Source of the DNA: Desulfonatronovibrionaceae bacterium
GTDB taxonomy: Bacteria > Desulfobacterota > Desulfovibrionia > Desulfovibrionales > Desulfonatronovibrionaceae
Reading direction: 5' to 3'
DNA: 40,447 bases
Assembly (NCBI GenBank): GCA_046539845.1
Contig: JBKHGE010000020.1
Location: 1-40,447 of the forward strand
A program made the position numbers and the translations under genes. Below, piece after piece: positions 1-40,447 of the stretch. The notes below the pieces were generated by a model that saw only the letters and a list, made by a program, of their open reading frames with translations, ran no database searches and had not been told where the DNA came from. Numbering within the stretch: the first letter of the stretch is position 1; each line of letters begins with the position of its first letter.

Positions 1-62
1 GTGTTACTCGACAAAGAATAAATTACAACTGAATAAAAATCGCTCGTTTTAGGTACAGGATA

Positions 63-190
63 TTATAACAAGTCAGCCCAAATGGCAGCCAAGACCAGCG
101 GACTTCTGACAAGCAGGGGAAATTTGAACATTAAACAAATTTAATCAAGGCAGTGGAAGCCCTGGTTGCTCATGGCTTCCAACGCTAGAA
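63..190 (+). mobile_element. Long, degenerate attC-like integron recombination site closing an upstream cassette that lies mostly outside the window
   Basis: R''-like TTATAAC at 63-69. Imperfect internal inverted repeat (AGCCAAGACCAGCGGACTTC vs GAAGCCCTGGTTGCT; central AAATTTG..CAAATTT). R'-like GCTAGAA at 184-190, one mismatch from GTTRRRY. Confidence 0.6.
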
Positions 191-220
191 GCACAAGGAG
201 CCTAAGAGGTAATTGACCAA

Positions 221-1153
221 ATGCCATTATTTGAAATGACCGAAAACAGTCTTTCGCCAGTTGCACAGACAAATTTCTCAGTCGAGAAAGAGCTGCAAGG
301 CTTGATCGAGAAGAATTTAGCAGCAGTGTTTAACTGCCGGTTTGTTGCCTCGGAATTCTCTACTGGCGCCTTGCATGCCGGGCGTATAGATAGCCTTGCA
401 TTATCAGAAGATAATAATCCTGTCATTATCGAATATAAAAAGGTCGAATCGTCCGAGCTTATCAATCAGAGCCTATTCTACTTGCATTGGATTCAAGACC
501 ACAAAGGGGATTTTGAAATCGCAGTTCAACAAGCGCTGGGGAATGGTGTAGAAGTAGACTGGTCTGATGTTCGGGTAATCTGTATAGCCCCGAACTACAA
601 AAAGTACGATCTCCACGCCGTTCAGGTCATGGGAGCAAATATTGAGCTATGGAAATATCGCCTTTTCAAGAATGGTTCGCTCTACCTTGAAGAAGTATTC
701 CAAGCGAATAAGATACCTACATCCGTTCAAAATAATAGTAAAAATCCAGTAATGGTAGAGGCTGGAAGAAAAGCCGCACAGGTACGAGCAACAGCAACAT
801 ATACATTTGATGAACATATTGATGGCAAACCTGACGCCATTCAATCCCTTGTTCACAGCATTCGAGAATTCATTTTTGGTCTTGATCCTGCTGTGGAGGA
901 AGTGCCCAAAAAGTTCTATGTTGCCTACAAAATCTCTCAGAATATTGTTTGTATGGTAACGAAAGGCAAGAATATCAAGCTCTTTGTCAAATTAGGTGCT
1001 AGTGATATTGAATCTCCGCCAGCGTCGTACCGTGACGTTACGAACCTCGGTCATTACGGAACCGGAGATGCTGAATTCACACTCTCGACTGAAAGCGAAT
1101 TTGAACAGGTCAAACCGTTCATTGAACTTGCATACAATAAAGTCGGTGGGTAA
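221..1153 (+). CDS. PD-(D/E)XK (NucS/DUF91-like) endonuclease-fold protein with C-terminal DUF5655-like domain; integron cassette cargo
   Basis: 310 aa. Nuclease motif EKELQ...GRIDSLAL...PVIIEYKK...INQ. C-terminal DVTNLGHYGTGD motif typical of DUF5655 proteins. GAGGT RBS upstream. AT-richer than the neighbouring genes. Confidence 0.75.
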   Translation: MPLFEMTENSLSPVAQTNFSVEKELQGLIEKNLAAVFNCRFVASEFSTGALHAGRIDSLALSEDNNPVIIEYKKVESSELINQSLFYLHWIQDHKGDFEIAVQQALGNGVEVDWSDVRVICIAPNYKKYDLHAVQVMGANIELWKYRLFKNGSLYLEEVFQANKIPTSVQNNSKNPVMVEAGRKAAQVRATATYTFDEHIDGKPDAIQSLVHSIREFIFGLDPAVEEVPKKFYVAYKISQNIVCMVTKGKNIKLFVKLGASDIESPPASYRDVTNLGHYGTGDAEFTLSTESEFEQVKPFIELAYNKVGG

Positions 1154-1154
1154 T

Positions 1155-1218
1155 GCTTCTAACCAATCAGGATTCAACCGACGCTCGTACCTCGGGCGGC
1201 TGATTAGCGGCGTTCGCT
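1155..1218 (+). mobile_element. attC site (59-base-element type)
   Basis: GCTTCTAAC (1155-1163) begins 1 nt after the stop codon. It is followed by ATTCAACCG / CGGCTGAT L''/L'-like arms around GCTCGTACCTCG, then GGC-GTT (GTT at 1212-1214). The reverse complement of GCTTCTAAC matches GCTAGAAGC at 184-192 at 8/9 positions. Confidence 0.8.
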
Positions 1219-1360
1219 CTCGCTTGAAGGTTTGGCATCCCTAAACGATAAATACGTTTAAAAGGGCCTATAACCCCACCCCCAGGGCAAAGCCTGGCAT
1301 CCCGCTCGCAAAACCCAGTAGCAGGGCAATGTTTGATCCCGGACAACGAATTTGCCCCCT

Positions 1361-2548
1361 CTACTCTTCCCTTAGGGCCTCTATGGGGCTCATGTTGGCC
1401 GCCTGCCGGGCCGGATAGAATCCGAAAAAAAGGCCTATGACCACGGAAACCCCCACACCGAGGAATACCGCGGGCAGGGAAACCAGAAAATGCCAGTCGG
1501 ACAGGCGGGAGATCAAATACGAGGCCCCCACTCCCAGGGCAATTCCTATCATCCCGCCCACAAAACACAGTATCAGGGACTCGATCAGAAACTGGGCCTG
1601 GATATCGGCCCGTCTGGCCCCAAGGGCACGGCGAATACCGATCTCCCGCTTGCGTTCGGTAACCGATACCAGCATGACATTCATCACCCCCACTCCACCG
1701 ACGATGAGTGAGATGCTGCCGATGGCCCCTAAGAGGAGGGTGAACATCCGCATCTGTTTCTGCATCCTGTCGATCAGTTCTTCCGCGCTTCTAACGCGGG
1801 TTTTGACCCGGTCATGGTCTTGCAGATATTCTTGGAGCTGGGTCTCGGCCTTTTGCACCTCACCGTCGGAAGCCACCCGGACCGTTATACTCTCGATCTT
1901 CGGAGCCTTCGGAAACCGAAATGAAGTGGACACCGGGATAATGATTCCCTCGTTTATCTGATAGGGGCGCATGGAATTCATGGTCATCTCCTCGGCCACG
2001 CCCACTATCCGGAAATATTCCTTATTAAAAAGGATCCTCTTCCCCAGGGGATCGTTCATCCCGTTCTGGCGCAAAAAGCGGTGCACCTTGGCCCCGATCA
2101 CGCAGAAATACATATTCTTGTCCAGATCAGAGATGAACCGTCCCCGGACAAGATCGATCTTGAACAGCTCCCGGGCCGACTCGGACACTCCCAGAGCGGG
2201 GATATCCAGGTTGTCTCCGGAGTACTGCAGTTTGCCGTAGTGCGAGGTCTGGGGGGTGGAAAGGGTGATCAGGTCGCACTCATAAGGTATATCCATAACG
2301 GTCTGCAGGGAAAACTCGTTTTTGTCCTGCTTGCTGTCCCGGCCCGAGGAAGTAGGTGATGCCTGCAGGATGTCCGTGCCCATTTCCTTAAACTGGCGCA
2401 GGGCCTCATTCTGGACTATGGTCCCGATGGAGACCATAGCGATGACTGAACCGATCCCGATCACGATCCCCAAAAGGGCCAGAATGCTCCTCTGTTTGGC
2501 CCCCAGCAGACTGCGCAGGGCTTCCTTTATATTCTCCCTGATCACCAT
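1361..2548 (-). CDS. MacB/FtsX-family ABC transporter permease
   Basis: RSILALLGIVIGIGSV, a periplasmic domain, and GGVGVMNVMLVSVTERKREIGIRRALGA...QFLIES...PARQAANMSPIEALR. Start placed at ATG 2548 (MVIRENIKEA) instead of the ORF-track 2653, which overlaps the ATPase gene. Confidence 0.92.
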   Translation of the reverse strand: MVIRENIKEALRSLLGAKQRSILALLGIVIGIGSVIAMVSIGTIVQNEALRQFKEMGTDILQASPTSSGRDSKQDKNEFSLQTVMDIPYECDLITLSTPQTSHYGKLQYSGDNLDIPALGVSESARELFKIDLVRGRFISDLDKNMYFCVIGAKVHRFLRQNGMNDPLGKRILFNKEYFRIVGVAEEMTMNSMRPYQINEGIIIPVSTSFRFPKAPKIESITVRVASDGEVQKAETQLQEYLQDHDRVKTRVRSAEELIDRMQKQMRMFTLLLGAIGSISLIVGGVGVMNVMLVSVTERKREIGIRRALGARRADIQAQFLIESLILCFVGGMIGIALGVGASYLISRLSDWHFLVSLPAVFLGVGVSVVIGLFFGFYPARQAANMSPIEALREE

Positions 2549-2604
2549 AGCGGCGCCCCGCAGACAAAGGGTCCTTGACTTATGCGCTCCTGAGTGTGCA
2601 TCGG

Positions 2605-3273
2605 TTACCCCGGGAAAACCCGGCCGTCTTCCATGCGGATCACGCGAGGGCACTCCCGGGCGATCTCCGGATCATGAGTGATTAAGACCACGGTGATCCC
2701 CTGGGTCTGATTCAGATCCCAAAACAAATCGATTATATCCCGGCTGGTCTGCTTGTCCAAGGCACCGGTGGGCTCATCAGCCAGGATCAGAGAGGGTGAT
2801 GCGGCCAGGGCCCGGGCTATGGCCACCCTCTGCTGCTGTCCGCCGGAAAGTTCAGACGGTTTGTGGCCACCCCGGTCGGCCATGCCCACTTTTTCCAGCA
2901 TACGCATGCCGATTTCATCCCTCTGTTTTTTGCCCATCCCCCTATACACCAGGGGCAGACAGACATTGTCCACCGCCCGGAGCTTGGGCAGCAAAAAGAA
3001 CTGCTGAAAGACAAACCCGATCTTGCGGTTGCGGATGCCGGAGAGCTCGGAGTCGGACAAATCACGCATCTCCCGGTCCTCAAATATGTAGCGCCCCTTG
3101 TCCGGAATATCCAAAAAGCCCAGGATATTCATGAGCGTACTTTTTCCGCAACCGGAGGAACCGACTATGCACAAGAGCTCTCCCTTTTCCACCTCCAAGT
3201 CCACGCCCTTGAGGATCTCCACCTGCACCGGCCCCAGGTAAAATGACTTGCTGATATCCACGAGCTTAAGCAT
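2605..3273 (-). CDS. ABC transporter ATP-binding protein (MacB/LolD family)
   Basis: Walker [10 protein letters not shown], signature [15 protein letters not shown], Walker [13 protein letters not shown]-loop ITHD. Start overlaps the upstream gene's stop (TGATG). Confidence 0.95.
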
Positions 3274-5012
3274 CAGGGAACAATCACCTCGTCATCAGGC
3301 TCTAGCCCTTGCTTGATCTCCACCATGCTCATGGTGGTTATTCCCGGCTCGACTTCAACACGCTGCACCTCGCCCTCTTTTTCCCCGGGCACGCGGACAA
3401 AATGCCCCTGGGAAGAAGAAGATACCGCATCTATGGGCACGAGCAGGGCCTTGGGGTTGGAATATACCTCGGCCTGCATATTCGCGGTCATCCCTAGTCG
3501 AATCTTTTCCCTGTCTTTGGAAGAAAGATCAGGGATCACCACCCGGACCGGGAAAGATGTTAGATCCGAGCGTTTGGATACCTCGGCCATAGTGGAGACT
3601 TGGTCGATTACCCCCTCAAAGGTCACCTCGGAGAAGCCCTCGCCTTGGACCTGGACCTTTTGTCCGGATTTAATCTTTTGCACATCCACCTCATCCACTT
3701 CCGCGGAAACGGAAAGCCCCTGCATATTGCCCACGGTGACCAGGATCCCTCCTTCTTTAAAGGAGCTGCCCTTTTCCAGACTGTAATCCTTGTCCTTGTC
3801 CTCCAAGGGGTGCAGAACCACTCCGGATACCGGGGCCTTCACCCGGCTGAGTTCCAGCTTGGCCTTGAGCCGGTCGAATTTCTCCTGGGCATTTTGCAAC
3901 TTGAACTCGGCAACCTTCAACTTGTCCTTGTTGGCCTTGTCCTTTATCGCTTGCATATTCTCCCGGGCATCCGTACGACTCATTTTTGAATTGCGCAGCT
4001 CATCCTTGGCGCTCTGCAGCTGGTTGTCGGAGATTATTCCATTTTCGTGCAGAATCCGGGATTCCTCCAGTTTGCTCTTGGCCCGGCCGAATTTATGCTC
4101 GGCCTGAGAAAGCTGACGCTTGGCCTTGGCGTATTCCGTGCCCTTCTCCCAGTTAACCAATTTTTCGTATGCCTCCTTGGCCTCGATCAGATTGGTGTGC
4201 GCCTGCCGCAGATCCTGCCGGAGCTTTTCCGAATTGAGCAAAAGAAGCGTATCCCCTTTGTCCACCCGTTGTCCGAACTGGACCATTTTTTCCTCAATCC
4301 GGCCCTCGAACGGACAAAGGACATTTACCTTCTCCAATGGCTCCAGCTTACCGGACAGGGAAATCTTGGAGGTGACCGGCCGAACAGTCACGGGCACGGT
4401 CTTAAATCCCTTGTCCGAGGTCTTTTGTGTGTCAGCGGCCTCGAACTGGGCGGATAAATCCGCTTTTTTCCAGGTGTACAGCCCCAGCCCGGAAAAAAGA
4501 AAAACCACCAGGATGAACACAATTATGCGGATGGCCCGGACTTTTTTAAGAGCGGAGCGCAGGCTGAAGTTGGTTTCCTCGAGCTCGGAATACGCCTTGG
4601 TAAGGTCCTGGTTCAGGCGCTTTTGCTCCTCCTGCATCCGCATCTCATTGCTTATATCCGTGAAGACGACGACCACGCCCTTTTTTTCCCCGGATTCGTC
4701 CCGAAGCAGCGAGGATTTCACCTTCAAAACCAGGCTATCACCCTGTCCGCCCGGGACATCCACCACCCGCTCCTGATCCAGCTCCCTTTCCGCAACCGCA
4801 TCCAAAACAGCCTGATTGAAATCGTCACTGCCCTCGATGTCCATCATGAACACCTCGGCAAACTTGCGCCCGGTCACATCCTCGGCCCGAACATCAAAAA
4901 TGCGAGCGGCCGCGGGATTGAAAAGGGTTATCTTGCCTTCAAAGTCCAAGGCCATGGCCCCGTCGCTCAGATTGTTGAGGATATCCCGATAAAAATCGGA
5001 TTGGGTATGCAT
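3273..5012 (-). CDS. Membrane fusion protein (MacA/HlyD-type periplasmic adaptor) with N-terminal PAS domain
   Basis: Residues ~5-120 look like PAS (ILNNLSDGAMALDFEGKITLFNPAAARIF...GVVVVFTDIS). Then a coiled coil, one TM helix (IIVFILVVFLFSGLGLYTW), lipoyl halves (PFEGRIEEKMVQFGQRVDKGD; APVSGVV), a long alpha-hairpin, a beta-barrel (VDEVDVQKIKSGQKV) and C-terminal VEIKQGLEPDDEVI. Confidence 0.88.
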   Translation of the reverse strand: MHTQSDFYRDILNNLSDGAMALDFEGKITLFNPAAARIFDVRAEDVTGRKFAEVFMMDIEGSDDFNQAVLDAVAERELDQERVVDVPGGQGDSLVLKVKSSLLRDESGEKKGVVVVFTDISNEMRMQEEQKRLNQDLTKAYSELEETNFSLRSALKKVRAIRIIVFILVVFLFSGLGLYTWKKADLSAQFEAADTQKTSDKGFKTVPVTVRPVTSKISLSGKLEPLEKVNVLCPFEGRIEEKMVQFGQRVDKGDTLLLLNSEKLRQDLRQAHTNLIEAKEAYEKLVNWEKGTEYAKAKRQLSQAEHKFGRAKSKLEESRILHENGIISDNQLQSAKDELRNSKMSRTDARENMQAIKDKANKDKLKVAEFKLQNAQEKFDRLKAKLELSRVKAPVSGVVLHPLEDKDKDYSLEKGSSFKEGGILVTVGNMQGLSVSAEVDEVDVQKIKSGQKVQVQGEGFSEVTFEGVIDQVSTMAEVSKRSDLTSFPVRVVIPDLSSKDREKIRLGMTANMQAEVYSNPKALLVPIDAVSSSSQGHFVRVPGEKEGEVQRVEVEPGITTMSMVEIKQGLEPDDEVIVP

Positions 5013-5031
5013 ATGTGTCTCCAGAGAGCGG

Positions 5032-6699
5032 CTAATCGATCATCCAGGTCTTGTCTTGCAGATATTTCTTTTCCATGGCTGGTCTGGATTCCTCGAATTC
5101 AATACCGTAGGTATCCAGCATGGTTCCCATGTATTTATCCAGGGAATTGACCGCCTCAATATAAGAAATAATTGCCTCACGCTCGGTTTTCTTGGCCTCG
5201 CTCAAGCGGTCCTGGGAATCCGTGAAATTATTATTAGTGATCCGCCCCAGGCGCAGCTTGAGCTCGTCCATCTCATAGTTCTTCCGGGCGATCTCCCTTG
5301 ATTTGCGGGCCAACTCGACCCGTTTCTCCATGTATCGGACATTGCGCACCATATTTAACACGTCAGTCTTGAGGTCGCTTTGGGCCTCTTTTAACTGAAT
5401 GCGGGCTTTATCTAAAGCTATACGGCTGGAAAGTACTGGCCTCTCATAATCATATTTGACCCCCCCAAAAAACTTCAAAGGGATCCTTAAAGTAAGTCCC
5501 ACATCCCAGCTTCCCTGATTATATTCCTGGTCTGGATCATTATGACTAGTGTTTGTATAACTGCTTTCAAAAGAAAGGTCCCACAATTTATCCCGCTTGG
5601 CCTGCATCAAATCCAGTTTTTTCTTTCGAACCGCGTGCCTTGCCGCGATAATGGCGGTGTTTTTCCTGCGCGCGGTCTTTAGACACCTGTCCACATCCGG
5701 CACATTGGGGCGGAATGAATACTCTTCAGTAGCCATTATCTCTTTATCACTTTTAATACCCAAGGTATTTAAAAGATCCCTTCTGGACTCGTCCAAATTG
5801 TTCACCGCCTGTTCGTAGGACAACTCTTTGCGGGCCACGTTGGCCTCGGCCTGCAAAATTTCGCCCTCCGGCTTGCGTCCATTTTCGACCAAGAGCTTAT
5901 TTATCTTCAACTGCTGCCGGGCGTCCGCCAGGGATTTCTTGTCGCTTTCAAACGCTTTTTGTGCCTTCCACAGGGAGTTGTACGCACCTATAATATTAAC
6001 AATCTCCGCACTTATGTCATCTCTAATCCGTAATACCGCTTCTTGGGACTCCATCTCGGTCTTTTTAAGAGAGGCGGTATTATAGTCTATCCCTGCCCCC
6101 TTAAGGAGTGGTTGGGTAAATTTAACAGAACCTTCTCCCTCATCAGTCCATGCATCCCCACGCGCGGTATTATCATCGCTCCAGTCATAAGCATGGCTTA
6201 GGGTATGCTTGGCAATAATTTCCCCCCCGGTGGGAAGCTCCTGGACCACCTGGGGCGTGGCCGAGGCCGAGCGGGATTCAGTATGCTCATGCGTTGCATC
6301 CTGTTCTTTATAATCCGTATCAGTTCTGGAGGTTTTAATATCCAGTTCCCCCTCGACTGTTATATTCGGATAAAATTTGCGCCGCCTCTCGGCCAGGTCA
6401 AATTTCTCCAGCACCCGGTCCATATAAGTAGTCTTTATCTGCCGGCTGTAGCGCAGACCTATGGAGATGGCCTCCACCAAATTCATTTCCAGGGTGTTGT
6501 TACCGGAATTATCATACTCCCCAGCCCCCTCCTCAGCAAAAGCAGTAGTTTCCGCGGCTAGCGGGGCACACAGGAAAAAAACTGTTAAGAACAAGCCAAA
6601 CAGTTGCCACCCTGTTTTGGAAAATAGTCCAATATTTAATCCGGAAAAAGACATAAGACAATTTACCGAGTGCCAGCGATGAATCAGGCTAATCTTCAA
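5032..6699 (-). CDS. TolC-family outer membrane efflux protein
   Basis: Signal-peptide-like segment (..LCAPLAA), MNLVEAISIGL, FTQPLLKGAG, two repeats of helical barrel plus beta strands. First gene of the TolC-MFP-ABC-permease operon. The true start is uncertain and may be ATG 6654. Confidence 0.85.
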   Translation of the reverse strand: MKISLIHRWHSVNCLMSFSGLNIGLFSKTGWQLFGLFLTVFFLCAPLAAETTAFAEEGAGEYDNSGNNTLEMNLVEAISIGLRYSRQIKTTYMDRVLEKFDLAERRRKFYPNITVEGELDIKTSRTDTDYKEQDATHEHTESRSASATPQVVQELPTGGEIIAKHTLSHAYDWSDDNTARGDAWTDEGEGSVKFTQPLLKGAGIDYNTASLKKTEMESQEAVLRIRDDISAEIVNIIGAYNSLWKAQKAFESDKKSLADARQQLKINKLLVENGRKPEGEILQAEANVARKELSYEQAVNNLDESRRDLLNTLGIKSDKEIMATEEYSFRPNVPDVDRCLKTARRKNTAIIAARHAVRKKKLDLMQAKRDKLWDLSFESSYTNTSHNDPDQEYNQGSWDVGLTLRIPLKFFGGVKYDYERPVLSSRIALDKARIQLKEAQSDLKTDVLNMVRNVRYMEKRVELARKSREIARKNYEMDELKLRLGRITNNNFTDSQDRLSEAKKTEREAIISYIEAVNSLDKYMGTMLDTYGIEFEESRPAMEKKYLQDKTWMID

Positions 6700-6759
6700 T
6701 TTCCTCTAAGAGCGCGAATCCGACTATCCGCTTTGCAGTCACTTCAAACAACAATTTCA

Positions 6760-7194
6760 TCACTTCCTTTTTACCCCCCGCACATAATTGCCCACCGCCT
6801 CCTGCAGGGTGCCGGCGGCCAGAAAGGCGCAATGCTCGTTTTCCTCCGGCAGCCCGCCGATTTTTTCCAGGATCAGTCCTCCGGTAACCGAGGCCGCGTC
6901 TTCCGGGTCCTTTCCCTCGGCCAGTTCACAGGCCAGATCCCCGCAGACAACGCTCGGACCACAGCCATCACTGACAAAAGAGGCCTTCTTGACCCTGTTG
7001 TCCTCAACCTGCAAAAAAATCTCGATACTGTCCCCGCAGCTCCCGGTGAGTCTAGCCCGGGCGTCAGCAAGATCCATTGCCCCGAAATGGGTCGGATTCT
7101 GCCAGCGTCTGGTGGCCTCCGCCCCGAATTCCTGCTCGGTCTCCTTGACTATCCTGTCCTGCAAATCCTGCAAAAAAGCATCCATCTGTTCCAT
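6760..7194 (-). CDS. IscU/NifU-N-like Fe-S cluster scaffold protein
   Basis: NPTHFG, GSCGDSIEIFL, SDGCG and EHCAFLA supply the three conserved cysteines. GGGAG RBS. Confidence 0.88.
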   Translation of the reverse strand: MEQMDAFLQDLQDRIVKETEQEFGAEATRRWQNPTHFGAMDLADARARLTGSCGDSIEIFLQVEDNRVKKASFVSDGCGPSVVCGDLACELAEGKDPEDAASVTGGLILEKIGGLPEENEHCAFLAAGTLQEAVGNYVRGVKRK

Positions 7195-7407
7195 TATTTT
7201 CTCCCTTATATTGGCTCTTATGACTATTAAGAATTATTTCAAAGAGTTGTGCAAGACATCCCTACGAATTCAGGGATCGGGAGTAACAAGACCCACTCGA
7301 TTAGCGCGGAATATATACATTGCCGGGAAAGGTCCAATATCCGCGTACAAAAGAGGCGTCCCTTAAACAGCAGACGCCTTTGAATATCTTTATTGTCCGG
7401 AATCATC

Positions 7408-7770
7408 CTAGGCGAAGATCTCGCTCGGAGCAAACGGGTGGCCGCCCTCAACCACCTCAATCCCGGCCTTGGCCCGGATCTTTTGCACCAGGGTATCCTT
7501 GTACGGGCAGTTGTCCACTATGCACGGCGCGATATGAATTTTTGTCGGTTTTTCCTGCATGGGCGCGTTCCACAATTTCACCTGAGCCAGCCGGGTGACA
7601 ATGGCCGAACCGGGGCAGTCCCCGCAGTTCAAAAGACCCATGAGTTCGGCGTCCTCCCCGTAATCGGCGAATTTTCCCTTGCGGCGGTTAAAGCCCACCA
7701 AACAGCGGGAACAACCGATGCAGACATCATCCATGATCTTTTTGCATCCCACGATCAGGATCTTTTCCAT
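7408..7770 (-). CDS. CGGC-domain protein (putative metal-binding/redox)
   Basis: GC..x..CIGCSRC, LNCGDCPG, HIAPC...CPY, terminal GGH. GGAGG RBS. Confidence 0.85.
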   Translation of the reverse strand: MEKILIVGCKKIMDDVCIGCSRCLVGFNRRKGKFADYGEDAELMGLLNCGDCPGSAIVTRLAQVKLWNAPMQEKPTKIHIAPCIVDNCPYKDTLVQKIRAKAGIEVVEGGHPFAPSEIFA

Positions 7771-7819
7771 AAATGAACACCTCCAGGCTTTCCCCCTCCC
7801 GCTGGAGATCGGGCCGCCA

Positions 7820-9310
7820 TCAGGCCATTTTCAGCCTTTTTTCCAAATCGGATGATATTTCCGTTACAACAGTTTCCCGAACCTTGTCCACAACCACCTC
7901 TCCCTGGGGGGCTCCCTTGACCTTGCGCACATCCCGGACCTCGCAGCAGATGACTTCCGCCTGAGCATCGTTTTTGCGGTAGCTGGCCAGGGCAGCCAGG
8001 CAAGCCGCCTGGTGCATGCTCTGCTCCGGGACCTCCTGCTCGGGATGATCCCTTTTAAGGATCAAATGCGCCCCTGGACCGCCCTGGATATGGAACCACA
8101 AATCGAACGGGCTGGCCGCGCGGGACAGAAGCTCATGGTTGGCTCGGCTGTTCTTGCCCCGAAGGAGCAAAAAGCCGTCCTCGGTCTTAAACACATGCAC
8201 GGCAAGATCACGGTATCTGTTGGGAAGTCTGCTTTCCGGGGCCGCTTTTCCCTGGCCTGCGGTCGGTCTGGAACCGCTCCGGGATCCTCCGGGCTCATCA
8301 AGCATTTTTTGGACTTCCTTTCTTCTCTGAGTTACGAATGCCAGACCGCGGTTTCCCTTGCGTCCCCGTTTAAACATGCCTTGCATGTTCTCCAGCACCG
8401 TAAGGGCGGGATCGAGCTTTATCTCTATCTCCCGGCCCTGGCTGTCAGGTATACGGACGGATCCCTTCTTATCGCCCTTGTTCAGCCGATACAGGTTATC
8501 TTGAATTAACCCGGCAAGCTCACCTTCCTCTTTCATACGCAAAAGACGAAAATGTTCTTCCTCCAGCCTTTTTAGCGTCCGCCGCAGACGTTTTGTCCGT
8601 CTTTTTTGTTCCGGCTGATCCGCAACACTCCGGCCGGACCAGATTCGGGAATCTCTTGCACCCAGGCATTTCACGGCCTCAAGTGCGGAAGAGAATTCCC
8701 GTACCCATCCGGCCTCCGCTGGCCTCCAGGCATAAACGGCCTCCGGTTCTTGTCTACCTGCCGCACAAAACGCCTCGGGACGCCCGGAACTCAAAAGTGC
8801 GTAAAGGGCCTGCGCCCCCTCCTCGGAACGCACTGCCAGCTCATGGCGAAGGGGTGGAGAAAGCTGGGGGTATTCCCTCCATATATCCGGGTGGCTCAAA
8901 ACCGATTCAAATTTAGGCCAGGGAACCTCCGCCTCGAATTCAGCTCCCGGCTCTTCGGTCATAAGCAGACCCTCCCGCAGGTCCAGGATAAGGAAACCCG
9001 GTCCCGGCCCACACAGTTTAAAGGCCGCCCGCCTGTATTGCCAGGCGGAGAGAACTGTCTGGATACGCCTGGAGCCGACCTGTTTGCGCAGTTTCATCAC
9101 CCGAACCGGTGGGGAGTCCGGGTTAACAGGCTTGGATCCGGACAGAAAAAAAAGGCCCCCCTTACGGGAGGCCTTTATAATCAAGTATCCGGCCCGACCC
9201 AGGTCCAGAGTCCACAGATCCGAGGCCGGTGCGTATATTTTCTGCACACGCAGGCCCTCGACCTGCGCATGCAGTTCGCAAACCGCGAAACGGAATAAAT
9301 TGGCTTCCAT
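7820..9310 (-). CDS. NFACT/RqcH-like (fibronectin-binding/DUF814) RNA-binding protein
   Basis: N-terminal GLRVQKIY NFACT-N-like region, coiled coil with IKLDPALTVLENMQ, C-terminal RGKNSRANHELL...DLWFHIQGGPGAHLIL...AACLAALAS NFACT-R domain. Confidence 0.82.
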   Translation of the reverse strand: MEANLFRFAVCELHAQVEGLRVQKIYAPASDLWTLDLGRAGYLIIKASRKGGLFFLSGSKPVNPDSPPVRVMKLRKQVGSRRIQTVLSAWQYRRAAFKLCGPGPGFLILDLREGLLMTEEPGAEFEAEVPWPKFESVLSHPDIWREYPQLSPPLRHELAVRSEEGAQALYALLSSGRPEAFCAAGRQEPEAVYAWRPAEAGWVREFSSALEAVKCLGARDSRIWSGRSVADQPEQKRRTKRLRRTLKRLEEEHFRLLRMKEEGELAGLIQDNLYRLNKGDKKGSVRIPDSQGREIEIKLDPALTVLENMQGMFKRGRKGNRGLAFVTQRRKEVQKMLDEPGGSRSGSRPTAGQGKAAPESRLPNRYRDLAVHVFKTEDGFLLLRGKNSRANHELLSRAASPFDLWFHIQGGPGAHLILKRDHPEQEVPEQSMHQAACLAALASYRKNDAQAEVICCEVRDVRKVKGAPQGEVVVDKVRETVVTEISSDLEKRLKMA

Positions 9311-9321
9311 ACCTTTCGGCG

Positions 9322-9684
9322 CTAGTCCCCCAGGACAGTTTCCTGTTCTTCCTGCTTACTTTTGCACTGGATGCACAAGGTGGTCACCGGACGGGCCTCG
9401 AGCCGGGGCCGGCTTATGTCTTCCCCGCATTCGTCGCAGATGCCGAAGGAACCATCCTCAATCCTTTCCAAAGCAGCATCTATCTTGTGTACCAGTTTCC
9501 TGTCCCTGTCCCGCAGGCGCAGGGTAAAGGCCCGGTCTGACTCCGCGGAAGCGCGGTCCGCAGGATCGGCATACATGGCCCTTTCCTCGGTCATGTCCTC
9601 CAGAGTGTCCTCTCCCTTCTGCAGGATCTCCTCACGCATTTTTTCCAGTTTTTCGCGAAAATATTCAATGTCCTCAGGGTTCAT
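9322..9684 (-). CDS. dksA: RNA polymerase-binding transcription factor DksA
   Basis: Coiled-coil tip DPADRA and C4 zinc finger CDECG...RLEARPVTTLCIQCK. GGAGG RBS. Confidence 0.95.
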   Translation of the reverse strand: MNPEDIEYFREKLEKMREEILQKGEDTLEDMTEERAMYADPADRASAESDRAFTLRLRDRDRKLVHKIDAALERIEDGSFGICDECGEDISRPRLEARPVTTLCIQCKSKQEEQETVLGD

Positions 9685-9844
9685 CAGATGCCCTCCGTAA
9701 AAAAATTTAAGGAATACCGGCTACACCAAATCTCCGGCCTTGTAAAGAGCCCGGCCCCCGGGATCATGCCTATAGGTTCCCGTACAGGCGGTTAACCATT
9801 TCAAAAGCAGGCCTGGACCGGTAAGACCAAAAGAGTATTTTCCC

Positions 9845-9873
9845 TTGACACTCAATGTGTGCTTGATTATCAA
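9845..9873 (+). promoter_or_regulatory. Sigma70-type promoter of the tRNA operon
   Basis: TTGACA (9845-9850), 17 nt spacer, TATCAA (9868-9873), 16 nt upstream of tRNA-Gly. Confidence 0.7.
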
Positions 9874-9889
9874 AACTACTTCTCCGAAG

Positions 9890-9964
<75 letters not shown>

Positions 9965-9969
9965 GATAA

Positions 9970-10044
<75 letters not shown>

Positions 10045-10055
10045 TTTTTTTTTCA

Positions 10056-10130
<75 letters not shown>

Positions 10131-10136
10131 GATCTC

Positions 10137-10169
10137 AAGCCCGCCCCTAAGGCGGGCTTTCTGTTTTTT
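10137..10169 (+). terminator. Rho-independent terminator of the tRNA operon
   Basis: AAGCCCGCC-CCTAA-GGCGGGCTT followed by TCTGTTTTTT. Confidence 0.85.
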
Positions 10170-10347
10170 GACCGGCCTTGACCCCGGCCGCGAAACCAAT
10201 TAACCACCTTTACCTGCGCAGGTCCGGGACGTATTGCCTGTCGTCCCGGAGCTGCTTAAGACAAGGAAGAGCGCATGTCTCCCATGGGGCACACACGAAT
10301 TGCCCATATATAATGACACTCAACCCTTAATCGCTGACAAAATAAAG

Positions 10348-11067
10348 ATGAATGAAAACAACCTTGAGCATTTGCTGGATAACGCCCAGAAAAAATTCAG
10401 GGTCGGTTTTGAGCCGGTAAAGATAAACAATACCGTTTTAAACATCCTGCAGATCCAGAACCTGGATGAATATCTGGAGACACTGGCGGACAAAAGCTCG
10501 GGTACTGATCCTTTAGAGCTCCCGTTTTGGGCCAAGATATGGCCGGCCTCCATTCTCCTCGCCTACTCTCTGGATCGGCTGACAGAACCCGGGGACCCGC
10601 ACAAGCAGACGGTTCTGGAACTTGGGGCAGGCACCGGCCTTTGCGGGCTCTATACGGCCGCTCTGGGCTTTGCAACCACAATCACAGACAACAACAAAGA
10701 CGCCCTGCTCTTTGCCCGTATCAACGCACTTAAAAACGACCTAGCCTCCAGGGTTAAGGTGGACTATGCGGATATGGGAAAGACAGTCCTTGATACCGGG
10801 TTTGATTATATCCTCGGCTCGGAGATCTTGTATATCCAGGATCTGAACCGGGCACTGGTCAAATTTATCTCCAGGCACCTGAATCCGGGCGGACGGGTTA
10901 TCCTGAGCGCGGACTACAAGCGGCAGTCCAAAAAATTCTTCAATCTGGCGGCCGAGGAATTCGATATCAGCCACAAGACAATCGGATATAAAGAAAAAAA
11001 CTCCCAGGGAAAGCAGGAAAGATTCTTATGCAGCATATACACCCTGACGCGCAAAAGAGATGATTAG
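10348..11067 (+). CDS. Class I SAM-dependent methyltransferase (Methyltransf_16 / protein-lysine MTase-like)
   Basis: LPFWAKIWPASILLA, motif I VLELGAGTGLCG, TITD, DYILGSEILY. Start placed at ATG 10348; the ORF track extends to TTG 10234. Overlaps the YcaO start by 8 nt. Confidence 0.85.
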   Translation: MNENNLEHLLDNAQKKFRVGFEPVKINNTVLNILQIQNLDEYLETLADKSSGTDPLELPFWAKIWPASILLAYSLDRLTEPGDPHKQTVLELGAGTGLCGLYTAALGFATTITDNNKDALLFARINALKNDLASRVKVDYADMGKTVLDTGFDYILGSEILYIQDLNRALVKFISRHLNPGGRVILSADYKRQSKKFFNLAAEEFDISHKTIGYKEKNSQGKQERFLCSIYTLTRKRDD

Positions 11068-12772
11068 GATATACCCCTCGCCAAAAGCATACACCCTGGA
11101 TCAGGACAAGGCCCGGGACCCGGAGAAAACCGGAGAATGGGCCAAAGAAGCCCTGATAAGCGGCGGCCGGGTCCTGGAGGATCTGATCCGCGTGGACTCC
11201 GGTCGCTTGGGAATCCCGGTATATATGAGCGTGTGCACCCGGGAGGCGGGCAAAATCCTGCCCGCGAGCAAGCAGATGGGCAAAGGGGCCTCCCCGGAGC
11301 AGGCCCGGGCCTCGGCCTTGATGGAGCTTGCGGAACGCTACAGCTTCTTTTGTTTCTGGGAACAGGGCGGCCGGACCATGACCTGGACGGAAGCGGAAAA
11401 TGAATTCGGCCGGTGTTTGATGCCCCTCCGGCTGATCGCCGCGTCCGTGGGCAACGACCTGCCCGAAGAAGAAATCCGCAGGATAATGGATCTGGTCCCC
11501 TGGCGTTTTGCTCCGTGCACGAATCTGTATTCGGAAGCTGAATACCACGCGCCTGTGGATTGGTTCCGCATGCTCAACGAGTTCAACGGCAGCTCGGCCG
11601 GGAATACGGCCATGGAATCCATATTCCAGGGGGCGTGTGAGCTGGTGGAAAGACATGTATGCGCCCGGATATCCGCAAATGACTTGGTCACGCCGGGCAT
11701 TGATCCGTCCAGCTTCAATCCCGGTCCCCTTCAGGAACTGTTTTTTAAATTCACTGCCAAAGGGATCAAGGTGATCCTCAAGGATTTTTCTCTGGATATG
11801 CCGGTACCCACGGTAGGCGCGGCTGCCTATGACCCGAAGACTTTTCCGGACAAGAGCGAAATCGTGTTTACCGCGGGGACAGCCGCTTCCCCGGACAAGG
11901 CGGCCATCCGGGCCCTGACCGAAGTGGCCCAGCTGGCTGGGGACTTTGAATCCGGACGACCCTACGAGCCCTCCGGGTTGCCCAAGCTGGCCGGTCTTGA
12001 GGAACTGGACTGGCTCCGAAAAGGGGGCCAAAGACCCCTTAACGCCCTACCGGACATCTCCAGTACTGATTTCGGAGAGGAACTCCGCGCTTTGATCTGC
12101 AGACTCGGAGAAAAGGGCTTTTATCTACACGTGCTGGAACTGACCTGTCCAGAACTCAATATACCTGCCCACTATAATTTTGTTCCGGGATTCGAGTTTC
12201 GCGAGCGCAGCCCCTCGGCCGGCGTAGGGATGTTTACCGCCAAGAAGATCGCTGCGGAGCTGCCTGTCGGCCGAGCCCGCCAGGCCTTGAATGAGCTGGC
12301 CCGCATCCGGCCGAGTGCTCCGTATATCCCTTTTCAAAGCGGGATGATCGCCCTGCGGGAAGGAGATACAAAGCAGGCGCAAACGGATTTTTTAAACGCG
12401 GCCGAGCTCCAGGAAAACCCTCAGGAACAAGCCCTGGCCCTGTTCTATGCCGGATACGCCCAGAGTCTGGAGGGAAACTGGCCCGGGGTACGGGAAAAAG
12501 TGACCCGGGCCCTGGATCTGGATTGTGAAGTCAAAGAGTACCACAATCTCCTGGGGGTGGCCCTGTTCAAAGAAAAAAAGTTCTCCCGGGCGGCCGTACA
12601 TTTCCAAAAGGCGCTCGAGCTGGACAGTGCTTCGGCTGTGGACATGGCCAACCTGGGCCTGTGCCACAAAAACATGGATGCGCGGGAGGAGGCCATATCC
12701 TGCCTCTCCAGCGCCCTACAGATAGATCCCGGCCTGGAGTTTGCGCACAAAGAACTCCTCGAACTTCTTTAG
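11060..12772 (+). CDS. YcaO-family protein with C-terminal TPR repeats
   Basis: GRLGIPVY, KQMGKG...ARASALMELAERYS, NGSSAGNT..ESIFQGACELVERH, AIRALTEVAQ (YcaO ATP/Mg-binding motifs). Last ~170 aa are TPR-like (ALFYAGYAQ, YHNLLGVALF, ANLGLCH). Confidence 0.88.
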   Translation: MIRIYPSPKAYTLDQDKARDPEKTGEWAKEALISGGRVLEDLIRVDSGRLGIPVYMSVCTREAGKILPASKQMGKGASPEQARASALMELAERYSFFCFWEQGGRTMTWTEAENEFGRCLMPLRLIAASVGNDLPEEEIRRIMDLVPWRFAPCTNLYSEAEYHAPVDWFRMLNEFNGSSAGNTAMESIFQGACELVERHVCARISANDLVTPGIDPSSFNPGPLQELFFKFTAKGIKVILKDFSLDMPVPTVGAAAYDPKTFPDKSEIVFTAGTAASPDKAAIRALTEVAQLAGDFESGRPYEPSGLPKLAGLEELDWLRKGGQRPLNALPDISSTDFGEELRALICRLGEKGFYLHVLELTCPELNIPAHYNFVPGFEFRERSPSAGVGMFTAKKIAAELPVGRARQALNELARIRPSAPYIPFQSGMIALREGDTKQAQTDFLNAAELQENPQEQALALFYAGYAQSLEGNWPGVREKVTRALDLDCEVKEYHNLLGVALFKEKKFSRAAVHFQKALELDSASAVDMANLGLCHKNMDAREEAISCLSSALQIDPGLEFAHKELLELL

Positions 12773-12801
12773 GCCGAGTCTCAGTTTTTGGCTAAAAGGG
12801 A

Positions 12802-12830
12802 TTGACAAAGGGGCTATTCGGTATTTAACT
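12802..12830 (+). promoter_or_regulatory. Putative sigma70 promoter of dsrC
   Basis: TTGACA at 12802-12807 and a weak -10 (TTAACT, 12825-12830) at 17 nt spacing. Confidence 0.5.
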
Positions 12831-12974
12831 GAGAGTAATATTTGCTTGAGACGAAATTCACTTGTTTGGAAAGATTCAAACCGGAAAATGAACTCAAGCA
12901 GCGTGGCGACTTAAATGCATAAGGTGTAGGTTCTGTTTAATTCCTTACAAACTATTTTTAAGGAGGTAGTTAAT

Positions 12975-13292
12975 ATGGCCACAGTGGAATTCAAGGGGAA
13001 ACAGTTTGAAGTAGACGAAGACGGTTTCCTTCAGAAGTTTGAGCAGTGGAGCCCGGAATGGGTGGAATATGTAAAGGATCAGGAAGGAATCCCGGAGATC
13101 ACTGAAGAACATCAGAAAGTGATCGATTTTCTGCAGGACTACTATCAGAAAAACGGAATCGCCCCGATGGTCCGTATCCTGTCCAAGGTAACCGGCTTCA
13201 AGCTGAAGCACATCTACGAGCTGTTCCCGTCCGGCCCGGGCAAGGGAGCCTGTAAGATGGCCGGACTGCCCAAGCCCACCGGGTGCGTGTAG
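12975..13292 (+). CDS. dsrC: DsrC, dissimilatory sulfite reductase sulfur-carrier protein (TusE/DsrC family)
   Basis: VDEDGFL and the C-terminal arm ELFPSGPGKGACKMAGLPKPTGCV with both CysB and CysA. Strong AGGAGG RBS. Confidence 0.97.
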   Translation: MATVEFKGKQFEVDEDGFLQKFEQWSPEWVEYVKDQEGIPEITEEHQKVIDFLQDYYQKNGIAPMVRILSKVTGFKLKHIYELFPSGPGKGACKMAGLPKPTGCV

Positions 13293-13320
13293 AACCAGCT
13301 GCGGCAAATACGGAAATCCA

Positions 13321-13356
13321 AAGCGGGTCTGCTTACAAACAGGCCCGCTTTTTTTT
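13321..13356 (+). terminator. Rho-independent terminator of dsrC
   Basis: AAGCGGGTCTG-CTTACAAA-CAGGCCCGCTT followed by a T run. Confidence 0.8.
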
Positions 13357-13431
13357 GCCGTCCTCGGAGTATAGCCCGAAAAGACGCAGCCGGCCTTTCC
13401 GGATAGCTTACCAAAAAGATTGGTTCGCCTG

Positions 13432-16023
13432 TCAATCCCTGTTCAGATATTTGTCCCTATCGCGCTCAAAGCGAAGTGTGGTCAGGACCGCGGCAATGCC
13501 CAAAGAGACAATGCTTATAATCAAAAGCCCCAGTTTCTGGGCCTCCCATCTCTGGGCAAAAAGGGAATGGGCCCAGCTTTGTCCGCTTTTCATGCCCAGG
13601 AACACGGCCAGGGGGAATACAACCACCCCGAATATCAAGGCCAGAGTTTCGATGACTAGGAAACGCTTGAGCAGGAAGAACGAGAACAGAAAAATATCCC
13701 GGAACTTGCTGACCACAACCAAGTTGCGGCGCAGCTCGTCCAGGATTTCCTCTGCCTCCTGGATATAAATATATCCCTGCCTGAATCCGTCCGGAGATTC
13801 CAGGCTCAGATCCCCGAAATTGTTCAGCCTGAGCGCGCAATCGTTGAACAGCCGGTTGGTGCGGCGGAGAAAGAAATGTTGAAAAGGGAACCAGGAATAC
13901 TCCCTTTCCACCCTGTGCAGCTCCTTGAGCATCCAGTCCCGCTTCTTCTTTAGTTCGAATATGCCCTGATCTATCCGTTTGTTGATGTCCTTTTGCAGCT
14001 GAATAGTTTCCAAAGACAGCCGCCTGACCGCGGTGTAATTGTCCCATTGTTTGAGTTCCGCGGTTTTCTTCAGCCGGCGGAGGAACTCCTCCCGGGCAGG
14101 ATGATTGGCGTCAAACCATTTCTCGACCCTGCCCTTGAGTTCATCCAGGCTTTTGGCGGCCTGGGTAGCCCTTTTCCTGGCCTGATCCCAGACATCGTAA
14201 AATCCGGACAAGAGGTGCAGGTGCCCGCGTCCCAACTCCGGATCAATGAGGGCCTTTAAAAACACCTCCGGGCTGTTTTCCATTATGGCTGTAAGCACTC
14301 CCAGGGCCTGATCCGGGAAACCCAGTTTGACCAAGCATACCCCCTGCCTGTATCTGGCCTCAACCATGTCCGGGGAAATCTTCAGGGCCTCAGCATAGGT
14401 CTGCAGGGCGTTTTCAATGTCCTCGTCCACCTCATACATCCGGCCTCGCAAATAGACATGGTACCCCCGCTGCAGGGGAGTATAGGACAGGCTTTCCGCT
14501 TCCACCCAATAGTTCAGGGCCTCCTTGCTGCGGCCCTCCTCCATGGCCAAAAAGCCCTGCAGGGTGCGGGGCTGATAATTCTTCCCGGACCGGAGCACAG
14601 CCTCTTTCAATCTTTTGGCCGCAAACCCGTGCTCGCCCATACGCAGGTTCTCCAGGGCAGTCCGCAGGGCCGGATCTTCATTCTCTGCCACGCTGCGCAG
14701 ACCTTCCGGCCACCTTTGTCCCCGGCTGCGGAGGATTTGACGCAGCATACGCAGCTGAGAAAGGCAATTTAGTTCCAGAATTCCCTGAGTCAGACGGCCG
14801 CTGTTCTCCCCCGACCCCTGAAGATCTCCGATGCCTTTGCCTGCGGCCAGATCCTGACCGATCTGTTCCAGGCCAGCGGCTATTTGGTCCAGATTCATCT
14901 GCTCCAAAGAAGACCACACCTCGGGCTGGGGGGACATCAGACTGCGCGTCGGGCACTTGGCCGGTGGATGTTCCTTCAAGCCGCAATAAAAGCAATGCCC
15001 ATATTTTCCGGAGACCAAAGCAGAGGGGAGGTATACCTCCAGGGCCCTGCGTCCGGTCTGATCTCCGGAGGCCGCATCCAGTTGGAAAAGATCGGTTATC
15101 TTTTTACCCTCCACTCCGGTCCGCGAGCTCACGGGCCGGACCCTGTCCCCGAGCTGATAGATGCTCTGCAAAGGGAGATAGAGGAAGTCCGGTTCGAGCT
15201 GCCCCCAATCCACAGAAAGGCGTCCGAGCACTGTAGGGCTCAGGGCAAAATCCTGCTTTTCCACTCCGACAAAAAGACAGGGGACCTTGTATTCGGAATC
15301 CTTCTCATTATTCAAGAGATCAATAAGATTCTGGGTCCAGCTGGAAAGCTGCTTGATATTTTCCAGATGGAATATATACTCGTATTTCTGGTTGGTAGTG
15401 TACTTGATGTTCAGCTTCTGGGCCAGTCCGGCAAAGACCTCGCGGTACTTACGCCATTTGTCGAGAAACTCCTTTTCCTTTTTTTTGCCCAGGGGATCGA
15501 TGATAAAGAGCCAACTCAAGGTGGGGGTGTAATTGACCTGCTCGTCCGGATTAAAGACAAGCCAGTTCCTCCCGGGTGCCCCGGATGAGGAATAGGGCTT
15601 TTCAAAACCAATGCCCGGCATTCCGGCGGAAACGTCCTTGAGCTTAGGATGGGCCCAGACCTGAAAGGAATCACCCGGATTGGTCTGCAGGCCGGAAAAT
15701 TCGTCACCCAGGGATAAAGAATACTTTAGAGTGGATCCGATCAATAACTTGCAGGGGAAAATAGCCACCTTTATGACTACCGGATTAATCCGCATCCATT
15801 TGGAAATCTGGGCCCAGGCGGGCAGAATATCCCGATTGGGGAAAAACCACAGGACCTGCCCCTCTTCAGAGGCTACCTCCCAGCCCCCAAAGCTGGACAG
15901 GGTCTGGGGGATGGATCCGGGAAGGGATTTGCCCCAGACTATCCAGGAGGCGTAGCCGGAGTGCAGTATATCGGTCCGCTCTATGCGGGGTATTTTTTGC
16001 AGCAGAGAAGAAATGTTCAGCAT
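13432..16023 (-). CDS. Large TPR-repeat membrane-anchored protein with CCHC zinc knuckle; function unknown
   Basis: 863 aa. CFYCGLKEHPPAKC (C-x2-C-x4-H-x4-C), TPR helices (YLRGRMYE..ALKISPD..EARYRQGVCLVKLG), coiled coils and two C-terminal hydrophobic helices. Confidence 0.75.
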   Translation of the reverse strand: MLNISSLLQKIPRIERTDILHSGYASWIVWGKSLPGSIPQTLSSFGGWEVASEEGQVLWFFPNRDILPAWAQISKWMRINPVVIKVAIFPCKLLIGSTLKYSLSLGDEFSGLQTNPGDSFQVWAHPKLKDVSAGMPGIGFEKPYSSSGAPGRNWLVFNPDEQVNYTPTLSWLFIIDPLGKKKEKEFLDKWRKYREVFAGLAQKLNIKYTTNQKYEYIFHLENIKQLSSWTQNLIDLLNNEKDSEYKVPCLFVGVEKQDFALSPTVLGRLSVDWGQLEPDFLYLPLQSIYQLGDRVRPVSSRTGVEGKKITDLFQLDAASGDQTGRRALEVYLPSALVSGKYGHCFYCGLKEHPPAKCPTRSLMSPQPEVWSSLEQMNLDQIAAGLEQIGQDLAAGKGIGDLQGSGENSGRLTQGILELNCLSQLRMLRQILRSRGQRWPEGLRSVAENEDPALRTALENLRMGEHGFAAKRLKEAVLRSGKNYQPRTLQGFLAMEEGRSKEALNYWVEAESLSYTPLQRGYHVYLRGRMYEVDEDIENALQTYAEALKISPDMVEARYRQGVCLVKLGFPDQALGVLTAIMENSPEVFLKALIDPELGRGHLHLLSGFYDVWDQARKRATQAAKSLDELKGRVEKWFDANHPAREEFLRRLKKTAELKQWDNYTAVRRLSLETIQLQKDINKRIDQGIFELKKKRDWMLKELHRVEREYSWFPFQHFFLRRTNRLFNDCALRLNNFGDLSLESPDGFRQGYIYIQEAEEILDELRRNLVVVSKFRDIFLFSFFLLKRFLVIETLALIFGVVVFPLAVFLGMKSGQSWAHSLFAQRWEAQKLGLLIISIVSLGIAAVLTTLRFERDRDKYLNRD

Positions 16024-16043
16024 AAAAACACTCAGGAGGAAAT

Positions 16044-16421
16044 ATGGATTCGCAGGCGGTTATACACGCCATGAAAGAAAATCCCGACTTTGCCGCACGC
16101 GTGGGCATGATACTAGTCCATAACGGTGTGGTTCGGCAATGGTCAAGAAAGGATAACTCAGAAGTTGTCCGCCTCGAGGTGAAAGTGGATCACTTAAGGA
16201 TTGCGGATATAGTCAGGCAGGCCGAAAGCAGGCCGGGGATATACCGCGTGGTAGCCGAAGCCCGGGAAGGGGAGTTTTTCCCCGGCGACGACCTGATGCT
16301 GGTGGTTGTGGCCGGAGACGTGCGGGAGAATGTATTCCCGGTTTTGCAGGCGACAATCGACAGAATAAAAAAAGAGGCCCTGAGCAAAAGGGAAATAACC
16401 GCCGGATCCCCGACAGATTGA
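16044..16421 (+). CDS. moaE: MoaE-family protein (molybdopterin synthase large-subunit-like)
   Basis: GMILVHNGVVR, GDDLMLVVVAGDVRENVF..IDRIK...KRE. AGGAGG RBS. Confidence 0.75.
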   Translation: MDSQAVIHAMKENPDFAARVGMILVHNGVVRQWSRKDNSEVVRLEVKVDHLRIADIVRQAESRPGIYRVVAEAREGEFFPGDDLMLVVVAGDVRENVFPVLQATIDRIKKEALSKREITAGSPTD

Positions 16422-16439
16422 TAGCCCGGTATTCTGGGC

Positions 16440-17120
16440 TCAGAAATAACCGAGTGAACGCAGGGTATCCAGTATCCCCTCCTTGGAAGCGTCCCTGCCG
16501 GAACGCTCCCCGGGCCCGGAGCCGCTCTCAGCAGTGCACGGCATACAGCCCAGAGAGCGGTATCCGCGGTCGTAAAGGGGGCAGTACTCCAGGTTCTCCT
16601 TCCAGATAAAGGTCCAGACGTCTATCTCTGTCCAGTGCAAAATTGGGTTGACCCTGGGACAAGGCAGCTTGGCGGTCTCAAAATAGGGGCGATCCCTTCG
16701 TGAGGGATGTTCATCCGCTCGGACTCCGGTTATCAGGCATTGGATGCCCAGGCGATTAACCGCTTTGTTCAGCGGGGCAACTTTTAAGTCCGTACAGCAC
16801 TTCAGCCTGTCTTCGGCTGCTGGATAGCCGGAGAGATCAAACCCTGGGCGGGCGATACAAAGCCCTATATCCCACCTGGATGCAATTTTGTCTCGGAATT
16901 CAATGACTTCCGGGAACTTGAACCCGGTATCCACGTTAAGGGCCCGGACTTTTGCCTTTTCTTTCCGCGCCTTAAGCACACCGGCCCAGAGACGCAGGGC
17001 CAAAGTGGAATCCTTGCCCCCGGTCCAAGCCACATATACCCGATCTGGATCATTATTCTCCAGGACCTGCATCAACTTTTGCCGGGACAGCTCCAGCTTG
17101 CGCTCCAAATCGGCGGACAT
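16440..17120 (-). CDS. PAPS/APS reductase-family (CysH/CysD-like) protein
   Basis: PP-loop WTGGKDS, DTGFKFPE, CCTDLKVAPL, TGVRADE, PILHWT, GYRSLGCMPCT, ERSGR. Confidence 0.85.
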   Translation of the reverse strand: MSADLERKLELSRQKLMQVLENNDPDRVYVAWTGGKDSTLALRLWAGVLKARKEKAKVRALNVDTGFKFPEVIEFRDKIASRWDIGLCIARPGFDLSGYPAAEDRLKCCTDLKVAPLNKAVNRLGIQCLITGVRADEHPSRRDRPYFETAKLPCPRVNPILHWTEIDVWTFIWKENLEYCPLYDRGYRSLGCMPCTAESGSGPGERSGRDASKEGILDTLRSLGYF

Positions 17121-17128
17121 GGGCAGCC

Positions 17129-18541
17129 TTACTGCCGGGAAACCGGAATATCCAACTCCGCCAGCCTGATCTCACCCTCCAGGGCGGCCATAAGCGGCTG
17201 CATGGCCTCTTTGAACCTGGGCATGTCCTGCTCCGGCACCGGTTCCACCGACGGGGATTTGATATCCAAAGGGTTTACGTACCGGCCGTTTTTTTTCATC
17301 CGGAAATCTAGATGCGGACCTGTCGAATATCCGGTTGTCCCTACATATCCTATGGTTTCGCCCTGCTTTACAGTCTCGCCCTCGCGCAGCCCGCGGGCGA
17401 AAGAGGACATATGATTATACACGGTGGTATACACACTATTGTGCCTTATCTTTACATACCTGCCCGCGGCCTTGGCATACGCCTTGGCCTCTACCTTTCC
17501 GTCCCCGATCGACTTTATCGGCGTACCCCGGGGGGCGGCATAATCGATCCCCAGATGCGGACGTCTCTTCTTGAGGATGGGATGTAGCCGGCTGTGGGAA
17601 TAACCGGAGGATATCCTGGAAAATTCCAGGGGGGCCTTTAAAAAGGCCTTGCGCACTGATTGGCCGTCCTCGTCAAAATAATCGCACCGGCCCCCGGACT
17701 CTTCAAATAAAAACGCGTTAAAGGCAGTGCCCTTGTTCACGAATCTGGCCGCCAAGATCTGGCCGTACCCGGAGAATTCCCCGTCTCTGTATCTCTTTTC
17801 TATCAATGCCCGGAAGGAGTCCCCTTTGCGTATATCTCGGACAAAGTCCACATCCCAGGCGAAAATATCAGCTAAACGCACCGGCAGAGCGGAACTCTCG
17901 CCGATCCTCTTGGCGGCCAGGAAAAGACTGTCTTTTATTTCCGCCTCAACCAGAACCTTTTTTACCTCATAGGGGATGTCCTTCTTTGCCGCCAAGAATT
18001 TTTCCCCGGAGAGTTCCACGCACAGCTTGCTCTCCCGATCAATTTCGTATTCAAATGCCTTTAAATCCCCCTGCTCGGTAGTCAAAACACGGTAGATATT
18101 CCCGGACTTGATTCGGTGCACAGGAAACACATCGGCGCAGGCGCGGGACATTTCATGGATCCGGGCCGGGGGCAGATAATCACCCAGTATGGAAGAGATA
18201 GTCTCCCCGGGACGGATCGTACCTTCATGGACTTTTAGCTCCGGTTCAAAGGAGTTGTCCTTTTCAGCCTGCTCCCCGCCCTGCAGGGGTTCAGTAGGCT
18301 CTTGGAGGATAACCGGAGGATTGTCACCAAAGCGGGACAATTCGGACCGTTCAAGATCCACGGGATCGGAATCCAGGGAAGATACACTGGCCTCTATGGG
18401 CGTACTGAAATCCTCGCCCCAGAAATAGAAAAAGGTACCGGCAAACAAAATACAGGTAAAAAGGACCGCCCACAGAGGCTTTTTACTCTTTTTACGCTTC
18501 AACCTGACCTGTCTGAGCTTCCGTACCTTGTAGTACTTCAT
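17129..18541 (-). CDS. M23-family peptidoglycan DD-endopeptidase (MepM-like)
   Basis: N-terminal basic stretch plus TM. RLHPIL..HLGIDYAAP (HxxxD), YNHM, STGPHLDF (HxH-like). Confidence 0.9.
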   Translation of the reverse strand: MKYYKVRKLRQVRLKRKKSKKPLWAVLFTCILFAGTFFYFWGEDFSTPIEASVSSLDSDPVDLERSELSRFGDNPPVILQEPTEPLQGGEQAEKDNSFEPELKVHEGTIRPGETISSILGDYLPPARIHEMSRACADVFPVHRIKSGNIYRVLTTEQGDLKAFEYEIDRESKLCVELSGEKFLAAKKDIPYEVKKVLVEAEIKDSLFLAAKRIGESSALPVRLADIFAWDVDFVRDIRKGDSFRALIEKRYRDGEFSGYGQILAARFVNKGTAFNAFLFEESGGRCDYFDEDGQSVRKAFLKAPLEFSRISSGYSHSRLHPILKKRRPHLGIDYAAPRGTPIKSIGDGKVEAKAYAKAAGRYVKIRHNSVYTTVYNHMSSFARGLREGETVKQGETIGYVGTTGYSTGPHLDFRMKKNGRYVNPLDIKSPSVEPVPEQDMPRFKEAMQPLMAALEGEIRLAELDIPVSRQ

Positions 18542-18847
18542 ATAATTTCCCTAAAAGTAATTGAATTCCGGAAAGATAGAGCAAACAATATAAATTTTCG
18601 CCCCGCATGCTTCTGGGTCTTTACAATAATTCCAGTATGGTTTTTAATACTGTTTAACTTATTCCCAAAGCATGTCAAGAAAAAAATCATATATTCCGGT
18701 TAGATCGAAAAATCAATTTACATATGAACCCAATAGAGCAAAAAGAAATTATTACAAGGTGTTACTTGAAGGAGAAAAACGGGTTTTCCGGGCCCTAATT
18801 GACTGTTTAAAAACACCTGCACCTCAGTCTGGAAAGGGCGCTGACCA

Positions 18848-19255
18848 ATGACCAATTACGAAGAAGTAAAAGTTTTTTTTCAAAAAAATGACCGGCTTGG
18901 ACAATACCTGGGAATAGAAATCGACGAAGTCCGGGAGGGCTTCTCCAGAACCAGGGTCAGACTTAGGCCGGAACTCCTTAACGGGGCCAACATCGCCCAC
19001 GGGGGGACCATTTTCGCCTTGGCCGACATAGCCTTTGGTGTGGCTGCAAACTCCAAAGGCGAGCTGGCCATAGGCATCGAGGCACACATCTCTTATATCC
19101 GTCCGGGAAAATCCGGTACCCTTTACGCGGAAGCAAAGGAAATCGGACAGAACTCCCGGACCTCCACCTATCAGGTCACGGTTCTGGACGAGGCAAAGCA
19201 GGTCCTGGCCCAATTCCAGGGAACCGCCTTCAAAAAAAAGGAGCGGCTCTTCTAA
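18848..19255 (+). CDS. PaaI-family hot-dog thioesterase
   Basis: LLNGANIAHGGTIFALADIAFGVAANS motif. Confidence 0.9.
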   Translation: MTNYEEVKVFFQKNDRLGQYLGIEIDEVREGFSRTRVRLRPELLNGANIAHGGTIFALADIAFGVAANSKGELAIGIEAHISYIRPGKSGTLYAEAKEIGQNSRTSTYQVTVLDEAKQVLAQFQGTAFKKKERLF

Positions 19256-19553
19256 ATTTTGTTTGGCCCGCCTCTCCCACAGTCAACCAGTCCACATACC
19301 CTGTAGTACTCGTTAGTAAGCTTGTCTCGATTTTTTCCAAAATCTTTTGACCAGGATATTCTGTTGCCGCCCATGCCGGCTGGGAATCCCGCTTTCCGGA
19401 CAGACGAACCCGGCAAAGACGCCGGGGTTTATTTGCCGGAGCAAAGTCTTAAACAGGGGCCCACTCTTAGGGTCAGTATTGACAATCAGCCATCCGGACT
19501 TAAATTTCACACAGACAGATAAATGCCGAAATCAAATCCAACGGGAGTACATA

Positions 19554-21980
19554 ATGAGTGAAGACAGAAACAAAAACGCAGAGATAATGATTGAAGACCC
19601 TTCCGTGGCGGACGAGGAATCCCGTGACGAAGAGATGAACATCCCGGAATCCCTGCCGCTTTTGCCGGTCAGGGATATTGTGGTCTTCAACTATATGATC
19701 CTGCCCTTGTTCGTGGGTCGTGAAAAGAGTGTACGTGCGGTGGATGCCGCCCTGAACAGCAGCCGCTATGTCCTGATCTGTACCCAGAAGGACGACAAAG
19801 TGGACGACCCAAGCGAAGAGGATATCTACCGGGTAGGCACCGTGGCCATGATCATGCGCATGCTCAAGATGCCGGACGGCCGTTTAAAGGTCCTGGTCCA
19901 GGGCTTAAGCCGGGCCAGGATCAAGGAATACGTGTCTGGCGAGGAATATAATGAAGCCCGGATAGAATTGATCAAGGAAAGGGAGATCAAGGAATTCGGC
20001 CCGGAGGGCGAGGCCCTGCTCCGCGTGGGGAGGGAGCAGACGGAAAAGGTGCTCAGCCTGCGGGGGATAGACTCCTCGGAGATAATGGCGGTTTTGAACA
20101 ATGTGGACGAACACGGCCGCCTGGCCGATCTTATAGCCTCCAACCTGAGGATGAAGACGGAAACCGCCCAGAAGATATTGGAATGCGAAGACCCGGTGGA
20201 GAGACTGAAAATGGTCAATGACCAACTCTCCAAGGAGGTCGAGGTAGCCTCCATGCAGGCCAAGATCCAAAACTCGGCCAAAGAGGGCATGGACAAGGCG
20301 CAGCGGGAGTATTTCCTGCGCGAGCAGCTCAAGGCCATCCGCAAAGAGCTTGGAGACACCGGAGACAATGGTGAGGAAATAGAGGAACTGCGGGAGAGTC
20401 TGGAAAAGGCCAAGCTTCCGGCCAAAGTGCACAAGGAAGCGGAGAAGCAGCTCAAACGCTTGGACGGCATGCACCCGGACTCGTCTGAGGCCACCGTGGT
20501 CCGGACCTATCTGGAATGGCTGGCCGAACTCCCGTGGCAAAAACTTTCCAAGGACAGGCTGGATATTACAAAGGCGGAAAAAATCCTAAACGAGGATCAC
20601 TACGACTTGGAAAAGGTCAAGGAAAGGATCCTGGAGTACTTGAGCGTACGCAAGCTAAACCCGAAGATGAAGGGCCCTATCCTCTGCTTTGTGGGGCCTC
20701 CCGGAGTGGGCAAGACCTCGCTGGGGAAATCCATAGCCCGTGCCCTGAACAGGAAGTTCGTGCGCATGTCCCTAGGCGGGATGCGGGACGAAGCCGAAAT
20801 CCGCGGCCACAGAAGGACCTATATCGGGGCCATGCCCGGCCGGATCATCCAGGGCCTGAAGGAAGCCGGCAAGCGTAATCCGGTGTTCATGCTGGATGAG
20901 ATCGACAAGGTGGGCACTGATTTCCGGGGAGACCCCTCTTCCGCGCTCCTGGAGGTCCTGGATCCGGAACAAAATTACACCTTTACCGATCACTACTTGA
21001 ATGTACCCTTTGATCTGTCCAAGGTCATGTTCATCTGCACGGCGAACATCCTGGACACCATTCCTTCCGCGCTCCAGGACCGCATGGAGATCATCCGCAT
21101 CCCCGGATACACGGAGCAGGAAAAAATCCGGATCGCCCGCAGATACCTTTTGCCCAGGCAGATCCAGGAAAACGGGCTCAGCGACTATCAGATAAATATA
21201 AGCGACAACACCATCTCTCGGGTTATCCACGGCTATACGCGGGAGGCTGGTCTGCGCAACCTGGAACGGGAGCTGGGAGGGATTTGCCGCAAGCTGACCC
21301 GCAGAGTGGCTGAAGGACAAAAAGGACCCTTCCGGGTGACCCCGAATCAGCTGGAAAAACTCCTCGGTGTCCCCCCGTACATGGAAGAGGACCGGGAGAA
21401 AGAACTCCCCCCAGGAGTGGCTCTTGGACTGGCCTGGACCCCGCACGGCGGGGAAATACTACATGTAGAGGCCAGCACCATGCCCGGCAAGGGGAAACTG
21501 ACACTGACCGGCCAGCTGGGAGACGTGATGAAGGAGTCCGCTCAGGCGGCCCTCAGCTATGCCCGGGCCCGGACCGGAGATCTGGGACTGGACTCGGATT
21601 TCGCGGAGAAAAAGGACGTGCATATCCATGTCCCGGCCGGGGCCACTCCCAAGGACGGGCCCTCGGCCGGGGTCACCCTGGTGGCCGCTCTTATCTCCGC
21701 TTTAACCGGGAATCCTCTCCGCGACGATTTGGCCATGACCGGGGAAATCACTCTGCGCGGCCGGGTCCTGCCGGTGGGCGGGATCAAGGAAAAGATACTG
21801 GCTGCGGCCGGAGCGGGTATAGAGCTGGTGATCATCCCGGAGAAAAACAAAAAAGACTTCGAGGATATCCCGGCCGAGCTCAGGCGCAAGGTAAAAATAA
21901 TGACAGTGCAAAATATCGATGAAGTCTGGCCGTTGGTGATCGAGGAGGATAAACGGCAATCGGCCTCCGCAACCGAATAG
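19554..21980 (+). CDS. lon: Lon ATP-dependent protease
   Basis: LPLLPVRDIVVF Lon-N domain, Walker A GPPGVGKTS, DEIDK, catalytic PKDGPSAG and GGIKEK. Start placed at ATG 19554 after GGGAG. Confidence 0.97.
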   Translation: MSEDRNKNAEIMIEDPSVADEESRDEEMNIPESLPLLPVRDIVVFNYMILPLFVGREKSVRAVDAALNSSRYVLICTQKDDKVDDPSEEDIYRVGTVAMIMRMLKMPDGRLKVLVQGLSRARIKEYVSGEEYNEARIELIKEREIKEFGPEGEALLRVGREQTEKVLSLRGIDSSEIMAVLNNVDEHGRLADLIASNLRMKTETAQKILECEDPVERLKMVNDQLSKEVEVASMQAKIQNSAKEGMDKAQREYFLREQLKAIRKELGDTGDNGEEIEELRESLEKAKLPAKVHKEAEKQLKRLDGMHPDSSEATVVRTYLEWLAELPWQKLSKDRLDITKAEKILNEDHYDLEKVKERILEYLSVRKLNPKMKGPILCFVGPPGVGKTSLGKSIARALNRKFVRMSLGGMRDEAEIRGHRRTYIGAMPGRIIQGLKEAGKRNPVFMLDEIDKVGTDFRGDPSSALLEVLDPEQNYTFTDHYLNVPFDLSKVMFICTANILDTIPSALQDRMEIIRIPGYTEQEKIRIARRYLLPRQIQENGLSDYQINISDNTISRVIHGYTREAGLRNLERELGGICRKLTRRVAEGQKGPFRVTPNQLEKLLGVPPYMEEDREKELPPGVALGLAWTPHGGEILHVEASTMPGKGKLTLTGQLGDVMKESAQAALSYARARTGDLGLDSDFAEKKDVHIHVPAGATPKDGPSAGVTLVAALISALTGNPLRDDLAMTGEITLRGRVLPVGGIKEKILAAAGAGIELVIIPEKNKKDFEDIPAELRRKVKIMTVQNIDEVWPLVIEEDKRQSASATE

Positions 21981-22075
21981 AATATTTTCCTGGACCATTT
22001 GCGAGTATAGGCCAAGAGCATATAAGAAGTATATTGGATCGCAAAGACGCGAAATACGCGAGGTTCAATGCTGAC

Positions 22076-22106
22076 TTTCAATTTGCCGTTTCCCGGCAAA
22101 TTGAAA
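22076..22106. repeat. Perfect 13-bp inverted repeat
   Basis: TTTCAATTTGCCG-TTTCC-CGGCAAATTGAAA. Confidence 0.85.
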
Positions 22107-22132
22107 TATGCTTTTCCTTGGCTAGTTTCGTG

Positions 22133-22178
22133 CCCCCCGTCCGGCACTCAGGATCACTGAGTGCCGGACGGGGGGTTT
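22133..22178. terminator. Perfect 19-bp GC-rich hairpin between the convergent lon and CBS genes; probable terminator
   Basis: CCCCCCGTCCGGCACTCAG-GATCA-CTGAGTGCCGGACGGGGGG followed by only TTT. Confidence 0.65.
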
Positions 22179-22277
22179 AAAAACTCATTTTCGATCAACT
22201 GACTTTGTCCTCGTTACGGGTACGATGAATAGTTACAATACATTATTCATCCCCTTGGGAGGCTTAAAGGCGAGCGG

Positions 22278-22757
22278 CTACCACTCCTCCACGTCCCGGG
22301 CAATCTCCTTGTACAAATCCGACAAAAGGATCAGACCCATTATCCGCCCCCCTTCGGCCACAATCGCTCTGCCCCGGCGGTAGTCCAAGAATATCTCCAT
22401 TATCCGGGCCAAGGGGTCGTTCGGTTTAACCACAGGCACGTCCTTCTGGACGAAATCTTTGAGCCGGACCTGGGAACACAGCCGGCAGGCCCTGTTGAAC
22501 GCCTGGTCCCAATCCACATCGCGCTCCGTGAACCCGGTGCTCTTGAGCAGACAGGGGCCCATGGCCTGCAATATATTCCACATGGAAACCACACCGACGT
22601 ACTCATCCCTGGAGGTGAAGACAAGCCCGCAATTGATATCCGGCTGCTGCCTGCGGACCTTGTTCATCTCCTTTATCACCTGAGTCAGACTGGCATCATC
22701 CTGTACCCGGGGAAATTCTTCGCGCATTATATCCCAAGCCCGCATGCGTAGAAGCAT
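22278..22757 (-). CDS. CBS-domain pair protein
   Basis: RAWDIM..P.V.DDASL, YVGVVS, VPVVKPNDPL, IMGLILLSDL. GGGAGG RBS. Confidence 0.85.
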   Translation of the reverse strand: MLLRMRAWDIMREEFPRVQDDASLTQVIKEMNKVRRQQPDINCGLVFTSRDEYVGVVSMWNILQAMGPCLLKSTGFTERDVDWDQAFNRACRLCSQVRLKDFVQKDVPVVKPNDPLARIMEIFLDYRRGRAIVAEGGRIMGLILLSDLYKEIARDVEEW

Positions 22758-22871
22758 CTATCCCTCCCTGCTGTTTAGTCCTTATCCAAATATATATACT
22801 ATCTTCCCGCTTTAGTGACTACTCCTAAAACCCGCTCTAGAAATATAAGGCCTCGGATTTAAATAAAAATC

Positions 22872-24116
22872 TCAGTCAAAATCAGCCAAAAGCGCTCCGA
22901 TATGCAGTTCGTCCAGAAGCGAGACCTGCTGATACCTGCTCCGGATACGCCATTGGGCCTGCTGCAGCTGTTCATTGGTTATTCCGTTCCTGGTCGCGGT
23001 ATAGGCCTCAATAAAAGCGGCCAGATTGTCGCAGACCTTGAGCATCTCTCCGTCCTTGGGGTCGAAGCGGTCCGAGTTAAAGTCCTTTTGCAGAGCTTCC
23101 AGAGATACCCGGCTGACCTCTCCGTTTTGGATAATCGAGGAATTGAACTCCGAACCAACCTCCATGCCCAGCAGATACTTGATCCGATTTTCCAGGCGGT
23201 GATATCCGCCGGTCCGTAGCGGACTGAATATCCGGCGCTCCAGCTCGGAATTCTCGTATTCCTTGATGAGGTCGCCTATACGCATGACCGATTGTTTGAC
23301 CGGGGAAATGATGTCCCGGGTCAAGAGCTCGGGTACGTCATGCAGGAGCCCGGCAAAGAAATTGTTCTGGCAGCGCAAAGGGCACGCCTTCAGGGCTAGG
23401 CTGAAGAAATAGGCGTAACAGGCAACAATAAACATGTGCCCCAGAACCGAGGTCTCCGGGATACGCGGGGTCTGGGACCACCTCTTCTGGAAACGTAGCT
23501 GCCCGCAGACGTGGACAAACCTGCCCAGCTCGGTGCTCGGCCCGTCTATGAGCTCCCTCATTCCCTGCAAATCCGCATACTCCTCCAAATGGCGGGAAAA
23601 GGTGCCCTCTATCTCCAGGAGCTCGTCATCCACGGGATTGACGCCCTTGATAAGATCAAACTCCCGGGAGCTGGCATAGACATGAGCGGCCTGAAGGATG
23701 CGGGTGCCCAGGTCATTTTCCCCGGGATCCAGAAAATAGCTCTCCATCCCCTTGCAGAACTCCTCGCCCAGGGGCTGCAGCCTCGGCTGGAGCTGCTCCA
23801 AAACCCAGCGGGTCAATTGCTGATAGTGCGCCGGATTGGCCTTGATCTTATAAAAGACCGGAGGCTTGATATCGGTTATAATCAGTCGGTAGAGATACTC
23901 GAATATCCCCCCGCGGACTATCTTCGTGCCCAGCCGGGCCGCCTCTTCCCGGGACATGTCGGAAGTGTTCAGCTGGAACAGAACCAGGGCGGCAATCATT
24001 TTATGCGCCTGCTTGTCCACTTCCACCAGTTCCATGGGACGCATCTTGTCATTCCAGCGTTTCATGAACGAGCCGGAAAAAATAAGTTGCAAAATCCCCT
24101 TTCTTATACTAGGCAC
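22872..24116 (-). CDS. HD-domain protein with tandem YfbR-like repeats
   Basis: C-terminal KRWS..ETSVLGH...LLHDVPELLTRDIISPVK...CDNLAAFIEA. The N-terminal repeat KRWN...AHK...TDIKPPV is degenerate. GTG start with GGAGG RBS. Confidence 0.82.
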   Translation of the reverse strand: MPSIRKGILQLIFSGSFMKRWNDKMRPMELVEVDKQAHKMIAALVLFQLNTSDMSREEAARLGTKIVRGGIFEYLYRLIITDIKPPVFYKIKANPAHYQQLTRWVLEQLQPRLQPLGEEFCKGMESYFLDPGENDLGTRILQAAHVYASSREFDLIKGVNPVDDELLEIEGTFSRHLEEYADLQGMRELIDGPSTELGRFVHVCGQLRFQKRWSQTPRIPETSVLGHMFIVACYAYFFSLALKACPLRCQNNFFAGLLHDVPELLTRDIISPVKQSVMRIGDLIKEYENSELERRIFSPLRTGGYHRLENRIKYLLGMEVGSEFNSSIIQNGEVSRVSLEALQKDFNSDRFDPKDGEMLKVCDNLAAFIEAYTATRNGITNEQLQQAQWRIRSRYQQVSLLDELHIGALLADFD

Positions 24117-24252
24117 TTTCCCTCCAGCGTTTCGGAGTTATTTCGTTTTTCCTTCACCCGCTACATTCGTGAACGAAATCAACTCGTTTTGTTTTTTAAG
24201 CCAAAAGAGGCGCAGGCGCAAGATCAAGCTCAAAAGCGTGCTTATTTTATTA

Positions 24253-24281
24253 TTGACTTTTTTAGAGCGTCAAACTAAAAG
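24253..24281 (+). promoter_or_regulatory. Putative sigma70 promoter of rplM-rpsI
   Basis: TTGACT, 17 nt spacer, TAAAAG, with an AT-rich UP-like tract upstream. Confidence 0.5.
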
Positions 24282-24313
24282 TTTCTGTTTTCGATCACCA
24301 AGGAGAAGGCAGC

Positions 24314-24742
24314 ATGAAGACATATAGCCCCAAGCCCAATGAAGTGGAGCGCAAATGGTACGTGGTGGACGGGACAGGCAAGACCCTGGGCCGCATGGCC
24401 ACCGCGATCGCCCGCAAGCTGAGCGGCAAGGACAAACCAGAGTATGCCCGGCACGTGGATACCGGGGACTTTGTTGTCGTGATCAACGCGGACAAAATCA
24501 AATTGACCGGAAACAAGACCGAGCAGAAGAAATACTACCGGCACAGCGGATATCCGGGCGGGATCAAGGAAACCCCGTTCACGGTGATGCTGGACAAAAA
24601 ACCGGAGTACGTCATCAAGCATGCGGTCAAGGGTATGCTCCCCAAAAACCGGCTGGGCACCCAGCAGCTCAAGAAACTCAAGGTCTACACCGGCGGCGAT
24701 CATCCGCACGAGGCCCAGCAGCCGCAGCCGCTGCAAATCTAA
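24314..24742 (+). CDS. rplM: 50S ribosomal protein uL13
   Basis: [51 protein letters not shown]. Confidence 0.98.
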
Positions 24743-24763
24743 TTTCACGAGGGAAAGAAAAAC

Positions 24764-25156
24764 ATGAGCCAGGATTTTTACTACGGAACAGGACGCAGAA
24801 AGAACGCAGTCGCCCGGACCAGGATGTACGAGGGCCAAGGCCGCATTTTGGTCAACAACCGCCCTTTTGACGACTATTTTCCCCGGGCCACCCTGCAGAT
24901 GGTTGTCCAGCAGCCCCTAAAGCTGACCAAAACGGACAGCAAGGTGGACATCAAGATCAATGTCCAGGGAGGCGGACTCGCTGGCCAGGCGGAAGCGGTC
25001 CGGCACGGTATAAGCCGCGCCCTTCTTAAATATGATGAAGACCTGCGTGCCCCTCTGAAAAAAGCCGGCTATCTGACCCGGGACGCCCGGGCCGTGGAAA
25101 GGAAAAAATACGGTCAACGCGGTGCACGGGCCAAATACCAGTATTCCAAACGTTAA
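24764..25156 (+). CDS. rpsI: 30S ribosomal protein uS9
   Basis: [50 protein letters not shown]. Confidence 0.98.
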
Positions 25157-25185
25157 ACCGTTCTTGCTAGCCGTTTCCCAGATAC

Positions 25186-25215
25186 AAAAGGCAGGGTGTC
25201 CACCCTGCCTTTTTT
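25186..25215 (+). terminator. Rho-independent terminator of rplM-rpsI
   Basis: AAAAGGCAGGGTG-TC-CACCCTGCC followed by a T run. Confidence 0.85.
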
Positions 25216-25245
25216 GGTTCAGTCGTTAAAAGGCATGAGTTATCC

Positions 25246-26508
25246 ATGGGCAAAAAAATAAAGCCCGGCCTGGTCTATGCGGACCGGGACGGAAATATAT
25301 TCGACGAGCCGGAGCTTTTGATGCTTTGCAGGCAGGGCCGGGAAATCACACTTCCCCGGCCGGATGAATTGATGCCCCTGCCCGAGGAAAGCGAGCTCTA
25401 CCTCCTTCCGGACCGGGACGCCCTCGGATTTGACCCGCATAGCGGGAAAATAGAAAGAGCCCCTTTTTCTGCTGTGGCCGCCTTTGTAAGTCCGGGGCAT
25501 ACCCTATCCGGCACGGCCGCTTATGGCTCAAGACCGGAAGCGGAAAAACTCCCCCTCTTTTCCTATGCGGCTGTGGGGTATGCCCGAGGCCGCTTCTGGG
25601 TGACCGCCCGCCGGGTGGACGAAGATAAAAGACAGGTATTTTCCCATATTGACCAAAAAGATGTGGAAAAAGGTGCTGCCCGGCTCCTTAAAAAATTCCC
25701 CAGCAACCGTCTGGTCGCCCATCTGACCCGCTGCGCTCTTACCTATTGCTGCCCTGCGGCCAAAAACCTGGCTCTGGGCCGGTTTGAATGCCCTCTGCCC
25801 ACGGCCAGGCACTGCAACGCCCGCTGCGTGGGCTGTATTTCCAGGCAAGAACAGGAGACGGGGCTAACCCCCCCGCAGAACAGAATCGATTTCCGGCCCA
25901 GCGCAGCAGAAATAAACCAGATCATGGATGCGCACGCGCAAAAAGAAAAAAGGCCTATTTTTTCCTTTGGCCAGGGCTGCGAGGGAGAGCCCCTCCTGGA
26001 GTCCGAACTTTTGACCGGGGCTGTGGAGCAGTACCGCAAAAACGGTGGTCCGGGCACGGTAAACATCAATACCAACGCCAGCCTGCCTGAAAGCATACCC
26101 AGACTGGCCGGGGCCGGGTTCGACTCTGTACGGGTCAGTCTGAACAGCGCCCGGCCGGATAAATATCACGCCTATTACCGTCCGGCCTCGTATACCTTTA
26201 CCGATGTCCGCGCAAGCATCAAACAAGCCAAAGCGCACAGGTTATTTGTGTCTCTCAATTACCTGTTCTTTCCGGGCGTAAACGATACGGAGCAGGAGTT
26301 TGAGGCCCTTGTCGAGCTTATCCGTTCCTGCGGCGCGGATTTTATCCAGATGCGCAACCTGAATCTGGACCCGGAACTCTACCTGAACCTGGTGGGAAGG
26401 GAAGACAACGGCGGGGGAAGGATGGGGCTGAACAATTTCCTGCACAGACTGGGCAAGAAATGCCCCGGGCTGCAGTTCGGATACTTCAATCCATATCTGT
26501 CCGGATGA
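25246..26508 (+). CDS. Radical SAM protein of unknown function with long N-terminal extension
   Basis: CNARCVGC (CxxxCxxC), FGQGCEGEPLL, NINTNAS, SVRVSLNS. Confidence 0.88.
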   Translation: MGKKIKPGLVYADRDGNIFDEPELLMLCRQGREITLPRPDELMPLPEESELYLLPDRDALGFDPHSGKIERAPFSAVAAFVSPGHTLSGTAAYGSRPEAEKLPLFSYAAVGYARGRFWVTARRVDEDKRQVFSHIDQKDVEKGAARLLKKFPSNRLVAHLTRCALTYCCPAAKNLALGRFECPLPTARHCNARCVGCISRQEQETGLTPPQNRIDFRPSAAEINQIMDAHAQKEKRPIFSFGQGCEGEPLLESELLTGAVEQYRKNGGPGTVNINTNASLPESIPRLAGAGFDSVRVSLNSARPDKYHAYYRPASYTFTDVRASIKQAKAHRLFVSLNYLFFPGVNDTEQEFEALVELIRSCGADFIQMRNLNLDPELYLNLVGREDNGGGRMGLNNFLHRLGKKCPGLQFGYFNPYLSG

Positions 26509-26558
26509 AAAAGAGAACACTGCCCGGCTGACCGGTAAAAGACAACTTATCTTTCAAG

Positions 26559-26648
26559 CGGCTGAAGATCCCAAAGGCAAAGTGCAGTTATCAGCAAACA
26601 ACGGCCTGAAGTCTTTGCCGCTTTGCTGCCTTGAGTGATTTTCAACCG
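26559..26648. repeat. Degenerate ~90-bp palindromic intergenic element (REP/MITE-like)
   Basis: CGGCTGAAGATC at the left end vs GATTTTCAACCG at the right end (10/12 complementary). Inner CAAAGGCAAAG vs CTTTGCTGCCTTG. Confidence 0.5.
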
Positions 26649-26652
26649 ACGG

Positions 26653-27708
26653 CTAGAAACCGATCCGGACCTGCTCCTCGCCGGAGACATTCTTTTTGCC
26701 CCGGCTTATCCTGCCGATGACCCAGGCGGGGATATCCATGCCCTGCAGCCGGGGCAGGATATCGTCGCACTCATCCTCGGAGACAACCAGGATATATCCC
26801 ACCCCGCAATTGAATATCTTGAGCATTTCTTCCCATTCCAGACCCGCCTCCCGGCGCAGCCAGTCAAAAACAGGGGGTATGTCCCAGGACCCAAAGTCAA
26901 TGTCCGCACACAACCCCTGATAGAGGATACGAGGCAGATTGTCGTAGAAGCCGCCACCGGTGACATGGACCATCCCCCTGATCTCCATATCCCGGAGCAG
27001 GTTCTGCACCGGCCGGACATATATGCGGGTCGGCTCGAGCAGCACGTCAGCCACAGTCCTGTCCGTCCCCGGAAAAGGATCACTCCCGGAAAGCCCGGAA
27101 GCGGCCAGCACCTTGCGGACCAAAGAAAAACCGTTGGAATGCAGTCCTGAGGAGCCGAGTCCGATCAGCTTGTGTCCGGACCTGATGGTTGTTCCGTCCA
27201 CAATCTTATCCCGGTCGACAATACCCACGCAGAACCCGGAGAGATCATACTCACCCGGGGGGTAGAAATCGGGCATCTCAGCGGTTTCGCCGCCTAAAAG
27301 GGCGCATTTGGCCTCCTTGCAGCCCGCGGCAATGCCGCTTATGATCTGTTCTCCGATCTCCGGATCCAGCTTTCCGGCGGCCAGATAGTCTAGAAAGAAA
27401 AGCGGCTTGCCCCCCTGGACAAGGACATCGTTTACATTCATGGCCACCAAGTCCCGGCCTATACTGGAATGCCTGTTGAACTCGAAACACAGCTTCAACT
27501 TGGTGCCTACTCCATCAGTGGCTGAAACCAAAACCGGCATGTCCATATTACTTATGTCCGGCCGAAAAAGCCCGCCAAAGCCGCCGATATCACTCATCAC
27601 CCCCTTGGTGTGCGTGGCGTTAACAAGGGGTTTGATCCTCCGGACAAAAGTGTTGCCCGCCTCGATGTCCACGCCGGCTTCCTTGTAAGCTCTGTCTCTC
27701 TGGGTCAT
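26653..27708 (-). CDS. purM: Phosphoribosylformylglycinamidine cyclo-ligase (AIR synthetase)
   Basis: YKEAGVDIEAG, TDGVGTKL, DLVAMNVND, GGETAEMP, SSGLHSNGFSL, HVTGGG, FNCGVG. Confidence 0.97.
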   Translation of the reverse strand: MTQRDRAYKEAGVDIEAGNTFVRRIKPLVNATHTKGVMSDIGGFGGLFRPDISNMDMPVLVSATDGVGTKLKLCFEFNRHSSIGRDLVAMNVNDVLVQGGKPLFFLDYLAAGKLDPEIGEQIISGIAAGCKEAKCALLGGETAEMPDFYPPGEYDLSGFCVGIVDRDKIVDGTTIRSGHKLIGLGSSGLHSNGFSLVRKVLAASGLSGSDPFPGTDRTVADVLLEPTRIYVRPVQNLLRDMEIRGMVHVTGGGFYDNLPRILYQGLCADIDFGSWDIPPVFDWLRREAGLEWEEMLKIFNCGVGYILVVSEDECDDILPRLQGMDIPAWVIGRISRGKKNVSGEEQVRIGF

Positions 27709-27975
27709 TTAAATTCTCCGGATTAAATTGACCTGATGCGCGGTCTGTTAATTGCCTTCAATATTGGACAAACAGCACGATCAGGCATATATATAAATAT
27801 AACCACCCGGCGGCAAGGTCAATACAAAACAAGCAGCCTCCCCGTCCGGAGCGGGCCTGGGTTTAACCCGGACCCGGCCGGAAGATCAAGGGTATTTTTC
27901 TCTTCAGGCAGCTTTCCCGAACCGGGCTGTTTCGGGCAAAATAGCGTTTGCATCCTGCTTTATTAGGAGGAAGAC

Positions 27976-28215
27976 ATGAACAAACACCTTTTTTTAATCC
28001 TTGTGCTCTTCGTGCTGGCGGGCCAAACCTTTTTTTCGGCCCGAGCCGGAGAGAAGCCCGGCCGCACCGGGTCCATCAGTATGAACCGGACCGATGACGC
28101 CCGGACCATCCGGGTAAAACCGGGCCGGCCGGCCCAGACAGGACCGGATTACAATATGACCGAAGAAATAGAGATCAAGCCGGAGATAGACATCTACTGG
28201 GACAAGAATAAATAA
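27976..28215 (+). CDS. Small exported hypothetical protein
   Basis: AGGAGG RBS 5 nt before ATG. Signal-peptide-like MNKHLFLILVLFVLAGQTFFSARA. 79 aa, fills an intergenic gap. Confidence 0.65.
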   Translation: MNKHLFLILVLFVLAGQTFFSARAGEKPGRTGSISMNRTDDARTIRVKPGRPAQTGPDYNMTEEIEIKPEIDIYWDKNK

Positions 28216-28257
28216 CACCGGCTGTCCCGGCCCGGAGAAGTGCATGCCGCCAAAGGT

Positions 28258-29562
28258 CTAGCGAAAGATCCCGGGCAGGATGAGGGCCATATCCGGCCAG
28301 AGCAAAAGGGCAACAATTACCAGGACAAAGCAGGGGACAAAGAGCAAAACCCCCTTGAACACCCGGGACAAAGGCACGTCCGGGGCCATGGAGGCGACCA
28401 CGAACGTGTTTATCCCCACCGGGGGAGTTATCGCGCCCAGACTGGTGACCAGAGTGATATACACCGCGAACCAAACCGGGTCGTACCCCAGGGCCTGGGC
28501 CAGGGGGAAGAAAATAGGGATGGTTATGATCAGAAGGGCCAATGCATCCATAATCGCCCCACCCAGGACATAGATGGCGGCTATGGCCAGCATTACCACC
28601 CAGCCGGGCACATCCAGTGCGCCCACCCCTTCGGCCACTGCATAGGGTATCCTGGTCACGGTCAAAAAACGGCCGAAGATAACCGCCCCCCAGATAATAA
28701 CCATGATCATGGCGGAAATACGCAGGGTGTCCCCCAGGGCCAGACAAAAGGACTTAAAGGACAGATTCCGGCCGCAAAGGGCAATGAACAGGGCCAGAAA
28801 AGAGCCCACCGCCCCAGCCTGGCTGGGGGTGAAAAAACCGATCACCAACCCAAACATGACCAAAAAAAACAAAAAAAGCATTTCTACCGAGCCCTTCAGG
28901 GAGCGTAGACGCTCCGGCCAGCCGGAGCGCTCCGCCCGGGGGGCGGCCTTTTCCTGCCTGCGGCAAAAGATCAGCACAGTGGCCACAAGGCCCAGAGTCA
29001 TGACCAGCCCCGGTCCCAGGGCGGCCCAGAAAAGGACCCCGATCATCTGCCCGGTCTGCAGACCGATTATGATAAGGACCACACTGGGCGGAATTATAAC
29101 TCCCAAAGTGGCGCCAGCGGCCACGGAGCCGGTGCTTAAAAGCGGATCGTAGCCGTATTTGCGCATCTCCGGCAAGGCCACGGAACCCATGGTCGCGGCC
29201 GTGGCTGTATTGGAGCCACAGATAGCGGAAAAGCCGGCGCAGGCCAGAACCGAGGCCACGGCCATTCCGCCCCGGATATGCCCGGACCAGGCGTGGGCGG
29301 TCCTGTACAGACGGCGGTTCACTCCGGCGTGAAAACAGATCTGTCCCATGAAGATGAAAAGGGGGATAACCGTGAACCCGTAGGAGGAAAAGGCCTTCCA
29401 GGTCTCGTCGCCGAGCATGCCCAGGGCGGCCTGGAAGTTGAGACTTACTCCAAATCCCAGAAATCCGACCATGGCCATGGCAAAGCCGACCGGCAGGCGG
29501 AGGAAAAAGATAACCGCTAGAAGAAAGGCGATCCCGGATATCCCAAGGGCGGTGGGGCTCAT
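28258..29562 (-). CDS. dctM: TRAP transporter large permease (DctM)
   Basis: IPLFIFMG, GSNTATAATMGSVALPEM..GY, GVIIPPS, ITPPVG. Start ATG 29562 overlaps the dctQ stop (ATGA). Confidence 0.93.
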   Translation of the reverse strand: MSPTALGISGIAFLLAVIFFLRLPVGFAMAMVGFLGFGVSLNFQAALGMLGDETWKAFSSYGFTVIPLFIFMGQICFHAGVNRRLYRTAHAWSGHIRGGMAVASVLACAGFSAICGSNTATAATMGSVALPEMRKYGYDPLLSTGSVAAGATLGVIIPPSVVLIIIGLQTGQMIGVLFWAALGPGLVMTLGLVATVLIFCRRQEKAAPRAERSGWPERLRSLKGSVEMLFLFFLVMFGLVIGFFTPSQAGAVGSFLALFIALCGRNLSFKSFCLALGDTLRISAMIMVIIWGAVIFGRFLTVTRIPYAVAEGVGALDVPGWVVMLAIAAIYVLGGAIMDALALLIITIPIFFPLAQALGYDPVWFAVYITLVTSLGAITPPVGINTFVVASMAPDVPLSRVFKGVLLFVPCFVLVIVALLLWPDMALILPGIFR

Positions 29563-30038
29563 TTCCTTACCCCCCAAACAGCGGCTGCCGTCTGGACGGC
29601 CAGGTTGAGCACCAGCAGTATAAACCCTCCCCCGACGACGAACAGGAGTGGATAAAAGGGCAGATGCAAGGTTTCCGAGAGTTCGCCGAACTCCTTTAGT
29701 TCCAGCCCGAGCTTGAGCATCTGCCAGGCCACAAGGAGAAAAAACGCCTGGGCGGCAAAAAGGGAGATGGCCTCCGAAAACCTGCGCACCGGGCGGGGGA
29801 GAAGGCCCTCCAGGATATTGACCTGGATATGCGCCCTCCTGGCCTGGGAATCGCCCAGGGCCAGGGAGGCGAGCAATGCCCCGCCAAAGCCCATAAGTTC
29901 AAAGGTCCCTTTGACCGGCTCCCCAAAGATGCCCAGAACAACATTTAAAACAGCCAAAAAGACCATGCCGCAGAGCACCGCCCCGGCAAGGCTCAGGCAG
30001 GCCAGGTTCAGGATCGCAGCAGCCCTATTCAGGCGCAT
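29559..30038 (-). CDS. dctQ: TRAP transporter small permease (DctQ)
   Basis: Four TM helices, GTFEL and HIQVNIL. Start placed at ATG 30038. Confidence 0.88.
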   Translation of the reverse strand: MRLNRAAAILNLACLSLAGAVLCGMVFLAVLNVVLGIFGEPVKGTFELMGFGGALLASLALGDSQARRAHIQVNILEGLLPRPVRRFSEAISLFAAQAFFLLVAWQMLKLGLELKEFGELSETLHLPFYPLLFVVGGGFILLVLNLAVQTAAAVWGVRK

Positions 30039-31026
30039 ACTCGTCCCGCAGCCTGCGCACATCTTTGAGGACCTCTTCCGTCTCTATGCCCTGCTTTTCA
30101 GCCCTTTCCTCCCATTCCCGGACAAGAGGCCGGACCTGCTCGAACATGGCCTGACGTTCTTCAGGGGCGAGCTCAAACACCCGGGCATCGTACTCCTGTT
30201 GGGCGTAACCCACCGCTGTCCGGGCGTGCCCGTCCATGTATTCCCCGGTCCATTCTGCCTGCTCCGCAGCCAGATCGTTCATCACCTGGCGCACATTTTC
30301 CGGAAGGGACTCCCATTTGTCCTTGTTCATGACCACGGCAAAGGGGTATACTTGGAGATCAAGCCGGGTTATAAACGGGCAATAGACGGCAAAATTGAGG
30401 TCCTTTAAGACTTCCAGGGAAGAAAAGACCCCTTTGACCATCCCTTTCTGCAAGGCCTCCGGGGTCTCGGACATGGGCATGGACACTGGCGTGGCCCCCA
30501 AAAGCTCCAAAACTGAGGATGCCGCTCCCGAGGCCCTTATCTGCATCCCTTCCATGTCCTTAAGCGACCGGACCGGCTTTTTGGTCATCAAATTGCTGGG
30601 CGCGGTGGTGAACATGGTCAGCACCTTGACCCGGTCGAACTCCTCGGGCTCGTACTTCTGATACACATCCCACAATACCCGGCTGGCCTGCTTTGAACTG
30701 ACAAACCCCAGGGGAAGTTCCACTGCCGTTGTCAACGGAAATACCCCGGGCTGATAGGACATGCAAAGACAACCGATATCCGCCTGGCCGTTTACCACCC
30801 CCCGAAACATGTTCTTGGCCCCCAGCAGGGTCCCGCCGGGAAAGGTGTTTATCTTTACCTGACCGTCTGTCCTTTTTTCCACCTCGGTTTTCCAGCGCTC
30901 CATCTGCACGCAGGGAAAGGTGCCGGCCGGGGGGAAATTGGCGTAGGTCAGGGTGACCTCCGCGGCCAAAGAGACTGCAGGGACAAATGCAAGGGCCAAA
31001 ACCAGGACCAAAATCTTTTTGAGCAT
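30025..31026 (-). CDS. dctP: TRAP transporter substrate-binding protein (DctP family)
   Basis: Signal peptide, FPGGTLL, GQADIG, DMEGMQIR, LGATPVSMPMSE..EALQKG, WESLPE. AGGAGGAG RBS. Confidence 0.93.
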   Translation of the reverse strand: MLKKILVLVLALAFVPAVSLAAEVTLTYANFPPAGTFPCVQMERWKTEVEKRTDGQVKINTFPGGTLLGAKNMFRGVVNGQADIGCLCMSYQPGVFPLTTAVELPLGFVSSKQASRVLWDVYQKYEPEEFDRVKVLTMFTTAPSNLMTKKPVRSLKDMEGMQIRASGAASSVLELLGATPVSMPMSETPEALQKGMVKGVFSSLEVLKDLNFAVYCPFITRLDLQVYPFAVVMNKDKWESLPENVRQVMNDLAAEQAEWTGEYMDGHARTAVGYAQQEYDARVFELAPEERQAMFEQVRPLVREWEERAEKQGIETEEVLKDVRRLRDEYAPE

Positions 31027-31088
31027 GTCACTCCTCCTTGGGTCTCAAGCGGCTGTTTACTGACTGTTGAAAAAGCCTTAGTAACGCG

Positions 31089-31202
31089 GGCCGTTAGAAA
31101 ATCCCAAGGGACGGGGCAAGAAAGTTCAAGGCCTACATGTACCTATCCGTAGGTAAAATGAACTTTTTGCCGCTTTTCTTCCGTTGGGAGTAGTGCACGG
31201 CC
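31089..31202. repeat. Degenerate ~115-bp palindromic intergenic element (REP/MITE-like)
   Basis: Nested inverted segments GGCCGT/ACGGCC, TCCCAA/TTGGGA, GGCAAGAAAGTTCA/TGAACTTTTTGCC, CCTAC/GTAGG. Confidence 0.7.
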
Positions 31203-31507
31203 TGGAAGCAAAAAAAAACCGCAAGCTCTGTTGCCTGCGGCCGGTAAACCCTGAATCTGTTAGGTCTGATCACTCAGCGCGTTCATCCGGACCGCATCTG
31301 GATACACCCCGCCACCACCACAGCCAAACCCGGATATTAGCGCTGATCAAATCTTTGTTGTTCATATGTTAATTTTGAGTTAAAAGGGATAAAAAGACAA
31401 TACAAAGGCCGAATTTAAAAACACAGGCAATCCCGGCCCGGAAGCGGAAACGCAGGGTCTGGATTTACTCGAATACATGAAGCCGGTGCGCCGCACAAGG
31501 AGGGCTT

Positions 31508-32539
31508 ATGGGGCTGAGTGAGGGCATCCTGTATAAAAAAATAAAGGAAGGCAAGGTACAATGTAGGATGTGCAGTCACTTCTGTCTGATTGAACCCGGG
31601 CAGCGCGGCACTTGCGGAGTCAGGGAAAACAGAGAAGGAGAGCTGTACACCCATGTCCGGAATCGCGTGGCCGCCGCCAATATCGACCCAGTGGAGAAAA
31701 AGCCCCTGTTCCATTTTTTGCCCGGGACCCAGACCTTTTCCATCGGGACCATGGGCTGCAATTTTTCCTGCTCCTTCTGTCAAAACAGCACCCTGTCCCA
31801 GACCCCCAAGGAAAGCGGACTGATAAGCGGAGAGACCTTCAGCGGGGACAAAATAGCTGAAGCCGCGGTCCAGGCCCGGGCCGGGAGCGTATCCTACACC
31901 TATTCCGAACCCACAGTGTTCACCGAGCTGGTCCTGGACACGGCCCGCCTGGCCCGGGCCAGCGGACTAAAAAACATATTGGTCAGCAACGGGTTTCAAA
32001 GCCCGGACTGCCTGAAGGAACTGGGCCCATACATAGACGCGGCCAATATCGATCTCAAGGCCTTTACCGAGGATTTTTACCGCGATTATTGCGGGGCCAG
32101 GCTGGAACCGGTATTGAAAACGCTTAAAAAAATAAAAGAACTGGGTTGGTGGCTGGAAATAACCACCCTGGTCATAACCGATCTGAACGACTCCGGGGAG
32201 GAACTGAAAAGGATCGCCGGATTTATAGCCGAAGAACTGGGTTCTGAAGTCCCCTGGCATATCTCCAGGTTCCATCCCACATACAAGATGACCGACCGGC
32301 CGAGCACGCCGGTGGAAAGACTGGAAAAGGCCTGGGAACTGGGCAAAGAAGCCGGATTGCAGTTCGTTTACACCGGGAATGTGTTCGGGCACGACGGGGA
32401 AAACACCTATTGTCCGTCCTGCGAACAGCTTTTGGTACGGCGGACCGGATTTTCCGCGCAAAACGCGGGGCTTGCCAGGGGGAAATGCTCAAAATGCGGG
32501 CATAAAACCGCCGGAGTCGGCTTCAACGGCCTGGATTAA
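31508..32539 (+). CDS. amrS: AmmeMemoRadiSam-system radical SAM enzyme (PFL-activase-like)
   Basis: N-terminal CRMCSHFC...CGVR, IDPVEKKPLFHFLPG, GCNFSCSFCQN, YTYSEP, NIDLK, PWHISRFHP, C-terminal CPSC/CSKC. Confidence 0.9.
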   Translation: MGLSEGILYKKIKEGKVQCRMCSHFCLIEPGQRGTCGVRENREGELYTHVRNRVAAANIDPVEKKPLFHFLPGTQTFSIGTMGCNFSCSFCQNSTLSQTPKESGLISGETFSGDKIAEAAVQARAGSVSYTYSEPTVFTELVLDTARLARASGLKNILVSNGFQSPDCLKELGPYIDAANIDLKAFTEDFYRDYCGARLEPVLKTLKKIKELGWWLEITTLVITDLNDSGEELKRIAGFIAEELGSEVPWHISRFHPTYKMTDRPSTPVERLEKAWELGKEAGLQFVYTGNVFGHDGENTYCPSCEQLLVRRTGFSAQNAGLARGKCSKCGHKTAGVGFNGLD

Positions 32540-32703
32540 TAACGAAAGGTCTGCATGTCCTCTTTCTCCGGCACTCAAATTTCAGATTTGCGGGCCAGAG
32601 AACACATCTAAACATTGACTGGTGACAACCGGATAATACAACAAGCTTGTCCTGCAGTGGTTCAAAAATCAAAGGGGCGGCATCTTGAAGCAGGTCCTTG
32701 TGT

Positions 32704-33210
32704 TTAAAATTCAATGCCCATGGTTGCCTTCTTACCCTCCTGGAAAGGGTGTTTGACCACCTGGATATCAGAGACCAGATCCGCCTCCTGAACCACCCAG
32801 TCCGGAGCGTTTCTTCCGGTCAAAAGGAGATGTACATTTTCCTTTCGGCAGAGGCGGATAAGACCGGCCAGCTCTTCGCGGCTAACAAGCCCCATGCCCA
32901 GGGCGTACAAGGCCTCATCCAAAACCAGCATATCCGGACGGCCCCGGATTTTGCGCCGGCACCAGTCCAGAAGCTCGGCAGCGGCCTCTCGCTGCTCATT
33001 ACGCTGATTTTCCTGCAGAAAGAATCCGGAACCGCAGGAGCAGAAATCCCGGGCGAGCATTTTTTTGAGCATGATCTGCTCCCCGGCCTGATTATCCCTT
33101 TTCATGAACTGTCCGAAGCAGACCCGGAAACCCCAGCCCAAGGCACGCAGGGTCTGACCCGCGGCAGCGCTGGTCTTACCTTTACCGTCCCCGGTGTAGA
33201 CAATAAGCAT
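32704..33210 (-). CDS. cobO: Cob(I)yrinic acid a,c-diamide adenosyltransferase (CobO/BtuR)
   Basis: VYTGDGKGKTSAA, QFMK, LVLDE, LTGRNAP, ADLVS...KHPF..G...GIEF. Confidence 0.92.
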   Translation of the reverse strand: MLIVYTGDGKGKTSAAAGQTLRALGWGFRVCFGQFMKRDNQAGEQIMLKKMLARDFCSCGSGFFLQENQRNEQREAAAELLDWCRRKIRGRPDMLVLDEALYALGMGLVSREELAGLIRLCRKENVHLLLTGRNAPDWVVQEADLVSDIQVVKHPFQEGKKATMGIEF

Positions 33211-34466
33211 TAACGCCTCCCCAAAAGGTCGGTGACTGTTTTGCGCGCCTCATCCACCACTTCCGCCTCCCCCGGCACGCAGCGCCCGTTCATAAGCACG
33301 CGGCCGTTGCAGATCGTGGTGTCTACGCACCCACCGTTGCCGGAATAGACCATATTGGAAATCAGGTTGTGCATGGGCACCATCTGCGGATGCCTCAAAT
33401 CCACCAGAATACAATCCGCCAGGCCGCCTTCTTCAATTTTCCCGGCCTCGATCCCAAAGGCCGCGGCCCCGTTCTCCGTGGCGCAGGCAAAGGCCTCTTG
33501 GGCGGGCATAGCCGTGGGGTCGTTGTCCTGCGATTTGGCCAGCATGGAAGCGAATTTCATCTCCTCCAGCATGTCCAGGTTATTGTTTGAGGCGCATCCG
33601 TCAGTGCCCAGAGCCACCCGGATACCCTTCTTTTGCACCGCGCTGTAGTTGAAGGTGCCCGAGGCCAGTTTGCGGTTGGAAGCCGGGCAATGGACCAGGG
33701 TCACCCCGTGGTCGGCCAGAATGGATATCTCCCGGTCGTCTACCCAGATCCCGTGCGCAGCCAAAACATTCGGCCCCAGGAGACCGATTTCCTCCAGGTA
33801 TTCAACCGGCCTTTTGCCGTGCTCCCGGAGGCAGTCTTCCACCTCTTTTTGTGTCTCCGAGAGATGAATATGCACGAACATACCCTGCTCTCGGGCGAAT
33901 TCGGCAACCCAGGCCAAAGAGTCTTTGGACACGGTGTATATGGCGTGCGGACCCAGGGGAAAGACCACCCGTCCGTCGCAGCTCTCTGAGTCTTCTGCCA
34001 AGCGCCTGGCCCGGGAGCGGAATTTCTTGGCTTTCCCTAAATCGCCGAGATCTATAAAAACCGAGGAAAGACCGGCCCTGAGCCCCATTTCCTTTACTGC
34101 CTGCAGGGTGCCCGGCATATGCCAATACATATCGTTGAAAAAGGTGGTCCCACTCTTGATCATCTCCAGGCAGGCCAATTTGGAGCCCACATACACGTCC
34201 CTCTCGGTCAATTTCCCTTCCAAAGGCCAGATATACTCGCTAAGCCACCTATACAGTTCCATGTCCTCGGCATAGCCGCGGAGCAGGGTCATGGCCGCAT
34301 GGGTATGGCAATTGAAAAAGGAAGGGAGAATGGCCTTGTCCGTGCCGTCAATCACCTCCCCGGCCTCGCAGCCCAGACCACGCCCGATATCTTGAAAGCG
34401 GCCATCTTTTATCCACACGTCCACCGTGTCATTTTCCCAAAAGACATTTTTAATCAAAATGCTCAT
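33210..34466 (-). CDS. mtaD: Amidohydrolase, 5'-methylthioadenosine/SAH/5'-deoxyadenosine deaminase family
   Basis: NCHTHAAMTLLRG, EMIKSGTT.FNDMY, GPHAIY, HIHLSET, LGTDGCASNNNLDM. Stop overlaps the cobO start (TAATG). Confidence 0.85.
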   Translation of the reverse strand: MSILIKNVFWENDTVDVWIKDGRFQDIGRGLGCEAGEVIDGTDKAILPSFFNCHTHAAMTLLRGYAEDMELYRWLSEYIWPLEGKLTERDVYVGSKLACLEMIKSGTTFFNDMYWHMPGTLQAVKEMGLRAGLSSVFIDLGDLGKAKKFRSRARRLAEDSESCDGRVVFPLGPHAIYTVSKDSLAWVAEFAREQGMFVHIHLSETQKEVEDCLREHGKRPVEYLEEIGLLGPNVLAAHGIWVDDREISILADHGVTLVHCPASNRKLASGTFNYSAVQKKGIRVALGTDGCASNNNLDMLEEMKFASMLAKSQDNDPTAMPAQEAFACATENGAAAFGIEAGKIEEGGLADCILVDLRHPQMVPMHNLISNMVYSGNGGCVDTTICNGRVLMNGRCVPGEAEVVDEARKTVTDLLGRR

Positions 34467-34734
34467 ATTAACGCCTTTGCATTAAACGCCGTGAAACCTG
34501 GGCCGCTCAGACCGATGCATTGCCCCGGCCATATCCGGCAGGGCCAGAAGCCTGCAAGAGACCGAGCCCCGGAGAAAAAAGCCGCTTGTTCACGGCCTGA
34601 GGATGGGCCTTACCAAAACCGGCACATCTCCACAAGCCGGACCGGAGCGTCCCGGTTTATAAGGCGCCCGACCCGGGACTTAAACCGTAAAAAACCTGCC
34701 GGCAAAAAACCCGTACACCGGGCACATCCGAGTC

Positions 34735-34763
34735 TTGCCAAAATAAAGGGGAAAAGGTAAAAT
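34735..34763 (+). promoter_or_regulatory. Putative sigma70 promoter upstream of glnHPQ
   Basis: TTGCCA, 17 nt spacer, TAAAAT. Confidence 0.5.
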
Positions 34764-35067
34764 TATGAAGTAAGTAGAACAATTTTTTCAATATAGCATC
34801 TGAAAACAAAAAAATGCGCTTTGCCCCTGCAAGCGCTAAAGATACAAACGCTTTGCTTTTCCGCCAGGTCTTCGCAAACTTGGTAATTGAAGGGGACATA
34901 AGCAGTACCCCCAAAAATGGGCCTTGCCTGAGAGGTACAGAATCGTCCCCAAAACCAGGCCTAACTCCCGGGTCATTTACCATTGATCCGGATTTTAGCT
35001 GGGCATACGGATTAAACCCGGTCGCTATGCGGCGGCAAAACTCAAAAGACATTTTCAAGGAGGAGAG

Positions 35068-35808
35068 ATGAAACGGATTCTAAGTCTTTTTGTCATGTGT
35101 GTATTTATGGTTACCGCGGGATCCGCTTTTGCCGGCGAAAAGATCACGGTGGCCCACGACACCAATTTCATGCCCTTTGAATTCAAAAAGGACGGGGAAT
35201 ATGTCGGATTCGACATCGACCTCTGGAAAGCCATCGCTGAGGAAAGCGGTATCGACTACAAACTGCAGGCCATGGATTTCAACGGCATCATACCCGCTTT
35301 GCAGTCCGACAACGTGGATGTGGGCATTGCCGGCATAACCGTCACCTCGGAGCGGGAAGAGGCGGTGGACTTTTCCTACCCCTATTATCAGTCCGGTCTG
35401 CGCATCCTGGTCCGGGAAGATGAAGAGGACATTAAAGAGCTGGATGATTTGGCCGGGAAAAAGGTGGCCACAAAGCTGGCCACCAGCAGTGTGGATTTTT
35501 TGAAAAAAGAAATGCCCGATCTCGACCCCAAGCTCTTCCCTAATATTGACGGTGCATTCATGGAGCTGCGCTCCGGCGGAGTGGACGCTGTCCTTTTTGA
35601 CGCCCCTGTTGTCCAGCACTACGCCAACACCTCCGGCGACGGTGCGGTGCGTACAGTGGGCCCGGTCTATGAGGGGCAGTACTATGGCATAGCCTTCCCA
35701 ACCGGCTCAGAGCTGCGCGATAAGGTGGACGTGGCCCTGCTCAAACTGATAGAGGACGGCACATACGCAGAGCTGTACGAAAAATGGTTCGGAGAGGCCC
35801 CGAAATAG
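35068..35808 (+). CDS. glnH: Glutamine/polar amino acid ABC transporter substrate-binding protein
   Basis: Signal peptide, DTNFMPFEF..YVGFDIDLW, MDFNGIIPALQ, AGITVT.ER, YGIAFP.GSELR, KWFG. Confidence 0.9.
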   Translation: MKRILSLFVMCVFMVTAGSAFAGEKITVAHDTNFMPFEFKKDGEYVGFDIDLWKAIAEESGIDYKLQAMDFNGIIPALQSDNVDVGIAGITVTSEREEAVDFSYPYYQSGLRILVREDEEDIKELDDLAGKKVATKLATSSVDFLKKEMPDLDPKLFPNIDGAFMELRSGGVDAVLFDAPVVQHYANTSGDGAVRTVGPVYEGQYYGIAFPTGSELRDKVDVALLKLIEDGTYAELYEKWFGEAPK

Positions 35809-36036
35809 TCAGATAACCCTTGTTCCGCAGTCCGTCGGGAATTTCCAAGCGGACTGCTAAACCCCGCCCGCAGACGCCTTCCCGGCCTCGGGCGGGTGCC
35901 CGCCGGATGAACAGCGCGTCTGAGGCGCGACCGATTCCAGTCGAGGGGAGGCCGGGGGCCAAAACTGCGGCCGCCGAGGTGCTTTCGGCCCCCCTCCTTT
36001 TATGTTGGTCCAACAAGTCAAGAGCACGGAATATTT

Positions 36037-36708
36037 ATGAGCAATTTCACCTTTCACTGGGAAGTGGTCTGGGAATCAGTGCCCGCCCTGCTCCAGGGCG
36101 CGGAGGTGACCATAATAATTACGGTCACCGGCCTTTTGATCGGATTTGCCCTGGGTGCGATATTTGGACTGATGAAAATCACCCGAAGCAAAATACTCAG
36201 AAAAGTAGCCGGGCTATACATAGAGTCCGTGCGGGGTACCCCGCTCATGGTCCAGGTTATGTTTCTGTATTTCGGGCTTCCCTTGGCCCTGGGCACCCGG
36301 ATAGAGCCGGTTACTGCGGGTATCACGGCCATAGCGGTCAACTCCGGGGCATATATCGGAGAAATCGTCCGCGGGGCGGTACAGTCAATCAATGTGGGAC
36401 AATATGAAGCCGGACGCTCCATCGGGCTCAGCCGGAAACAGACCATGGTCAATATCATCTGGCCCCAGGCATTCAGGCGGATGATCCCCCCCTTGGGCAA
36501 CCAATTCATAATCAGCCTCAAGGATACTTCCCTGTTGGTGGTTATCGGAGTGGCCGAACTGACCCGCTCCGGTCAGGAAATCATCTCTGTGAACTTCCGG
36601 GCCTTTGAAGTCTGGATCACAGTGGCTCTGATGTATCTGGCCATGACCATGTCCATCTCCAAGATCCTGGCTGTCACAGAAAGAAAACTGCTTCGGATAA
36701 AGAGATAA
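36037..36708 (+). CDS. glnP: Glutamine/polar amino acid ABC transporter permease
   Basis: RGTPLMVQ, NSGAYIGEIVRG, GQYEAGRSIG, PPLGNQFIISLKDTSL. Confidence 0.92.
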   Translation: MSNFTFHWEVVWESVPALLQGAEVTIIITVTGLLIGFALGAIFGLMKITRSKILRKVAGLYIESVRGTPLMVQVMFLYFGLPLALGTRIEPVTAGITAIAVNSGAYIGEIVRGAVQSINVGQYEAGRSIGLSRKQTMVNIIWPQAFRRMIPPLGNQFIISLKDTSLLVVIGVAELTRSGQEIISVNFRAFEVWITVALMYLAMTMSISKILAVTERKLLRIKR

Positions 36709-36711
36709 GTT

Positions 36712-37440
36712 ATGATCAAGATAGAGAGACTGATCAAGAAATTCGACGACCTGACTGTACTGGATGAAATCGACCTGGAAATATCCCCCGGGGAGGTGGT
36801 GGTCATAGTTGGACCCAGCGGTTCTGGTAAAAGCACACTCCTACGGTGCATTAACCGCCTGGAAGATATCACCTCCGGCCGGGTCATCGTGGACGGGCAG
36901 GACATAACCAGTCCCAAGACAGACATAAACATGATCCGCACCGAGGCGGGCATGGTCTTTCAGCAGTTCAATCTTTTCCCGCACATGACTGCGCTGAAAA
37001 ATGTCACCATCGGCCCCATAAAGGTCCGGGGGATGAAAAAAGAGGACGCTGACCAGCTGGGGAAGGACCTGTTGAAGAAAGTGGGCCTTTCGGACAAAGC
37101 GGACGTTTACCCGGACCAGCTTTCCGGCGGACAGAAACAGCGGGTGGCCATTGCCCGCTCCCTGGCCCTGCGGCCTAAAATGATGCTCTTTGACGAACCC
37201 ACCTCCGCCCTGGACCCGGAACTGGTCGGCGAGGTACTGGAGGTCATGAAGGATCTGGCCTACGAGGGCATGACCATGGTCGTGGTCACCCATGAGATGA
37301 GTTTCGCCAAGGAAGTGGCCCACCGGGCCATCTTCATGGATGAGGGCAGGATTGTGGAAGAAAACACCCCGGTGGAATTTTTCAACTCCCCCAAGACCGA
37401 GAGATTGAAATCATTTTTGCGCCGGGTCCAGGCCCATTAA
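36712..37440 (+). CDS. glnQ: Glutamine/polar amino acid ABC transporter ATP-binding protein
   Basis: [46 protein letters not shown]. Confidence 0.95.
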
Positions 37441-37600
37441 AAGAAACAACCGCCAAGGAACAAGGGACGCCCATATAAAGACCTTTACTCTCGGGTGACG
37501 GCAATAAAGCGGACCAAGTCAAAGCGGCAAACCCTGCTTTGTCTCATTCTCACCTTCGCATACTTCCCGGCTTGGCGGTTATAAAACCCATAGACCCCCT

Positions 37601-38452
37601 ATGACGCTAGCCTATCTGGCCCTGGTCGGCCGCATCCTGCTCCTGGGAGTGGAGCGGATAGTGGTCAAAAAGATGGGAAGCGGGTCGGACTGTATGTCCG
37701 CCGCTTTCCTTTTCTTCTTTATCGGCGCCTTCTTCGTTTTTCCCTTCACCTTCCTTGAAGACGCGGCGTGGCTGGAAATGGTCCCGCGCACGCTTTCCAG
37801 CGGCGTTTTTTACAGCCTGGCCTTTATTCTGTACGTAAAATCTTTGTCCCTGGGAGAGGCCTCGCTCGTTAGCCCGCTGTATAATTTCAACGTATTTTTT
37901 CTGGCCCTTTTGGCCGCTTTTTTTCTGGACGAGAATCTGGGGATACAAAAGATACTGGCCCTTATCCTTCTGGTCTATGGGGCCTCGTTTCTGCACCGGG
38001 GCAGACACGCCTGGGAATCTCTTTGCTTTCTGTGGAAGGACAAAGCCTGCATCTACATGATGGCCGCCTCTTTGCTCATAGCCGCCGGCCGGGTTATAGA
38101 CAAGGCCGGGATGGCTTCGTTTAAGCCGGTGACCTATTGCTGCGTGCTCTATTTCTGCATCAGCCTGTATATCTTTTTGTATATTGCAGTGCGGCAAAAA
38201 ACCGGGGAGATCGGACTTCTTCTGCGCACCAAGCCCGGGGTGACCACTGCAAGCGGGATGATAAACGGCTTTTCCTACCTTTTCCTTTTGTTCGCCCTGA
38301 CCGGTCTGGATGTCAGCGTGGCCGAACCCTTGTCCATGCTCGGGATCCTGGTCACACTTGTGCTTTCGTCAATCGTCTTCCGGGAAAAAATTGGCTTCAG
38401 GCTTATCGGGGCGAGCATCATGATCGCCGGGGCCTGGATCCTGGTGGTGTAA
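37601..38452 (+). CDS. EamA/DMT-family transporter
   Basis: About 10 hydrophobic helices in two repeats (SLGEASLVSPL...FLDE; DVSVAEPL...VFRE). Confidence 0.85.
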   Translation: MTLAYLALVGRILLLGVERIVVKKMGSGSDCMSAAFLFFFIGAFFVFPFTFLEDAAWLEMVPRTLSSGVFYSLAFILYVKSLSLGEASLVSPLYNFNVFFLALLAAFFLDENLGIQKILALILLVYGASFLHRGRHAWESLCFLWKDKACIYMMAASLLIAAGRVIDKAGMASFKPVTYCCVLYFCISLYIFLYIAVRQKTGEIGLLLRTKPGVTTASGMINGFSYLFLLFALTGLDVSVAEPLSMLGILVTLVLSSIVFREKIGFRLIGASIMIAGAWILVV

Positions 38453-38762
38453 GATTAGCGCCTGGCCCGCCGTAGGATCTGCTTTTCTGCACATACATTA
38501 GACAAAGCCCTGCCTGACAGTTGAAAAGCCAGCCGCCCGCCCGACACTCAGGATTCCTGACCAGGGGCATAAATAACGAAAATGGGCAATCCGTATGAGT
38601 TGATAAATATCCTCTTGTTGAGTTCTTCCACATTCCATCACTTGCACTCAAATTTAAAATTTGAGTAGCGGGGGTGGAGCAGAAATAAATAATAGCCAGC
38701 ACCCCCCATTTAGACGAATTGACTCCCCTTTTTTTTCTCGAACATTTTCTAAGACATAATTA

Positions 38763-38778
38763 TGGCATGGGCCTTGCT
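38763..38778 (+). promoter_or_regulatory. Sigma54 (-24/-12) promoter upstream of the PilT-family gene
   Basis: TGGCAT-GGGCC-TTGCT matches TGGCAC-N5-TTGCW with exact GG-N10-GC spacing, ~80 nt before the ATG. Confidence 0.75.
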
Positions 38779-38857
38779 TTCGTCTGTGGACAATATTTAA
38801 GGCAACAATAAATTTTTATTGCCTTTTTAAGTTAAAAGTCACCAAGACAGGAGTTCC

Positions 38858-40117
38858 ATGCCGGAGAATTTCGAGAACCTGATTAAACGGGCAGCCGCCC
38901 AGGGCTATTCTGATTTGCACCTGTCCGGGAACCACCCGGTGGTAGTCCGAAAAAACGGTGCATTGGAGTTTCTGCACGACCAAGTACTATCCCCGCAGGA
39001 AATTGAGACTCTGTGCCTCAGGCTGTTGAGAAAAAGGGAACTGAAAGACTTACGCTGCAGGCAGTCCGTGGACCTGGCCCGCTCCGTCTCCGGGGTGCGC
39101 CTGCGCCTGAATGCCTTTTACACCGCCCGGGGGCTGAGCCTGGCCATCCGCTTTTTGCCGGCCACAGTGCCCAGCCTGGAGAGCCTCAACCTGCACCCCT
39201 CGCTGCGCGATTTCTGCAGCATGGACTGCGGCCTGGTCCTTTTCACCGGGGCCACCGGGAGCGGCAAAACCACGACCATAGCCTCACTGATTGACGAACT
39301 TATCGGCAAACGGCCGGTCCATGTCATCACCCTGGAGGCGCCCATTGAATACACGTTCTACTCCAGAAAGGCCTTTGTCCAGCAGCGGGAGCTGCACGAA
39401 CACTTCCCATCCTTTGAGCAGGGACTGGTGGATGTTTTGCGCGAGGACCCGGATGTACTCTTTGTAGGTGAGCTGCGGGACCCGGAGACCATCAGGCTGA
39501 CTCTTAACGCGGCCGAGTCCGGGCATCTGGTCTTCGCCACCATGCACTCCAGCAGCCCGGAAGACGCGCTTTACCGCATAAGCAACGCCTTCCCCATGGA
39601 GGCCCAGGACTACGTGCACAGCCAGCTAGCGGCCATAACCGCCGGGGTGATCACCCAGCAGCTGAGGCCCCTGCCCCATCTAAGCTACCGGGTGCCGCAT
39701 CTGGCCATCCTGCGCTCCTCCCAGGCGGTGCGCAACAACATTCGGGAAAAGAAAATCGCTCAGCTGGAAAACACCATGGGCATGGCCTCCAGGCAGAACA
39801 TGTTCACCTTTGAGCGCTACAGAAACGAGTATCTTTTGCCCAAAAAGGATTTCACCCCCCCGTGGCAGATATTTCGGGCCAGTAAAGACGAGGAAAAACG
39901 GAAAGAGAATTCACTGCCGAAAATCGGCGGGAACGGGACAAGCTATCCACTGGAATCTCGGGACCCGGAAAGCCGGGGCAAGGAAAATGCGCTTTATCCC
40001 TGGGGAAAAAACACATCCCGTGATTCAGACAAGAAAAGCATGGACAATGCTTTCTCTATCGAGGGCGAGCCCAGCCTGGAGGATGTGCTGCAGGAGATTT
40101 CGCATAGAGACAATTGA
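38858..40117 (+). CDS. PilT/PilU-family type IV pilus retraction ATPase paralog
   Basis: SDLHL, Walker A GATGSGKTTT, Asp box variant TLEAPIE, LREDPDVLFVGELRD, His box GHLVFATMH, AVRNNIRE (AIRNLIRE-like). GGAG RBS. Confidence 0.88.
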   Translation: MPENFENLIKRAAAQGYSDLHLSGNHPVVVRKNGALEFLHDQVLSPQEIETLCLRLLRKRELKDLRCRQSVDLARSVSGVRLRLNAFYTARGLSLAIRFLPATVPSLESLNLHPSLRDFCSMDCGLVLFTGATGSGKTTTIASLIDELIGKRPVHVITLEAPIEYTFYSRKAFVQQRELHEHFPSFEQGLVDVLREDPDVLFVGELRDPETIRLTLNAAESGHLVFATMHSSSPEDALYRISNAFPMEAQDYVHSQLAAITAGVITQQLRPLPHLSYRVPHLAILRSSQAVRNNIREKKIAQLENTMGMASRQNMFTFERYRNEYLLPKKDFTPPWQIFRASKDEEKRKENSLPKIGGNGTSYPLESRDPESRGKENALYPWGKNTSRDSDKKSMDNAFSIEGEPSLEDVLQEISHRDN

Positions 40118-40134
40118 ACCACCGGGGCTATCTA

Positions 40135-40446
40135 TCACCAGTTTTCGGCAGCATAATCCGAGGGCACATAGGTCACATCTATTTCATTGCCCAACTGCAT
40201 CTCCCCAAGCACATAGTACCCGCCTATAAGCTTGTTTTCATTATCTACAGACAAATCATTGGCAACCAGCAAAGTCCCAAAAAAATCAGATTTATCATGT
40301 ATACTTACATTGCCGTGTGATTCAAAATATACCTGTCTTGCCAACTGCTCGTCGACATCATCCATTGGAGTATAATTTGTTCCATCCGTTGAAACAAGTA
40401 TGTCCAAACTATCGCCCCAAACAATATCTCCGAGGCTGAAAAAAGT
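40135..40446 (-). CDS. 3' end of an AT-rich acidic hypothetical protein, truncated by the window edge
   Basis: The frame of ORF 40135-40407 stays open to the window end (TFFSLGDIVWGDSLDILVSTDGTNY...). Composition is AT-richer than pilT. Confidence 0.55.
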   Translation of the reverse strand, partial: TFFSLGDIVWGDSLDILVSTDGTNYTPMDDVDEQLARQVYFESHGNVSIHDKSDFFGTLLVANDLSVDNENKLIGGYYVLGEMQLGNEIDVTYVPSDYAAENW

Positions 40447-40447
40447 A

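What the first reader, a model, noticed from the sequence alone, without database searches (positions are those of the whole stretch)
3273..5012. Membrane fusion protein with a cytoplasmic PAS + signalling-helix module: a candidate self-sensing tripartite exporter
Seen: ~120 aa of PAS ending in VVVVFTDIS, then a heptad coiled coil (EEQKRLNQDLTKAYSELEETN) leading straight into the single TM helix of an otherwise standard MacA-type adaptor, all in one reading frame. Established: MacA/HlyD adaptors normally have only short cytoplasmic tails, and PAS-DxT-coiled-coil modules are typical of histidine kinases and cyclases. Inference: an intracellular signal (redox or ligand) could be passed across the inner membrane to gate MFP-TolC assembly or MacB ATPase activity post-translationally, i.e. 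inside-out signalling in a pump. No transcription regulator lies next to the operon.
Basis: partly seen in the sequence, partly recalled or inferred. Interest (0 to 1): 0.8.

Follow-up and report, generated by a model that had tools for sequence, protein, structure and literature searches.

The report
Pump adaptor with built-in cytoplasmic sensor
The adaptor protein of a MacB-type, TolC-linked export pump carries a sensor (PAS) domain inside the cell, joined to its membrane anchor by a rigid helix of fixed phase; this conserved but unstudied design suggests an internal signal switches the pump directly.

Summary
One 579-aa protein holds, in order:
- a PAS domain (residues 1-119);
- a heptad coiled coil (120-162);
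- one TM helix (163-182);
- a floppy periplasmic linker;
- a MacA-like adaptor body.

It is gene 2 of a translationally coupled operon: TolC-like duct, adaptor, ABC ATPase, MacB-type permease.

It is not a chimera. Full-length relatives occur in at least 59 species genomes from several phyla, and 39 of 59 loci share the same four-gene order.

- The distance from the PAS "DIT" motif to the membrane is 43 or 50 residues in 77 of 79 sequences. That is exactly one heptad apart, with at least three independent ±7 events.
- The periplasmic linker, by contrast, varies freely (19-34 aa, 12% identity).
- PAS and helix are as conserved as the adaptor body.
- Within the family the sensor slot holds PAS (104 of the best 150 cluster representatives), GAF (26) or a cyclic-nucleotide-binding domain (1), plus tandem forms.

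Best reading (confidence 0.5): a swappable cytoplasmic input domain controls the pump post-translationally. It most likely acts through the helix/TM pair on the MacB motor, not through the floppy linker to TolC.

The ligand and substrate are unknown. I found no paper describing this design.

The parts
5032..6699 (-). Gene 1: TolC-like outer membrane factor (555 aa)
   Evidence: Pfam OEP, E 3.2e-41, two stretches. TIGR01844 TolC family 94.5 bits, below its cut-off of 225. Its stop lies 19 nt before the adaptor start. Found directly upstream of the adaptor in 44 of 59 related loci.
5018..5022 (-). Shine-Dalgarno GGAGA, 5 nt upstream of the ATG at 5012
   Evidence: Read directly from the sequence.
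3273..5012 (-). Gene 2: sensor-adaptor (PAS + coiled coil + TM + MacA-like membrane fusion protein), 579 aa plus stop
4656..5012 (-). PAS domain with N-terminal cap helix, residues 1-119, cytoplasmic
   Evidence: Pfam PAS E 1.1e-13. AF2 PAS fold, pLDDT about 90. All Foldseek rows shown (ranks 1-48) are PAS/LOV sensors: FixL 8js5, VicK 4i5s, short LOV proteins. Mean pairwise identity in the family 41.8%. Family motifs are FAEVF..EG.DDFNQ..LDA and GV(I/V)VVF(T/S)DI(T/S).
4527..4655 (-). Signalling-helix-like coiled coil, residues 120-162
   Evidence: Continuous helix 121-180 in AF2. 3.5-residue hydrophobic periodicity with conserved a/d core and a conserved L-E-E-(S/T)-N centre. Length from D119 to R162 is 43 or 50 in 77 of 79 family sequences. 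42.0% mean pairwise identity.
4467..4526 (-). Single transmembrane helix, residues 163-182, with conserved G175, G177 and W181
   Evidence: Hydrophobic stretch in the translation. Column statistics: G175 65/77, G177 71/77, W181 62/77. 35.8% mean pairwise identity.
4398..4466 (-). Periplasmic tether, residues 183-205, unconserved and flexible
   Evidence: 12.0% mean pairwise identity. Length 19-34 residues across 79 sequences. pLDDT below 50 for residues 181-200.
3276..4397 (-). Adaptor body, residues 206-579: membrane-proximal and beta-barrel domains, lipoyl domain, long alpha-hairpin (helices 262-323 and 329-387)
   Evidence: Pfam HlyD_D23 and HlyD_3. TIGR01730 above cut-off. The family profile's best solved relatives are MacA 9qgy, 5nik and 3fpp, E 1e-33 to 4e-33. 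AF2 pLDDT above 90 over most of it.
2605..3273 (-). Gene 3: ABC ATPase (222 aa), LolD/MacB-NBD type; its start overlaps the adaptor stop (TGATG)
   Evidence: Pfam ABC_tran E 2.1e-31. Best NCBIfam hits are LolD, the MacB NBD and DarD, all below their equivalog cut-offs. Junction read. Directly downstream of the adaptor in 47 of 59 loci.
1361..2653 (-). Gene 4: MacB-type permease (MacB_PCD + FtsX); longest ORF 430 aa, true start probably about 30 codons further in
   Evidence: Pfam MacB_PCD E 3.9e-31 and FtsX E 3.2e-25. Matches residues 248-647 of E. coli MacB model NF007826 at E 4.3e-66, below the equivalog cut-off. Relatives align from query residue about 30 onward. Downstream of the adaptor in 53 of 59 loci.

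Best explanation
The gene encodes the periplasmic adaptor of a MacAB-TolC-type (type VII ABC) tripartite exporter. Its N-terminal membrane anchor has been extended into a cytoplasmic one-component-style receptor: a PAS input domain, then a parallel coiled-coil signalling helix that runs without a break into the TM helix.

Proposed mechanism:
1. Shown: the architecture, its conservation, the heptad quantisation of the linker, the swapping of the sensor domain, and operon coupling with the ATPase and MacB-type permease.
2. Inferred from relatives: PAS domains pair, as in PAS/LOV sensors with the same fold and C-terminal helix. The adaptor hexamer would then carry three PAS/coiled-coil/TM pairs. 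The long, floppy periplasmic tether lets the TM helices pair freely beneath the six-fold periplasmic funnel.
3. Inferred: a cytoplasmic ligand or state changes PAS packing. That change travels as a rotation, piston or scissor movement down the register-locked coiled coil into the TM helix pair.
4. Inferred: the TM/juxtamembrane helices then change how they engage the permease TM bundle and/or the ATPase. This tunes the adaptor-dependent stimulation of ATP hydrolysis that drives export from the periplasm.

The pump would thus be switched or throttled at the protein level from inside the cell. Ligand and substrate are unknown. The presence of GAF and cNMP-binding domains in the same slot makes a nucleotide second messenger or small metabolite a reasonable guess.
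For: Conservation of the fusion:
- 22 full-length PAS+MFP homologues at 86-31% identity.
- 59 full-length loci among the best 80 of 413 confirmed matches in one-genome-per-species contigs, from Thermodesulfobacteriota, Nitrospirota, Acidobacteriota, Binatota, Alpha- and Gammaproteobacteria.
- All of the best 150 cluster representatives (50% identity clusters) of the helix+TM+adaptor profile score E <= 8e-117.

Synteny: permease downstream in 53, ATPase in 47, OEP upstream in 44, and all four in the window's order in 39 of 59 loci. One relative has ATPase and permease fused as in E. coli MacB (L054). One representative is a PAS-adaptor-permease fusion (P0154).

Constraint (65 sequences), as mean pairwise identity:
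- PAS 41.8%
- helix 42.0%
- TM 35.8%
- adaptor body 39.2%
- periplasmic tether 12.0%

Register lock:
- The distance from D119 to R162 is 43 residues in 42 sequences and 50 in 35, of 79. The two outliers are L045 (gap at the anchor column) and the divergent L050.
- Read against the tree, the 50-residue form is one clade (SH-aLRT 92) with two nested returns to 43, each in a clade with support 100. That makes at least three events, each of exactly 7 residues.
- The periplasmic tether varies continuously from 19 to 34 residues.

Coiled coil: 3.5-residue periodicity, an a/d core, and polar residues at core positions E130(a) and S/T147(d). AF2 shows one helix, 121-180.

Input-domain behaviour:
- Two Nitrospirota loci in the same operon context have GAF in place of PAS with the same helix. 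They are nested inside PAS forms (support 100).
- Of the best 150 representatives, 104 have the family PAS, 26 GAF, 1 cNMP_binding, and 19 are short or truncated.
- Tandem PAS+GAF and GAF+PAS forms exist.
- On a FastTree, well-supported branches force at least 5 changes of the GAF label.

Same PAS subfamily elsewhere: with the same motifs, it is the N-terminal input of class III nucleotide cyclases in 12 of 14 scanned PAS-only loci.

Fold: the nearest solved structures shown are dimeric PAS/LOV sensors with a C-terminal coiled coil, including FixL, VicK, YF1 and short LOV proteins.

Precedent from papers (passages only):
- Deleting the cytoplasmic region or the TM helix of E. coli MacA, or both together in S. 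pneumoniae MacA, abolishes stimulation of the MacB ATPase (PMC5985334).
- HlyD lacking its N-terminal cytoplasmic helix neither recruits TolC nor activates HlyB (PMC4446572).
Against: - There is no experimental datum for any member of this family. No ligand, partner or substrate is identified.
- The PAS has no conserved Cys or His, so no cofactor can be named. Many PAS domains only dimerise.
- 19 of the best 150 representatives lack a sensor. Several are clearly truncated gene calls. Some keep the helix behind a plausible Met start, so the sensor may be dispensable in some lineages.
- Pairing of TM helices within a hexameric adaptor around a dimeric permease is a symmetry puzzle that I did not model.
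- The tree is the quick search (the careful one did not finish). The tree is FastTree with many unresolved forks.
- The family is rare: 8 of 401 sampled genomes of the window's phylum, the window's own included, and none of the 13 same-order genomes listed. That fits an accessory function but says nothing about mechanism.
Confidence: 0.5

Rival explanations
1. The cytoplasmic signal crosses the membrane through the adaptor polypeptide itself and gates the periplasmic part, controlling adaptor hexamer assembly or TolC-like duct recruitment and opening.
For: HlyD lacking its N-terminal cytoplasmic helix fails to recruit TolC (passage of PMC4446572), so a cytoplasm-to-duct influence through an adaptor has a precedent. 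The TM helix is conserved (35.8%, with G175, G177 and W181).
Against: The tether between the TM helix and the adaptor body is the least conserved segment (12% identity). Its length varies from 19 to 34 residues, and it is modelled as disordered (pLDDT below 50). A rigid conformational relay through it is hard to picture. Register is strictly kept on the cytoplasmic side only.
Confidence: 0.15
2. Structural module only. PAS plus coiled coil is a constitutive dimerisation/scaffold device that pairs adaptor anchors or stabilises the complex, and it senses nothing.
For: No conserved Cys or His and no nameable cofactor. PAS domains and coiled coils are common dimerisers, and the nearest solved structures shown are all dimers. 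Heptad quantisation is also expected of a purely structural coiled coil that must stay in phase with a TM helix.
Against: The slot is repeatedly exchanged for GAF and, once, for a cNMP-binding domain, with tandem PAS/GAF forms. Those are ligand-binding input modules. The same PAS subfamily feeds nucleotide cyclases. PAS core motifs away from any obvious dimer helix are conserved across phyla. Polar residues sit at core positions of the coiled coil, as described for switchable signalling helices (passages of PMC1592074).
Confidence: 0.15
3. Outside-in reporting. The adaptor tells the cytoplasm about pump load or periplasmic substrate, and the PAS is an output that contacts a cytoplasmic regulator.
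For: Some lineages have signalling genes beside the operon: a sigma-54 activator with an unusual N-terminal domain in 6 loci, and STAS plus an RsbW-like kinase in 4-5 Geobacteraceae loci. MacB-family transporters that signal to kinases are known (Bce-type flux sensing; recalled, not checked here).
Against: Most of the 59 loci, this window included, have no such neighbour. PAS, GAF and cNMP-binding domains are typical inputs. The floppy periplasmic tether is as poor a conduit inward as outward.
Confidence: 0.07
4. Artefact. The fusion is a misassembly, a frameshift-joined pair of genes, or a one-off chimera.
For: None found.
Against: The same single open frame occurs in at least 59 species genomes, including isolates (Trichlorobacter thiogenes ATCC BAA-34, Desulfobotulus alkaliphilus) and named Desulfonatronum species. 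The window's genome holds one clean copy without internal stops. A Shine-Dalgarno sits at the PAS start.
Confidence: 0.01

Closest known systems
MacA of the MacAB-TolC tripartite ABC pump (E. coli, A. actinomycetemcomitans; PDB 9qgy, 5nik, 3fpp, 4dk0)
   Same: Best solved relatives of the adaptor body (family profile E 1e-33 to 2e-27). N-terminal TM anchor. Partnered by a MacB_PCD+FtsX permease, a MacB/LolD-type ATPase and a TolC-like duct. In MacA the cytoplasmic region and TM helix are needed to stimulate the MacB ATPase (passage of PMC5985334).
   Different: MacA has no cytoplasmic domain (a 2026 review says so, passage of PMC13328181). Here 162 residues of PAS plus coiled coil precede the TM helix. 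ATPase and permease are separate genes. It scores far below the MacA equivalog cut-off (75.5 against 342 bits). On a tree of the periplasmic part the family is a separate, long-branched clade from 9 sensor-less adaptors (support 100).
HlyD, adaptor of the haemolysin type I secretion system
   Same: An adaptor whose N-terminal cytoplasmic segment acts in the cytoplasm. It is needed for TolC recruitment and HlyB ATPase activation (passage of PMC4446572) and binds the substrate's signal (passage of PMC13328181). This is the only documented inside-acting adaptor tail.
   Different: HlyD's tail is short and not a PAS/GAF fold. Its partner is a six-TM ABC exporter that moves substrate from the cytoplasm. 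The window's protein scores 39.8 bits against a cut-off of 208.65 on the type I HlyD model.
Cytoplasmic PAS/LOV sensors with a C-terminal coiled coil (VicK/WalK 4i5s, 4mn5; ThkA 3a0r; FixL 8js5; YF1 4gcz; short LOV proteins)
   Same: Nearest sequences and folds for residues 1-150. PAS ends in the D-I-T motif and continues as a long helix. Linker length is locked to heptad phase.
   Different: Their helices end in a kinase, cyclase or other soluble effector. Here the helix ends in a TM helix and a periplasmic pump adaptor. No cofactor-binding Cys or His is conserved.
Signalling (S-)helix of Anantharaman, Balaji and Aravind 2006 (PMC1592074)
   Same: About 40 residues, 5-6 heptads, placed between a sensor and a downstream module, with polar residues at core positions of the central heptad (abstract and passages).
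   Different: The defining ERT signature is not present; the equivalent centre reads E-(S/T/R)-N. The paper's text does not mention HlyD or transporters (0 occurrences each).
GAF + HlyD proteins of the 'secondary SecA_DEAD' type-I-secretion-like loci (Kamneva et al. 2015, PMC4452313)
   Same: The only printed mention I found of a sensory domain on an HlyD-type protein. [quoted passage not shown]
   Different: It is a different gene cassette (SecA_DEAD, peptidase M50) and no PAS form is described. Whether it is related to the GAF members of this family was not tested.
PAS-class III adenylate/guanylate cyclases found here (for example L061, L064, L067)
   Same: Same PAS subfamily by motif and 31-43% identity over residues 1-148, again followed by a helical linker.
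   Different: The output is a soluble cyclase domain, and there is no TM helix or adaptor.

Membership tests
PAS domain (Pfam clan; PF00989, PF08448, PF13426) | Sequence match above the curated cut-off | tested here: met
   PF00989 51.6 bits against 22.6. PF08448 39.4 against 23.1. PF13426 37.1 against 27. TIGR00229 54.2 against 22.9.
PAS domain (Pfam clan; PF00989, PF08448, PF13426) | Five-stranded antiparallel sheet flanked by helices | tested here: met
   AF2: strands 18-23, 27-31, 81-87, 93-104, 110-119 and helices 33-73, pLDDT about 90. The Foldseek rows shown are all PAS/LOV, probability 1.00.
PAS domain (Pfam clan; PF00989, PF08448, PF13426) | Bound cofactor or ligand | not testable with these tools
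   No conserved Cys or His in 65 sequences. Needs biochemistry.
MacA-type periplasmic adaptor (membrane fusion protein of MacB-type pumps) | Adaptor domains: membrane-proximal, beta-barrel, lipoyl, alpha-hairpin | tested here: met
   HlyD_D23 and HlyD_3. TIGR01730 124.6 bits against 94.9. MacA structures are the best PDB matches. AF2 shows the barrel, lipoyl-like strands and a hairpin of about 60 residues per arm.
MacA-type periplasmic adaptor (membrane fusion protein of MacB-type pumps) | Anchored by an N-terminal TM helix rather than a lipid | tested here: met
   TM helix 163-182 and no lipobox. The anchor is internal, however, not at the N-terminus.
MacA-type periplasmic adaptor (membrane fusion protein of MacB-type pumps) | Encoded with a MacB-type (four-TM, large periplasmic domain) ABC transporter and working with a TolC-type duct | tested here: met
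   MacB_PCD+FtsX permease, ABC ATPase and OEP in one overlapping operon. Same order in 39 of 59 loci.
MacA-type periplasmic adaptor (membrane fusion protein of MacB-type pumps) | Orthology to E. coli MacA (equivalog model NF008606) | tested here: not met
   75.5 bits against a cut-off of 342. A separate clade from sensor-less adaptors. So it is MacA-like, not MacA.
MacA-type periplasmic adaptor (membrane fusion protein of MacB-type pumps) | No or only a short cytoplasmic region | tested here: not met
   162 cytoplasmic residues with two folded elements.
MacA-type periplasmic adaptor (membrane fusion protein of MacB-type pumps) | Hexameric funnel docking tip-to-tip with the duct; stimulates the ATPase | not testable with these tools
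   Needs a structure or biochemistry.
S-helix (Anantharaman et al. 2006) | About 40-residue parallel coiled coil of about 5 heptads between a sensor and the next module | tested here: met
   43 or 50 residues, 3.5-residue periodicity, a/d core. Parallel pairing is inferred, not shown.
S-helix (Anantharaman et al. 2006) | ERT signature at c, d, e of the central heptad | tested here: not met
   The central heptad reads E146(c), S/T/R147(d), N148(e); N in 65 of 77. I therefore call it S-helix-like only.
HlyD-type type I secretion adaptor (TIGR01843) | Match above the subfamily cut-off | tested here: not met
   39.8 bits against 208.65.
DevB-type ABC exporter adaptor (TIGR02971) | Match above the subfamily cut-off | tested here: not met
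   72.4 bits against 129.

The most novel reading that the evidence does not exclude
These adaptors are true one-component receptors built into a secretion machine. A cytoplasmic small molecule binds the PAS, GAF or cNMP-binding domain; GAF and cNMP-binding domains in the same slot point to a nucleotide second messenger. Through a register-locked coiled coil and the TM helix pair, this gates the MacB-type motor. Export across the outer membrane would then be ligand-gated at the protein level. That would be the first tripartite pump with an intrinsic intracellular receptor, and a natural, modular 'sensor-to-pump' coupling rule (7n linker) that could be re-wired.
Probability: 0.3. Interest if true: 0.8.

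Novelty: new variant of a known kind. Interest (0 to 1): 0.63.

Why it matters
Tripartite pumps are treated as machines regulated mainly by transcription. A 2026 review says MacA has no cytoplasmic domain and adapts by transcriptional reprogramming (PMC13328181, passages). How the MacA anchor stimulates the MacB ATPase is an open question, because that helix was not resolved in the cryo-EM structure (PMC5985334, passage).

A natural family in which the anchor is enlarged into a folded, phase-locked PAS/GAF/cNMP module gives a handle on exactly that contact:
- The sensor domain should make the cytoplasmic end visible in structures.
- The heptad rule gives a sharp, cheap mutational test.
- The swappable inputs suggest ligands to try.

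If it works as proposed, it adds direct, second-scale control of export to the known repertoire. It also adds a new output class, a pump, to PAS/GAF signalling. It is of interest mainly to efflux/secretion and signal-transduction specialists, since the organisms concerned are environmental anaerobes and marine proteobacteria.

Tried and rejected
1. Complex prediction of the ABC ATPase (alignment A3) with the PAS+helix fragment (A2, residues 1-160). The verdict was 'no answer' (score 0.00, mark 0.32). This is evidence neither for nor against contact, and the controls were not run.

3. Search for a conserved fifth gene that would name the substrate or a partner. Clustering all ORFs of 70 aa or more in 59 loci plus the window found only the four core genes in more than 7 loci. 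Neighbours specific to single clades (sigma-54 activator, STAS/RsbW-like pair, Cys-rich or Lcl_C secreted proteins) are absent from this window.

4. Cofactor guess from conserved Cys or His: none is conserved. A His-ligated heme and a LOV-type Cys adduct are therefore unlikely, and nothing positive follows.

5. Fold search of the PAS+helix model gave only generic PAS/LOV sensors at 10-24% identity, with no ligand-specific relative.

6. The careful maximum-likelihood search did not finish in 300 s, so the quick IQ-TREE tree was used. The 150-row tree is FastTree only.

7. Literature. Full-text searches for PAS domain + membrane fusion protein + MacB (0 papers), PAS domain + HlyD + N-terminal cytoplasmic (0) and periplasmic adaptor protein + PAS domain (1 unrelated paper) found no description of this design. 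Neither did term searches inside three reviews:
- PMC8277102 (first 300,000 characters only) and PMC13328181: no 'PAS domain'.
- PMC4446572: every 'pas' word-start hit shown was another word, such as 'passive'.
GAF domain + HlyD (9 papers) gave one relevant paper on a different cassette (PMC4452313). Subscription journals and domain-architecture databases (InterPro/CDART) could not be searched, so 'undescribed' means not found in these searches.

8. Misassembly or chimera: rejected.

Full report
WHAT IS THERE

The ORF at 3273..5012 lies on the minus strand and encodes a 579-aa protein (P0001).

Pfam finds:
- a PAS domain at residues 7-120 (PF00989, E 1.1e-13, 51.6 bits against a cut-off of 22.6; four further PAS models are above their cut-offs);
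- the adaptor domains HlyD_D23 (229-494) and HlyD_3 (391-506).

NCBIfam places the C-terminal part in TIGR01730, 'efflux RND transporter periplasmic adaptor subunit', above its cut-off. The MacA, HlyD (type I), DevB and EmrA models all score far below theirs.

The neighbours on the same strand form an operon:
- a TolC-like OEP protein (6699..5032);
- this adaptor;
- an ABC ATPase (3273..2605);
- a MacB_PCD+FtsX permease (2653..1361).

The adaptor's ATG has a GGAGA Shine-Dalgarno 5 nt upstream and follows the OEP stop by 19 nt. Its stop overlaps the ATPase start as TGATG.

AlphaFold2 with a 65-sequence family alignment (mean pLDDT 86.8) gives:
- a PAS fold at 1-119;
- a single uninterrupted helix at 121-180;
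- a low-confidence stretch at 181-200;
- a MacA-like body with a long alpha-hairpin.

A second model of residues 1-185 has pLDDT 93.0 and the same helix. Five K/R lie just before the TM helix and two K with four acidic residues after it. Since the adaptor body must be periplasmic, the PAS is cytoplasmic.

IS THE FUSION REAL AND CONSERVED?

Yes, on three counts.

- A word-indexed search of 5.8 billion clustered proteins returned 46 hits. Twenty-two of them are full-length proteins (579-607 aa, 86-31% identity) carrying both PAS and adaptor Pfam domains. Where named, they are called only 'PAS domain S-box protein' (Thermodesulfobacteriota, Acidobacteriota, Nitrospirota, Desulfonatronum). They align end to end.
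- A scan of one genome per prokaryotic species found 601 pattern matches, of which 413 were tblastn-confirmed and the best 80 kept, giving 78 loci. Fifty-nine hold a full-length adaptor match. In 56 of these the match starts within the first 11 residues of the PAS. They come from Thermodesulfobacteriota (Desulfovibrionales, Desulfobacterales, Syntrophales, Geobacteraceae), Nitrospirota, Acidobacteriota, Binatota, Alpha- and Gammaproteobacteria, and include cultured strains.
- A profile of the helix+TM+adaptor part (A4, 49 sequences) was searched against 1.84 billion cluster representatives. The best 150 all scored E <= 8e-117, so the family has more than 150 clusters at 50% identity.

The family is nevertheless sparse. 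In a sample of 401 genomes of the window's phylum (the window's own included), 8 have a full-length match at E <= 1e-40. None of the 13 same-order genomes listed does (only the three best candidates per genome were scored). The window's own genome (2.34 Mb, 98.9% complete) has one copy.

Gene order is kept. Of 59 loci:
- the permease follows in 53;
- the ATPase lies between in 47;
- the OEP gene is directly upstream in 44;
- all four are in the window's order in 39.

Some misses are at contig ends. L016 and L018 have ATPase and permease moved upstream. Several alphaproteobacterial loci show no ATPase hit nearby. One relative has ATPase and permease fused, as in E. coli MacB (L054, 650 aa). One representative is a PAS-adaptor-permease fusion (P0154, 1064 aa).

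WHAT THE FAMILY ALIGNMENT SAYS ABOUT FUNCTION

Constraint. In 65 sequences, mean pairwise identity by segment is:
- PAS: 41.8%
- cytoplasmic helix: 42.0%
- TM helix: 35.8%
- adaptor body: 39.2%
- stretch just outside the membrane: 12.0%

The cytoplasmic module is thus as constrained as the working part of the adaptor. The TM helix carries conserved G175, G177 and W181, which is more than a plain anchor needs.

Register. The distance from the invariant Asp of the PAS 'DIT' motif (D119) to the conserved Arg at the membrane (R162) is 43 residues in 42 sequences and 50 in 35 sequences, out of 79 distinct ones. The two exceptions are L045, where the anchor column is a gap, and the divergent L050.

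The seven extra residues sit at one place, after position 133. I read the lengths against the quick IQ-TREE tree of the periplasmic part:
- The 50-residue form is one clade of 43 rows (SH-aLRT 92).
- Two groups inside it have gone back to 43: five gammaproteobacterial/Acidobacteriota rows and the GAF pair. Each is a clade with support 100.
- In the five-row group the gap lies at a different spot.

That makes at least three independent events, each of exactly one heptad and none of any other size. By contrast, the periplasmic tether between W181 and the adaptor body takes every length from 19 to 34.

Coiled coil. Column hydrophobicity over 120-162 has its strongest period at 3.5 residues (1.01, against 0.68 at 3.6). 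The a/d core is L/I123, L126, E130, L133, L137, A140, L144, S/T147, L151, A154, V158, V/I161, and it runs straight into the TM helix.

Two core positions are polar (E130, S/T147), and the centre reads L-E-E-(S/T)-N with N148 in 65 of 77 sequences. This resembles the 'signalling helix' of Anantharaman et al. (abstract and passages of PMC1592074) in length, position and polar core. It lacks that family's ERT signature, so I call it S-helix-like only.

Swappable input.
- Two Nitrospirota loci (L047, L048) have the same operon, the same helix sequence and the same adaptor, but a GAF domain (E about 1e-13) where the PAS should be. On the tree they are nested among PAS forms (support 100).
- Among the best 150 representatives, a family-specific PAS profile finds PAS in 104. 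Of the 27 with another N-terminal domain of 60 residues or more, 26 have GAF and one (P0098) has a cyclic-nucleotide-binding domain (E 1.8e-22). Nineteen have little or nothing before the helix, many of them obvious fragments.
- Tandem PAS+GAF (P0063) and GAF+PAS (P0145, P0169) forms exist.
- On a FastTree of 144 members and 6 outgroups, well-supported branches force at least 5 changes of the GAF label (a rough tree).

The PAS itself.
- Its nearest solved relatives by sequence are cytoplasmic PAS domains of histidine kinases (ThkA 3a0r, WalK 4mn5, VicK 4i5s).
- By fold, the nearest are dimeric PAS/LOV sensors with a C-terminal coiled coil (FixL 8js5, VicK, short LOV proteins, YF1 4gcz), at only 10-24% identity.
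- No Cys or His is conserved.
- Its closest sequence relatives outside the family (31-43% identity over residues 1-148, with the same FAEVF..DDFNQ..LDA and GVI.VFSDITE motifs) are the N-terminal domains of class III nucleotide cyclases, in 12 of the 14 PAS-only loci scanned. In the other two they belong to 2-oxoglutarate dehydrogenase E1.

This is therefore a portable input module used with several outputs.

HOW IT MOST LIKELY WORKS

Shown:
- a conserved, cytoplasmic, exchangeable input domain;
- a phase-locked coiled coil joining it to a conserved TM helix;
- a floppy periplasmic tether after that helix;
- tight genetic coupling to a MacB-type motor.

Taken from papers, passages only:
- MacB-type transporters do not carry substrate across the inner membrane. 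They use ATP hydrolysis to do mechanical work in the periplasm.
- MacA stimulates the MacB ATPase. Stimulation is lost when the cytoplasmic region or TM helix of E. coli MacA is deleted, or both together in S. pneumoniae MacA.
- The structural basis is unknown, because the helix was not resolved (PMC5985334).
- HlyD without its cytoplasmic helix neither recruits TolC nor activates HlyB (PMC4446572).

Inferred:
- The PAS domains pair, and the coiled coil transmits a change in PAS packing to a pair of TM helices.
- These helices alter the adaptor's contact with the permease TM bundle and/or the ATPase, and so set the pump's ATPase rate.
- The long tether lets TM helices pair under a six-fold funnel. 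It also makes a rigid relay into the periplasmic body unlikely.

I put 0.5 on the sensor-controls-the-motor reading, 0.15 on relay to the duct, 0.15 on a purely structural dimeriser, 0.07 on outside-in reporting and 0.01 on artefact. The remainder is for mechanisms not thought of.

WHAT REMAINS UNKNOWN

- The signal. GAF and cNMP-binding domains in the same slot, and the kinship of the PAS with cyclase inputs, make a nucleotide messenger or a metabolite a fair guess. Nothing here tests it.
- The substrate. No gene beyond the four is conserved across the family. Clade-specific neighbours include Cys-rich secreted proteins (7 proteins in 5 alphaproteobacterial loci), Lcl_C-domain secreted proteins (4 Geobacteraceae loci), a sigma-54 activator with an unusual N-terminal domain (6 loci), and a STAS plus RsbW-like pair (4-5 Geobacteraceae loci). 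None is in this window, whose flanks hold NifU_N, CGGC, NFACT, DksA and DUF5655 genes.
- Contact between the PAS+helix and the ATPase. The one complex prediction I could run on this gave no answer and counts neither way.

COMPARISON WITH WHAT IS KNOWN, AND NOVELTY

The pump is of the MacAB-TolC kind. The adaptor is MacA-like but not an ortholog of MacA. It forms its own long-branched clade apart from nine sensor-less adaptors (support 100).

In four full-text searches I found no paper describing a PAS domain on a pump adaptor. Term searches inside three reviews found none either:
- PMC8277102 (first 300,000 characters only) and PMC13328181 hold no 'PAS domain'.
- PMC4446572: every 'pas' word-start hit shown was another word.

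The 2026 review states that MacA lacks a cytoplasmic domain. The 2021 review notes that ABC-associated adaptors have sizeable cytoplasmic domains of unknown structure.

The nearest printed remark is on GAF+HlyD proteins of a different cassette, whose authors call the role 'unclear' but probably regulatory (PMC4452313). Subscription journals and architecture databases were out of reach.

Earlier notes of this scan had flagged the same family in five other genomes, including the 'length-locked helix' and the Cys-rich neighbours. They had also flagged FHA- and GAF-bearing adaptors elsewhere. I reached the same reading before seeing them and re-tested the claims on independent data. They are unreviewed AI notes and not independent evidence.

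I rate this a new variant of a known kind. It would be clearly surprising to efflux specialists and offers a sharp test (the ±7 rule), but there is not yet any functional datum.

Noticed in passing
L063:660-3401 (Gallionella MAG) and L068:5998-8940 (Rhodothermales MAG): The same PAS subfamily (31-35% identity to residues 3-143, same motifs) is fused to the N-terminus of a 2-oxoglutarate dehydrogenase E1 component (E1_dh + Transket_pyr + OxoGdeHyase_C). A PAS-regulated TCA-cycle enzyme would be unusual.
   Followed up: partly
L060-L062, L064-L067, L069, L070, L072, L074, L077: 12 of the 14 scanned PAS-only relatives are PAS + helical linker + class III adenylate/guanylate cyclase proteins of 355-539 aa, mostly from Alphaproteobacteria, also from Nitrospirota and Lachnospiraceae.
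   Followed up: partly
P0098 (615 aa), P0063, P0145, P0169, P0154 (cluster representatives): Family members with other inputs or fusions: cNMP_binding + adaptor (P0098); PAS+GAF (P0063); GAF+PAS (P0145, P0169); and a 1064-aa PAS-adaptor-MacB_PCD permease fusion (P0154), which could also be a read-through gene call.
   Followed up: partly
L005:9735-11069, L009:3240-4511, L010:9634-10947, L025:4958-6223, L027:8790-10019, L038:9710-11041: A sigma-54 activator lies next to the pump operon in six loci. It has no receiver domain but a conserved N-terminal segment of about 100 aa (ELFELT..YPE.I..LAESFGMM.VK.EAREF) that Pfam does not recognise.
   Followed up: partly
L020:4131-4490, L026:3957-4490, L027:240-1006, L029:3751-4517, L030:3751-4517, L024:3412-3744: In Geobacteraceae a STAS anti-sigma-antagonist gene and an RsbW-like HATPase_c_2 gene sit just upstream of the OEP gene, a partner-switching pair beside the pump. 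The Syntrophales locus L024 has the STAS gene only.
   Followed up: no
L011:5257-5757 and 9375-9983, L041:4554-5117 and 7980-8678, L049:4854-5351, L051:4513-4983, L053:4945-5658: Signal-peptide-bearing, Cys-rich proteins of 156-237 aa with no Pfam hit flank the alphaproteobacterial operons. They are candidate cargo, in line with an earlier scan note. None is in this window.
   Followed up: partly
window 11060-12772 (+): A 570-aa YcaO cyclodehydratase-family protein with C-terminal TPR repeats, just after a class I methyltransferase (10234-11067, +). No precursor peptide was looked for.
   Followed up: no
window 6760-9684 (-): Upstream run on the same strand as the pump: DksA (9684..9322), an NFACT/RqcH-like protein of 496 aa (9310..7820), a CGGC-domain protein (7770..7408) and NifU_N (7194..6760). 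NifU_N is also found upstream in L001 and L002, and CGGC and the NFACT-like gene in L002.
   Followed up: no
L054:8561-10510: In this Pseudomonadales MAG the ATPase and permease are one 650-aa open frame, the fused form seen in E. coli MacB. Almost all other loci have them split.
   Followed up: no

Follow-up and report, generated by a model that had tools for sequence, protein, structure and literature searches.

Described YcaO systems and the locus

To our knowledge, McrA and uL16 are the only two proteins in which backbone thioamides have been found. The thioamidase of uL16 is E. coli YcaO, which modifies Met82 of this folded ribosomal protein (PMC13063428; PDB 4Q84-4Q86). E. coli YcaO is a non-RiPP enzyme that has no requirement for TfuA, and its TPR-like domain has been described as serving dimerisation, with a possible additional part in binding (PMC13063428). 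The methanogen YcaO that forms the thioglycine of McrA is accompanied by TfuA in some systems; there, a thioamide and methylations come together on a key enzyme of anaerobic energy metabolism, MCR, and sulfide could serve directly. A third relative, DVU2210 of D. vulgaris Hildenborough, has been designated a 'YcaO-like, TPR domain protein' (PMC7774982).

In this study, we analysed a stretch of 40,447 nucleotides from a Desulfonatronovibrionaceae bacterium (the window), in which a methyltransferase gene (MTase) and a gene encoding a YcaO domain followed by a TPR domain (YcaO-TPR) precede dsrC (Table 1). DsrC is a TusE-family sulfur carrier that is central to dissimilatory sulfate reduction. We tentatively propose, with slightly less than even confidence, that in dissimilatory sulfate/sulfite reducers MTase and YcaO-TPR together constitute a module of two protein-tailoring enzymes, and that its likeliest substrate would be DsrC.

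Table 1. Coordinates of the features of the MTase-YcaO-TPR-dsrC locus within the window.
Feature	Position	Strand	Description
Terminator-like hairpin	10137..10159	+	3' of tRNA-Gly/Cys/Gly cluster (9890-10130); upstream boundary of unit
MTase gene	10348..11067	+	predicted Methyltransf_16 / METTL21-like protein methyltransferase, seven-beta-strand, 239 aa
MTase/YcaO overlap	11060..11067	+	8 nt, ATGATTAG
YcaO-TPR gene	11060..12772	+	YcaO domain, then C-terminal TPR domain
YcaO ATP-dependent amide-activating domain	11060..12223	+	residues about 1-388, ATP/Mg motif intact
C-terminal TPR domain	12224..12772	+	residues about 389-570, ten helices
ATTGACAA	12801..12808	+	conserved -35-like box of the putative promoter of dsrC itself; invariant in 6/6 relatives
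dsrC	12975..13292	+	single copy, 105 aa, Cys93 and Cys104
DsrC L77-K90 codons	13203..13244	+	LKHIYELFPSGPGK; includes K78 and G89; matches D. vulgaris LK*EVYELFPSGPGK
Terminator-like hairpin	13320..13351	+	3' of dsrC; sole + strand terminator-like site downstream of MTase start

At the junction ATGATTAG, the YcaO gene opens with the ATG at 11060, ahead of the MTase stop codon TAG at 11065-11067, and the two genes therefore overlap by 8 nt, as the original prediction had it. This arrangement is consistent with translational coupling of MTase and YcaO. The distance from the YcaO stop to the dsrC start on the same strand was 202 nt (predicted, about 200 nt), and no terminator-like site was found between the two genes. 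Neighbouring genes encode DksA, three tRNAs, an 863-aa TPR/membrane protein, MoaE, and a PAPS-reductase-like protein; dsrAB is present in the genome, on a different contig from dsrC. Profile matches of the neighbours and a small-ORF check agreed with the prediction that certain partners are missing nearby: no E1-like partner, RRE partner, dehydrogenase, or protease was found among the adjacent genes, no convincing small precursor ORF was found in the two intergenic gaps, and TfuA (PF07812) had no match in the genome (completeness 98.9%). On the opposite strand, 3.6-9 kb upstream, there is a MacB/ABC/HlyD/OEP efflux set, and it had been correctly stated that no exporter adjoins the pair.

The YcaO-TPR protein

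The YcaO domain matched PF02624 (E 3.6e-60; 204.4 bits, cut-off 25.7), and a score of 92.3 bits against TIGR00702 (cut-off 75.65) placed the protein in the YcaO superfamily. TPR_1, TPR_2, and TPR_8 matched at residues about 400-570, and helices were modelled over H389-H569. The translation contains the motif S-x6-E-x3-Q-x3-E-xx-ER; the YcaO ATP/Mg motif has been quoted as S-x6-7-E-x3-Q-x3-E-xx-ER (PMC7774982). Residues E186, Q190, E194, E197, and R198 were invariant across 69 orthologues, and both features originally ascribed to this YcaO, a preserved ATP motif and C-terminal TPRs, were thus confirmed.

Among curated families, the best match of YcaO-TPR was to TIGR03266 (McrA-glycine thioamidation; E 4.7e-30), which extended over the whole YcaO domain. 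MJ1094 was the closest solved sequence, and the structures of M. jannaschii and M. kandleri YcaO (6PE3, 6CIB) matched the AF2 model of YcaO-TPR (pLDDT 94.8) with TMt values of 0.71-0.74. However, a McrA-type YcaO working with TfuA was rejected, given a score of 104.8 bits against a cut-off of 365 and the lack of a TfuA match; moreover, methanogen YcaO has no TPR domain, and no MCR was present in the genome context. The top full-length structural match was E. coli YcaO (4Q86), which aligned with the model over 627 columns including the TPR part (E 8.7e-16, TMq 0.49); in both proteins a YcaO domain is followed by a C-terminal TPR-like domain. Nonetheless, the E. coli protein is remote in sequence (PDB E-value 1.3e-4), and assignment to its uL16-thioamidating type was rejected on the NF040716 score (45.5 bits, cut-off 700) and on pI (5.18 here and 5.24 as the median over 69 orthologues, compared with about 4.4 for the strongly acidic uL16-type enzymes; PMC13063428). 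The taxonomic range and the gene neighbours differ as well. DVU2210, a putative orthologue, has in common with YcaO-TPR the two-domain make-up, a sulfate-reducing host, and an ATP motif that agrees almost letter for letter, the comparison being one of domain make-up and the printed 20-residue motif, not of full-length sequences. Near-identical variants of this motif occur in the YcaO-TPR family, with no exact match in the 69+5 sequences.

The best-known members of the YcaO superfamily come from RiPP systems, and the pair could be part of one, with the precursor and partner genes encoded at another locus; the upstream efflux set and a weak match of MTase to the daptide-type RiPP methyltransferase model (46 bits, cut-off 175) would fit such a system. 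We consider this highly improbable. None of the genes that would mark a RiPP cluster adjoins the pair, and YcaO-TPR orthologues are slowly evolving and mostly single-copy (59/61 genomes of the order Desulfovibrionales), with 47-69% identity across this order, unlike fast-diverging RiPP enzymes. An azoline-forming TOMM cyclodehydratase was also rejected (TIGR03604, SagD-type, 76.2 bits against a cut-off of 219; no E1-like/Ocin-ThiF neighbour and no credible small ORF). With precursor, partner, and TfuA lacking, the original view that this is not a RiPP cluster was upheld.

The methyltransferase

In the profile search, MTase matched PF10294, Methyltransf_16 (E 9.7e-17; 61.7 bits, cut-off 21). 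Its start was assigned to the ATG at 10348 and not to the TTG at 10234 since the alignments of 35 orthologues begin within residues 1-15. METTL21A (4LEC) was the closest solved structure (E 1.5e-9), and METTL21A-D were the nearest solved proteins. METTL21 / Methyltransf_16 enzymes typically carry a (D/E)xx(Y/F) motif; in MTase, the SAM-binding GxGxG motif is retained and the Glu of GSE(I/V)LY is invariant, and residues W61, W65, E91, G93, G95, G97, D114, and E159 were invariant among 36 orthologues. We therefore regard MTase, from these motifs and matches, as a candidate protein-lysine methyltransferase of METTL21-like type. It differs from the METTL21 / Methyltransf_16 family in being bacterial and almost confined to YcaO-TPR genomes, and from the methanogen system in being a seven-beta-strand enzyme of the lysine type and not a radical SAM enzyme. 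Judged by sequence, the catalytic motifs are intact in both MTase and YcaO-TPR.

DsrC and its promoter

DsrC matched PF04358 (E 1.4e-37) and TIGR03342 (122.9 bits, cut-off 53.5), and no second DsrC match was found in the genome. By the TIGR03342 score and both C-terminal cysteines, which were invariant in 37 sequences, it is a bona fide DsrC. The original prediction had also proposed that dsrC possesses its own promoter. This is supported by conservation: the ATTGACAA box, a downstream block, and the AAGGAGGT ribosome-binding site were invariant in 6/6 genus- and family-level relatives, although no promoter was called at ATTGACAA by a simple consensus scan.

K78 of DsrC is nearly invariant. 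When the arm (residues 80-105) was compared between DsrCs of genomes with YcaO-TPR (56 sequences) and of genomes lacking it (14 sequences), G89 and M95 were the sole differences, with G89 replaced by Ala in 14/14 of the latter; this contrast counts as a single event because a single split in the DsrC tree accounts for it. No fusion of DsrC to YcaO or to MTase was found among 44 longer DsrC-domain proteins, and we know of no thioamide reported in DsrABC crystal structures; both points count against DsrC as the substrate.

Distribution and linkage across genomes

A phylum sample of 301 Desulfobacterota genomes comprised 102 with YcaO-TPR, 165 with DsrC, and 136 without DsrC. DsrC was present in all 102 YcaO-TPR genomes, and YcaO-TPR in 0/136 DsrC-less genomes. 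Within the order, 48 of the 59 genomes having YcaO-TPR carried dsrC next to it, on the same strand and at a distance of no more than 1 kb. Phylum-wide, this adjacency was seen in 19/102 genomes (dsrC downstream in 11, upstream in 8), and the distance was 1-25 kb in 8 more; the genes were more than 25 kb apart in 9 and on different contigs in 66, which speaks against DsrC as the substrate. So do three genomes that have the same DsrC type and no YcaO, one of them (G170) a closed single contig, and two further genomes with this DsrC type that have only a different YcaO. The commonest neighbour of YcaO-TPR was by far dsrC, any other being found in at most 5 of 41 loci.

MTase orthologues (reciprocal best matches in 18/18 tested) were detected in 67/301 genomes, of which 63 were YcaO-TPR genomes. 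In all 51 genomes of the order with an MTase orthologue, this gene was directly upstream of YcaO, and outside the order it adjoined YcaO-TPR in 0/39 loci. In genome G063, an MTase orthologue by itself stands directly behind dsrC. The originally predicted pair acting on a folded protein gains support from the fold, which is like that of E. coli YcaO, a proven thioamidase of a folded protein, but its fixed pairing was limited to the order. Profiling and synteny with dsrC, which had been suggested as a check, linked YcaO-TPR to DsrC genomes but left MTase physically unlinked to YcaO-TPR outside the order. A Desulfovibrio-like genus of the same order (g16) keeps the MTase-YcaO pair with dsrC elsewhere. 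Among Desulfovibrio-like bacteria, the pair is shown for this genus; in D. vulgaris, where an MTase partner would be putative, dsrC also lies elsewhere in the genome relative to DVU2210.

An alternative explanation, in which the synteny is simply inherited, the genes share no function and YcaO-TPR performs other ATP-dependent chemistry, for example on molybdate or another small molecule, has to be weighed against these data. Within the order, the block DksA-tRNAs-MTase-YcaO-dsrC-MoaE is maintained as a whole, its genes are not all functionally relatable, and adjacency is not kept in most genomes outside the order; molybdate adenylation is the role that the authors of the DVU2210 study proposed (PMC7774982). 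Yet dsrC adjacency occurs in two gene orders, required at least 5 changes of state on the YcaO tree, with the downstream arrangement in two separate clades, and recurred with two other YcaO types, namely a 484-aa paralogue that lacks TPRs, next to dsrC in 3 genomes from a different family, and a 439-aa YcaO inside a dsrAB/dsrN/dsrC cluster. The earlier caution that adjacency may be incidental was not sustained by this recurrence. Moreover, the distributions are strictly nested, two named genes would by our estimate become neighbours by chance about 1 in 1000 times per lineage, and all characterised YcaOs act on peptide/protein backbone amides (PMC13063428). Inherited synteny without shared function is thus improbable in our judgement.

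Published data from D. vulgaris

In a 2011 proteomic study (PMC3125180), Table 1 gives two modified D. vulgaris DsrC peptides: ...DHQK*IIDFLQDYYK, trimethylated or acetylated, and LK*EVYELFPSGPGK, with 'Trimethylation+Oxidation' in three pull-downs. The latter contains no Met, Cys, or Trp. At the mass tolerance of 0.2 Da given there, an O-to-S exchange (+15.977) is not separable from oxidation (+15.995), and the +16 Da on LKEVYELFPSGPGK could be true oxidation; the modified peptides were obtained by low-resolution MS with ProtScore values of 1.5-1.7. D. vulgaris AprA and AprB are likewise listed with trimethylated lysine, which argues against targeting of DsrC only.

Loss of DVU2210, or the substitution S195R in its ATP motif, made a strain deleted for sat resistant to molybdate, and a DVU2210 deletion strain grew on sulfate like the wild type (PMC7774982), an observation that counts against DsrC as the substrate. 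DVU2210 was also a high-G-score gene in syntrophy evolution, together with DsrC, sat, and aprAB (PMC8319347). In the literature searched, no paper was found that contained both YcaO and DsrC, or a thioamide and dissimilatory sulfite reductase, and none that linked DVU2210 to DsrC or to a methyltransferase.

Several of these observations would also fit a pair that modifies another folded protein, such as DsrA/B, AprA/B, or Sat of the sulfate-reduction pathway, or a ribosomal or translation protein like uL16, dsrC being a merely co-regulated or co-inherited neighbour. E. coli YcaO, with the same overall architecture, targets uL16; of the 18 MTase orthologue loci from other orders, 4 have the gene immediately behind rpoC. 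An EF-G paralogue lies just upstream of YcaO-TPR in 4 loci, and dsrAB about 4 kb from YcaO-TPR in one family. The AprA and AprB trimethylation and the separate dsrC promoter point the same way. On the other hand, a universal target like uL16 fails to explain the confinement of YcaO-TPR to DsrC genomes, the NF040716 score and the pI depart from the E. coli type, and no neighbour approaches dsrC in frequency. On balance, we hold a target other than DsrC to be unlikely.

DsrC as the proposed substrate

Taken together, these data make it a plausible proposal, albeit unproven and somewhat short of an even chance, that the MTase-YcaO-TPR pair puts methyl-lysine and a backbone thioamide on DsrC. In the proposed mechanism, the YcaO domain would use ATP to phosphorylate one backbone amide oxygen at the base of the C-terminal arm of folded DsrC, with Gly89 or Gly87 in the stretch L77-K90 as candidate site. 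Sulfide, abundant in these cells, would then displace the phosphate to yield the thioamide, and TfuA would be unneeded. The TPR domain may mediate dimerisation, docking, or both, in line with the description of its E. coli counterpart, and the METTL21-like enzyme would methylate conserved DsrC lysines (candidates, K78 and K48), with AprA and AprB as possible further targets. These modifications, which would be non-essential, may tune the arm on which DsrC ferries the trisulfide between DsrAB and DsrMK. It is more doubtful that DsrC carries the full set in this specific form, that is, a thioamide made by YcaO-TPR from ATP and sulfide, likeliest as thioglycine at Gly89/Gly87, plus trimethyl-lysines made by the METTL21-like enzyme.

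Alternatively, DsrC could be the sulfur donor, its persulfide or trisulfide feeding the YcaO-activated amide of another protein in place of TfuA/ThiS. No TfuA match was found in the genome, and for the TfuA-less E. coli YcaO the authors suspect primary-metabolism proteins as donor in vivo (PMC13063428). In addition, other neighbours handle sulfur: YcaO-TPR is adjoined by a NIL-4Fe4S ferredoxin in 5 loci, once with HcyBio, and by a JAB/desampylase-like protein in 2, and MoaE directly follows in 4. However, the MoaE beside dsrC is the sole MoaE of the genome and therefore a housekeeping gene, sulfate reducers have sulfide in ample supply, and methanogen YcaOs need no carrier for their reaction (PMC13063428). 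A donor role would furthermore leave unexplained the MTase behind dsrC in G063 and the modified DsrC peptides (PMC3125180). We thus think it quite improbable.

If DsrC is indeed the substrate, it would be the third natural protein thioamide, touching the central step of a sulfur metabolism of global importance, and sulfate reducers would possess a modification set like that of methyl-coenzyme M reductase. This would explain the DsrC mass shifts reported in 2011 (PMC3125180). The idea is testable now, as a D. vulgaris DVU2210 deletion strain exists (PMC7774982). It would also provide a native function for DVU2210, a gene that is repeatedly mutated in D. vulgaris syntrophy evolution and whose loss alters molybdate sensitivity.

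Gene organization of the locus

As shown in the table below, genes encoding a METTL21-like methyltransferase (MTase), a YcaO protein with C-terminal TPR repeats (YcaO-TPR), and DsrC lie in a row on one strand. The open reading frames, the 8-nt overlap of the first two (ATGATTAG), and the domain matches bore out the original prediction that the MTase gene overlaps the YcaO gene and is followed on the same strand by dsrC. This dsrC was the sole DsrC match in the source genome (2.34 Mb, 98.9% complete), and dsrAB was located on a different contig. Upstream of the MTase gene were dksA (- strand), a tRNA Gly-Cys-Gly cluster, and a terminator; downstream of dsrC were a gene for a TPR/membrane protein, moaE, and a PAPS-reductase-like gene.

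Features of the three-gene locus and its surroundings
Feature	Position (nt)	Strand	Description
AT-rich stretch	1-1000		GC 0.42 (~0.54 elsewhere)
DUF5655 protein gene	221-1153		
NifU-like scaffold, CGGC-domain protein, NFACT/RqcH-like protein	6760-9310	-	in a row, upstream of dksA
Terminator-like hairpin	10137-10159	+	after the tRNAs
MTase	10348-11067	+	239 aa; Pfam Methyltransf_16 ("lysine methyltransferase"), E 9.7e-17
YcaO-TPR	11060-12772	+	570 aa; PF02624, E 3.6e-60; TPR repeats in final ~170 residues
dsrC	12975-13292	+	105 aa; both arm cysteines present
Terminator-like hairpin	13320-13351	+	after dsrC
TPR/membrane protein	13432-16023	-	863 aa; TPR repeats, CxxC...C zinc-knuckle-like stretch, hydrophobic C-terminal segments
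MoaE	16044-16421	+	genome's only copy

TfuA gave no match in the 98.9%-complete genome, and neither an E1-like/RRE partner near YcaO-TPR nor a credible precursor ORF was found when neighbors and small ORFs were checked; the absence of all three from the adjacent genes had been predicted. That the locus belongs to a dispersed RiPP system, with its other parts elsewhere, is highly improbable.

Several features of the surroundings were also recorded. The 863-aa protein was 65-85% identical inside the genus, and weaker copies (33-38%) were present at the corresponding position in four further loci of the order (Desulfovibrionales). In a large part of the order MoaE came after dsrC, and in 4 loci it directly followed YcaO; the NFACT-dksA pair was also found beside YcaO in another locus (L098). 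The source genome encodes a second YcaO (locus L003, G000:C1, 1177-2856, - strand; 559 aa, 23% identical to the window YcaO), located between an FAD-linked oxidase gene and secA, in which a 230-residue N-terminal part has no assignment; frames of ~553 aa resembling it were present in two other genomes (G232 and G344).

Transcription of the unit

On the + strand, the only terminator-like hairpins were those after the tRNAs and after dsrC; none was found between the YcaO gene and dsrC. The 202-nt gap between these two genes contained a ATTGACAA box, a conserved block, and a strong ribosome-binding site. Because these elements were invariant in six genus- or family-level relatives, dsrC very probably has a promoter of its own, in keeping with the caveat attached to the original prediction; a consensus promoter scan made no call for a dsrC promoter. 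Read-through from the MTase-YcaO pair into dsrC is possible.

YcaO-TPR is related to protein-thioamidating YcaO enzymes

The ATP motif of YcaO-TPR was intact, and its five acidic or basic motif residues were invariant among 69 orthologues. A full-length, mostly single-copy orthologue (47-69% identity) was present in 59 of the 61 genomes of the order, and the family was found in 102 genomes of a 301-genome phylum sample. ESM Atlas clusters of the family were named "YcaO-like family protein" or "TPR domain protein", and those with a known phylum came from Thermodesulfobacteriota, plus one Myxococcota cluster. The best curated family was the YcaO for glycine thioamidation of the methanogen protein McrA (105 bits, under the cut-off of 365); the E. 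coli-type and SagD-type models gave 45 bits (cut-off 700) and 76 bits (cut-off 219). YcaO-TPR is thus a member of neither the McrA-type nor the E. coli-type family. A confident AlphaFold2 model from 69 sequences (pLDDT 94.8, pTM 0.90) had E. coli YcaO (4Q86; 627 columns) as its best full-length PDB match, and the YcaO domain alone superposed best on the McrA enzymes of M. jannaschii and M. kandleri (TMt 0.71-0.74). YcaO-TPR therefore resembles E. coli YcaO in architecture, whereas it is the methanogen enzymes that it resembles in sequence.

According to PMC13063428, E. coli YcaO thioamidates folded ribosomal protein uL16, recognizes the tertiary structure of that protein, has a 150-residue TPR domain for dimerization and possibly binding, and works without TfuA, its in vivo sulfur donor being stated as unknown. 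The pI argument used for that enzyme gave no lead here (YcaO-TPR pI 5.2, DsrC pI 5.5). A carboxylate clamp at TPR residues N496 and N531 was considered and rejected, both being ordinary consensus Asn of TPR repeats.

The methyltransferase co-occurs with YcaO-TPR

The nearest solved relatives of the MTase were human METTL21A-D. An orthologue was found in 51 genomes of the order, directly 5' of the YcaO gene in all of them, and was not found in four genera of the order; in one genus (g16) the MTase-YcaO pair was kept and dsrC lay elsewhere. Outside the order, the MTase was beside YcaO in 0 of 39 loci. Orthologues elsewhere in those genomes were reciprocal best hits in 18 of 18 tested, with varying neighbors (rpoC in four loci). 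MTase matches (E ≤1e-18) were present in 67 of the 301 genomes, and 63 of these were YcaO-TPR genomes; the four exceptions comprised two incomplete genomes and two borderline matches. The two genes had been put forward as a pair; beyond the order this held for their co-occurrence but not for a fixed adjacency. Given that the MTase occurs mostly in YcaO-TPR genomes, and that those are all DsrC genomes, the distributions are nested. In genome G063 the MTase gene was directly behind dsrC, with the YcaO gene on another contig; because G063 alone represents its order, this adjacency is a single case. In three other families, 2.5-3 kb separated the MTase orthologue from MoaE.

YcaO-TPR is linked to dsrC in several arrangements

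In the phylum sample, a DsrC match was present in 102 of 102 YcaO-TPR genomes, and YcaO-TPR was present in 0 of 136 genomes without DsrC. Within the order, 48 of 59 genomes had dsrC after the YcaO gene and 10 (three genera) did not; in the remaining one, the contig ends within the locus. In the phylum sample, 19 of 102 genomes carried both genes on one strand no more than 1 kb apart (11 with dsrC downstream; 8, all from one family, with dsrC upstream). The distance was 1-25 kb in eight further genomes and more than 25 kb in 9, and in 66 the genes were on different contigs. Neighbors other than dsrC each occurred in at most 5 of 41 loci, and dsrAB lay ~4 kb from YcaO-TPR in one family. These adjacency counts overstate the statistics, because kin genomes are not independent. 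On the YcaO tree, however, the adjacency state requires at least 5 changes, with the downstream-dsrC arrangement in two separate, well-supported clades. Moreover, a YcaO paralogue without TPRs (484 aa; McrA-type model score 173 bits) was behind dsrC in three genomes of one thermophile-sized family, and a third, TPR-less type (439 aa) lay in a dsrAB / dsrN-like / dsrC cluster of one genome. Inherited synteny between genes of unrelated chemistry is improbable; by itself it is a poor account of such varied arrangements, which are hard to explain in that way.

In two loci with the 484-aa paralogue (L071 of G253, 5812-8660; L072 of G162, 14245-17057), the order GNAT acetyltransferase, dsrC, helix-hairpin-helix protein, YcaO was conserved; both genomes also keep YcaO-TPR at a distance of 8-45 kb, with a NIL-4Fe4S ferredoxin gene after it. 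The cluster with the 439-aa type (L097, G197:C53, 635-9998) has dsrAB divergent from the dsrN-like amidase, dsrC, a 132-aa ORF, and the YcaO; beyond it are a CN-hydrolase and a 573-aa B12-binding radical SAM protein with TPRs, reminiscent of the McrA-modifying radical SAM methylase. A search of 44 DsrC-domain proteins (185-2000 aa) for fusions found none with a YcaO or Methyltransf_16 domain; the partners seen were TrmD, DsrH, DsrN-like, and others. Six metagenome proteins of 356-389 aa were called as fusions with TrmD (tRNA m1G37 methyltransferase); these may be genuine or may reflect read-through in gene calling.

Elsewhere, a JAB/desampylase-like gene was directly 3' of YcaO-TPR in two loci of one family (L036 and L039, f55), and another locus (L045) had the order HcyBio (a sulfur-inserting homocysteine enzyme), NIL-ferredoxin, YcaO-TPR. 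Recurring sulfur-handling neighbors of this kind (NIL-ferredoxin with HcyBio, the JAB/desampylase-like protein, MoaE) fit a role of DsrC as the sulfur donor; we nevertheless regard this role as quite improbable, and it leaves without account both the MTase-dsrC adjacency and the modified DsrC peptides described below.

Published data on DVU2210 and DsrC

DVU2210 of D. vulgaris Hildenborough is a "YcaO-like, TPR domain protein" (PMC7774982), and its printed ATP motif was near-identical to variants in the window YcaO-TPR family. According to that paper, a sat deletion strain withstands 3 mM molybdate once DVU2210 is deleted or carries the ATP-motif change S195R, growth of the single mutant on sulfate is normal, and the native target is given as unknown by the authors. 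DVU2210 is also listed, with DsrC, sat, and aprAB, among genes struck in parallel in syntrophic evolution (PMC8319347). The molybdate phenotype, together with MoaE near YcaO and MTase orthologues, forms an apparent tie to molybdenum-cofactor genes.

For D. vulgaris DsrC, Table 1 of PMC3125180 reports trimethylation or acetylation of peptide ...DHQK*IIDFLQDYYK and "Trimethylation+Oxidation" of peptide LK*EVYELFPSGPGK, the latter in three pull-downs. The second peptide contains zero Met, Cys, or Trp; at the 0.2-Da tolerance given in the paper, oxidation and O-to-S exchange are not separable. DsrC of genus g16 contains exactly the peptide LKEVYELFPSGPGK, and its N-terminus differs very little from the D. 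vulgaris sequence printed in the supplement of that paper. Since g16 keeps the MTase-YcaO pair, this sequence match makes it likely that D. vulgaris possesses both enzymes. Trimethyl-lysines are also reported there for AprA and AprB of D. vulgaris (PMC3125180). It is unlikely, in our judgment, that the enzymes act on a different target, be it a pathway protein or one of translation, and that dsrC is a co-regulated neighbor.

DsrC residues that differ between genomes with and without YcaO-TPR

When 56 DsrCs from YcaO-TPR genomes were compared with 14 from genomes without YcaO-TPR, ten positions split the two groups completely. Within the arm (residues 80-105), which the groups otherwise share, just two positions did so, G89 (Ala in the 14) and M95 (Leu/Val). 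G89 falls inside the D. vulgaris peptide bearing +16 Da, and the residues that carry the thioamide in McrA and uL16 are of the types Gly and Met. All 14 DsrCs lie on the same side of one branch in the DsrC tree; the G89/M95 contrast is therefore one evolutionary event and no proof alone. Three genomes with the G89/M95-type DsrC, one of them closed, had no YcaO whatever, which counts against an obligatory link, and two more had unrelated YcaO only.

Proposed function and significance

From gene content, motifs, fold, distribution, and synteny, all observed directly, we infer the substrate, site, and chemistry of a protein-tailoring module aimed at DsrC; methyl-lysine plus thioamide is the best-supported explanation, and we favor it tentatively. 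The METTL21-like MTase would place methyl-lysine on DsrC, and YcaO-TPR would make a DsrC thioamide from ATP and free sulfide. If this is true, a YcaO-dependent shift of +15.977 Da (versus +15.995) is expected on the DsrC LKEVYELFPSGPGK or CKMAG peptide.

To our knowledge, the protein targets established for YcaOs are McrA and uL16. The YcaO-TPR family is known so far only as DVU2210, with no assigned function. In the searched library, no paper contained both "YcaO" and "DsrC", or a word beginning with thioamid- together with "dissimilatory sulfite reductase", and none described the dsrC link, the MTase partner, or the agreement with the old DsrC mass shifts. Tailoring of DsrC is a specific, still tentative hypothesis on a central enzyme system, open to test with existing strains.
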